Part shown: piece after piece, positions 1-62,000 of the stretch | Numbering within the stretch: the stretch's first letter is position 1 | Layout of the letters: every line of letters begins with the position of its first letter | Assembly (NCBI GenBank): GCA_051294905.1 | Contig: CM119373.1 | Location: 186,001-248,000 of the forward strand | Direction: 5' to 3' | Length of the DNA stretch: 62,000 bases | Source: Botryllus schlosseri | Lineage: Eukaryota | Translations under genes and position numbers: made by a program | Notes under the pieces: model-generated | What the model was told of the DNA's origin: nothing | The model's database searches: none | The model's input: only the letters and a program-made list of their open reading frames with translations

Positions 1-37
1 TATCAAATTGTCCGGTGTTGTTGTCCGTTTTTAAAAC

Positions 38-560
38 GAAAATGGTATTGTTACCCAGGTAAAAGATAGATTTCCAAGTGAAAACTTTATTGGTACTCAG
101 GTAAATGATAGTTTTCCAAACGAAAAGGGTTTGTTAGCCAGGGAGAAAATATATTTCTAAAAGAAAATGATTAGTTACTCTAGGTAAAAGTATTTTTCCA
201 AGTGAAAATGATATTTTTACTCAAGTAAACGACGGACTACCGAGTGAAAATGGTTTGTTGCTCAGAGAAAAAATATATTTCCAAGTGAAAAGGTTTGTAA
301 CCCAGGGAAAAAATATATTTCCAAGCGAAAAAGGTTTGTTACCCGGGGAAAAAATATATTTCCAAGTGAAAATTGTTTGTTGCTCAGGGAAAAAATATAT
401 TTCCAAGTGAAAAAGGTTTGTTACCCGGGGAAAAAATATATTTCCAAGTGAAAATGGTTTCTTACTCTGGGTAAACGTCAGATCTCCAAAGGAAAATGAT
501 ATGTTTAGTCAGGTAAACGATGGACTGTCAAGTGAAAGTGGTAATTTTACATAGGTAAAC
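38..560. repeat. ~41-bp tandem minisatellite, ~13 copies, degenerate at both ends
   Basis: Unit TTTCCAAGTGAAAAAGGTTTGTTACCCGGGGAAAAAATATA recurs at 40-41 bp spacing, best conserved at 270-470. ORF 221..406 is just its translation. Confidence 0.9.
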
Positions 561-2344
561 GTCGTGGGCTCAGTGTCGTTGGTCTTGTTAAACGTAGCTG
601 TCGAGTTGTACAATATACTTGTCGTGAGTATACAATTACGAAGGGAGAGAATGAAATTGCTATTATGAGTGCCAGAAGGTTGTTGTATGTAGATTTGACA
701 GTAACCCTATTATTCGCATATGACAAACACAATCATGGCCATTAACTAACTTGCTCGGTCTCGATCAATGCAAAAGAGATGATTCGTTTTTTGAAACCGT
801 AGCGAAGACCACATGTAAATCTATGCGATAGACTTCTATCTCCTTACATTCAGCCGTGTCGTTTGCATTTTAATACGGACCCCACATGTATGACATGCAC
901 ATACTAACGCCGTAAACAGAAGTCGATGATTTTGATTATTAAAAATATTTCTTGACTACATCGGAATGTCTATAATGTAGAAAGTAAATACTATCATGGT
1001 GTTGTGTGTTTAATGAAAGCGATTGGTTACAAGTATGTTTTGGGAAAAAAAAATATTTTTCTGTATGTGGCAGTTTGTGAGGAAATGAAAATAGATTGGT
1101 GGTTTTAATTGGATTGTGATTGCACTGTTTTAATGTATGCTTCAACATGGAGACTTGACGCTGAACAACCACTCGATACACTAAACAATTTGTCACTGGT
1201 GTGCAAAGGGTTAGGAAAATTTTAATACAGCTCCATCTACTGGTTGTTTTGTTGTGAGGACAATCATGCGATGACTCGGCACTTTTCGGTAGCAAAGTAG
1301 ATTGATCTCTGTGAAAGATGTAGGGACCGTGACTAGAAAACATATGTACTCTGTTGTTGGAGTATCTGGTTTATTGTTATGACATTGACAGAACCCTCGG
1401 GAAGTGGGTATGCTTTTCTTTCACGAAAGTTTACACGGCTCCGTTGTAATGAATTTCTGTTAACTAAACTTGGATGGATACCGCAACTGTGCTCGACTTA
1501 CACATGGTATTCGCATACTGCACGCATACAAACTTTTGTGTAAACAACTCTGATGTTTCTGTTCGTACTAGTTCTGTGTTGAACTATTTGATTATTAAGA
1601 TACATGAACAACCATTCAGACAATAAAGTTCTTGTGACATCGAAACAGTTTGAAAGTCCCACCAATCATTGTACAGGTTCGTAGCATGGGAATATCGAAT
1701 ATTTTCGTGTGTCATGAATATCTTTCTTATACACTTAGTATGAAATGAGATAATAATTAGTGTCCTACAAAAGTAAAACATGTTGTGTTTGATTGCATAC
1801 TTTTTATCGTTGTTCGTTGTGGTTTTGAAAGATGGATGAGTTAACATTTAAATATAGTAAGCGGAACAACTCAAGTAATAAATTTTACTCGTTTGAAAAT
1901 CGGTTCGTTTGAAAATATCGATCAACGGAGTAACTGTATCAATATGAATGGTATATTATTTTTTGCGATATGTACCAACCTTCTAAGTATAACTTGTCAA
2001 AAATTTATCATGCCATAGAAAAGTCGGTTGTTACGAATTCGACACAAATGTACTTCGATTATTACGATGATGGAAATTACGATCAACGGAGTATTTCGAG
2101 GTGGATGTGTATCGTTTGGTATGTTCACCAATCACTAAATGTCGGTTAGTTAAACGATACATTTACAAGTTTACCGAAATCTTGATTTACAAACGACAGC
2201 TTGATGATGTAAAGCTCAACCTCTCAAATGTGTTCATTGCAAAGTATTTGACCCAAACAAAATATCGAATGGAGACCAACACATTGGTTTCATTTCCGAG
2301 TGGGTGAACATTTTTTCTGTTGGACCTATATGATTTACATTTAG

Positions 2345-2560
2345 AAAAACGATCTACACCGATTAGGTGACACTGTTTAATATCCAGCGAGTGAGTGAAA
2401 TTTCTTAGGGTTTTGATTTACCGAGTTAATTATCAGCGATGACCAGGTATGATTTGTATTTATAAAAGCGACCCACACCGATTAGGCGACACTGTTTAAT
2501 ATCTAATGAGTGAGTGAAATTTCTTAGGGGTTTGATTTATCGAGTTAACTACCAGCGATT
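2345..2560. repeat. Direct duplication of ~95 bp (period ~120 bp)
   Basis: ACACCGATTAGG(T/C)GACACTGTTTAATATC...GAGTGAGTGAAATTTCTTAGGG...CAGCGAT occurs at ~2347-2440 and ~2466-2559. Confidence 0.85.
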
Positions 2561-4509
2561 CAATCACATCCAAGTAACGTATTTTAGTGACCGAGTATTG
2601 TGACGAATGACAATGGGAAAATTTCCAATTTCTCTGATCGTGTGCGTTACACAATTAGTTCTATAGTACGCATTCAGTGAACATCATACAAATTGACAAC
2701 AACTTTCCTTAGTTTGGTTACATGATGACAATTATTCTGGAGGTTCAAATCGATATCGCTACTATGAACAGCAATACAAACACATTTTTGTAGATTTCAG
2801 TGTAGCACATACTTCGATATTATTGTTATGGGTTTTGTATTAACCAAGACCAGTTGAATAGAATCGATCCAGTAAAGATACCTCTATTTACTTTTTTGAT
2901 GATCAAAGTCTTAGAGTGTGACTTCGTAATGTTTTTACATTTCACGCATTTTCGACAGAGAGTGTGAACAGAGTTTAACACAGATTAAATGACACCGCCC
3001 CGGAGCCCAAAGTGATATTTTCGTACTGCGTAATGTGCGTATGTTTCATTTCGATGTCGCAGATTCCGACAATAAAGTATTTCACCGGTTGTTAATCAGC
3101 AAACGAAATTGTTGTTTCATCTTTAGTTTGGTTACTGGAAACAATTACATTTGTAAAATATTTTCTGATATCCGCGATACGCAGAGTGATATGTACCAAG
3201 GTGGAATAATTTTTTCAATCATGAACATTTCAGACACGCATAGTTTTACAACTCGATATGTTAATAACAACGGTACTGAAAAGATTGTTGTTGTCATAAT
3301 AACCTTTACCACAACGCCGGGTCTAATTAACACGAATAATTTAATAATCAAGTCATGATCAACTATTACATATGGTACATCAATGTATCAATCCTTATGT
3401 TTACAGAATGGTAACTTTCGATATAACACCAGCGTTCGATTGTAAGAAATGAAGTCGCAACTATACGTTGATCAGACTTTCAAATCTCGTATACTCAAAC
3501 ATATTATGTTAATCTCAAGTCACCTGCAGCGGGTAGTAATTACTTTTGTCTTACAAAATAGTAACGACTTTTACAGTTGAATAAAAAATACGAGTTGGCG
3601 GACTATCGATACAACCGAACTTGCTATGGATTTTGGATTGTAGTGATTACTCGCGTAGTCTTGTCTACTTTTCGTAAGGATACTGTTGAGTTGGTTGGGT
3701 AAGTTACAAACGGATTGACTTGACAAGGTTTTTGTATTTTACTCTTTTGTGTATGGCAAGATGTTAAAATGTTGAGATGTCATAGTGATAGTATTTCTGA
3801 AACTATCTTTGCCAAACGGAAAGTCCGATCGCGAATATAGTTGTGATATTTCATTACTTGTTTCAAATCAATATGCGTATAATTTCGAAATGTGACTGGG
3901 TGAAAGTTGGTAGTTATGTTTGTCAATCTATTTCAATTCAGATTATGTCAAAGTCGAGATATTTCATTTTGGATTATCTGAATTTACCTTTAGTACATCC
4001 CGCGAATGGATTCCGACGCCGCACTATAACATTTTTGATAATAAGGACTCAAGGATTTTCAATCAACAATAGGCCTACCTGATTTTTTGGTAATGCTAGA
4101 GTTGGCAAATGATAAGTTGCGTGTTTTTGTTAAGCGTTTGATTTCTCAGTAATAAATACAATTATTGTATGTGCATACTTGTGATTCTTGATTCTTGTTT
4201 AGTTAGTTGGTATTGATTCTATAGGTGTGAAACAACAGCGTGGAATGTGTGAATAATTCGATGCGACTGAAGTTGGAGTCAGCAATATTCAAGTTACGTT
4301 CGAATCAACTGATCGTGGTAAATGGATTTCTCAAAGGGTTAGAGTTGTACCGGATCAATACATTCAAATACGAATCAACTTGGTTTGTGTAGTGAGTTTC
4401 ATTTCAAGTTGACAAATTGACACATTGATTGAATATTCTCATGATTCGCATCACGCAACCAAAGTCAACGTGAAACATATAGCGATCGCGGAAAGTATCA
4501 AATCTTGGA

Positions 4510-5010
4510 TATTCAAGTCACCGTCTGCGCCGGTTCTGTTATTCGGTGCTTATTACTTAATAGGTAATATTCTTATTATATCAGACTCGTGAAATCCAGT
4601 TCTGTACCAAACTACCAACATATTACATTGTAGCGATTGGGATGTATGTAACCACAAGTCACGAGAGATGGTTATGTCTTATAGGCGTTATCTTGTGCGC
4701 GATCGTAGGATTTTAGAATTATTTCGCACCTTTTTGAATAAGCGTACACTTCACAAAGGATTAGGGTTATAGTAGAAATAAGTGGCAATTTGTCGCTATT
4801 CAAGTTACCGACACTGGCGGTCTGTTATTCGTCACTTATTAAATCTTACGAGTGAAATCAAGTTCTGTGACAAACTGCTTACGAAAATTTCACCGCGTGA
4901 GCGATCGATATGCCTGTAACACGAAGCCGCGAAAGATGGTTATGTCCGAGACATTATCTTGTCAGCGATCGCGGGGTTTTGCAAACTATTTCACACCTAT
5001 TTGAAGTGTT
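4510..5010. repeat. Diverged direct duplication (period ~290 bp)
   Basis: ATTCAAGT..TCTGTTATTCG..GTGAAATC(C/A)AGTTCTGT..AGATGGTTATGTC..TTATCTTGT..GCGATCG..ATTTC(G/A)CACCT occurs in the same order from ~4511 and ~4798. Confidence 0.7.
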
Positions 5011-5334
5011 AGTTTGTGAACGCGGTTATTGTTGGTATTGGAATCGCCGTCTACGCCAGCTCTCTGGTAAACTAATTGCCCAAACATTACTATGCGACTG
5101 ATTCCTAGATTTAGCAAACTATTTCACACCTTTTTGCTGAAAGTACGAGGCACCGTCGCAGCATATACCTGAAAGTACGAATCACCGCGGTCATAAGAAT
5201 AACGATATTTTAAAGTCGCACTCGCCGTAAACGTTGGGATTACCTGGAATCGGTCATATATAATAATTTGGGATATACACATTAACTAAGCACCAATCAC
5301 ATGACTATTTACCATACCTGATACATATTCCACA

Positions 5335-5700
5335 CCATGCGAGAGATGCCTATACTCGAAAGTACGAATTACCACCACGGCACCGGTTGAGCGATCCGTA
5401 TACCGAAAAGTGTTACCGGTCGAGAGATGCCTATACCCAGGCAACGGTTGAGCGATCCCTATGCCGAAAAGGGTTACCGGTTCAACACGAGTTTCGAGGC
5501 ACCGGTTGAGTGATCCCTATACCGAAAAGGGTCACCGGTTCAAGACGAGTTTCGAGGCACCGGTCGAGAGATCCCTATACCGAAAAGGGTTACCGGTCGA
5601 GAGATGCCTATACCAACCCAGGCACCGGTCGGGTGGAAGGGGGGTCTGAAAGGGTCACCGGTTCAGGACGAGTTTCGCGGCACCGGTCGAGTGCACCCAT
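5335..5700. repeat. Subterminal GC-richer tandem array (~59-bp composite unit)
   Basis: GGCACCGGTTGAGCGATCCCTATACCGAAAAGGGTTACCGGT and variants repeat about 6 times. Confidence 0.85.
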
Positions 5701-6861
5701 AAGACACAATGGCGCATCATGACCGATCTATATAACTACTAACATAGCGCGAAGTAATTCATGATTTCGGAAAAATATTAGTTGATAGCTAATTGAAATG
5801 AGATATATTGATTTAAAAGACTCTGTTACAAGTCTTACCACAATGTGATTCCTGCCCAGTGCTATGAATATCAAAGCGGAAATTCGGTGTGGTGCGGGTA
5901 GACGGTGGGAGTAAATCGTCGCCCGACGCTTCAATCAGTGCGCAAAAGTAGCCCTCGGTTGCAAAAAGGTTGTTGAGCCCTGCACTATGGTATGTGCTTT
6001 CAACTGAATTCACAAAACAAATATCTGGCACAGACAATGTTTCTGAAACTTGATGAATTTATTGTAATGAAATTTGCCTTATCAGACTTGAAAAGCAGAA
6101 TAAGGCAAAACACAAATCCGGACATAGTAGGCCGACCATTTACATGACTTGAGACAATTGTGAAGGATGAAAAGACAGTTATTATCATTGAAGCACATTG
6201 AGAATTGGGTTAGCGTAAAACAGAAAGTGGATAACAACAGGCTCTAGTCTCAGGCTGGCTTATAGGATTTCATTGTGGGTTTATTGAAGTTGTCATACTT
6301 CTGATGGTGTAGCAGCTACACTGTAGCTCAACAACTTGCAGCATACTTTTTTTTGGCGCTCATCATCTGTGATGATCGAAGCAGAAGTCGGTGTTGAGTT
6401 CAACTCCTCGTTCAGCAGCGTCATTAACGACTTTGAAACTACTTATAAAATGGCATATTAGTCATTGTCGTCACCCACTATGGTATGTGCTTAAACCTAT
6501 GTATTGAGATTATTATTTCTGTTTCCGAAGAACACCGAGAACGTTTTCTGACAGAATGCATTGTTAGTTGAGAATCAGGACCCCCATTTAAACTCAACTA
6601 CCATGATATTTTGAGAAGAAGCCTAGTATCGTGAGCTTTTGACATTTGCACAATGTACGTAGGTATTTTGGGCGTATTCGCTACTGTGACAACGTCTTGG
6701 ACAGTACAGGCCTGAGTTTTTGTGTTCGGAGGTGGGGGGGGGTCATCTTTCATTCAGACGCATTAAATACTGCAAACCTAGTGCGGATTACGCGAATTGG
6801 AGCTACTATAAAGATGAAATTACATTCATATACAATATGTCTTTGATTAACATTTACTGAG

Positions 6862-7071
6862 TGTGATGACCTTTATTTCACAGAGTATCCAAGGCTTTTA
6901 TTAACTGAAAACGAGCACTATACGCAACACAGCTAGGCCAGCAACTATAAGGTACCAAGAAATGACAAATTAGGAGCGAGACAATATATAGAGGAAAAGA
7001 CAGGTAATCAAGTAATAATTGGTTTAACTAAATATAAAGGACGAGACAATCGCGCACAAGAATTCACCACT
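6862..7071 (-). repeat. 3' LTR of the Gypsy element
   Basis: Matches 9467-9676 except for two internal substitutions and the PPT-side terminal base. Confidence 0.95.
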
Positions 7072-7125
7072 ATCTCCCCGCCCAAAAGGAAATCGTACAA
7101 TACGTAGAAGGAATTGGCAATTGGC

Positions 7126-8610
7126 TTAATATCGAAAACGATCGGGGGCTTTACGGATTCTGGTAGACCGGCGTAAAGGCGGACTATCATTATCTTCTGC
7201 CGTCTGCGGGCTGGCTTGGTCCAATACGACTTCTGGACCAGTAGGTGAGTTACGCTGATCACAAGGATCGGTGTCGTCAAGTTCAACATGTTCCGCAGCG
7301 GCTCTTGAATCGATGTCATCTCGGTTCTTCGGATAGGGCGCTAAATCTTTCACCGAAACTCTCGATTCCGTACCATTGCGATAACGGACAGCGGCATACT
7401 TCGAATTTGCATCCAGCAAATCCACGGGCTCACACAAGGGTTCATCCTTGCTTCTGACGTGCTTGCGTAGCAGAACAGTATCACTTTGAAGCAACCAATC
7501 TGGTAAAGATTGCCCGAACGTAGACTTACGAGGGAATGCGAAAAACCTTTCGTGCGGAGTAACATTAGTTGCAGTGCACAGCAATGAACGCACAGAATGA
7601 AGAGCATCGGGAAGTACCATTTCCCAGTCATCTTCGCGCATTTTCTGAGAGGCCAGCTGAAGCTTAACAGTTCTCCATATCGTTTGGTTCACTCTTTCGC
7701 ACTGAAAGTTTCCAGTCGGGTGATAAGGCGTCGAATGACTGCTCGCAATCCCCCTTTTCGCAAGGAAGGTCTTCACCTCTCTGGAAAGAAACGACATCCC
7801 CCGGTCACTATGGATATAGTTAGGAGCGCCGACAAGTGAGAACAACTGAGACAATCGATTGATTACCGTTCTCGAAGACATATCCCTACAAGGGTAGGCA
7901 AACGGAAAACGACTGAACTCGTCAATGATTATCAAAAGATACTTATTTCTGCCAGCAACGGGGCCTTTGAAATCAATACTCAGTCGCTCCATTGGTTTCG
8001 TAGCTTTAATCAACGAGCACTCCTCCGCCGGCCGAAAATAACGAGGCTTGATTCTGGCGCACTCCATGCACGATAGGCATTCGGCTTTAACGTCATTAAT
8101 CGAAAAGGGCAGATTCTTAGCCCTGACGAAATGCATAAGCCTCCGAACTCCCGGGTGTCCTAAATTAACATGTGCCTCCCGCAATGCTGAAATAGAATGA
8201 ACAGAAAATATCCTTGATATGGCATCAGCAGCAAAATTCTGTATTCCAGGACGATGCTCAATTTCATAATCGAATGCACTAAGTTCAAGTTTCCACAGTA
8301 GAAGCTTTGTGTTTTTAATTTTACTCTGATGACATTTCTTGAAAATGAAGGACAGAGCCTTTTGGTCAGTAACCAACTTGAACCTTTTACCGTGAAGCAG
8401 ATATCCCCATCTGCGTAAACCTTCTATGATAGCTGCAGCTTCCTTCTCAACGGCCGGGTAGTTCTGTTCCGTCTTATTGAGCGTTCTAGACGCGAACGCG
8501 ACTGGCCTACCTTTCTGGCTCAAAACAGCAGCGACAGCAGAGTTTGATGCGTCACACTCCACAACAAACGGAGAATCATCACATATGTATCCCAGGCTGG
8601 CTTCCAGCAA
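7126..8610 (-). CDS. pol: Gypsy pol: RNase H + integrase
   Basis: RNase H motifs ECDAS, VAFASRTL, EKEA, TDQK; integrase HHCC (AHVNLGHPG...CMEC) and DDE core (SIDFKG, HSDRG, ERVN). Confidence 0.95.
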   Translation of the reverse strand: MLEASLGYICDDSPFVVECDASNSAVAAVLSQKGRPVAFASRTLNKTEQNYPAVEKEAAAIIEGLRRWGYLLHGKRFKLVTDQKALSFIFKKCHQSKIKNTKLLLWKLELSAFDYEIEHRPGIQNFAADAISRIFSVHSISALREAHVNLGHPGVRRLMHFVRAKNLPFSINDVKAECLSCMECARIKPRYFRPAEECSLIKATKPMERLSIDFKGPVAGRNKYLLIIIDEFSRFPFAYPCRDMSSRTVINRLSQLFSLVGAPNYIHSDRGMSFLSREVKTFLAKRGIASSHSTPYHPTGNFQCERVNQTIWRTVKLQLASQKMREDDWEMVLPDALHSVRSLLCTATNVTPHERFFAFPRKSTFGQSLPDWLLQSDTVLLRKHVRSKDEPLCEPVDLLDANSKYAAVRYRNGTESRVSVKDLAPYPKNRDDIDSRAAAEHVELDDTDPCDQRNSPTGPEVVLDQASPQTAEDNDSPPLRRSTRIRKAPDRFRY

Positions 8611-8665
8611 ACCATCTTTGAGCTTCCGAAAAGCGTTCGACGCCTCCTGCCCCAGTGGATACCCT

Positions 8666-9436
8666 CTATTTTCTGTTAAGAGGTTTCAGCTTTTCTGAAA
8701 AATTGACAATTAATTTAGAGTAATGCGCAAACATACCAATGCATCGCTTCATTTCTGCAGCATTTCCAGGTGGTTTCATTTCCATGAGCGGTCGCAGATT
8801 TTCAGGATCGGGTCTGATATCACCGTGGGATACGCAGTGGCCTAGAAGTCTGAGCTTTTTCACTGAAAAAACGGATTTTTCTAGGTTCAGTGTTAAATTA
8901 CGCAATTTTGCAGCTTCCATGAAGGCCTTCAGACGTCTTTCGTGTTCCTCCTGTGATCGCCCAATGATCGTGTTGTCATCAAGATATGCCACCGTACCTT
9001 CCAGCTTATTGCGATCGATGAACGTGTCAATGAAACGCTGGAAAGCTGAAACACCATTAGTCACACCAAATGGAACTCTACGAAACTGATACAGCCGCCC
9101 ATTCGCCTCAAACGCTGTTGGCGGCTTGTCGTCATCCGACAAGGGAATCTGATGGTAGGCGGACTTTAAATCAACAGAGCTATAAACGCTACCTTTCGCT
9201 ATCTCGTTGACGACCTCGTCAATTTTCGGCAGAGGATATGCGTCCAGATATGTATAACGGTTTATCGTTTGTGAATAGTCAATAACCATCCGTCTTTTAT
9301 GTCTGTCGCCTTGGGTTACGACAACTTGCGCCCTCCAGGGCGAGGAAGTCCTTTCTATTATCCCTTCCCCCAACATTCTCTCAATCTCGGAATTGATGAA
9401 AGATTTATCCTGGCGGGAATAATACCTCGATTTTGT
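8666..9436 (-). pseudogene. pol: Gypsy pol: reverse transcriptase, frameshifted relative to RNase H-IN
   Basis: SSPWRAQ, IDYSQTIN, YPLPKID, DLKSAYHQIP, PFGVTNG, YLDD. The frame is open upstream to ~9436 (TKSRYYS...) and stops at 8666, out of frame with the downstream ORF. Confidence 0.93.
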
Positions 9437-9466
9437 TGTATAGTGCTCGTTTTCAGTTAATAAAAT

Positions 9467-9676
9467 TGTGATGACCTTTATTTCACAGAGTAACCAAGGC
9501 TTTTACTAACTGAAAACGAGCACTATACGCAACACAGCTAGGCCAGCAACTATAAGGTACCAAGAAATGACAAATTAGGAGCGAGACAATATATAGAGGA
9601 AAAGACAGGTAATCAAGTAATAATTGGTTTAACTAAATATAAAGGACGAGACAATCGCGCACAAGAATTCACCACA
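9467..9676 (-). repeat. 5' LTR of the Gypsy element
   Basis: On minus begins TGTGGTG and ends CATCACA; contains a TATA-like CTATATAT and an AATAAA. Confidence 0.95.
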
Positions 9677-10746
9677 CTGAGTTTAAACAAGCTGAAAATG
9701 CCTGTATTCGTTCATACATAGGCCTACCACGCGGCTACCTATGCCAAATACGGGAAGGTGAAACACATTTGGAATGTATAGGAATGTAAGTATGTTCAAT
9801 CGTCAAAAAGATAATTCAACCTGATATTTCCCAGCTCTACTCAGCCGTTTTCTACCGCAAACTTCACTTAAGCTGCAAGCCAGGAATGGTGAATCGTCGG
9901 TAGTAAGGAGAATTGGCCCGTGGGTCTTTGGGGGCTTTGCGCACAAGGAAGATCGCGATGAAAATCACCAAAATCGCTTTTAGAAGTGTTTTTATGCACT
10001 AAACTATCATTTGCAATTACGCAAAACAAGATTTCAAAAAAATGCCCAAATCTGGATAACCCTAATGGTCAGAGTAGTAGTCGTCCTTACTACCTTTCAA
10101 GTGTAAGTAGAAAGTGAAGTTCGGAAAAGTAGGCTATTGGGGTGAGTAGTTTAAAAAAATGGTCGCAGTCGAAATGTCGACACTTATGGCATGAAGTCGT
10201 AGGTGCATGCTTCTCAACAGAGATGGTTAGAATAGTAGTTGTTTTCAGCACTCACGTAGAAGTATTTGTAGTGTCATCAATGGAGTTAAGCACTCACGTA
10301 GAAGAATTTGTAGTGTCATCAATGGAGTAGAAGTAGTAGTAACGCCATGTATTTCCACTCTGGTACAAGCAGTGATTTACAAGGCTTGTCAAAACTACTT
10401 TATGTGAAAGTATAAATTCTGAAAAGTACTCAATATCTACTTTGGATGCTTCCAGGGTTGTAACCAAGTCACAAGTCAATCTCACTCGAGTCAAATCGAG
10501 TCATTTTCAGTTCACCACCGAGTCAAGTCCAAGTCGGCGAGTATAGGGTCGAGTCCGAGTCATGGTATTATGACTCGAGTCCAATTCATTGCGTTGACTG
10601 CTCAGTTTCCAGTTGAATTCTTGTTTAATCCACTTTTTATAACTCTGTTCGGTGATATCAACGGTTCGCATTTATAATATAGGCTACTAAATTTTCTCAT
10701 CTTCAACAGTTTCGAGTCGCATTTTTAAGTACCGCTACCATTAGAT

Positions 10747-12627
10747 CAGTGGTTCTTAACCTTTTTTCCTCCAGCGCCCCCTTTCAAAGATTATCGGGCT
10801 CCAGCGCCCCCCAACCTCATATTGTAAGGAATGTACCAAAGACAATGAGTAAGAGGGAGGGCCGTAACAGAACTTCGTCAACTCCCCTAAAAACGATTGC
10901 CTTGCGCACCCATAGCGTGATACACCAAACTTCTGAGGGCTTCGCCCCAAGAACCCCGTAACGTGATTTCGATGGTCAGCAAAGTTTGTGTGGCCTAGGC
11001 CCGGTCGCATTAGGTGCCAAAATATTCTATAATCCATAAATGGATAGGTGGTAATCACATATATATGTCGCTATAAACTTTTTATCCTCTCAGCCCACGT
11101 AATCAGATTTACTAGTAGCGCTGAGCTGTTGTATTGGAAAATAAACGGCACGTAATTAATAATAAATATATTCGGGCGTGCCCGTAGGTACAAATAATTC
11201 GTTACCAGAGCCGTAACAGCACTTCGTCAGCCCCCAAAGAAACGTTGGTCTTGAGTCCCCCGTAGGGAGATAAACCAAACTTCCGGGGGGCTCTACCCTC
11301 AGAGCCCCCTTCGGCTATCCGCTATTTATTGATACTGGTCATCTACATTGGGTGAGCATTTACTGAGCCAGCTATTCTCGCCTAGACGCGCAAAGCGCGA
11401 AAAATTTCAATAATTATTGATTGAATTGGTCAATATGATCGGGAAGTGCATATATATTATTATCAATTTTTATCCTTTCTCTGCTCACGTAAACAGATTT
11501 ACCGCTAGAGCTGAGTGATGTGTGATTGAAAGGGTAGGATCCCTCAATAATAATTATACATCTTAGGGCGTATACCCGTTGGCAGGAACGAAACGACACT
11601 TCGTCAGGCCCGCCGAAACAACTTTGGTCTTGGCCTTCCATAGGGTGATAAACCGACCGCCCCCCATCACGTTGTTCGCTTTTGCCACGAAATCAGCTGT
11701 ACTGTTTAGCGAGACAGTGCGAAGCGCGAAAATTTTCGATAATTCACGATAAAATCGGTCAATAAGATCTGGAATTGCATATAGGCTATATTGCTATCAA
11801 TTTCTTGTCCTCTCCGCTCACGTTACCAGATTTACCGGTAGAGCTGAGTGAGGTGCAATGTTCCCTCTAAGCTGCACACGTGCGCAGTGCTGACACGGTC
11901 TCTGCGCACAAAAAATCTACGTTGCGCACAACAAATCTGAAGTTATGACCTTATTTTAGTCGTTACGCACTGTTGTCCAAGGGTCTGCGCAGTGAGTTTG
12001 TGAGTGTGCGCAGACTCGTCAAAACGTAGAGGGAACATTGTGAGGTGTCTTGGAAACTGTAGGGCCCGTAAGTAATAATTAAACATAGCCGGGTGGGCGG
12101 ACCCGTTGATATGACTTCGTAGCATGATGTTATTTCGTGACCTCCTGTCTGCTATATCAAAAAATATAGAATCGCCCAACAGGGATATCGCCCAACGGGT
12201 ATATCTAGTTCTACATATCCCTGTCGTCCAATCGTACTAAACTAAAAGACGTACACGCTTTCAAATTGGTATTTCTTCACTGATGGCATATTATTTTTTC
12301 CTGCCAGATGGAATTCGTCTTCTGAGGTTCAGATTGCCAAGACAGGAACATTCGGTGCCAGTCATTTAGGCGCCTATGGACAATTAAATCTTTATGTATT
12401 TTGTAGGCTATAAATAACGAAGTTTTCGGTGTAAATTCGCTCTGAATATACTCATTAAGGATATGTCCTACTACCACATCATCTACTGTGATGCTATTTT
12501 TCTCCAGCGCCTCCCATACCGCCCCCCTGAGCCCAGCGCCCCCCATATCGCCCCCTTAGCGTTTCCGCCCCCTTCAAAATCGCCAGCGCCCCCTGGGGGG
12601 CGCTGGAGGCAAGGTTAAGAACCACTG
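10747..12627. mobile_element. Non-autonomous hAT (Buster/Charlie-like) element
   Basis: TIR CAGTGGTTCTTAACC / GGTTAAGAACCACTG; perfect 8-bp TSD CATTAGAT. Confidence 0.92.
11856..12040. mobile_element. Small MITE
   Basis: TIR CAATGTTCCCTCTA / TAGAGGGAACATTG with a TGAGGTG duplication; a related copy lies at ~21617-21808. Confidence 0.85.
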
Positions 12628-13922
12628 CATTAGATGAAATACCAATAGAGTGGTTACTTTACTATTTTTCGAAATTACAATGTGATATAGGTTTTGGTCG
12701 TCCGGGTCTTGAGTCATATGACTTGGTCTGAGTCATTACATGAATTGACTCGAGTCGAGTCATTTCCGTATTTTGAGAAAATGACTTGAGTCAAGTCGAG
12801 TCATCAGAAAATCGCAACTCGAGTCATAACAATGACATCCCTGGGTGTTTCCACAAGTTAATTTGATCGGCATGTTGCATAACTACGTATCGCTAGTTCA
12901 GAAGCTCTCCACACTCAAGTAGACGTAGTACACTGTAAAAAATCTGGTAGATTTACTGGGAAATCTCTGTAAATTTTACCACGAATTACCGGACGCAGCC
13001 ACTTACTGCGCGTAGCTTGTCATTTTACATTTTGATATGTAATATTACCTTAATATAGCTGTAAAGTAAGTTACCAGAATTTCTTCGCAAAATTACTGAC
13101 AGTTACTCGTTACTGCAGTTTACCGGGCTATTGGCAAAATTGATTAGCATCAAAATCGCTGCAGCCAGTGTATACGTAGAACTGAATGTTACTGATATAT
13201 CATTCTAGAGGTGATTTGACCTGATTGAACCTCGTTTGCGAGACTGGGGTCTGTCACACCGAAATTGTTGGCCCTAGTATCAATTTAAGCTTAGTAGGGT
13301 ACAAGAAATAACTGACAATCGTAGCTAATGTGGTATACCGTAGCCATATTATATTATAAGGCAATGGCTGTACGGCAACTACGGCCAGTCTCGCTGGTTA
13401 CATTCGTTGTCACGGATAAGGCTGATAAGTTAGAAAATTAGTTCAAAATGTATAATATTGCTCGGGGAAACTAGAAATATCAGCACCGCATGCTCAGCAG
13501 ACCATTTGTTAATGGCGGACAAGGCGACCTGTAATAGGTTACATTAGGTGACTGCTTTTTCTGAGATTCGTAGTAAACAACCAACGCACAACTGTGACAT
13601 CACAAGCAACGTCTGGTTAGGTAAGTACAGTAAGTAGTGAACAACACATAGAATATATATCAATTTATACGAAATTAGATGAAAAAAGGGACTATGTTAG
13701 GGTTACCATATTTTGGTGAAGCAAATTCCGGACACTCTTTAGCGCCCACTAGCGGGTTTTAAAATGAGTTGTAACTCATTGACCGTCAATATGACGTCAC
13801 ACTGGAAAAGCATTGTCCATCGACTGTATTGTATACACTATACAAATACAGTGATGGAGTGGAACATAGGTCATGAATTGGGCCTTCTGTAATGTGAGCT
13901 CTGGTGATTGCTACTTGCTAGG

Positions 13923-15144
13923 CCGTGGTTCTCAACCTTTTTGACCTCGCGGCACCCTTTGGAAATGAAAAATTGTTCGCGGCACACCAGCACAGCCGTT
14001 CTGAACTTTTTTGGCTTACAGCACCTGCGAACTACCAGAATACTCAACTGATTCGACTTCAGTAATAACGCTGAATAATGTGACCACCTCTGCAGTCAAT
14101 ACAAGATGTTTCTGCGTTAAATTGAACAGTTTTCGCGAAAACAAAACAATTTATTGAATTTTATCACAGACAAAGTCAGTGCGAAATTTGCGCTTGACTT
14201 CTAGCGCATATCCTTTCAATGTCTGGACGCACATTTGATAATGCTACTCTCATCTCTTCTTCAACGGCAAGTAATCTCTCCCTTTTTTTGGTTTTTATAT
14301 TGACTAGAACGGAAAATCCGGTGTCGCACAAATACGACGTGGAAAATTGAAGTAAAATGACAATTGCCTTTATTGCAACAAACAATTGCCTTTATTAACC
14401 ATTGCATCCACGTAAGCGGTGTCTTACAAAAAGCCTGGAAGTGGGCAGATACGGAATCAAAAATACGGAATATCGGCCTGGTGTAAATGACCATAATAGT
14501 CGACAAACACCATGAATAGCACAAACAACAACAACCATCGCATCGAAGAGGTCAAGCACGATCGCCACAAACGAATACAGAGGCGTAGGCTATACAGTAC
14601 ATTTCCACGCAGATCGCGTGAGGATATAGCCATACCTCAATAGTTCTACTGGCAGCCACCTGCAGTTCAATATATTTCCAACAAACCAAGTTAATAACCT
14701 CAGCGGCGAGGAAGTTTGTTAACTATTACATTTTGATCAACCTTACTTCTCAATTCTCATATTAATCGCCGGTAGCACAACGATAGTGCTATACAAGCCT
14801 AAATTTTAGCGAAAATGCCGCGACGCTACCTAACAGGTCCTAACAATCGCAGTGTGGATTGCTATGTCCCTTTCAAAGGAGTTCATTTCTCGCTGGTGAT
14901 TGGGGAGACAATAAGGATTAGAATTCAGCCATCAAAGCACGCGAGATGGGTAAAGGTAATTCGCGGCGGATATTGATTACGAGCATATGTCAAATGTGCA
15001 TACAAACTTCACATCAAGCTCGATTTTACGTTGATGATCGTGTGGATTAGACTAGAATTATTTTGCGCCTAATTTCAAAATTTCGATGAAATCGCTCGCG
15101 GCACACTTGCAAGACGTAAACGGCACACCGGTTGAGAACCACTG
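13923..15144 (-). mobile_element. Buster/Charlie-type hAT deletion derivative
   Basis: TIR CCGTGGTTCTCAACC / GGTTGAGAACCACTG flanked by TGCTAGG on both sides; carries the transposase C-terminus. Confidence 0.88.
14176..14375 (-). pseudogene. hAT (Buster/ZBED5/FAM200-like) transposase C-terminal fragment
   Basis: ILLQFSTSYLCDTGFSVLVNIKTKKRERL...MRVALSNVRPDI...QAQISH* matches the Buster-family C-terminal pattern. Confidence 0.88.
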
Positions 15145-18009
15145 TGCTAGGGTCTGCAGTAGATTCCTCCACCCACCGGATGAAATCATCTGGAGGGCCG
15201 TGTCTGGCCTTTCAGAGTTGTGTTTGGCAGTCCTGCTATACTGTTAGGTCGGTGGGCTATCTCTAGATGTGTTTTAATCAGATCCGAAACAACATTTTTC
15301 TCCTCTCCCTTTTCGGCCCAAAAAAGCACTGATCTTGGGCCCACCATAGGATTGTCGATGTAACTTGTTGGACACTTACTATATACATTTGGCTGTTAAA
15401 TTTTATGTATGAATTCTGCCAATAAGATTGATTCTTCCATATATTAGGCTACTATAAAATGCACCAGCAGGTTGCACATCCGGTTATTTCCAACCCGCTT
15501 CTATGGTCGCGACCTCATTTTCCACTTGAAAATGTTCCGTGGCAAAGCTCAACATCATCGCGATCCCCAGATAAAAGCGAACGACACCAAGATTTGGAAC
15601 CACTGTCTGTGATTGAAGCATCCAATCGGCCTTAACCAGCTCCAGGAATATACCATTAGCTAATAATTGCGATTACAATCAGACTTATTTTAGTAAATTA
15701 TGGTTATTTATTTTACTTTTGATTGCATTTTTGGAGAGGGTGGTGCCTGCTGCCATACTAATATCATTATACGTTGCATTAACTCGCGCGCGGCGCGAAG
15801 AACAGTTTTGAATAGCATAAATCTGCTTGAAAATATAATATTGTTTATGTTGATTTACGAAAAACTTTTGAGCCTGCTTCAAGCCTTCAAAATTCCGGAC
15901 ATTTAGGCATATTTTAGAAATTCCTCCCGGACGCAGATTTTTCACTGAAATTCCGGACATGTCCGGGAAATTCCGGACGTATGGCAACCCTAGACTATGT
16001 GCAATGCTAAATGTTTCTGTATGGAAAAAACGGACCCAGATCAAACATTATAACGTGGCCAGTAAATATTATTGGTGTCATGTGTCAGCGGATGAATACC
16101 ATTTATTTCGAAATCGTTCGAGTGTCGTCTGGCCAGTGGCCATTAGTGAGATTTGAGCAAAGGGTGGAGCGAAGCTTGTTGTGCTTGAAGAAAGTGGACG
16201 CGATCGTTGAAGATTCCTAGGAATGCTGAATGGAATACGCATCTTCAAAGGTAATACAGTACTACATAGTATTTGTTACCGTGAATATCTGACTCTGCAC
16301 ACCTGCCCTCGATGACTTAGATTTCATGATTGATATATTTCATTCGCCGCATTCTCTGTTCTATTTTGGGATATTTGTCGACTTATATACTGACCACATA
16401 CTCCGCTGCGAAGGAGTTGAAACTGTTGGCTTGGTAATGTCATTTTCGGGCCATAGCATAGATATGTTTTCATCCACTGCTGGATTTGTTTGCCACACAA
16501 GCCACCTTAAATTAGGAACCTTTTGCTTCAATACAGAGATAAAGTCATGAATCTCTGCTATGTCATGTAAAAGGCGGAGCCGTCATCACACAATGTGCCA
16601 GTACCGGTACTTCAAAACATGTTATATTTTTGTTAGCCCATTTGTCTTAGTCTTTATAATGTCATGTCCACTGTCCAGGTTAGGAACTTTGCTTTATATA
16701 GCGACTTACGCATGAATTCTTTTTAGTGGAACTGCAAGATACTACTTACACAGAAGGAATGAGAACGAGAAAAAGAAACAATTGGAAGTTTGGCCGGTGG
16801 TGGAATTAATTCACGTTTTCTTGAGACCACTCGTGTTACTGCATGTCTTCTAAAGAAGAATTAGACCTCCAGCAGCAATATTTTTCCATCGATAACCACT
16901 TCATCGTGATATCATGAATGAATATACAGTTTGTTCCAATGTCGTTTTGGGGATGTGAAGAAAATGTTGCGATATTTTTGCATCGGGTTGCTTTGCGATA
17001 GGTATGGATGTACGTGAATTGACAAGCTGGTATGTAATCCTGATTTACAGGGACAGCATGTAGGTAGGTAGGCGGTAAAATGACAGTCTCGATCGCAAAT
17101 GTACAGGAGAACATGTAGATTAGATATACCGGAGGTGACTGTAACATTACAGTCTGGCGTGTAAAGTGAGATTACCGGACGAGTGTAAGTTAAATTTACA
17201 TTGACTAACGGTAATGTTAGATTACCACGAAATGTCTGGCTACCGTGCTTCCAAACATTTCGCGGTAAATCGAGGTTTTTATTTTTTACAGTGTAGTTGA
17301 CCGGAAGATAACTGGACATCGAGTGTTTGCTGGCTACTGACACTATAGATAAGGTAAATGAGTCCCCATTAATTTCTTTTAAAGAAGCTTTAGTAGGAGT
17401 GGACAGTCCGACGTTATTTCATGAAACACCGTCCAATTTTGCCTATGGATGCGGTAAGGGGTTGACAAGCTATTCCTTCAGCTGATGCTCTATTCTCGTC
17501 AAAATGTCCGCTGCACGACTGTTGTAGATGAATAAAGCTGGCATGGCTGAACTCTGCATTCACATTATCCCGTTGTTGGTAGTACCAGTTCATCGAAAGG
17601 TTTGTCAAAGGTATTACAACATGGACTCGTGCTCTTGCTTAGCTTCATCGTTCTTTTCGAATCCCGTAAAACACCTTTTCGTGTCCTTCCTCTCGACAGC
17701 TCTTCTAAACTTCTAGAAGATAAAACGCACATTTTGATGATGAGCGCAGAAAGGTTATTTCATTTGTTGCGTTTCAACCTGCTTGAGCGATTCTCCGTCC
17801 GATCTGTACAAAACCCAAGCCGCAGTCATTGGAAATATCAGCGGCGTGGTGAGAGCCATCAGCCATCCAAGCGCGTTAGCCCACGCCGGGTACACATACG
17901 TTTCGTACTCCAGCGTCTCGTAAAGCGACAGTGAGTAAAATGTGAGTACCTAAAACGCAAGGAAGTTCCAATTGATGTAGCCCGTAAATGCCAATGCTTC
18001 TCTTGCTAC

Positions 18010-18222
18010 CAAACATATCGCTGGTCCAACGTATCGCCACGTGTAATGAAACAAATGGCGTGCGATGCCTAATTTGTAATCAACCATGTTTTCAATTAGG
18101 TCGCACATGTTACCGGTGCCGTATATCCAGCCGATTGCGATAAATTCCCAAAACGAGAGAAAGAACCTGCACCATCCTGTCGCTCCGTAATTGGTAAAAA
18201 TCTCCAGCACGTATATACCTCC
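18010..18222 (-). CDS. SLC6 exon (TM10-TM11)
   Basis: GGIYVLEIFTNYGATG...EFIAIGWIYG...WRYVGPAICL; 213 nt with AG/GT boundaries. Confidence 0.85.
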
Positions 18223-18986
18223 CTGTTAATACAGATATCTCGTTGATGCACACTTCGTCACTTCGTTTTAAGGAATATCAATGATGCCTCAGCGTTAAAA
18301 GATAACAAATCTAATTGTGGGGATAGGTTGCGGCAGTTACGGTCCTGGTCATATGTCATGAATAATATGCCCAATAAATGTAAGAAGCAAACGTTTAAAT
18401 CGAAGTGGCATAGAATGTCGAAGTATCCACTCCGAGTATTTGGGACACATTTGGTAGGAAGCTTCTCTTACAAAGCACATTTTGAGTCAGCCCAAAAGCT
18501 ATCAATTAAAATATTATCTTGTTGAGCACCTGGGAGTGGGACCCCAACAGAAAAATTGTTTAATCGTCAGTGACGAAGTGCCAAATTTGATGGCGTCCGT
18601 CCTGACTCAATGGTTTTTGACTTGGCTTATGGTCAGATATAATTAGGCCAATTCCAAGTCAGGGAACCAAGGAGAATAGACGCCAAAATATGTAGACACT
18701 ACGTGCTACCATTGCACATGACTATTTTTGACAAAGCATTCCACTGAAAAAAATTTGACGCTAGGCGCGTTTTGCTTCCAGCACATAGTACTTCCTCTGG
18801 GTATTATCCAGATGTCATGTTTGAGATATCTTTCAACATTGATAACTATTTGTTAACTAAAACACTAAAGATTTTGACCTAAAAAAAAACTTAATTTTGA
18901 CATGATATATGTAAACAACTTTTTTTCCACATTATGTTTCCACTTATCGTCATTTCTGGTCAGAACTGTCTGTCCCCACGAAGGGT

Positions 18987-19247
18987 ATTTATTGTGTTTG
19001 CCGACTGCTATGGTCATTTACATCAGGCCGATATTCTTCATTTTTATTCCGTAACTGCCGACTTATAGCACGGCCCACTCCAGGCTGATTGTATGACACC
19101 GCTTACGCGAATGAGGTGACGAGGAGGAGACTAGATAAACCTCCAACACTTAGGCATAGGAATTCCGAAGTCGACCTCGGACGGGCTCGAACCCGCAACC
19201 CATTGGTGTTACAGCCGCGGATTATACCACTGCGCTATCTCGCCACC
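18987..19247 (-). mobile_element. tRNA-derived SINE (intronic)
   Basis: Minus strand: A-box TAGCGCAGTGG, CTGTAAC anticodon-like loop, B-box GGTTCGAGCCC, ~190-nt body ending in AATAAA. Homologous to 32717-32950 and ~14410-14512. Confidence 0.85.
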
Positions 19248-20126
19248 ATATCCTTACGAAGTAGTTTGTCGCGAAAAAAAAAACTTTTTTGACTTGAAAA
19301 CTGTCAAATGTTACATGAAAAAGCTATATTTCATGAAATCTGGACCTATGAAGAATTCCAGTAGTTACATCACGCCTTATGGTAGAAATATTCTTGAAAA
19401 TATTTGTAGTACAACGAAAGATACTAAGTATCTTGCCAAGGATGCAGAAAGAGCGTAGAACAGCCGCAGTTGTTGGCTGGCAACACTGAAGTTGTGGGTA
19501 CATTGCTCAATTGCTGGTGACAAACCGTGTTGCTTCATTCTGGCAATGTAGTCCACATCACAATTTTTCATCGTGCTCTTCTTGATATAAAAACCAATGC
19601 CTATGCAGTCTTGCTTCAGTTAGGATATTGCGGTACGTTGAGCATAACGCTATGTCAACCTACTTGTTTCATTTGACCCTTTATGATTCACAATGTGCAT
19701 ACAATGGGCCGTCTACAACTATAGGCCTATCATATAGACTACAAACAGTAAAGTGTTAAATGATAAGTTCATCCATAGCCTTTATATAGGCTATAGTTCA
19801 TCGACAGCGCAAACATCCACGATAATAACGCAATGCAGGTTGCAAAAGAATATTGACTTCGTAAACCCTTTTTACAATTTTTTGACCTAACGCTACAATT
19901 TTGACGTATTTTGACTTGTCGAAAAAAAAATCGCCCGAGTGATAGTCTTCAAAGGCATCCATCTATGCTTTGAGATTGTTAACACCCTGGTTGTTCTTTT
20001 TAATATTTTTTGACATGACGATAAGGGGGCACGATTTTTTTTTTACAATCGCAATCACTGTTTTAGCATATTATGGCGTCATAATAGTGTTAAAGGTGTT
20101 GAAATTTATTGCAGTTCTATTTATAC

Positions 20127-20569
20127 TAGGCTTACCATATTTTGGAAATCAAAAAAGAGTACACTTTTTCAGAAATTTTCAACTTGCAAAACCGGAGTAA
20201 AATTCTCAAAAACCGGTTAATTTTTCCCACTTTGTGATCGGTTGACTAAAAAAAAAAAAAGTCATCACTTCTGCTCAGAGCTCAAAATAACGTTTTTTAC
20301 TCCACATTGCCAGGTGGATGACTAAAAAAAAATGTCATCTTTTCACTCAGAGCTAAAATCACCGTTTTTAACTCCGAAACACCCGCCGGAGCTTCACTTC
20401 TGTGCTAATATGCGGCACATCGCTCGCAATTTGCTCTAAATCTGACTTAATTTTCAAAAAAGAGGACAAAATCTCAAAAAAGAGGACAAAAGGGCGTCCT
20501 CCGAGGACACTTTCAAAAAAGCCAAAAAAGAGGACAAATCTTCTTAAAAGAGGACGTATGGTAAGCCTA
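20127..20569. mobile_element. hAT-type MITE (TAGGCTTACCATA family)
   Basis: TIR TAGGCTTACCATA / TATGGTAAGCCTA; TSD ATTTATAC; GAGGAC subterminal repeats. Confidence 0.93.
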
Positions 20570-20942
20570 ATTTATACCACAACATAGAGACAATTTGGTG
20601 TTATTTTGACCATGCTTATTTCATTTCACTCAGTAGTAATACTGTTAGTCGACATAAATCTCATTCTCACTGACGTGCGTATGGATTTCTACCATATGTT
20701 TGATATTCTGAGATCGAGGCGGCCACATTGGAGAGAGAGAGAAAAAGAGGGAGGGAGGGAGAGAGACGAACGAAACTTTCGTGGCCAAATTAACTTATGA
20801 TGAAATGTAGCGAATCATTTCACTACTCGAAAGAATCCACTCTCTCTCTCTGCCCGACTCTGATCGAATCATTGCGCCCATCCGTAATCGTTGCGTGGTT
20901 CTGAATGCTCATGTTCATGCCCGTCTTAATCATTATACTTAC

Positions 20943-21286
20943 GGGTGTTATCATGGCCATCCCAACCAACATCATCAAAAATCCAGTAACGGCGAACCAA
21001 ACCTCAGTGGCGTACGTAAAGCGAAACCACTTTGGGAGTAAGTCTTTCATACAGCACACGAAAGCTTCATGATGCACAAACTGTAACAATGAGACATTAC
21101 ATTAGGCCCACCATTTTTTCCAACAACTCGTCGCTTGCGCACCAAACTGTCGAAACCGATTAGCAGCATCGTGGTGAAAAATAACGGACACCAGAATTGG
21201 TGTCCTGGTAGCAGTGACATGGCGGTCGGATAAACGACGTATACGGGTCCGGGTCCCTTCTCTGCGATGTCTTCGATTGTCACGTC
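20943..21286 (-). CDS. SLC6 exons (EL4-TM8 21286-21143; TM9 21080-20943)
   Basis: IEDIAEKGPGPVYVVYPTAMSLLPG..W..LFF.MLLIGFDSL | FVHHEAFV...ITP; 62-nt GT-AG intron. Confidence 0.85.
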
Positions 21287-24245
21287 CTGAGAGAAAGATC
21301 TTGTTCAGTCGTGCGGGATGCTCAAAACATGGATCTGCCATCAGGAACAATCGGACTTAGTGCCCAACTGGACTAAATACACGGCCGTACTAAACACATG
21401 GTCGTAACTGCCGCACCCAAACCCCCCAAAATTATCAGTGATGACAGTTTTTAATCAACACCATGGAGATAACGTAAATGCGGGTGTCGAATCAAAGTGT
21501 TGATATTTCTTTTTTAGTCAACATACGAAGATTTCCCTAAATATATCAAAATCTGCTGTTTTCAACTTCGGTCAACTAACTTTTTATGTTTTGGTAAAAG
21601 TGTCCTTCTTGATAGGAGCAATGTTTGCTCTAATTTTTGACGAGTCTGCGCCCACACACCAACTCACTGCGCAGACCCTTGGACAACAGTGCGTAACGTC
21701 TAGAGAAAAAGATCATCACTTTAGATTTTTCTTTGTGCGCAACTTAGATTTTCTGTACGCAGATACCGTGTCAGCACTGTGCATTTGCGCAGCTTAGAGG
21801 GAAGATTGATGGGGAGCCCATTCCCAACGTTTTTTTGGAGGGGGGCTGACGAAGTGCTGTTTTGGTCCTGACTAAATAGAGCGAAATTTCAATTACATTT
21901 ATGAAATGTTTCTATGCTCTAATTTTAATTCCAATCTAATCACTGATTTTCCTGAAAGTGCTACAGGAGAACTGTAAGGTGTGGTGAATCGAGCCACGCT
22001 AATGAGAATGAATTCTGATTTGATATGAAGTGAAATTGATTTTTGTCGTATATATCTTTCGAATGCGCAATTGAATTTCTAAGATCTTGCGCATTCGCTA
22101 ATTTTAATTTTAGTCTTATTTATAGGAAAAATGATTTCAGTCTCAGGAAACAGCGAGCAGACGGTTGAATTGCGTACAGAGATAGTGTGCAAGGACTACT
22201 GCAGTAAGCGAATAGAATCTAAACTGAGCAGGTTTATGGACTATACATGAATGTCGACGGATAACGTGGGTATAGTTGATTACAGGTAGAAATATGTCGA
22301 AAAGTATGGTGCAATATGGTAATACTGTATTATAACCGTAGGGACAGTTTTGACGGCTAACGACACCCAAAATCCGTAGGATCAGGTCTGGTTTCGGTTA
22401 TAATCTAATCGTATCTAGGTTGTTCCAAGCGAGGAAGTCTCTTTTGGTTTGCAGATTTTTGGTAAACTGATTCATTCAACTTTAATCGAAACGTATTGCT
22501 TAGTCATCTATTTATTCATAAGATGTATATCGTATACATACATGATTTTTATAAGAGCAATATAAAAAACTCATCTCAATATAGTTGTATAGCAATTGAT
22601 CGTTACGAACACATAACATTTGACATCTGTAGGATGCCAGGGAACTCAGTTTACAATATTTTGGAACCGGGAAAAAGTTACACTTTTTGAAAATTTTCAA
22701 ACACAGAATATTGGAGGAAAATCTTGAAAAAATGATGAATTTTCCCCACTTCGTGGTCGGTTGATTAAAAAAAGCTCAAATTTCCAGCTCAACTCCAGAA
22801 ATACAGTTTTTCTTCAACAGTTTACGACGGCTGACTAAAATAAAGTCGCCACTTTCGTTCGAACCACGGATTTCCTATTTAGCGTCATTCATGCCCATTT
22901 TCACTCGAATCTATATACAATATTTTGGCTCTAAGAGCTGTAAAGGAGGACGAATTGCCAAAAAGGAGGACATTTAGGCGTCCTCGGAGGACATTTTCAA
23001 AAGTCTGAAAAATGAGGACAAATCCTCCTAAAGGAGGACGTATGGTACCCTACAGGGAACGAACTTGTTATATATTGTTGAAAATGATGATTTTCATGTT
23101 ACATGAGACATTGTTAAACTGTTGCATATATTGTACATATTGTATATTCGTTGTATACTGTACTAGTGTTTGGAATATTCTGGAACTTTGTTAGATAACC
23201 GCTGGTCTCCCTGTAGGAGTTTGAATGACTCATATTGAAAGTGTGCTGGTTTCTCGTGTAGGCTCTAGTGAATGTTTTGATACTTGGGTATAATTGGTTT
23301 GATTCTGGGTTACCTCGTGGTAGTACGATACGTCGCTCGCTGTATGAACAGGTCCGCTGTAATATACTCTGCTGTGTGTGTTGGACTGATGTCTGTCAAG
23401 TGTAAGAAATAGGGAATCTCAAGCCGTAGGTAGAACGGAGTAGATCCTGAATTCCATCATATATGAGGTACGTTAAACGTTAAATAGAAAATAGTAACAA
23501 ACCGTTTCTAGTGCCAAATGGCCCAGCACACTGAAGCACGCAAATCCCGCTATAAAACTCGTAGCCGCATTCAAAAACAGCAAAATGATGAGGTCCCTGG
23601 GAAATTGTGTTTCCGTTTTGTATAGTGGTTTTTATAGGAGTCTGAAGTAGGTGTTGCAAATGACTTTACCTCAAATAGTTATGATTGTAGGCGTTGAACT
23701 TGCTGAGAGTGGGTAGAGCGCCGCTACATAGTCCAAAGGAAATAGTACTTGAGCAGTTGCCTCCTTCCAGACCTGTTATGATCATAATTTCAACGTTTCG
23801 ATATAAAATAAAAACCGTTTTACGATTTAATCAACCTTGGTCCATATAAAACAGCGAACCGAGCTTTTCGGCCAAGGGCCATGCATGATATTTACGAACC
23901 ACGCATGTCACTCGAATGTTGATGAGCTTTTTAGTCGTCCGCTAATAGCAAACGGTGCAAACAATACTTTTATTACTATATACATCAAAATCCATAACAA
24001 TCATGTCCTGAAGACTGAGGGTGGGTTTCAAAAAGTTGTCTTAATTTAGACCTGGCTTAAGGCCAGTGAATGACTTGGCCGAGACGCCAGGCGACGGCGG
24101 TCTTAATTCGGTTTCAAATGTCAATTTGGCGCCGCGCTCGGCCAAGTCCGTTAGTTGCGAGTAATTACTGTCTACTTCGTCGCTGTAGCGAGTTCAACAC
24201 GGAACCGAGGCCAGATTGTTATTGTTTTGAGTTGCTCGTGGATGA

Positions 24246-25307
24246 ATGAAAGGAGATCAGTGCAGGATTATGGAATTGCTGGAGTTGTTGGAATTTACTG
24301 ACGATGATGATGAACAGTACAGACTGCCAAGAAAGTATCTCGCAGATGTTCAGAACCCCTTCGAAAGGTATTCGAACAACGAGTTCAGACTGCGATTCCG
24401 GTTTTCAAAAGACGCAACTCACTATCTTTTTGGGCTGTTGAAAGATGATGAAGAATTGACCTGCAGAGATCATGCTCTTCCGCCAATACTACAACTAACT
24501 TGCGCCTTACGGTTTTTCGCGGATGGCCATTTTCAACAGACTGATGGTGACCTAGCTGGTATAAGCAAAGTAACTGCTCACAGAAGCATTCACAAAATTA
24601 CCCGTGCCATATGCCGCAAGACGCTCCTGTTTTTGAATTTTCCTACTGACCTCGCCAAAGTAAAGCATGAATTTTATGACATTGCAGGCTTCCCAAACGT
24701 TGTTGGAGCAATCGATTGTACTCATCTACCCATAATATCCCCTGGCGGTGATAATGCAGAGGTGTTCCGGAACAGAAAAGGTTATTTTTCATTGAACGTT
24801 CAAATGATATGTGATGCACAGCGAGTCGTAACAAACATTGTCACACGTTGGTATGGATCTTGTCACGATTCAAGAATCTTTGACAATTCGGTGATCCGTG
24901 ATCGATTCGAAGATAATCAAATCGATGGATATTTGTTTGGGGATAATGGATATCCACTGAGGAGCTACTTACTTACACCACTATTATCACCAAGAACATC
25001 GGCCGAAAAAAAGTATAATCACGCTCATATTGTAACCCGCTCTCGCATAGAGCAGTGCTTTGGCATGCTGAAAAAAAGATTTTTCGCCTTAGCTATACCG
25101 ATGAGGACCAAGCTCAGCAATTCCACGAATATCGTCGTGGCCATAACCTGCCTTCATAATCTGGCAATTCGGACACGACAGATGACTGATGAAACGGAAG
25201 TTGATGATGTATTCGAACCAGATGCTTCAGACCACCCTCATGTCGCATCGACTCCTTCTGGACAATCCGAGCGACAAAGCATAATTTTGAGATACTTTTC
25301 AAACTAA
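24246..25307 (+). CDS. Harbinger transposase (HARBI1-like DDE nuclease)
   Basis: 353-aa uninterrupted ORF with FRLRFRFSK, GAIDCTH, NRKGYFSLNVQ, HDSRIF, GDNGYP and RSRIEQCFGMLKKRF. Confidence 0.95.
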   Translation: MKGDQCRIMELLELLEFTDDDDEQYRLPRKYLADVQNPFERYSNNEFRLRFRFSKDATHYLFGLLKDDEELTCRDHALPPILQLTCALRFFADGHFQQTDGDLAGISKVTAHRSIHKITRAICRKTLLFLNFPTDLAKVKHEFYDIAGFPNVVGAIDCTHLPIISPGGDNAEVFRNRKGYFSLNVQMICDAQRVVTNIVTRWYGSCHDSRIFDNSVIRDRFEDNQIDGYLFGDNGYPLRSYLLTPLLSPRTSAEKKYNHAHIVTRSRIEQCFGMLKKRFFALAIPMRTKLSNSTNIVVAITCLHNLAIRTRQMTDETEVDDVFEPDASDHPHVASTPSGQSERQSIILRYFSN

Positions 25308-25633
25308 TCCATGAATATTCTTTTTCTACACATTCCATTTCAATTACAAAGAAACAAACATGAGCTTTATTGCGTGTGTCATGTAAAAATGAAAATTCGC
25401 ATAGCGGCTGATAGTAAGTTTAACACAGTATAGCAGGATAGCATAAAACAGTATAGCAGGATAGCATAAGCGCCTAAGCGGTGTAGAAAAACGGTGGAAG
25501 CAATTTTATAAATTGCAATACAGGATAGCATGAGCAGTGTGGAAAACCTCGGCAAGAAAAGAATGGCGTGTCAACGAAATTGAACGAAGTATACAGAAAA
25601 TTGGTTCAGACACTGGATTCAGTGAGCAAAAAT

Positions 25634-26316
25634 TCACTGATACTTTTTGTCCAGCATCTCGGACTTTTTTTTATAATGATTCACTTTGAGATCATGCTCA
25701 ATTTGTCTCATTCTCGTCTCCGTAACTCTCATTTCCAAATCCTTTTCCAGGAGTCTTTTTTTAGCCTTGCTCTCCTTCAATTTAGCGTTTAGCACATCCA
25801 ACCTCATTTCTTCATAGGTGGCCTTAGGCTTAGAGCGAGCTGTTTGGAAAGATGAAAATGATAAATACCATGAGTTTTAAAAAAATGTTGATATTTATAT
25901 TGCTGCAATATGTCCGAAATTCCGCAGTTGATTGCAGGGGTCGGCAACCTCTGGTCCGTAGACTAGCACTTTTCAAGTCCGTTCCTGGTCTGCGAAAAGT
26001 TATTTTATCATGCTTTGGCAAGTAAAGCGGGTTTTCATAATTATAGTGGTCGTTGCGCCTCATGCTTTTTACAATCGCTCTTCAAATTTTTCCAGAGTTT
26101 TTTCAACTTGTCCTCATTTCTCTCCACTTGTGCAATTCCTGATGAATTGAATTCACTGACAAGTTTGCGCCAGGCCGCTTCTTTATTCTTTCTAAAATCC
26201 TTATCGCTCTGTCCACTAGTTTTGCTGGTAATCAAAACGGGGTGATTTCCAATCAAGTCGATGAATCCATTTTTTTCAGCTGTGCTGAAATTCGGAGCGC
26301 GTGCAGTGCCAGCCAT
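25634..26316 (-). CDS. Harbinger Myb/SANT-like DNA-binding accessory protein (possibly disrupted)
   Basis: ATG at 26316: RAPNFSTAEK...KEAAWRKLVSEFN...LKKLWKNLK, stop at 26041. A coiled-coil-like last exon at 25839-25634 follows an AG acceptor. Confidence 0.8.
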
Positions 26317-27724
26317 TGCTTGTTGAGGATAATAAATTTTGAGTGGTGATAGCCAAAGAGTCAACTAGACCAAATTGAGTATGAGCACAATGCTGGTAAA
26401 AACAATACCTACGTCATCAGCAATATTTAATAAAGTCAAAAATATACATATTGATGAAAGTTCCATATAGTCAGCACTATTGCTGAAAGTAACAGCGGTT
26501 GAACATATTTACGACAACGCTCATATGGGTGGGACGAAAATGGAAATCAAGATAAAAAACCATGCAATCTGGCAAAATTGCGTGCAACGTTGATTAGGCC
26601 ATACTGTACCAAATACGTACGATACATATTTTCATTTTTCTAATGACGCGTCATGCGTTCACTTTTTGGCTATGACCCCAGCAAAGGCAAACTGTCAAAA
26701 CACCGACATGCTTAAGAGGTAACCAAGAAATTCTGAAGAGTCAGAAAACTGCAATGACAAGGTGACAGCAAGATGCAGACAAGACGTCACAACCTAATCT
26801 CGGTGCTTCTTCGATACATGTGCCATATTAATCGATGTTCCCCATGACCACTCATCAGCATCATTACCTCAACGGATTCGCATCGCTGACTATTGTTTAC
26901 CCACATAGGCAGGGGAGATAGCGTAGTGGTAACGATAAGCGTCCACCAATCTGACATCCCCTCTCTCGTAACCAGAGTCATATCATATTCGTAACTGAAT
27001 CGATTGGGGCCAGCGATCGCGGGTTATAGTGGTCATGGGGAACATTGCTTGATACTATATGGTGCGGGTATGGAAGAAGTGCTGATGTGTCCTGTGTGCC
27101 TCAGGGCTCTGGCTATCCATTTGACCTGAAATCCGTTCAGTATACGAACACCCCTGCAGCATTCCCCTGTAAATCCCACTATATAACGGTATGACATCAA
27201 CTTGTCACGTTTGTGATAAAAACATTGTTCCAAACTGCCTGAAAGCAATATACAATGATCTAATCTGATTTGCCAAGCTATACATCAGAAAAACGGCCAG
27301 TATCCTTCAACAACCAGCACAACAGTTACCAGCACTGGTGACTTCAGCCTACCCCCTAGCTGGCTTGGCGCACTAAGCGCACGCTGGAGGGGAAATCCCC
27401 TCAAGTCACACTTTTGAAACCGACTTCAGCCTGAGGGGTGTAGCTTAAGCCCGACGACGGGATTAAGTTGACTATTTGAAACCCACCCTCAGTGTGCATT
27501 CATGTCCTAGTCGCACCACGTATATTTTCAAAGTTCATGAATGGATGGGTACCGCTGGGCTCATTTGGCGCTTGGACATATGAATATGGAAGACTTCGGC
27601 AAACATGCGGCTATAATTTTAAAGAATTGTCAGTAAAACTACCTATCGAAAACCTTTTCCAAGAAGTTCGTCAACTGGAGGTGGGCCAGTTTTGGCCCGT
27701 TCGACGCGTCGTGATGCATATAAC

Positions 27725-27942
27725 TTTTTTGCTTTTCGTTTCAAATTTTTCAATACATTCTGGATTTGGCCAGTTGTACGGCTGCACGCGCAGGACCAGT
27801 ATTCATAGCTGCATATTTCTTACTGATTACATCTCAGGCCGCATCTTCTTGCTTTGCCGTCAGTCTTTTTGTCTTCTTTGGTTTCAATATATTCTTCTAT
27901 CAATTCAAATATTCTAAACTTTTCCTGTCTGTTGCAATTTTC
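27725..27942 (-). pseudogene. Decayed second Myb/SANT (Harbinger-like) gene fragment
   Basis: EKFRIFELIEEY...DKKTDG...DAA*DVISKKY...QL...NLKRKAK across frameshifts, with TGA where the AAW Trp is expected. Confidence 0.65.
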
Positions 27943-28050
27943 CGTCAACATTATGATAGGCGTCGTAGCAGTGACATACACGACCTTTTTTTTTAAAATA
28001 TAATCGATGTTTTCAACAGTTATTCTGTAACGCTGGTGCCTATTCATTAC

Positions 28051-28183
28051 TTTGCTCGTCCATCCGATCCCTTTCCATACTGAGAAGTAAGCCGCGATCC
28101 ATACTATGACCAGGCAAAGAAACAAATCTGGTTTGATTGTACCATAATCTTCCATACTTTCGCTCCTCCCGAGTATATGATTA
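28051..28183 (-). CDS. SLC6 exon (EL2 end-TM4)
   Basis: NHILGRSESMEDYGTIKPDLFLCLVIVWIAAYFSVWKGIGWTSK with AG/GT boundaries. Confidence 0.88.
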
Positions 28184-28580
28184 CTATGTAGTAAAGACCA
28201 AAACAAAACATTGGAAGAATAAAAAATATGGAAAGTCCATCTATTTGGGATGGTTCGAACATTATACGTACGTCCGAGTTCTGTGTGAGAAGCTCGATCT
28301 TTCAAAAGCTCGCGTTCGCATAATAACCTTGTAAGATTCTGCACTATGGAATTTTTTCATGACAAAACATATCAGTATTTGCTTGATAATTTTCCTCAAA
28401 GTTATTTGAAAGTTATCAATTATTTTATCTCGCGTTGGAGTAGTTGCCGAAAGATAAGAAATTTAAAATAGGCCTACATTCAAATGGAAGTTTCGGAAAT
28501 CTACGTAACAATCAGAAATGTGGAGGGCTATGTTTGTAATTGGAATTGGTTGTATCGTGTGTCCTATACATGGTGTAATC

Positions 28581-29330
28581 CAGTGGTTCTCAACCGGGGA
28601 TCCGCGAAGCAATTTCAGGGGGTCCGCGAAACCTCCAAATTTGCAAAATGTGTAATAATTTAATTTCTATTTTTTGAAAATAGAGAAATCACGAAGCAGT
28701 TTCACTTCATAACTATTAAAACATGAGGACCTACGTAAACAGAATGACCGTCTGAGATGAAATATTCTACTGTGCAAACTTATTTTGCTCGTCAATTTGC
28801 CAACAGCTTACTGATATTGATGATTTGAAAGGTTTTGTTGTGGTCTAGGAATAGATTTGCTTGCAAAAACATTCATTTCCCCTGTGATATACGTAACCGC
28901 TATTCCAGAATAGCTTTAAGATGAGCTGCTACATAGAAATGACTAGCCTGGATGCTTAATTGGTGTCATATAAATTGCGATCAGAACCAAAGGTGTCGTC
29001 GCAAGCGTTCTGCACTATTATATATTTGCCGCCACACCGTATCTTTATAGAAACTGATCTATTTTCAGCACTCGCTCACGTGAAATTGACGTCGCGACAG
29101 TGAATTCTTAGAAATGCAGCCATATAATTGGCTTTGCAATCATAAACGTCTTCCCAATTTCTACATAAATATAGTATGATATTAATTTCAAGAAAGGTCA
29201 TTTTGTTGCTGTTTATCAGTTGCACAAGACAGATGTGGTTGCACGGTAATCGAGCTTAATTTGAACTAAAAGTTTGGGGGTCCGCGGGGGTGCGTGACGG
29301 TCCGAAGGGGTCCGCGAAGTCAAAAATGTT
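28581..29330. mobile_element. hAT MITE (~750-bp family), right end degraded
   Basis: Starts CAGTGGTTCTCAACC; body is the reverse-orientation homologue of 38993-39756. Confidence 0.75.
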
Positions 29331-30991
29331 ACAATACAGCAGCCGCTTACAGATACCCGTTTTATATAATTTAGAGCTCGGCAAGCCGGTCAAAATGGCC
29401 GTAAAGTTACCTTTGACCAAATGGAAAGTGTGACGTAGACTGATTTCACTGAGCCGTGAGATTTGCTTGTGTCCACAGCCCACATCATATAGGACACTAT
29501 GATTGTATATATAACTTCGAAAGATGTTTATTTCCAGATAATGTGTCTGTATAGCCATAGCTGCTTACAAAATTAATCAAATATAGTGATATTGCTGATC
29601 AATTGGAATTATTTTGAAGGGTTTTTGACTCCCCTCAATAATCCTGAGCTAGAATATTTGTCATATTAAAGAAAAAAAACGAAAAAACGAAATTATATAT
29701 AAGCAGTTTATGGAGATTATAATCGACATGCATTTTTGGATTTTAAAGGTGGTTCTAAGCCAGGGGCACTGCACTCTAAAAATTGCGTGGTCTGAAATTG
29801 AGGGGCAACACGAAGTAAAAAATTTGGCGGCAGCCGTTTTCTTCAGAACGCCACCGTAATAGAGCTGTAATTTATTGAAATTTCCACAGCAACTTCACGC
29901 TCCAGCAGTCACGCAGAGATCGAATTTTATGTAGTTATCAGCCGATGCTATGAAGGAAATATGTCGTACATGCCCTGTGTTCAAAAGAAATAGAATACAC
30001 TAGGCCCGATTTTGACATTGATCTGCTGACTGAACCTATTCCGTTGAACGAACTATATAAAACACCTGGCGTGGAAAAGTACACTGTACAACTTTTAGGA
30101 GTGAAAGTGAGAGCACTCTGAATATTAAAGTGGCTTTTCAAGGCTTTTTGGTCAATATGATTACCTAAATATATTTGTATATTTGAGAGTTAAAAATTAA
30201 ATCGTCAGAATATTTCTTCATCGTATCATAAAAGATGATACTGTTTAGTGTTGTGACCCACAACCTTACATGACGTGATATATTATGAATTGCTTTGTTT
30301 GGACATTCATGTCGAAGTTAATCGACCAGATGGTAGGAGCTCGTACCCGATGGTTGTTATAACAATATAGCACATACAATTATCATAGCGTTCATTAGTC
30401 GAGTAGTGCTTGAGGGCGATTCACACGAATTCCCAACATGGAAAGACCGACTGGACTTCGAACTCTCTCCCCTTGTTTTACTACCGTCCCTAAAATATGG
30501 GGGGGGTGCGAGACCCAGGCAATTTTCGAAAGGAGGCGCTGCAGCAAAAAAGGTTAAGAACCGCTGGGCAGCCGATATACAATATATACTTGAAATATTC
30601 TTCCACTGAAGACCGGTAAACAATCGACGCGTTCATATATCCTGAACGGGAAGACATCAGCATCTGTATCAAATCACAGAAGACATCGTTGTCATAGGAC
30701 GTGAAATGTACATAATGTCACGAATATACCATGGATTTGTTTCCCACAACCGATACGCAACCTCCAGTATTCCAAGTGTTGTTGCATGACATCCAAACTG
30801 CTTCGTAAGTGAATGAAGCCCACATCCAGCGCACCACCCAAGACATGAGAACCCCCAGAACCGTGAACCAGTACGCCATGATAAACAGAGCGGTACAGCC
30901 GAGACCTGCATAGAACCAGTAGCGTATTAATCATCGATAATGCAAATATATAATTCTACATATCGGATGCATGCATCGGTATGGTCGAAGT

Positions 30992-31322
30992 CAGTGGTTC
31001 CTAACGTGGGCGACATCGCCCCCTAGAGGGCGATTTGGCGGTCTAGGGGGGCGAAAATAACGAAAGGGGCTATTAGGAGACGATGGCGCGTTAAAATGAC
31101 TATTGGGGTCTAGTCGAAGAAATGACCTTTTTTTAGTCAACACACGAAAATTTAGCTTAAAAAATGTAATTTCGAGGTCGAGCCGAAAAGTTGACCCTAT
31201 TTAGTCAACTCGCCGCGGTGGTTACAGTTTATTGCCCATTTTCGGTTCCCAATATTTGGGGGCGATCTTCGGTGTGGAGCTTGAAAAGGGGGCGATGAGT
31301 CGAAAAAGGTTGGGAACCACTG
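30992..31322. mobile_element. hAT MITE
   Basis: TIR CAGTGGTTCCTAAC / GTTGGGAACCACTG; TSD GTCGAAGT/GTCTAAGT; GGGCGA repeats. Confidence 0.88.
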
Positions 31323-31949
31323 GTCTAAGTACATATCCTCGCGGAAACTGGAAAAAATCATCTTAATCAACGCACAGATGGCTTGATGTAATGCGAGGTT
31401 CTTTGTTGATTGTGGTGGGGTAGGGTTGTTCAAAACTAACTTTTCCCCCGGATTCCGGGACTCACTGAATAAATTGTTAGGTTACCTAAAAATCGCCAAA
31501 CACATCACATAAGGTTACCTAAAAATCGCCGAACACATAAGTTGGATCGATTCCAATTAGTAGATGTGAACGCACTGATTTTGTGTTAAAAACGTTTTTT
31601 TTTTAATTACTGTCAAACCCATGAAATTGTCGAGTTGTCTACAAATACGACGTAAAACATATTTCACCCGATTCCAGCTCATAGAAGTGAAGATATTTGA
31701 GCTTTTCCCTAATAATTTTGGGTTTACCCACCGTCCAGACTGTTTCTGTAAATCTACAATTTTCAACTGCGATAACTTCGATTCTACCAATTGGAAGTGA
31801 GAAAAAAATTGTAAAGCATCATTTTTGTGCAAAACTCATCAATTTCATGGGGTTGACAGATTTTTTTATAAATTTATTTGACCAATGTGAAAATTTTTCC
31901 TCTGCATTCATTCACATGTACTAACTAGAATCCAGCCAATCTTATATGT

Positions 31950-32408
31950 TAGGCTTACCATACGTCCTCTTTTAAGAGGATTTGTCCTCTTTTTTGACTT
32001 TTTTGAAAGTGTCCTCGGAGGACGCCCTTTTGTCCTCTTTTTTGAGATTTTGTCCTCTTTTTTGAAAATTTAGGTCAGATATAGAGGAAATTGCGAGTGA
32101 TATGCCGCAAATTAGCGCAGAAGTGAAGCTCCGGCGGGTATTTCGGAGGAAAAGCGGTGATTTCAGCTCTGAGCGAAATGAAGACCTTCTTTTTTTTTTT
32201 TTTTTTTAGTCATCCACCTGGCAATGTAGAGTAAAAAACGTTATTTTGAGATCTGAGCGGAAGTGAAGACCTTTTTTTTTTTTTTTTTGTCAACCGACCG
32301 CAAAGTGGGAAAAATTCACCGGTTTTTGAGAATTCTACTCCGCTTTTGTATCTTGCAAATTTCTGAAAAAGTGTCCTCTTTTTGCATTTTCAAAATATGG
32401 TAAGCCTA
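31950..32408. mobile_element. hAT-type MITE (TAGGCTTACCATA family), opposite orientation to 20127-20569
   Basis: TIRs plus perfect TSD TTATATGT; closely similar body. Confidence 0.93.
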
Positions 32409-32716
32409 TTATATGTATTCAAATCGAATCGCATGATCGCATTGATACTGTCAGTAATTCAACTTACCTTGAAAGAGCGGAATTATCCCCCAAATCCTAA
32501 CGACGCTCTTTCCACTGTGCTGTCCTAAAGCTGCTTCTATCGATGCCAAGGGAGTACAACCAACAGCACCATAATCAGGTATGCGAATATGAAGGCACCT
32601 AAACAGAAATGAGTAATAATAGGACGAAATGGCTTTCAAACGGTTCTCTCCTGGTGTGGGGTCGTACTATATTGGTGCCATAATTTTGATGTTTGGGATG
32701 TCAAACTTACTGCCAG

Positions 32717-32950
32717 CGTGGCGAGATAGCGACTGCAACACCCGTGGGTTGCGGGTTCGAGTCCGACCGAGGTCGACTTCAGAATTCCTATGTAAGTGTT
32801 GGGGGTTTATCTAGGCTCCTCGCCATCTCATCTGCGTAAGCGGTGTCTTATAAAAGCGTCGAAGTGAGCGTGTTACAGGTCGGTAAATACAGAATCAAAA
32901 ATAAAGTATATCGGCCTGGCGTAAAATGATCAATGTAGGTGAAACACTAT
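32717..32950 (+). mobile_element. tRNA-derived SINE copy
   Basis: TGGCGAGATAGCG...GGTTCGAGTCC B-box; body homologous to 18987-19247. Confidence 0.8.
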
Positions 32951-33531
32951 GGACACATAAAAAAAACATAGTCTACTGCTTGCAGGAACCGGACGGGACC
33001 TCGATGTCATGCCGAGTAAATGAGAATATCCTCGAGGTATTAAGCACATTGCGATCAAAGGCTAATATTGTTTCAGAAAATGATTTCGATCGAATAATTC
33101 CTCAACGAAGCAAATGTCGAACATGATCACACGTCGGGCTTGGAACTTGACACAATGATCGTGCACTCGAATCTGAATCGATCTGAGATTCGAGCTCTGA
33201 AATTGTGCGGTTCTTGCCACTAGGAGTTAATTGAACAACGAGAATTATAGCGTCCATACTACTTAGTACTTACCACCGTGGAAAGCTTAATAGTTCAATT
33301 GGTCGCATAGCACCATGAAAACGAAACATGTAGTAAACGCACATTAGTGAAAATTGTAAGTCAGGATCAAGCAATGAAATGGGTCTGGTCAAAAATACCA
33401 AATCTTCTTTAATGTCGCGTGGAACTGGGATTAAATTCTTTGTGGCCGCATATTAGAATTTGCGCATAATTTATATTTCTGTGACGTCATAATAAATGAT
33501 ACTCAAATACTGCACTCTAATTGAGCCTTAA

Positions 33532-34474
33532 CCCTTACGAGGTGGGCGTATCATATATGATATGGCCATGTCTCCGACACCGATTTCTCCATGTTGACAC
33601 GCCCTAGACGTCGGGTACTACGTTTTTTGAAAAGCTGAGACTTTTCCGATGTATTCGGTACCTTACTCAAAAATTTTAGTTCATAAAAATAAACAAAAAA
33701 TTAAAAATAAAATAAAATATGGTTATCACTTAAAACTTCCGGATATTTTCCGAGTGGGACATATTGTCGGAAAATCTGCCAGAACATCAGAAGTCGACAC
33801 GTACGGTTTTCTGTGTAAATTTTCACCGTTTCAAACATCAAAACGTTTTCTGGGGAGTTTTTTGAGTGGGATTTGTAAATTTTGGTCACGCTTCAGTGAT
33901 TTTCAAGATCTAGGTCAAGTTCAAGTGCAAATTCAGTCGGCATATGAGTCATAAACAGGTTTACTGTGCCTGCAACTGGTTGGATATGACAAAGAAAGCA
34001 TATCGCGTTGTTTTATGCCATAAACCGGACTGTAGGGGTCGATTGAGTCTTGATCATGAACTTGACCTCGATGACCACTCACTGACCACGCCCATTTGTA
34101 AATTTTATGTGTATTTTCCATTTTTCGATATCTGACGAACCGCGCGGTTTACAACCATGGTTGACGGCTTGTTTGAAACCAGGCAACAGTGGCTACGCAC
34201 TGAAGCATCACATTCCACTCTCTGACACCATCCTGAGGGTCAGCCTTGAAAATTGAGAGAGAGAGAGATTTTTTTGGGGGAAAGCTTGTTTATTTAAACT
34301 TATTAAAAAACCTCAGACATGTCATGGGGTGTCGATCAAGGGTGGAATCGGTAGAGGGCTATACTCCGCCCACTTTTAAACTGGAACGGCCCAGATTCAA
34401 GACCTGGTGGGGTCACGGTGAGAATTTGAAAAGTGAAGGTCAATTCTGCAAAATATGGCCCCACCTCGTAAGGG
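33532..34474. mobile_element. Non-autonomous piggyBac-type element
   Basis: TTAA|CCCTTACGAGGTGGG ... CCCACCTCGTAAGGG|TTAA. Confidence 0.92.
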
Positions 34475-34528
34475 TTAAATCAGACTCGAATCGCTCAGGT
34501 ACTCGATTTTGCCAAGCTCTAAATAATG

Positions 34529-35280
34529 CAGTCGCTCTCAACCTTTTTGTTATAGCGGACCCCCAAAGATTTAGTTCAAATTTGGCTACCGTCAGTTGTC
34601 CTGTCCAAATATCAGCTGTAGGCTGGTGATAAACGGCAACAAGGTGACTATGACCATTCTTGAACATATAATAAAATAGCCGACTATTTATGTTGAAATT
34701 GGAATAACTTTTATTATTTCAAAGCGAATTCTGTAGCTAAATTTCTTGAAATATGCGGCCGTCTCTTGAAAATACGAGCCGTCCATTTGATATGAACCAG
34801 TGCCGAAATTCCATTTCCACAAAAAATAGGTGGTGGCGAATGTAATAACATGCAACGCTTCCGACAATACTTTTGGGTATGATCGCAACATTATATATGA
34901 CATTAAAATTTAGAGCTGATTTTTGGTGAACATATAACTTCCACCAATAGTCATTTCAATCTAGCAGCTGATCTTATTGTTATTCTGTCTTAGTGGTTAT
35001 GCGTAACACAGGAGAAAATGGATTTTTGCGAACAAATTTTATCGTAAACCCCAACTAAACATCTCTAAATTGTACTAGTAGCCTATTTGGCAATTAGGAG
35101 ATTAAAATGAGTTTGCACGGTAGAAAATTTAATCTCAGGCTGTATATGTGAGTCGTGAAATTCTACCAGGTATGAAGCGAAACTGTCTCGTGTTTTCTCT
35201 AATTAAAAAAAAATACAAATTAGGTTGTCAACCATTTTGCAAATTTGGAGGTCTCGCGGACGCCCGGCTGAGAACTACTG
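34529..35280. mobile_element. hAT MITE (~750-bp family), older copy
   Basis: Degenerate TIRs CAGTCGCTCTCAACC / GGCTGAGAACTACTG; body collinear with 38993-39756. Confidence 0.8.
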
Positions 35281-37699
35281 CTCTAGTCGTAAATAGCACA
35301 GATTAAAACGGTCTGTCGGCAACATTGAACCTTCACTCTAGTCACCAAACTCACCGTTAGTAACTGGGTGGTGACTTTGACACCATAATCCAAGATGAAA
35401 AAGTGCGCATTACCTAGTTTTGAGCAGAAATCAATCTAAAGCTAGATTTTCAGAGGCGTAAACGCAAAGGCGAATGCACATTGGCCTATATATACAACAT
35501 ATTATAACTACACAATACATATATCTGTTATCGCACAACTACATAACATCTGTCTCAATAGATCGCAGACTGGCAAAGTGATTTGGCGTCATTCGAACTA
35601 TGACACGTGTCTTTAAAAGTATATCAGTTGTGGTAAGTCAAACATTTCATGAGTAGGTTCAGTACGTCGGTTTCACAGCCCGTTTTATGCCGTGAACGAA
35701 AATTGCATAAGTATATATTAAACGTTTTAATCCAAATGGTGCTTGACAAACTCGAATCAGGACAAAAGAAGTACGAGGGTACTGAGCACATGAGAACATG
35801 GAAAGGCCTGCACGAAGCCATGACATGACACTACTTTGAAGTTTAAACTAAACCATAAATTAAACCTTCCATGACATGCCGCCCCATGTCTTGCTACTTG
35901 CCTTTTTTATACTATCTTCTTTACTTTTCATTCAGTGTGCATGCCTCCTCTTAACATTGCCTAGGCCAAGGTGGGTGTCTGATTCAATAGACTACATCAA
36001 TTCGCTTCGACACCTTCCTATCTTATCTTTGTATCGCATTTTTGTGGTGTATTGAACTGATAAAATTGCTAATAAACCAATGATGATGATGATGAATCAG
36101 TCACGACTCTCTCCTCCGCGAACTATCCGAAAGAGAAGCACCGATTTATTGGCTCTAAATTGAAACACTCACATCAGGAAATGCTGGTTACTGCTGGTTA
36201 CTGGTATACTGATTTCTTATTGCACTCTCGTCGTATTGTTCAAACAAAATCAAGAACATATCACAGTCGCTGATAATTCAGGTGAAATATTCGATTGACA
36301 CCCCACGAACGTGCTGAAGAACAATGGTATTGATTTTGAAATCATTCGACTGATCCGGACCGCGACCCAAATTAAGTTTGTCATCCTTGCTTTATCAACA
36401 TTTCACAACACAAGGCTATATACTTAATTTGCGTTGACTATATATCTATCCCCCGCTCTGCACCACCGAGCAGGGTAATTGTGGCTTTACATAGCGATTT
36501 AATATATCACTACCCGGTAAAGGCACGACTCGATATATGCTCGAATGCACAAATACAAATTCATTGATATTATGAGGTTTGGATTTGCGGCTAAAGTCGT
36601 AACGTCCAGACTTGCACAATCCACTGGAATTTCAAATGCGCAGCAACTAGCACTAGAACCACTCATGTTTCAGTTACAGTTGTTAGAACCACGAATAAAT
36701 ACATGGTTATAGTTTTTATTAGTCTGCTACTATCCCTCAACCGACATTTCTTCGGAAGCCAGTTTATTGTGCCTCAAGATGGGTATGAACGACATCAACA
36801 TCAGTTTGTTAAAAATTTAATTATTTCAAACACCACAAGACTGCGTTACAATGAAAAAATAGGCGGGTTTCGAAACGATTTATTGAAATAGTCTTTGAAA
36901 TCGGACACCCATCTGCATGGACTATTCATGACGGATTTCGATTAGCCTACTTATGAAGCCTACGGCCGCATTCCAGGGCATCGTCGTAATGAACTAACTG
37001 GACAACAAATATCCATGTTAAACTGTCCATGTACATTTCCGGTGCACCCCGGACTAATATACGTTTTAATATCAGCTATACGTACCGAAATCGCGAGTGG
37101 TACTGGTCACGTTATGAGCAGTAGAAATATAGTTAAAGCCCCGCCGTTTGCGAAGCGTAGCGCGAAGAAAATGTCAAGGTTGGTTAAAAGCTATCGAGTC
37201 AGTTCGTTAATTAAATGTGCATGTGCCTTTCGTAAAGTAATTGAATTAGGCTACGTGCCGACAGCCGCACCAATTCCCTTCTACGGCCGCAGGTTGGCCA
37301 CCCGTGACTTAGCTAATAAAACCTCAGTTTGATGACTTATGTACCAGTGGGTAGTTTGAATGTATGGTGGCTTTTATGATTCATTGGAGGTTACAATTTG
37401 GTAACCGCAATCTGCATTATACTGCAATTTACAATATATGCTGTTCGAACCTTTATCCTAATCATAAATTCACGGTAACTACAACACTATCGATTCAGTA
37501 GACCACATTTATCTCTCACCCACAATCTATACTGATAAAGAACTGTCCTGCTGTCGTAATATTCAGAACCTTTCAACAGAAATATCAAACAGACTTATAG
37601 ATAGATCTTTAATGAAAAATGTAGCCCTAGGTGGACGTCGAAGGAAATGCCGTAGAATTAATTTTCCTTTCCTGCATATGGTATCGATTCATTTCTCAC

Positions 37700-37822
37700 C
37701 TCCTCCATTTTTGTAACACACGTACGGAAATCTCCATATGTTGCTGAAACCGACCATCAATCCGACCATGTTCAGGACGTAGTCAAACCTTGTCTTTTGA
37801 ATGTGACATAGTTTTCGCCCAT
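37700..37822 (-). CDS. SLC6 first coding exon (TM1)
   Basis: RFDYVLNMVGLMVGFSNIWRFPYVCYKNGGG followed by a GTGAG donor; not in the supplied ORF track. Confidence 0.88.
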
Positions 37823-38992
37823 ATTGATTAGCGTCTGTACTTCTAATGCGTTAGAATAATACTCCTGCAAGCACTGGCGTAGCCAGCGAGGGGCGAAAGG
37901 GGCGATCGCCCCCCCAAAAATTTTTGGAAAATTTTTCGTAAAATCAATAAATATGACATTATTTTAGGGCAGATGAATGCAACCTAAAAAATTTCTTCGC
38001 GCTTCGCGCGATTTAATGTCCATGATCATAACTGTCTTGATTTTATTATCGGTGTCCCGAAAAAAATCTTCCGCAAATACCCACAATTGATTTTAGCTGC
38101 ATTCCTAATTATGAGAATACAACAGTACCAGTAGATACACGAGAGTAACTCAAGGTCGTTGGGATGATTGAGTTTAGGGTTGTCAGTTCAGTATGGGGAT
38201 TGGGGACTGTTAGCTCCGACAATTCCCGTTACGGGACACACGAAGACATATAAAGTAGGTTATTACATGCGACTCCGCAAAGTGCGCTCCCAAAATGATT
38301 GACGGCCATAAAACCGACGCATGTATTCGATATAGATTTTCGGGTACTTAAATGGCTGGCGCCTAATGATCCTGTCCCTGCAATCTGACTTCTCCGACAT
38401 GAATGCGACTGGCACAGGAAAATATCGCCACCCCCCTTTAAAAAGTGCTAATTTGAAATCGCACGAGTCTGATCAAAGGAGTTTTGTAATTTGGTCTGGT
38501 ATATATATCAGCAATTCCAATCTCTAAACTAGCATCAATCTTTACCAGAGGTCACTAAATAACCGTGCTTCAACGAAGTAATTATTAAGAATGGAATCCA
38601 CTTGCTCATATACACGCACCAATATTATTGATCAAATACTTTCATTTATTCAAAAACATGTACGCTCCGCGCGACTAGGTCCGAAATGCACACTGCTTTT
38701 CAACTGGAAGCAACTGTAAACTTCCATAGCGTATGTGTGTGCGTGCGTCTAAGAATCGTCTGAATAAATGGTAGTGATCAAATTGTCCATGGCAGGATGT
38801 ACGGTTCTGCGAGGTGTTCCCACGGGAGAGCTTCCCTAAACTCATAAAAATCCACCCCCCCCCCGCAATAAAAAATGTAATTCTGGCTACGACCTTGTGT
38901 ATGAGCGATCTCTTGAGTGGTGACAAGTCATGAAGTAACAACAATACATGACAGCTGTCCCGCCCAGCGTCCACCCTATACAAACTCTAAAT

Positions 38993-39756
38993 CAGTGGTT
39001 CTCAACCTTTTTGTCGTCGCGGACCCTCTTTGCACCTTCACTTACCCCGGTGGACCCCCAGTTCTTATTTCAAATTTGCCTCTATTATCATGCAACCTTC
39101 ATCTGTCTTGTGCAATTATTATCTGTAGGCTAGTGATAAACAACAGCGAAATGACCTTTCTTGAAAATAACATCGACTTGTTATTATTTTAAAGCGAATT
39201 CTGTAGCTGCATTTCTTGAAATACAGGGCTATGTCTTGAAAATCCACGTCGTCGATTTGATATGAACGAGTGCCGAGAATCCATTTCCACAGAGATAGGT
39301 GGTGGCGAATGTAATAATAACGCATAACGCGTCCGACGACACATTTGGCTATGATGGCAACATACATGGATCAATATATCCTCCAGCCTATAGTCATTTC
39401 TATCTAGCAGCTCATCGTGAAGTTATTCTGGAATAGCGGTCGGTGTATTTCATAGGAGAAAATGGATCTCTGCATACAATTATTTCCAAAACCCCAGCTA
39501 AACAATCCTAAACAGCAATGTGTTCGTATAAGTAGGCTATTGGCAATTCAAATGACTTTGCGCGGTGGAATATTTCATCTCAGACGGCCACTCTCTGTTT
39601 ATGTGAGTCCTGAACTTTCAGCAGTTATGAACCGAAAGTGCTTCATCATCAAACCAAAAATAGTTTATTATTATTAGGTTATCAACCATTTTGCAAATTT
39701 GGAGTTTTCGTGGATCCCTTGAAAAGGTTTTGCGGATCACCGGTTGAGAACCACTG
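38993..39756. mobile_element. hAT MITE (~750-bp family)
   Basis: TIR CAGTGGTTCTCAACC / GGTTGAGAACCACTG; perfect TSD CTCTAAAT. Confidence 0.93.
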
Positions 39757-42059
39757 CTCTAAATAGTCTTGCCGTGTGTTATGAACATAGTTCAAGTGTA
39801 CTAGCCCTGAATGTTCGATGACACCACTTCTATCAGCTTTGCCGGTAAATCTGATAATGAAAACGTATTTGCAAAATGCAAGTAACAATATAATGAACAG
39901 TTTTCATTCTTTAACGAAAAAATTTTCGCGCTTGGCGCGAAAGTATTGACGTCAGAGTTTTCGACAATCACACATCACTTTATATGAGCGGAATATATGC
40001 ATAAAGATCGCCTCAGATGTTGTGTTAATCATCCAATAAGGGCCCAAGACCATCGCTTTAGCCCATTTTTCCTTATCTTTAGGTGGGAGGGGCTCATTTA
40101 CGTCATCGAATTTTTCGCCCCCCCCCCAAATATTTTTTCTGGCTACGCCCTTGCCTGCAAGTAGAGTCAGTTGATGCATCACATATCAAATATCCGATCA
40201 GATACATCAGGGGTTCTCAAACTATCGAATTTTATGTGGTTCCTTTTGATATTGATTTTCCACTTTCAAACAGTGACTCCCATCAATTGTTTTGTTAATT
40301 CCCACTTACGATTTTTTCAAATCTCCATTCATTCCCACAGCCTATGATAATCCCTCTATCCAACGATATCCTATCGTCACCTCTCAAGATTACCGGACCA
40401 CGATCTGACTTGTCGGCCACGCCTATACCTACAACACATGCAGCATTCATTTTTGTCGCTTCCTTTTATGCCATCCGATGTGTATGCCTCTTCTTTAAAT
40501 GCTGTAGGCCAAGGTTGGTGTTGGATTAAACGACTAGTCCAAGTCGTCCGGCACCCTCCCATCTTTCATTATGTCGCAATCTTGCGGTGTATTGATTTGA
40601 TAAAATTATTGATAAAATGATGATGAACCCCTCAAAATACTTTCTCCGATAAAATTTGGTAAGACGTTGTTTAGGACTTTCTTTTAACTTTATATTGATT
40701 ACTTTTCATCAAACTTTATGTCCACTGGACCGGATGTTCACGGTGCGGATTATGAGAAGATATTAGTTCTAGTTCTAGTTGCGAGTTTGATTAGTTCTAG
40801 TTCTAGTTCTTGTTGGGCTTTTCGGAAATCCAGTAGCTTGTACAAGTCTGCTTGGGATTACAATGTCGCTTACCAAGTAGCCTTTATAACAAGCAGATTA
40901 CTCGGATTCTTATAAAACTAGACCTAGATCTACGGTAGTCTACGTAATAACTAATTATTTAGGCAGTATAGAAATAGAAACTCAGTACCGTTAATGTATA
41001 AAAGGCGAGTAACGCCACACGGCAATATAAAAGCAAGATAAACGCTGCATTTGCTAAGCTGGATAGCGTATTGAAAAATGATGTATCATAATCATAAACA
41101 TCCCTTGCGTTGCGAGTAATAAAAACAAACTGACAGCTCGTCACTCCAACAAGCGTTTGTATACGATACCACTTGTAGATCATGTGAGATGCCTGAATGC
41201 ATTTCACATAAAATCGTTCTCGACCATGGTCAACCGATATTTAGCAGGAATACAATACATACGCACTATACAGTTATCTCTTCGCTACAATGATAGTGCC
41301 TGTACTACCATGATTAGCAATATCCTGTATGTGGCAAAGTCCAATTTTATATGATACGATAAGTACATTTTAGTGCTGCCAAATCCGAGTGGCTGCGAAG
41401 TGCGAAGGCCAGATAATTTTGGTGCTCGGTCGGGTTGCTGGTGAAGTTCATTATTACTAGTGGAATATTTCAGCTTAATCCGTGTTCTGCGCGGACAGCC
41501 CCAATTCAAAATTTCATAAATCACGAACACCAAGAAAATCAATGCATTTCGAGAAAGATGAGATGGCGCCCAAATCATCTCTACACGTACTATCAAGCTC
41601 TACGAAGATACAATACGCACAACCGTACACATGTTATCGATTTCTGGAAAATTTTAGAAATGGAATTGAAAATATGCTCAAAGAATTGCAAAGTCACTTA
41701 TCTCTTGTTCCCAAGAATCCATGCCTATATAGAAACTCAGACCTGATTTGCACGATTACTTCACTGAAAAGAAGTTATCCAAAATCGCAACAATACCGTA
41801 AACGTCGCCACGAAGGCCGTAAAAGCGCCCGTGTGCAGCAAAATCGCGTAGAGATCATGTCATTACTGAAATTGTGTGCATTCGCCCTTACACACGAGAA
41901 TGCCGCTCTTATGACTCAGTGCTTGTTTAAACAATGGGCGTTCACGTAGCCTACGTGAATGTTCGGCGAGGCATATATACAACAATCGTATGAAAAATAT
42001 TGCCATAGTTATAAATATCGCATGACTCAAACCAAATCATGTGACTCGATACCCAGACG

Positions 42060-44656
42060 CAGCACCGTAACTGCCGCACCCCAAACCCCCCAATTGGGGG
42101 GGGGGCGAGCTCGAAGGGGGCCCAAAATTATTTCGTGAATTAGCATAAATCATAGAGTATTTTTTTTTAAATTTGGGCAATTTTTTCAAATTTTTTTCGC
42201 GCTGGGCGCGAATTCAAGTAGCCATTTGTCTTTATTATTGGGTATTGGGCCATTACCGCGCCACGACCTACCAAGACATACAATCAAGTTTTTGGTCATA
42301 TAACACGCTACTCCAAGAAGTGTGGCAGAACGATCGGCAGCGAGAAAAGCTTGGCCGAAAAGGTCTATGCCTTTATATGCTGACCGAAGACTTCGTTATA
42401 TATACAGAATACCAGAGGTGGTCAAAGTAGTCAAGAAAGCTACTCAAGTAGAAGTAGAAGTAGCGACGAAAAAATCTACTCAAGTACGAGTAGAAGTACT
42501 TCTTTCATAAGCAACCTAAAACTACTTGAAGTAGAAGTAGAATTGACCGACTTTAAAGCTAATCAAGTAAGTAAGTAAGTAGTTAGTTGTTAAAACGATC
42601 GTAATTCGTTCGCATGGATTGTCAAAAGGTACAAATTGAGCTATGCGAAAGGTGCCGAGCTTGATTCATATTGAAGCATACAGGGGGTATTCAATTTTTG
42701 ACAGCATAAGCATTCGTCCACATCATGGGATGAAAATGATAGTATTGATATGGAAATGCGATACTAATCCTTTCTTTACTCGAACAACACGCTTTAGAGA
42801 ATATCATGGTATGGCGCACTCCCCCATATTATAAGGCCCGTGGTTTAGTCGAATAGCAATACGTAGTTGTTGTAAGTTGTAGTAAGTTGTATAGGATACG
42901 GTGTAAACACTTTGCGCGATTAGTAAACGTTAATAAAAAAAATATGGTGGATCGTAAAAATGCCATATTGTGTAGCTTTATTTCCGGACATTCAAGGCAT
43001 TACTATACTTGCTTTTATATTTCAACATGTATGTTATCCAGATAAAAGAACTGATATTAATTAGAACTCAAAGTATATGATACTGGGAATTGAAAGTGAA
43101 ATATATAAATACTACTTCTAAAAGCTGGAAATGTATTTCATGTCTTTAGTCCAGAAAGTTTCGAAGGTGATATGCTAAAACAGATCTAAAACTTTAAAAA
43201 AAGTCAGAGTCCACTTTTCCAAATTAGGACACGCCATGGACTGCTAGATTACGATATGATAAGTAAATGCTAGATTGCGAAACATCAGTTTCAAAAGTTA
43301 TGATGAGCCATATATACTGTGATGAAATATTCCATATGGTCGAAGGGCGAAAATGCGGTGTGAACGGAACCACGCCAACTCGCTAACTAAATTATATTCA
43401 CCGATACTTTCGTGAAATCATACTGGTTACTCCGAATCCACTGAGCGCGAAGCGCGACGAAAATTCTGGGCTTTACTCAACTTTTATGAAAATTGAATGT
43501 TGATCCTCCGTGAAAACAGCCCCGAAATTCCTCAGGCTATCATCCTGATAGGAGGATTAAACTATACTTCTACTTGACAAGCTGAAAATAGCGAAAAGTA
43601 AGTAAGTAGATCACAAAATATTTTGAATTAGAAGTAGAAGTAGCGAAAATCAGATCTACTTGAGTAAGTACCAGAAGTAGAGGAAAACTACTTGAGTACT
43701 TCGAAAAAGTAGAAGTACTTCGTTACTGACCACCTCTGCAGAATACATATAGGCTTAATTGTTCATAGGCGCCTAAATGACTGGCGCCGAATGTTCCTGT
43801 CCTGCAATCTGAACCTCACAAGACAAATACCATCCCGCTGGTAAACATTTTATGCCAGTGAAGAAATATCAATTTGAAATCGTGCATCTCTTAGTTTAGA
43901 AGCTCACGTTTGGGTGATTCTATATTTTTTGTTATAGCAGACTGGAAGTCACGAAATAGCATGTAACGAAGTCATATCAACGGGTCCGCCCGCCGAAGAT
44001 GTTTAATTATTATTTACGGGCCCTCCCGTTTTCAAGACACTTCACTCGGCTCTACAATCTAATTACGTGAGTAGCGAGGACAATAAATTGATAGCATAAT
44101 ATATATGCAATCGCCGATCTGATTGACCGATTTTATCATATAATATCGAAAATTTTCGCGCCTCGCGCTGCCTCACAATAAAGTACAGAAGATTTTGTGA
44201 CAAACGCGAACAACGTGATGGGGGGGGTCGTTTTACACCCTATGGGAGCGCAAGACCCACGTTTTGGGGGCCTGACGAGGTACTGTTTCGTTCCTGCCAA
44301 TCAGTATACGCCCGAAGATATTTAATTGTTATTGAGTCGTCCTATACCTTTCAAACACACCTCACTCAGCTCTACCGGCAAATCTGATTACGTGAGCAGA
44401 GAGAAGATAAAAATAGATTACAATATATATGCAATTCCCGATCATACTGACCGATTCAATCATGAATTCTGCAAATTTTCCGCGCTTCGCGCGCTTAGGC
44501 GACAAAAGGCCATTCACTAAACAAACTCCCAACAATCTGATAAATAGCGGTAAACAGGGTATCGCGGGAGGGGGGTCTGGGGTTCGGCCTATAACCCTAT
44601 GGGGGACCTAAGACCAAAGTTTTGAGGGGGGCTGACAAAGTGCTGTTACGGCCCTG
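42060..44656 (-). mobile_element. ~1.27-kb non-autonomous hAT element (CAGGGCCGTAAC family) with a nested insertion
   Basis: Ends CAGCACCGTAAC / GTTACGGCCCTG; perfect TSD CCCAGACG; reverse-orientation homologue of 46003-47267. Confidence 0.92.
42413..43738. mobile_element. Non-autonomous hAT element (AAGTAG-rich family)
   Basis: TIR CAGAGGTGGTCA / TGACCACCTCTG; perfect TSD CAGAATAC; GTAGAAGTAG subterminal repeats. Confidence 0.92.
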
Positions 44657-45172
44657 CCCAGACGGCCAAGACTGACATTTCATTGTAATTTCGAACAATA
44701 GTAAAGTAACCACGCTTGGGATTTCGTCTATTGGTACTGGTACTTGAAAATGCGACCTGAAACTGCTAAAAGTGAGGAAAATTAGTATATTATAAATGCG
44801 AACTATTCGATATCACCAAGCAGAGTTATAAAAAGGGGATTTAACAAAACTTCAACTCGAAACTGAGCACTGAGAAGTCAACACAATGTCTTGGACTCGG
44901 ACTCGACTCGACCCTCTTCTCGCTGACTTGGACCCATAGTGGACTCGGTGTTGGATTGAAAATTACTCCGTTACCGATTCCAAAATATGGTAACCCTACT
45001 TTATATTCGCTGTCTGATTCAAGATAAATGGCCAATCAATCTGTCTTTCATACAACTAGCAAAATGTAACGACTTTGAACTTGAACTTTGACTTTGAACT
45101 CATACTTCGAAACTTCAATTTGAATTAAATTGTCACTTGAATTGACTCGAGTCACCTTATTAATTGATTGAC

Positions 45173-45677
45173 TAGGGCTGGGCAAAATCGAGTACCTGAG
45201 TGATTCGATTCTGAGTTTCGAGTCGCTTCGAGTCGAGTCGAGTATCACTCATTATGACGTCACAACAGAATGTACCATGTCAATCTTCAAATATGTTACT
45301 TTTATGCCACCACAAAGAACATAATGCCTGTTATCCATCACATTAAAGATACTTTGGTCTTTTTTCAACCATACCGATTTCATTGCACTTGTTGACAATG
45401 CTGTGCGATGACCATGACTTCGGAAATGTGTTATTTCCTGTAGCGTTCGTAGTTTTGTGCTATTCCTGGGATGCTGCGACACGGCCAATCACGGTTTCAA
45501 GGCTTCCTCGGTGGGAAATAGTATCAAAACGATAATACTCGTTAGTAAATTAACTTTCAGTTGCGAGGACCGTATAATGTCAGTACTCGAAATAATCGTA
45601 TTTTACTACTCGACTCGAATCATCAAAATTAATACCAGATTCATATTCGAGTACTCGAATCATTGTGCCCAGCCCTA
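45173..45677. mobile_element. hAT-type MITE
   Basis: TIR TAGGGCTGGGCA / TGCCCAGCCCTA; both flanks end in TTGAC (degenerate TSD). Confidence 0.8.
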
Positions 45678-46002
45678 ATTTTGACTTGACTCGAGTCAAA
45701 ATGTGCAATGACTCGTCATGCGATGGTAGTGACTTGATCCCATCACTGCTGTGAGCTAGCAATGACTGCAAGAACATTACACAGTATAACAACGACACGT
45801 GTTTTATAGTTGTTATACAACTTTCGCGACTAAAACTACTTGATCCAGAAAATCCCGCAACAAACCTGTGATTACCGCATGACAGACTTAAAAAATACCT
45901 TGACCCTGTTCAACTCTTACGATTGCCTTGATACTAACCAAGCGTTGCTTCCAATTTTGACGTTTGTGACTGTTCGTTAGCTAGATTAACTATAATTATG
46001 CC

Positions 46003-47267
46003 CAGGGCCGTAACAGCACTTCGTCAGGCCCCCCCAAACTTTGGTCTTGGGCCCCCCATAGGGTTATAGGCCGAACTTCTGGGGGGCTTCGCCCCCCAGA
46101 CCCCCCTCCGGCGATACACTGTTTACCACTATTTATCATATTCATTGGAAGTTTCTTTGGTGAAGCAGCTTTTGTCGCCTAAGCGCGCGAAGCGCGGAAA
46201 AATTCTAGAATTCATGATTGAATTGCATATATATTGTTATCAATTTTTATCTTCTCTCTGCTCACGTAATCAGATTTGCCGGTAGCGCTGAGTGAGGTGT
46301 GTTGGAAAAGGTTGGACCACTCAATAATAATTAAACATATTCGGGCGTATACCCGTTGGCAGGAACGAAACAGTACCTCGTCAGACCCCCAAAAACGTGG
46401 GTCTTTGGCTCCCATAGGGTGTAAAACGACCCCCCCCCCCCATCACGTTGTTCGCGTTTTTCACGAAATCATCTGTACTGTATTGTGAGGCAGCGCGAGG
46501 CGCGAAAATTTTCAATAATTTATGATAAAATCGGTCAATCAGATCGGCGATTGCATATATATTATGCTATCAATTTATTGTCCTCTCTACCCACGTAATT
46601 AGATTTACCGGTAGAGCTGAGTGAAGTGTCTTGAAAACGGGAGGGCCCGTAAATACTAATTAAACATCTTCGGGCGGGCGGACCCGTTGATATGACTTCG
46701 TTACATGATGTTATTTCGTGACTTCCAGTCTGCTATATCAAAAAATATAGAATCGTAGGCTTCTAAACTAAGAGACGCACACGATTTCAAATTGGTATTT
46801 CTTCACTGGCATAAAATTTTTCCCAGCGGGATGGTATTTGTCTTGTGAGGTTCAGATTGCAAAGACAGGAACATTCGGCGCCGGTCATTTAGGCGCCTAT
46901 TGACAATTAAACCTATATGTATTTTGTATATATAGCGAAGTCTTCGGTCAGCATACGGGCATAGACCTTTTCGGCCAAGGTTTTCTCGCTGCCGATCGTT
47001 CTGGCACACTTCTTGGAGTCGCATGTTATATGGCCTAAATCTTGATTGTATGTCTTGGTGGGTCGTGGCGCGGTAATGGCCCAATACCCAATAATAAAGA
47101 TAATGCCTAATTGGATTCGCGCGCAGCGCGAAAAAATTTTGAAAAAATTGCAAATATTTTCAAAAAATGCTCTATGTTTTATGCTAATTCACGAAATAAT
47201 TTTGGGCCCCCTTCGAGCTCGGGCCCCCCCCAATTGGGGGGTTTGGGGTGCGGCAGTTACGGTGCTG
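46003..47267 (+). mobile_element. ~1.27-kb non-autonomous hAT element (CAGGGCCGTAAC family)
   Basis: Ends CAGGGCCGTAAC / GTTACGGTGCTG; perfect TSD ATTATGCC. Confidence 0.93.
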
Positions 47268-48029
47268 ATTATGCCGAAACAACGCGCTCGTTTCATGCGG
47301 ATCTGATCAAACGAGTTGAGCTCCAATGTCGTGTCAATCTTTTCTATCTGTGAAACCGAAGTCTGCGTTTTCTTCTGTATGACTGTATCATCATTGATGC
47401 TGCTATGTATTTCAGTTGAGTGAAAAGTAAACGACTCTCTCAGGATCATCCTCAATCACACCTTCATTTACCATGCGGCTCATTTTACTTCATCGTAGGA
47501 AAAGACTCAGGGTTGTAACACGTCAGTGGGGTGAAATAGAACAAAAATGCTGTACTGTACAGACATAAAACTAATAGTTGAAGCATATCAAAAATATCAC
47601 TCCATACGTGCGGTTCAACAAAAAGGCTTCGAGCATTCACAAGTCATGAAGCTGCCGTGCTACATAGTTGGCCTGAGCACGTAACGAACGTGCATGAGCG
47701 TAAAAATATCAAAATAATTGGCAAATACACATGTGGCTGTATCTATTTCGGTGATGTGATAGCGTCTTATGGAAAGTGTAAACAGTTGGACGCGTGCGTT
47801 GGAAGAAACGTTGGTCAACCACTCAAGATTTGGTCCTGGAATCAATGTCTTGTGTTTCGTACAAAAATAAGTCATGAAGATTTGTGACGAAGGTAAGAAG
47901 TTGCCAATGACGTGATTTAGAAATGATCATGGATGGGTAAAATTGGATTTTATCACGAAACTTTACCAAGAATTACTTTAAAATGATGACAAAAGCCAAA
48001 AGAGTGGTGACTTTGATCAAATTTTATTT

Positions 48030-48620
48030 CATGGGTGTGACAATTTGATCGAGTAAGGACATAAAATGAGTGTGTACGAAAAGAAATATAAAAAACAATA
48101 GAGGAAACTCTATTTCCTCGCTTTGGACACAGAATGAAACGGATATGAAGACATCTTTTGAGTTGTAATCTTGCTGACTTCCCAGTTTGTACTCATGACC
48201 ATTTGATCGGACAAGGACATAAAATGCCCGTGAATATTAAAAATAATCGGAATATGCATTTCCTCAACTCTGGACACTGGATAAATTGGCAATGAAAACA
48301 CGACATCGGTGATTCAGTCGCAAATACATTCACATTCCATTTCATAATCGTTACAATTTGATCGGGAAACGACATAAAATTATAAAATACAAACACAATA
48401 TTTTATTTCCACTACTTTAGTGACTGAATAAAATGGAAATGACGATATCATCCTGGTTATTCTACCGAAAATCCAGTTTCAGATTGTAAATCTGATGACA
48501 TTCCATTTCATAATCGCCACGAATTGATCGTGTAAGGACATAAAGTGAATAAAAACATCAAAAGCATTCGAAATATTCCATTCTCCCTTCTTCGGACTGA
48601 ATAATTCACCGGATATTCAA
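48030..48620. repeat. Degenerate ~155-165-bp tandem repeat
   Basis: ATTTGATCG...GACATAAA motif at ~48043, ~48201, ~48356 and ~48522. Confidence 0.65.
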
Positions 48621-49271
48621 TCAAAAACTTAGCAAAACGAGGTAAAAACTGAGGGCCGTTGTATACAAAATCATTGGCGACAATACAAAATCTTGGCTTG
48701 GCGACGTCACAGAGCCCATTGCGCGTACGAGCCACAGGTAAATTCGAATGGTAATAAATAGAAAAAACGACAATACCCCCTTGAACGACAAAATACTTTT
48801 GACGAGACATTGAAATAGGAGAGCAAATAATCTGTACAAGTAGTCCAGGCACTTGATAAGGCGCCGCGTCATGACTAGAGCTCGACCGATTATTATATCA
48901 CACTTGTAGGAAATATTGGTTATCGGCCATTACAGGTGAAAAATATTGACAATTTTCTTTATTTCTCAGTATGGTGATAGGGAGGCATAAACAATAATCT
49001 GGCACTGCTACACTGGTAATATTGATCTATTTCTTATAGCTTACAAGCGTCCAGATGCAGCCTTTCTAGTTCATTCCATGTGTAAGCATAACAATGACTG
49101 TAAAGCTGTACAAATGAATGCTGCGAAGTTTTGGAAATGCGCCGTAAGCTAGGTGTCGTCACATCTTTTGAATATCAACTCAACATATGGGGATTATCAG
49201 CTCATAAATGCGATTACGGTCAAGCTCTAGTCAGAAACATAGCCCATGTGTACAATGCTGTGTTCGTATCA

Positions 49272-49514
49272 CTACGCGGCCTGCAATTTCCCGGAATGCG
49301 TCTGATTTGGGGGTGGGTGCATGCGGCCAAAGTGAGGCCTCTGGGACGCGGGCACGCTGTGCGTGGGGTAGTTCTGATGCTGGTAGAACTGCTGGCCCGT
49401 GGGCGGGCTGTTGATACAGTCTGACATGTCGGAATTGCTCCTGGGCGACGCGCTGGACCACTGGTCCGGAGACTCTGGACTTGGTGTTTCGTATTGTGCG
49501 TCCTGTGATAAAAA
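49272..49514 (-). CDS. Notch: Notch terminal exon, PEST degron
   Basis: [35 protein letters not shown] stop at 49274-49272. Confidence 0.95.
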   Translation of the reverse strand, partial: FLSQDAQYETPSPESPDQWSSASPRSNSDMSDCINSPPTGQQFYQHQNYPTHSVPASQRPHFGRMHPPPNQTHSGKLQAA

Positions 49515-52500
49515 CTGCAATTAGGAAAATTCCTACGGTTCAGCAGGTCTCAATACAATATGGCCATAACAAATCCAGCAGGGTTGTAATGACTCGACTT
49601 GACATGAGTCATTTTTTCAAATGCGTAAAATGACTCGACTCGAGTCAATTTTTGTATTGACTCGTCGTGTACTCAAGTTATTGTGCATGACTCGAACCAA
49701 GTCATATGACTCGAGGCTAGGACCGCAAAGACAAATATTTCGAAAAATACTAAAATCACCACATTATTGTTATTTCGTCTATCAGTCCTGATCAGGGTTG
49801 TAACCAAGTCATATTGTTCCGAGTCACGAGTCAATCTTACTTTTGTGGTTTTGACTCGAGTCAAGTCGAGTCATTTTCAATTCATCACCGAGTCGAGTCC
49901 GAGTCCAAGTCACCGTTTAAAGGCTAAAGTCCGAGTCATAGTGTTATGACTTGAGTCGAGTCCAAGTCACAGTATTGAAGTCATGTTCAACTAAAGTTTT
50001 CAGTCCTGAATTAGCTTATAGCTTATAGAGAATCAACGAATTCATTCTACATGCTATCTGATATAGAACCAACGAATTCACGTCTATAGATACCAGCTGA
50101 TAGAGAATCAACAGATGCATGTTTATATTGTTTAGGTAGACGTACAGTTTTTCTTTCACATTATCAGGTGGTTGACTAAAAAAAGGTCAGCTTTCCTGCT
50201 CAGCTCTCGTAATAGCCGCCGGAGCGTTACTAATATGAGAGGAAATTTTGAATTAACTACAAATAGAGATTTTCGAATTTTACCGACCACCTCATGATAT
50301 TGTTATGTTGTGTAAAAATATGATTCGTAGCAAATTTGGCTCAATTCCAACTAGAAAAAGCGAATTTATTAGAGTGGAATATTTTGGATATGAAAAAATA
50401 GTCGGCTTACTACTAGCATATGATTATATTAGATGAAATAATTTCTCACCAAAAACACTCCCTTTATTTTCAAATATAAAATTTTCTTCTCTCATATCAT
50501 TGATTCTACTTTTCAAAATTAAGCCAGATTCAGTGTTCTATTTATGCAACATAACAATTTTACCAAGTAGCCACCCAGTAAAACGAATAAGAAGTTATTT
50601 TTGAACAACCCTATTGTACAAACAGCACACAACATTAGCCATTCATTATTACTCACATGCACAATGCACATACCTAACAAAACGTCAAATGGACGGAGTG
50701 TATTGTGTGTTTTCACTGACAGCAGTTCAAATCAATGATGAGTTACAATTCAAAAATACTTAAGTGGAAAGGAGATCCTCGTATATGTTATAGCGGCATG
50801 GCCTTAGAATAAATCCACATCTACTGAAACACGTTTCACTGGTGCACTAGATACAGGAATTGACAAGCATTTTTGAACCACATTGAAGAGCATTGGATAC
50901 TCATTATTTCTGGTCGCCCAATAATGCAAAGAATCATCGCCTTCAAATCTACACATGAGCTTATCAGTCTCTTTCAAGTAGGCCTACTTGACCATCTCAG
51001 TCATTTCATTGCCTCTAATTGAACTTTGCTTCGATTGTTTGCTTGTATAATTGAAAAGTCTCGAGTACTTTGATTGCGGAGGATCTATTACCTCTTCATC
51101 ACAGGATGATTTTGTGCAATGCATTGCTGCTGTATGTGTCATTGTCTGTTGTTTTTACGGCGGCATATCTGATATCAGACGAGTGCAATTAAAGCAGTGG
51201 CGACAAATTGCGATATCGGCAGAATTCGTCATATGCGTTGATCTAGCCCAGAGGTCTCAAACACGCGGCCCGCGGGCCGCATGTGGCCCGCCGAGCATTT
51301 TGTGCGGCCCGCGAAGACATTTTCGATTTTTAATAATTTGAAAATATTTCAGTGTCACATATATCTTTTTCAGGTTATAAAGTCAAAATCCCCTCTTAAA
51401 TTGCCCCAAAAGCCTGAAACTATTCATCAAACTTCGCTATCACATCAATTGCAAACGCTACCATGTAGTGGAAGATTCACTATTTCGCCACATTTCCAAT
51501 TCATGATGACGAAACCTGACCCTTAGACGATTCGTGACTAAAATTTGTGAGTTGGATTTGGACGCGACCTTTCTTAGAAATACTCAGACTCGGGCTAACT
51601 CGATGGCAAAATGAAAATGACTCGAGTGGACTTGGAGTGACTCGGAATGACGTGAATTTGTTAGAACCATGGACGCAACAAACTAATCGCGTATCGGGGG
51701 AATAGTAATAGATCAGAAGGTCGCAGCTTGGTATTGCGCTAAACCATGTTATTAAGGCGACTTACAGGTACCGAGTACCGCAGTCGTACGCCCCAACGAT
51801 GTAACAACAATGGGCCGTTCGACGCTCCGACATTTCAATCACTATGACACAATCAATAATATATTTATATTACATTTATATTTGTTTCTGCTCCTATATT
51901 TGAAGATATTTGGCCATGAGATTAATAGCCTACTTAGCAGAAGTATACCCGAATCCTGGATTGGAATTACAATGCTAAACCTGAAAATGTTTTGATATCA
52001 GATCAGTCTCTATTATCAATCTGTTAAATTCAAAATGTTCATAGTACCTGCAAAATTATAACCCGATAGCTTTTATGATGGCATCATACATTTGTCCGCC
52101 CATATGGTGTCTATATGTTATAATCAATATATATCAAGTACAACAACCATTCTATTCAAGTAGTTATAAATGTGATGATTCTTTTCTTGCCAGGCCTAAA
52201 TTTATACAAGAGTAAATCGCATTTTGACGATGTGTGTTTACTGATAGTCTGTTGGATCGGCTCACTTTCAATAGGACAATTCATTCCCGCCAAATAAGGC
52301 ATACTTGGAAAGACATAGAATACCCCTATAAATGCTGCGGCCCGCGGCGTCGTCAAAATGGGAAAACTGGCCCGCGAGCACATTTGAGTTTGAGACCTCT
52401 GATCTAGCCAGTACGATTCGCAAATTTCTTCATCTTCAAGTCATATAAAATATGCCGAGTCAATGACTTGGTTCGAGTCATGCGTAATGACTCGAGTACA

Positions 52501-55282
52501 AGTCGAGTCAATCCAAATATTGACTCGAGTCGAGTCGAGTCATTTTCCCTTTTTAATAAAATGACTCGAGTCAAGTCGAGTCACCAAAAATTCGTGACTC
52601 GAGTCATTACAACCCTGGTCCTGATACTTGGAAATAGGGCCAGCACTGTTAAGACTGAGGAAAATTACAATATTATGAATATGATCCATTTTATATCACT
52701 CGAGCAGAGTTGAAAAGTGGGTTGAACCGAAATGAACTCAAAACTGAACAGTGAACATAATGACTTCGACTCACATTCGAGTCAAAACACTATGACTCGG
52801 ACTCGGACTTGACTCGAGTCAAAACTATAAAGGTGAGATTGTCTGGTGACTCGGAACGTTGTGACTTGGTTACAACCCTGGAATCCAGAACTCAAATCCG
52901 AATCGAGTATCAATAACAATGATTGGCTTTTTATATTGACAACCTAACAAATTTCATCAACTAGTCAAAATAAACTTGTTTTGAAACAGCCCTAGTATTC
53001 ACGTTACCGGAAATGGCATATGCGTGAACTCTTGACCAACCCACGGCATTGTCGCAAAGTGCAATGAAATAGGTACCAACTGAATTTATGTGATATAGAA
53101 CAGGCATTGTATTCTTGTGGTCGCATAAAAGGTGCATATTCTTACATACTGTTATGAAGTCAAAAATGGTGATCATTGATGGAACACTGGAGATCCTTGA
53201 TCTATAGGAACCTTTCCGTATTTTTTATTGGACTCAACATCTTAAATTGATGTTGTGATTTCATGGTTGTGTAATTGGCTTTTCCACTTAATTTAACTAA
53301 TTAAGTTTCCTTTTCAATGAAGGGGCTGTGTAACAGATCCCTGTTATCGTCCAACCATGAAATGAGTATATCTCGTAACCGAGAGACATCCTGTCCTAGA
53401 GTAATTTGCCTCTAGTATAAATCTACTGATTCTCTCCTATCAGAAGACTCATTTGCTAAACCTACTTGTATCAACGTCTGAAATATATTCGTATGTCTTG
53501 TGTAATATTGGCGTCTTAAGAAGATCTCACCAGGGTACAGGGTTCCAGGTTAAGTAGTCAGCCAGCTAAACCTATATTACTTTGGTTAGCTATACTTCTA
53601 CTCCCAGGAACAATACCTTATAACGGTGCAACACTAGACATGAAGTCTATCACACGATTTTAAATTGAATCCATAAATAAAATGATCACAGATAATGGAC
53701 ACTTACCTGTCCTTTGTGAAGATGATGGAAGGAGGAATGTATGTTTGTGGCAGAGGGCGGCGAAAACGTAGCCGGGGGTGACAAGGTGGCCCCGGAATTA
53801 GCCGTCGGGGGCGTCGGATATTTCTCCATGCCGTACACGATGTTCATCCCGCCAGACTGAACGCAGGGAGACACATAGAACCTAACGACACACGCAAATT
53901 CACCTAGAGTCACTCACCCTGGGAACGTTCTTTGTTTGGTGAGGGTAAGCGTGGTGTACTTGGTGGTGCTGATTGATTTGGCTGGGGTAATGCGGGCTGC
54001 TACCGTGGTAATATTGTTGCGGCTCGTTCATGCTCATTCCTTGTGATGACCTGACAATACATCACACGTTTTTAACAGGGTTGTAATGACTCGGCTCGAG
54101 TCACGATTTTCTGATGACTCGAGTCATTTTCTCAAAATACAAAAATGACTCGACTCAATTCAATCTGTGTATTGACTCGAGAGTAAGACAGCCAAGACCG
54201 ACATTTCATTGTAATTTCAAAGAATAATACAGTAGCCTCATCATTGGGATTTCGTCTATTGGTAGTGGTACTTGGAAGTGCGACCAGTAACTGCTAAACG
54301 TGAGGAAAATTAGTATATTATAAATGCGTCTATTCAATATCACCAAAATGTGGGTTTAACAAGACTTGAGTGAAACTGAGCAGGCAACACAATTACTTGG
54401 ACTCGGGTCATAATACCATGACTAGGTGGTGAATTGAAAATGACTCGACTTGACTTTAGTCAAAACTATAAAAGTGAGATTGACTTGTGACTCGGAGCCT
54501 TGTGACTTGATTACAACCCTGGTTTTTAATACATGGAAAAAAATGTTTGAAATCCAATAGTTTGATGATCGGTATAAGGATGAGATATTTATTCATCTGG
54601 TAATTGAAACTCGTAATACGAGGTATTGTTGCTCAAAATCCACTGTTTTTTGGATAGCAAAAATGTTAAAATGTCAGGACAATAGGTTGAAATCACTCTA
54701 TTTGATCGAATCTGGGAGTCTAAAGAGGGGAGATCACTCCCAAGATCTTTGAAACGCCAGGCCTAGTCATACGTAATCCTGGGCTATACCGGTCAGTGAA
54801 TGGCACAGTAAACTAATTTTTGAGGGCCAGGATGTACTGATTTGAGTGTGAAAAAGTCAAACTACGGTTGGAACATGAAATTTTGAATCATGTTGCACTT
54901 TCGTATCATTTTAAAGCGTATTGAAGTAACTAGTGGACAAACAGTAGCAGCAGTAGTTCAAATCCATACGATTAAGCAAAGCAAATTGACCTGGAATAAG
55001 GACCGGAATTGGCACTGTGCGGCTGATGATTCATGATTTGGTAAGGCAAGTCTTGCGCCTGATACTGTTGGTACTGAGCCATGTGATGCCTCTGCATTTC
55101 CCCTTCGTCATAACGCACCTGGAAACGGGGAACAACATCATGCTATGTTTTTAAGTTATGAAGAGATGAAAAAAAATTTAACGAGATATGTATTTACCCT
55201 CATCTGTGACATATTCAATCCGAGGCCAGAATTGGATCCGATTAGATGCGGTTGATTCCTGACAACTTGATGATGTTGTTGC

Positions 55283-55325
<43 letters not shown>

Positions 55326-58300
55326 GCATCATCATCTTGTGCACATTCATCTGAGATTGATGATGCATCGGATGCATGTGCTTCTCTATACTTGGCCTGA
55401 AACAACAGCAGATTTTATTGGATGGAATTTTACAAATATACGCATCATTTCCTAAAGGCTTGTTTTTGTTATATAGATTTGTAAAAATCAATCATACTTG
55501 ACTTCAGCCACTTCAACAAGTCCGAAGTCACGGAATCCGACCAGAAAATTGCACTTACAGAATATAAGTCAATAAAGATGCATATTTTGATGCAGTAAGT
55601 ATGTACATAAGGATGTGTGCATCAATATTATCTTCATATTTCACAGGCTATTCCATAAATCATTAGATTGTCGAAAGAAACGCTGCACCCAATTTGGCTC
55701 AATTCCGACCCGCAGAAGTGAAGCTGTTACCGATGGAAAAAAAATAGTATTTACGGTGGAAAGTTCTTCAATTATTAATTATAGAGCTACCCACCGTAAA
55801 TACTATTATATAAAACTCGAAATTTTGAACTCCAATCATATCAGTTCTACGGGTTGGAATTCAGCCAAATTTGCTATGAACCATTTTGTTGGACATCTTA
55901 TCACTTTCATTGTGTTGCCGGTAAAATTTGAAGAAATAAATTAATTGTGCGGTAATAAATTGAAAAATTTCTGACTATCATTTCTTTGCATCTACAGGTT
56001 CGAATTTAGCCATATTTGGTACGCAGAGTTTTTTAGCCAATCAAACAATTTTATCAAAGTGCCGGTAAAATTTGCAGAATCAATCAATTTTTGACCGAGA
56101 CTACTGTGGGTCCACACTACATACAGTACCGACACAGATAAAATCATGTAAAATTTTATATTGATTGTTAGGGTTGTTTGTAATATCTCGAGTCGAGATG
56201 GTTCGGTAACTTGATTTGACTTGAGTCAATTTGGACTCGGACCTGACTCAGTTGTGAATTGAAAATAACTCAACTTGACTCGAGTCAAAACTATAAAATT
56301 GCCTTGTCACGCGGAACCTTGTGACTGGGTTACTACCCTGTATATATGATGCACAGTATGCGATGCAAATCTCACCCTTGAGGCATTCCCCTTGGATAGT
56401 ACGGAGGAAGGTTCGCAGGATTAGTAATGGGTGGCGAATGTGTCGGGTCGCTGTACGTGGACGGCGACGACATGGAGCCCGGGGATTGACCGTCCGACAG
56501 AATGGGCCTGGACTGGTAGATGGGATTCATGTTTGGCGGCGCGTTGTTGGACGGTTCCAAGTCGTCCGTGCTGGCTTTCTTCTTCGTGCGGCGTGCCGCT
56601 TTTGCATCACCTTTGGGCCGTCTTTTATTTTTAGCTGTCAAGTATTGATTTACAAGTAAGAAAAAAGCATGTATTCTGGGGTTAGTTTGCCTGGAAAAGT
56701 CAATGACACAGTTTGAAAGAAACATCAACCATGGTGTAGAGATGCAGCCTTTCCAGTTTATGTCATGTCCAATCATAGCAATGTCTGTAGAGCTGCTCAA
56801 ATTGTGGCTGTAAAGTTTTGGAAATGCGTCGTAAGCGTGATGCTGCCTATATTTAGTATTGGGCCTAATGGCCGGATCCGTAGCTATCAGTTTATAGATA
56901 TCGGCTCAAAAAAGCAGATAAAGTCAGACTCTAATGTCAAAACAGGTGATTAACACAAGAGTTTTTGTGATGAGTATTTGGTTTCAAGTCACTTGTCCGA
57001 GCATCCCTCATTATGAGTTTGAGCCTGTATGATGCATACGATCACAAAGAATATAATACCAGTTCAACATCACATAACAGATTATTTGATATTATTTCGA
57101 CTATGACTATTTCATCGCACTTTGTGACAATGCTATGTGTTGATGATGACTTCACAAATATGTCATTGCCAGTGACATTCGTATCTTTGTACCACATGTT
57201 TTCGATGCTGCAATACTGCTAATCTAGGTTTACAGCTTCCACAGTGGAAAACAGCGTCAAAACTATAATTCTCTTGCATAAATTAATTCTGCTTCAAATT
57301 AACTCATGACAAGGAGTGTGTCATTTCAATACTCTATAAAATTCATTTCTCCCTGCTCGACGCGGATCATTAAAATTATTCCCCGAATACTTAAATCATT
57401 GTGCTATAATATCAGTAGGTAAAATTCCACTTCACATTCAAGCAATCACATCCACATTTGTTATCGATCAGTAAACCGTTTACACCATTTAAATTCCATT
57501 CACTGTTTGTACAACATACTTTCTGTTGTTCGACATTGTTATCTCGTAAACAGATTCACTAACAATGCGGCACAAATGCATTTACATGAATTGTGTTCAA
57601 CAGTGCATGCAACTTTAGTGTGCTAGCGTCTCCTATTTCAATCTGTTCCATGTAATGGGTGATAATATGAATGAATTCAAACGGCTTCTTGAAGGTCTAT
57701 GACTTGAAAATGCCCTTTAATAATGTAACCGTATTGCAATAAACCAGAATATTATTTCATGGCTGGAATATTCTCCTTTTGCTAACCATTGGAATGTCAG
57801 CTCGAAAATATCAGGATTGCTTTCAAAATGGATTATAGCCTATTATTCAACTGTATAATTAAGTTTGATGTCAACCAACCACCGACGATACTAAATTACA
57901 AACCCATTTGCTCCACAAACTGTTCCTATTCAACCATTAAGCCGAACGAAAAAGAAACAAGTGATATACCAGGTTGAGCTTTACTGAGTCCCATATTGTA
58001 CATGAGTGGCGAGTTGTCCATGCCGTTGGGACTGCGGACAATGTTAAAATCGTCCAGCAGGTGAATGATGTCGCTGTGCAACTTTTCTGACGCGATGTCT
58101 CTCGGTAACCTGGAAAAATATACGATCAAAGTTATGAATCAAACTAGGGTCACACGCAACAATTAGGAAATTCACCCATAAAATACTCATAAGTTTAAGG
58201 GTAGCACACAAACTTGAAAGGTCTATTTCTACCCATCATACCTAATTCCCATTAGGAATGAAATATAACATAATGATACATCTCAGTACATAATTACTGT

Positions 58301-61300
58301 GTCTCACATTTACAATATATTAGAGATGTACAGGATCAGGATTTTGGATTCCAACAGGTCAGGAATCCGGGTGATTTTTTGGCAACAGGATTGGATCCGG
58401 ATTCAAAATTTTACTGTTTTGCCGGATCCGGATCAGGACAGGATTTTTATTTTGTCGAAAACCTGATCAGACTCATGTCCAACATGTTTAGATTCGGAAA
58501 CAGTAAAACTTTCTTTTCGGAGTTTATAAACTATATTTTCCGCTTAGGAAATTTCAACGGCAGAAACGTCTCGAGTTGCTCTTTCGTCAGATCTTGATGT
58601 TTGTTTGGGTTGATATGATTTGATGTTCTTGTCTAATTCAGAATGTCAGAGACGTTACAATTGATAGCTCGGAATGACGTTGCTACGCCTGACGAATATA
58701 CCGTCACAAAGACGAAAAGTGATTTTAGGGGACAGTTTTGACATTCGGTAGACAAGCAAGATGCGAAATATGCTGGGTATGTTTTGTGCTGCCAATATTA
58801 TTTCAAAGTTCAACTGATGAGCTCGAAGACTATATTATAATAAGAGTCATTTGAGTGATTCAGAGATGGGAGATGTCATTGGCCTACTGAAGTATTGGAC
58901 GAATCCCAGTACATTTGCCAGGTTCCAATTCTCAGTAGACTTATTTGCTGTTGGGGTAATCAAAATCAGTATTCCTGCATCAAATCCATCCAGTGAAAGA
59001 GCGTTCAGTTTGTGTGGGAATACTATTGACAAAAAAAGATCCTTACTCTCAGCTGACAGCTTTAATGCTTTAGAGAGAGAGAGAATTTATTCGGTCCATG
59101 AACATTGATAATACACAGATAAATAAAAGTTAGTTGTAGTGAAAAGTGCTGGTGACGATGTTTTCAAGTGAGGTCAGGCTGATTGTGTCATCATTTCTAT
59201 ATTTTTTGTCAGTCTGTATCTTAACGATGACCAAGTTGCACTTCTTGAATACAATTTCAGTTATCATCCGTCTGTTTGCTATATGTAAACTACCATTATT
59301 TTGTAAGTTCATCCTGCCTTCTCTTCAGCTTCTGTTGATGTATATATTTTTCCAGAAATCTCATATGGGAATTTATAGTAACATTGATCATGAAGCAATT
59401 TTTGAAAACAGGATTATTTTTGGATTCGGATACTGAAATATGCGATTGCAACAGGATCAGGATTGGATCAGGATTGTGATATCATGAAACAGAATTGGAT
59501 CAGGATCCTAAAAAACCATGATCCGTACATCTCTACAATATATACGATGCCATGCTATTCCCCTGTGCAAAAAACGGATATCGTCATGCACGATTCCATT
59601 AATCCATTTAATAGTTTTGTAATTTCAGCATCAAAAACTGTTCACGTAGAAGTAGCGTACAAACTAAACTACTCGAGTAAGTGAAACAAGTAGGTAAAAC
59701 CAACCTGAGCATTGCGGAAAAGTGTAAATACTTTGTTACTAACCAACTCGACCTTTTCGTGGGTGTAAAGATATGCTGGGCTTGACAGGCTTGTGTAAAC
59801 TGATAATATAGTTAAGTAGCATTTGTGTCGAGTAGTTGTAGTTCTAATTGCATGTTTGAATAGTGAGCAGTTTTAGTTCTAGTTCTAGTTCCAGTTGTGT
59901 TTTCAAAAGTGAGTAGTTGTAGTTGTGAGTTTTGAAAAGAGAGTAGTTCTAGTTGTAGTTGCAAGTGTTTGTTAAGCGAGTAGTTGTAGTTTCCGTTCCA
60001 TTTGCGAGTTTTGAAAAGAGTAGTTCTCGTTCTAGTTCCAGTTGTAAGTTTTAAAAGTGAGTAGTTATGGTTCTAGTTCTAGTTGTGAGTTTTGAAAAGA
60101 GACTCATTCGCACAAGTCTTATTCGTTGACTACACACCTGTCCATGTGGTCCGTGACGTCGCGATTGGCCTGAAACTCGAGCAACAACTTGACCGCCTCG
60201 TAACTGCCTTCCCTGGCCGCCAGAAACAAAGCCGTCTCCTCTCGTTCGGTCTGGGCGTCCTTCTTGGCGCCGGCCCTAAGAAGTGACGACAGAGCTTCCA
60301 CGTTGTTGACTGCGGCGGCCCAGTGTAGCGCGGTCTTGCCGTGGTTGTCCACCGTGTCCACTTCTGCGTGAGCATTGATGAGATCGTCCACCATGCCTTC
60401 GACCGCGTGCCGCGCGGCTAACATTAATGGTGTGGTTCCGTCCATGGTTCTGAAAATAACAAGGTCGATTTGAGCAGGGTTGCGAAGTCAGGGTCTCGTT
60501 ACATTTTCTCTTGATGGATTTCAAGTCCATGAAATTTTGTAACACCCGTTAGGTTGCAGTTTGTTGAAATGCTCTAATACTGAGTTCAAACTAGTTTAAA
60601 ATCGCAACAAATATTCCAAAACATTACTAAAATGTGCCCTTGCAGATACACAAGTTACCAGGTTATTCACGCATGTGCACCTTTCGCAAATTCAATTCCA
60701 CTTTGCAAGAAGTTTTTCAACTTTTTAGAGTATGAGAGTAGGTTCCACCAGCTGGCACTACTAACTCAGGCATTTTATTTTGAGACTACTTATACTTGAA
60801 CAGATTTTATTCAAAACTAGCTACTTTTTGCAATCCGTAAAATGGAATTACAGTCATGTTTCAGACTACTTCCACTTTTTCCATCGATTTCAGGGAAAAT
60901 TACTTACCGTTCTTTTTGCAATTCATATTTGGAAAGCAGAAAGTAGATTTTTGCTGATTTTGCGTCACCTTTGCAAATGAAAATTATCATATCGAAAGCG
61001 TGAGATATATGTTTGAAGATTCAACCTAATTGTAATGTCATTTGTGATTTTGTGTTTCGAGGGAAGATACATCTTGCAATTCAAAAGTAGCCGCCTTCCA
61101 TTGGCTACTAAAAGTATGCAACGTTTCGACCAATACAAACTTGGCTCAACAAATAAATCATAAATCGATGGACATTTCAACTTCAAATGCGGTTCCAATC
61201 CTAATCACTGGATAAATACTACTGCAGATCACTGCAGTACCCAACAGTTCCACTTACTTTGCGTCAAGATCGGTAGCCCTGCTTCTGATCAGAATTTGGA

Positions 61301-62000
61301 AAACGCCAAGAGCGTCTGCCGCCACAGCGGCATGAAGAGGAGTCCTGCCTGTGTTGTCTTTCATGTTGGCGTCAGCACCCGCGTCTAGAAGTCGTTTGGC
61401 TGCGTCTGCACGAGCGTATCTAGCCGCTAAGTGTAATGGTGTTTCTCCTGAAAAAGTCGTAAACTGTTATATTTATCAAGAAAACTTGAAAAATTTTTCA
61501 AATTTACTGGCAACTCCATGAAACTGTTGAATTATCTGAAAAACGATGCCTATCAAATCAGGCTCAATTCCAACTGGTAGAAACAAAGTTATTGGAGTTC
61601 AAAATTTCGGATTTGAAAAGATAGTTTTTACGACGGGAAATTATTCAGTTATTGTGGATGAGACTATGAGTTCAAATCTAAAACTTTATCTATAAAATTT
61701 TGCTTCTACTGGTTAGAATTGGTTCAAATTTGGAGTGCAGTGTGTACAATGTAGTAAATTACAGTATAGTACAGTACAAGTAAGTAATAGGCAAGTGCAT
61801 TCCACACTAGTGCACACTGTCCACGGCCTGTAATATGGGTGTTACAGGAACATGATGAAAAGTAGACGTAGCATCAACTGACCTGTTCGTTCAGTCTGTG
61901 ATTGTAAGGATGCTCCTTGCATCAGAAGAGACGCGATCATGTTTTCACTTCCTTCTGCCTCGTTCCCGTCTCCGATCTCTTCCTCTTCTAGAACCTCGAT
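49272..62000 (-). CDS. Notch: Notch receptor, intracellular 3' part (gene continues beyond the window)
   Basis: Phase-consistent GT-AG exons: >62000-61883, 61447-61258, 60449-60138, 58109-57970, 56634-56376, 55396-55198, 55118-54991, 54050-53918, 53856-53707, 49514-49272. Notch ankyrin repeats ([60 protein letters not shown]), basic NLS, poly-Q and PEST. Confidence 0.97.
50780..50945 (-). pseudogene. hAT transposase C-terminal dimerisation-domain remnant
   Basis: Minus strand [36 protein letters not shown] / [10 protein letters not shown] with one frameshift. Confidence 0.8.
51249..52401. mobile_element. Non-autonomous hAT (Buster/Charlie-like) element
   Basis: TIR CAGAGGTCTCAAAC / GTTTGAGACCTCTG; perfect TSD ATCTAGCC; GCGGCCCGCG subterminal motifs. 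Confidence 0.92.
54076..54521. mobile_element. GACTCGAGTC-family MITE in a Notch intron
   Basis: CAGGGTTGTAAT / ATTACAACCCTG; perfect TSD GTTTTTAA. Confidence 0.92.
55276..55326 (-). repeat. Coding (CAA)n microsatellite, 17 Gln (opa-like)
   Basis: 16 CAA + 1 CAG codons inside Notch exon 55396-55198. Confidence 0.95.
58321..59535 (+). mobile_element. hAT deletion derivative in a Notch intron
   Basis: TIR TAGAGATGTAC / GTACATCTCTA; perfect TSD CAATATAT; GGATC subterminal repeats; transposase remnant inside. Confidence 0.93.
58851..59075 (+). pseudogene. hAT transposase dimerisation-domain remnant
   Basis: LKYW...[28 protein letters not shown]. Confidence 0.85.
59828..60102. repeat. AGTT(C/G)T-based compound minisatellite
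   Basis: GAGTAGTTCTAGTTGTAGTTG...TTTTGAAAAGA units of ~30-40 bp; a similar short tract lies at ~40764-40810. Confidence 0.85.
60138..60449 (-). CDS. Notch: Notch ankyrin-repeat exon
   Basis: [22 protein letters not shown]...[16 protein letters not shown]...[21 protein letters not shown]...DHMD. Confidence 0.97.
61258..61447 (-). CDS. Notch: Notch ankyrin-repeat exon
   Basis: [62 protein letters not shown]; missed by the ORF track. Confidence 0.96.

What the first reader, a model, noticed from the sequence alone, without database searches (positions are those of the whole stretch)
9438..9528. Gypsy element with an LTR-complementary 28-nt 'PBS': candidate tRNA-independent self-priming hairpin
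Seen: one base after the 5' LTR ends (element orientation) there is no TGG-starting tRNA primer-binding site. Instead TTTTATTAACTGAAAACGAGCACTATAC (9465-9438) is the inverted complement of LTR positions 9501-9528 (27/28 match) and of the 3' LTR copy 6896-6923 (28/28). The transcript could fold a 28-bp stem with a 35-nt loop exactly at the priming position, and the stem overlaps the TTAATAAAA segment of the LTR. Known: fission-yeast Tf1 self-primes using ~11 nt from the 5' end of its own mRNA. Inference: this is a longer, LTR-internal variant of self-priming in an animal Gypsy lineage, possibly also masking a 5' poly(A) signal. The better match to the distant LTR suggests the segment was inherited from the parent element rather than made by local fold-back.
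Basis: partly seen in the sequence, partly recalled or inferred. Interest (0 to 1): 0.8.

Follow-up and report, generated by a model that had tools for sequence, protein, structure and literature searches.

The report
Self-priming signature in invertebrate Gypsy clade
A broken jumping gene and its relatives carry, where a host tRNA normally lands to start DNA copying, a short sequence that pairs with the element's own terminal repeat, so this animal lineage most likely primes its own copying as yeast Tf1 does; the unusually long 28-base match is a copying accident private to this one copy.

Summary
The 28-nt inverted match is real but composite. The first 16 nt are the family's normal primer-binding site: 16 of 16 other 5' junctions read carry them (13 perfect), then the start of the ORF. 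The last 12 nt occur in this copy only and fill a 1,303-nt gag-protease deletion. In 24 of 24 related elements whose LTR end was fixed by the LTR pair, the bases after the 5' LTR pair with their own LTR at 11-12 of 12 positions; 0 of 24 3'-LTR flanks do; none starts with TGG. Letters change on both sides together. The fully kept core is 11-12 bp, Tf1's length, and starts at an initiator-like motif. No chromodomain was found, so this looks like Tf1-type self-priming outside Tf1/sushi. Two more copies show the same over-extension into U3. Start site, cleavage and primer are not shown; RNA reads gave no start site. Ten paper searches found no report for this clade; Repbase, GyDB and the key papers were not available. 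The scan noted like signatures before in other lineages (BEL/Pao in this genome, diatom copia, a protist Gypsy).

The parts
9677..9681 (-). left target-site duplication CTCAG
   Evidence: same 5 nt at 6857-6861
9467..9676 (-). 5' LTR, 210 bp, TG...CA
9501..9511 (-). candidate 11-nt self-primer; begins at the A of an initiator-like TCAGTT and holds the poly(A)-type hexamer (here with an A>G change at 9506)
   Evidence: positions 1-11 paired in 173 of 176 cells in 16 families; start-site role inferred, not shown
9512..9516 (-). five further LTR bases that pair with the leader in all family copies (16-bp family stem)
9517..9528 (-). LTR bases that served as template for the 12-nt insertion
9474..9500 (-). 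short inner stem GCCTT (9500-9496) / AAGGT (9478-9474) stacked on the primer end; second AATAAA at 9482-9477
   Evidence: predicted folds; motif RCC follows the primer in 25 of 28 elements; weak covariation
9466..9466 (-). 1-nt spacer between LTR end and primer site
   Evidence: A in 26 of 28, G in 2
9450..9465 (-). family primer-binding site, 16 nt complementary to own LTR
9438..9449 (-). copy-specific 12-nt extension of the LTR complement, replacing 1,303 nt (leader, gag, protease)
8669..9437 (-). reverse transcriptase part of pol (frame break near 8666-8685)
   Evidence: Pfam RVT_1 8e-26; ORF list
7126..8685 (-). RNase H and integrase part of pol, no chromodomain
7073..7083 (-). polypurine tract
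   Evidence: sequence; same motif before 3' LTRs of family copies
6862..7071 (-). 3' LTR (first base changed T>A)
6857..6861 (-). right target-site duplication

Best explanation
This is a deleted copy of a recently amplified, single-ORF, chromodomain-less Ty3/Gypsy family whose whole clade primes reverse transcription with its own RNA. SHOWN: the first 11-12 nt after the 5' LTR are the complement of a segment 21-65 nt upstream inside the same element's LTR, in every readable relative, with matched changes on both sides and no tRNA-type TGG. INFERRED from Tf1: the transcript starts at or just before the initiator-like A (9511), its first ~11 nt fold onto the primer site, the element's RNase H cuts at the conserved AAA|RCC step, and the freed 3' end primes minus-strand synthesis across the LTR end. 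My odds for the start at that A are about 0.6, against 0.4 for a start some bases upstream with a longer primer. INFERRED for the 28-mer: a nascent DNA end carrying the primer-site copy paired with its complement in the LTR, was extended 12 nt into upstream LTR sequence, and rejoined at a partial microhomology at the start of RT, deleting 1.3 kb (during reverse transcription about 0.7, by repair after insertion about 0.25). Such over-extensions recur and may explain why pairing tapers from 12 to about 18 bp among families.
For: Family: 16 of 16 other 5' junctions have the 16-nt complement (13 perfect, 3 with one change); 0 of 13 3'/solo LTR flanks do; 18 genome matches to the normal junction against 1 for the 28-nt junction (its second hit is an LTR's own antisense strand). 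Relatives: 24 of 24 LTR-pair-defined elements pair at >=11 of 12, 0 of 24 3' flanks (means 11.8 vs 7.5), 0 of 24 with TGG. 16 families: 173 of 176 core pairs; best of 100,000 cross-family permutations 155. Matched double changes between close relatives: L052/L053, L048/L133, L083/L085, and L041 vs this family. Metagenome loci: 13 of 35 testable loci hit, all 1,281-1,437 nt upstream of RT; controls 2 hits in 94 kb and 3 in 771 kb shuffled. Over-extension elsewhere: in a sister family 21 copies have the 12-bp form, while L151 pairs at 24 of the first 25 and rejoins the normal leader, and L152 has 17 bp, a short duplication and a ~330-nt deletion. Tf1 mechanism: first 11 bases pair with the PBS, RNase H cuts between 11 and 12 (PMC7175516, passage).
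Against: No start site, cleavage or primer was observed: 15, 131 and 50 raw RNA reads in three runs gave no pile-up of ends. Pairing continues past position 11 more than chance (positions 12-17: 119 of 168, permutation max 92; position 12 is paired in 27 of 28), which a start exactly at the A does not explain without the over-extension idea. A short RNA starting at 9512-equivalent folds only weakly better than shuffles (z -1.96, 9 of 200; three relatives z -2.3, -1.2, -0.7). Permutations ignore relatedness, and 12 of the 28 rows were found by the pairing scan itself. 22 of 35 metagenome loci had no strict hit; 5 of them pair with one mismatch, and of 9 inspected further none gave a clean duplex at the expected place (truncated, rearranged or displaced). 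The window junction lacks two bases expected from the 6-nt microhomology. Ty1 and Ty3 are said to inherit the PBS strictly rather than copy the primer (PMC7472051, passage), so primer-templated renewal of the PBS cannot be assumed. L151 could be an older long-stem state rather than an event.
Confidence: 0.85

Rival explanations
1. The hairpin only hides the 5' poly(A) signal (or regulates translation); priming is done by some other RNA.
For: AATAAA or ATTAAA lies in the paired segment in 22 of 28 elements; the stem can form only at the 5' end of the RNA.
Against: 6 of 28 lack the hexamer there; L139 has it only in the loop; this family and L081 have a second one outside the duplex. The complement always starts 1-2 nt after the LTR's CA, the place of a primer site, although loop length varies from 21 to 65 nt. 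No other primer site was seen (0 of 24 TGG).
Confidence: 0.05
2. The primer site pairs with the 3' copy of U3-R in the genomic RNA (end-to-end circularisation, or priming by the 3' end or a second RNA), which would give the pairs beyond position 11 a function in RNA.
For: Positions 12-17 pair above chance; positions 13-24 give stronger own than cross duplexes (p 0.0008). The 3' end of the RNA holds these U3 bases whatever the start site.
Against: Pairing beyond position 18 is at background (p 0.29 and 0.20); some families need only 11-12 bp (L113, L037). The one system tested by experiment uses the 5' end (PMC7175516).
Confidence: 0.07
3. tRNA, half-tRNA or spliced-leader RNA is the primer and the LTR match is incidental.
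For: None found; most LTR elements use tRNA (PMC6317226, passage).
Against: 21 different 11-mers among 28 elements, each matching its own LTR; 12 different among the 16 unbiased families; no TGG. None of 63 scored tRNA genes overlaps the 100 listed (of 136) genome matches to the 14-nt primer core (read by eye; weak, since only 63 of 36,083 candidates were scored).
Confidence: 0.02
4. The full 28-nt stem is a functional, inherited long variant.
For: In intact copies a 7-bp helix with two G-U pairs can form in the same register beyond a 4x4 loop; L151 has 24 of 25 pairs.
Against: One copy in the assembly, joined directly to RT with loss of the start codon, gag and protease; 18 normal junctions.
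Confidence: 0.04

Closest known systems
Tf1/Tf2 (S. pombe), Tj1, Tosmo/Tcry and the Tf1/sushi group of chromoviruses (PMC7175516, PMC10085805, PMC4600332, PMC5341516; passages read)
   Same: Primer site right after the 5' LTR is complementary to a segment in the element's own LTR; core length 11-12 nt; Ty3/Gypsy domain order; a second short duplex next to the central one is predicted.
   Different: No chromodomain in 5 of 5 long proteins scanned or among the Pfam lists of 120 best relatives; hosts of named relatives are invertebrates; the paired segment usually is the poly(A)-type hexamer; pairing runs 11-19 bp; the predicted inner stem starts at the primer's 3' end rather than at the PBS edge, and a third 'pretzel' duplex was not demonstrated.
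Predicted self-priming in plant Tcn1 (Gypsy) and TAR (Copia) lineages (PMC6317226, passages)
   Same: Inference from LTR-complementary primer sites without experiment.
   Different: Different lineages and hosts; that survey names only Tf1/sushi among non-plant self-primers.
Cigr-1 and CsRN1 clades of invertebrate Gypsy elements
   Same: A Ciona intestinalis protein is 58% identical in RT and nests among self-pairing elements; a short-LTR, single-ORF layout for Cigr-1 is recalled, from no call. The LTR start TGTGGTG fits the CsRN1 model's TGTGGYG (PMC3601003, Table 3 passage).
   Different: No reference sequence of either clade could be fetched, so the clade name is open; CsRN1's tRNA priming is recalled, not checked.
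Retroviral deletions with insertions and fold-back self-priming of strong-stop DNA (PMC3187697, PMC6088434; passages)
   Same: Template switches during reverse transcription give deletions with short templated insertions; strong-stop DNA ends can fold back and be extended.
   Different: Described there for HIV minus-strand DNA and retroviral vectors; here the fold-back partner is built in by the self-priming design.

Membership tests
Ty3/Gypsy LTR retrotransposon | Domain order protease-RT-RNase H-integrase | tested here: met
Ty3/Gypsy LTR retrotransposon | Direct LTRs TG...CA, target duplication, polypurine tract | tested here: met
Self-priming (works like Tf1) | Primer site complementary to own LTR, not to a tRNA end | tested here: met
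Self-priming (works like Tf1) | [quoted passage not shown] | tested here: inconclusive
   too few reads, no end pile-up; initiator-like motif only
Self-priming (works like Tf1) | RNase H cleavage frees the primer | not testable with these tools
   RNase H domain present; conserved AAA|RCC step
Self-priming (works like Tf1) | Three-duplex 'pretzel' RNA | tested here: inconclusive
   central duplex yes; inner stem mean 3.75 bp vs 2.44 shuffled but 3.44 cross-family; third duplex not searched systematically
Tf1/sushi chromovirus group | Chromodomain at integrase C-terminus (usual, PMC10085805) | tested here: not met
Tf1/sushi chromovirus group | RT groups with Tf1/sushi in a tree | not testable with these tools
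   no Tf1 or sushi sequence available; the tree has no outgroup
tRNA-primed Gypsy | TGG-starting site within a few bases of the 5' LTR | tested here: not met
   0 of 24
tRNA-primed Gypsy | Match to an internal tRNA fragment | tested here: inconclusive
   searches cover only 63 tRNA genes and 100 of 136 matches
Cigr-1 clade | RT groups with Cigr-1 | not testable with these tools
   no reference sequence; P0110 (Ciona) is not labelled Cigr-1

The most novel reading that the evidence does not exclude
A widespread invertebrate Gypsy clade evolved self-priming independently of the chromoviruses, with one 11-nt word serving as initiator, poly(A) signal and primer; because the primer-site copy can always fold back on its own LTR, reverse transcriptase repeatedly over-extends it into U3, which renews the longer stems and makes the primer site a deletion hot spot, leaving fossils of the mechanism such as this 28-mer. 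If the start site proves to lie upstream, the primer would be cut from an RNA with a 5' overhang, unlike Tf1.
Probability: 0.35. Interest if true: 0.7.

Novelty: new variant of a known kind. Interest (0 to 1): 0.55.

Why it matters
Self-priming is proven only in Tf1 and, in the papers I could read, is attributed in animals only to the vertebrate sushi group. A large non-chromovirus clade of invertebrates that does the same would mean that tRNA-free priming is common and arose or persisted in several branches, which bears on the open question whether hairpin priming is ancestral (raised in PMC3601003). Such elements would also lack the target of tRNA-fragment silencing (PMC7472051). The families here are young (LTR pairs often 100% identical), so start-site and primer mapping in tissue is feasible.

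Tried and rejected
Viral contigs: 56 pattern hits, none a relative. RNA evidence: no holder on record as RNA was listed; laying three raw RNA runs and one contig set gave no start or end pile-up; 3 reads with an A-run just past the LTR end and 5 reads beginning in the polypurine tract are too few to use. ESM Atlas gave only generic RT clusters. Solved structures: nearest is Ty3 RT, no clade information. A TATA box at a fixed distance from the candidate start was not evident by eye. A 2-nt spacer in L092 was dropped as evidence because L103 of the same family has the usual base. Distal pairing beyond position 18 is not above chance. The mafft step failed (empty input) and its 'window' row was mis-indexed; neither is used. 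Rows left out: L036 (deleted inside the primer site), L147 (one-base deletion there), L035 and L049 (tandem or interrupted LTR), L033 and L143 (no LTR pair found; both pair), L031, L032, L046, L135, L149 (5' end not readable), and four metagenome repeats that were not LTR ends (L053, L055, L108, L111). L069 was left out as a near-duplicate of L052. Of 150 RT matches, 30 non-family elements were fetched. Of 80 metagenome loci, 45 had under 1,400 nt upstream of RT and were not scanned (4 of them viewed, uninformative). Papers not held: Levin 1995, Lin & Levin 1997, Atwood-Moore 2006, Esnault & Levin 2015, and one PubMed id tried for the Ciona survey. PMC2774666 had no passage on priming. The supplements of PMC6238403 were listed but not read; they and the supplements of PMC13524379 may name this clade or its primer type.

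Full report
OBSERVATION. The window holds a Ty3/Gypsy element on the - strand: 5' LTR 9676-9467, 3' LTR 7071-6862 (210 bp, 3 differences), target duplication CTCAG, a polypurine tract before the 3' LTR, and RT, RNase H and integrase domains with a frame break near 8666-8685. One base after the LTR's terminal CA begins a 28-mer that is the inverted complement of 9501-9528 (27 of 28) and of 6896-6923 (28 of 28). The RNA folds this stem at z = -6.8.

THE 28-MER IS TWO THINGS. A search of the genome with the LTR-junction region gave 79 matches, of which 30 loci were fetched. Besides the window, 16 are 5' junctions; all 16 read CA, A, then the same 16-nt LTR complement (13 perfect, 3 with one change), followed by a short leader and, in 15 of 16, the ATG of a long ORF; the 13 3' or solo LTR ends have unrelated flanks. 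Pattern searches found 18 normal junctions and one 28-nt junction, the window's (the other hit there is an LTR read on its antisense strand). Against undeleted copies the window lacks 1,303 nt (leader, gag, protease) and has 12 other bases in their place; these continue the LTR complement, and the right breakpoint sits at a stretch where LTR complement and RT share six bases, though the junction itself lacks two of them. The lone mismatch to the near LTR (9506) lies in the inherited 16 nt; it says nothing on the origin of the 12.

THE FAMILY-LEVEL FEATURE IS CLADE-WIDE. The RT search listed 150 matches; I fetched 30 from other families, 47-66% identical. A metagenome scan gave 80 loci from other hosts. 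Where both LTRs fixed the LTR end independently of any pairing, 24 of 24 elements (19 own genome, 5 metagenome) pair at 11 or 12 of the first 12 positions with a segment of their own LTR, 0 of 24 3'-LTR flanks do, and none has TGG (rows left out are listed under Tried and rejected). Taking one element per family (16 families), 173 of 176 cells at positions 1-11 are Watson-Crick; 100,000 cross-family permutations reach at most 155; 13 of 16 are perfect with their own LTR against 11 of 240 cross pairs. Adding 12 elements found by the pairing scan itself gives 302 of 308 and 21 different 11-mers among 28 (that set is biased by its selection). Close relatives differ by matched double changes (L052/L053, L048/L133, L083/L085). 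In the metagenome loci with enough upstream DNA, 13 of 35 gave a strict hit, all 1,281-1,437 nt upstream of RT; controls gave 2 hits in 94 kb and 3 in 771 kb of shuffles. Of the 22 misses, 5 pair with one mismatch at the expected place (L069, L075, L083, L126, L127). Nine were inspected: three are rearranged, two keep a family-type primer site beside a broken LTR, one starts too close to the contig end, two show a 13-nt complement displaced by 9 nt, one is unreadable; none showed CA followed by TGG at an LTR-end-like place. Self-pairing elements are spread over the RT tree and interleave with named proteins from Styela, Ciona, Xenia, Trichinella and Armadillidium, whose own primer sites I could not read. 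The nearest named relatives are ascidian, which fits earlier notes calling this a sea-squirt-type genome; I did not test that.

ANATOMY. Counting from the base that pairs with the first primer-site position, positions 1-12 are almost always paired, 13-17 in 50-75%, 18 onward near background. Positions 11-9 read AGT in 18 of 28 and TGT in 6, mostly after a pyrimidine, like the initiator TCAKTY that PMC3601003 (passage) calls common in LTRs; in this family it is TCAGTT with the A at 9511. The segment ends in AAA (27 of 28 in AA) and is followed by RCC in 25 of 28. A poly(A)-type hexamer lies inside it in 22 of 28. A 3-6-bp inner stem from RCC to a GGT near the LTR end is predicted for many families (mean 3.75 bp, 2.44 with shuffled tails, but 3.44 across families, so it is conserved sequence more than shown covariation).

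MECHANISM. [quoted passage not shown] The geometry here is the same, with an initiator-like A exactly 11 bases from the end of the duplex. I infer self-priming (0.85). Not shown: start site, cut, primer; three raw RNA runs gave 15, 131 and 50 reads and no end pile-up. The pairs beyond position 11 are real (119 of 168 at 12-17; permutation maximum 92) and need an account: a start some bases upstream, pairing with the RNA's 3' U3-R, or repeated over-extension. The last has direct support. In a sister family 21 copies have the 12-bp form, but two diverged relatives do not: L151 pairs at 24 of the first 25 positions and then resumes the normal leader, and L152 has 17 bp, a short repeat of the primer site and a jump of about 330 nt into gag. 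L036 is deleted from inside the primer site to integrase. With the window that makes three deletions anchored at the primer site, two with added LTR complement. A DNA end that carries the primer-site copy always has its complement 20-65 nt away on the same strand, so fold-back extension, known for HIV strong-stop DNA (PMC6088434, passages), followed by a template switch (deletions with insertions, PMC3187697, passage) is the simplest route; read-through of a longer primer gives the same product, and repair after insertion cannot be excluded. L151 may instead be an older long-stem state.

RIVALS. Poly(A) masking alone is unlikely: 6 of 28 lack the hexamer in the duplex, L139 has it only in the loop, and this family has a second one at 9482-9477. 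A host RNA primer cannot follow 21 different sequences that each track their own LTR; the direct tRNA comparison was partial.

COMPARISON AND NOVELTY. It works like Tf1, but membership of the Tf1/sushi chromoviruses is not supported: no chromodomain in the window, in 5 of 5 long proteins or in the Pfam lists of the 120 best relatives; a tree test was not possible. PMC10085805 and PMC6317226 (passages) tie self-priming to Tf1/sushi, with predictions for plant Tcn1 and TAR; PMC5006619 (passage) adds an unexplained Skipper case. Ten full-text searches found no paper on self-priming in an invertebrate non-chromovirus Gypsy clade; Repbase, GyDB, Butler 2001 and the original Ciona survey were out of reach, so an earlier remark there is quite possible. 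All papers cited were seen as search passages only; PMC13524379, PMC5443660 and PMC4600332 were read the same way and added nothing on this clade. The scan's own notes report like signatures in BEL/Pao elements of this genome, diatom copia elements and a protist Gypsy; these are unchecked and concern other lineages; look-ups for this clade gave nothing.

VERDICT. Real feature, partly misread: a clade-wide Tf1-type self-priming signature of 11-12 bp (16 in this family) in a chromodomain-less invertebrate Gypsy lineage, plus a copy-specific 12-nt over-extension at a deletion. New variant of a known kind; interest 0.55.

Noticed in passing
L037, L041, L043, L048, L033 (RT, alignment A1 columns 149-152): Five of nine aligned RTs read YLDN instead of YLDD, four of them in elements with 100% identical LTRs and long open frames, so apparently recently mobile.
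   Followed up: no
L137:300-385: A 54%-identical family pairs in a shifted register: 2-nt spacer, 13 bp, hexamer in the middle of the duplex, no RCC after it.
   Followed up: partly
L100 and L105, just upstream of the ORF: A 13-nt LTR complement starts 9 nt further from the LTR end than in other families (read by eye); possibly a deletion in the LTR.
   Followed up: no
window 9506; L015, L011, L012, L039, L134, L145: Several single-copy changes in the duplex are A>G, some giving G-U pairs; ordinary transitions or RNA editing not told apart.
   Followed up: no
L005:1502 (run X23): Five reads begin with an adapter-like end inside the polypurine tract just before an LTR; three reads of X22 have an A-run 3 nt past an LTR end.
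   Followed up: no
L035 (G000:C10:3650494-3657132): Two copies of one family lie in tandem about 5.9 kb and 4 kb repeats apart, sharing LTR sequence.
   Followed up: no
window 24246-25307 (+): Open frame of 353 aa with a DDE_Tnp_4 domain (E 4e-30), Harbinger-like transposase by recalled family assignment.
   Followed up: partly
window 5379-5698, 10851-11848, 10481-10590 and 12735-12804, 38-465: 58-nt tandem array; three to four diverged repeats spaced 330-390 nt; GACTCGAGTC-rich repeats in opposite orientation flanking them (possible non-autonomous DNA transposon); 41-nt array at the window start.
   Followed up: no
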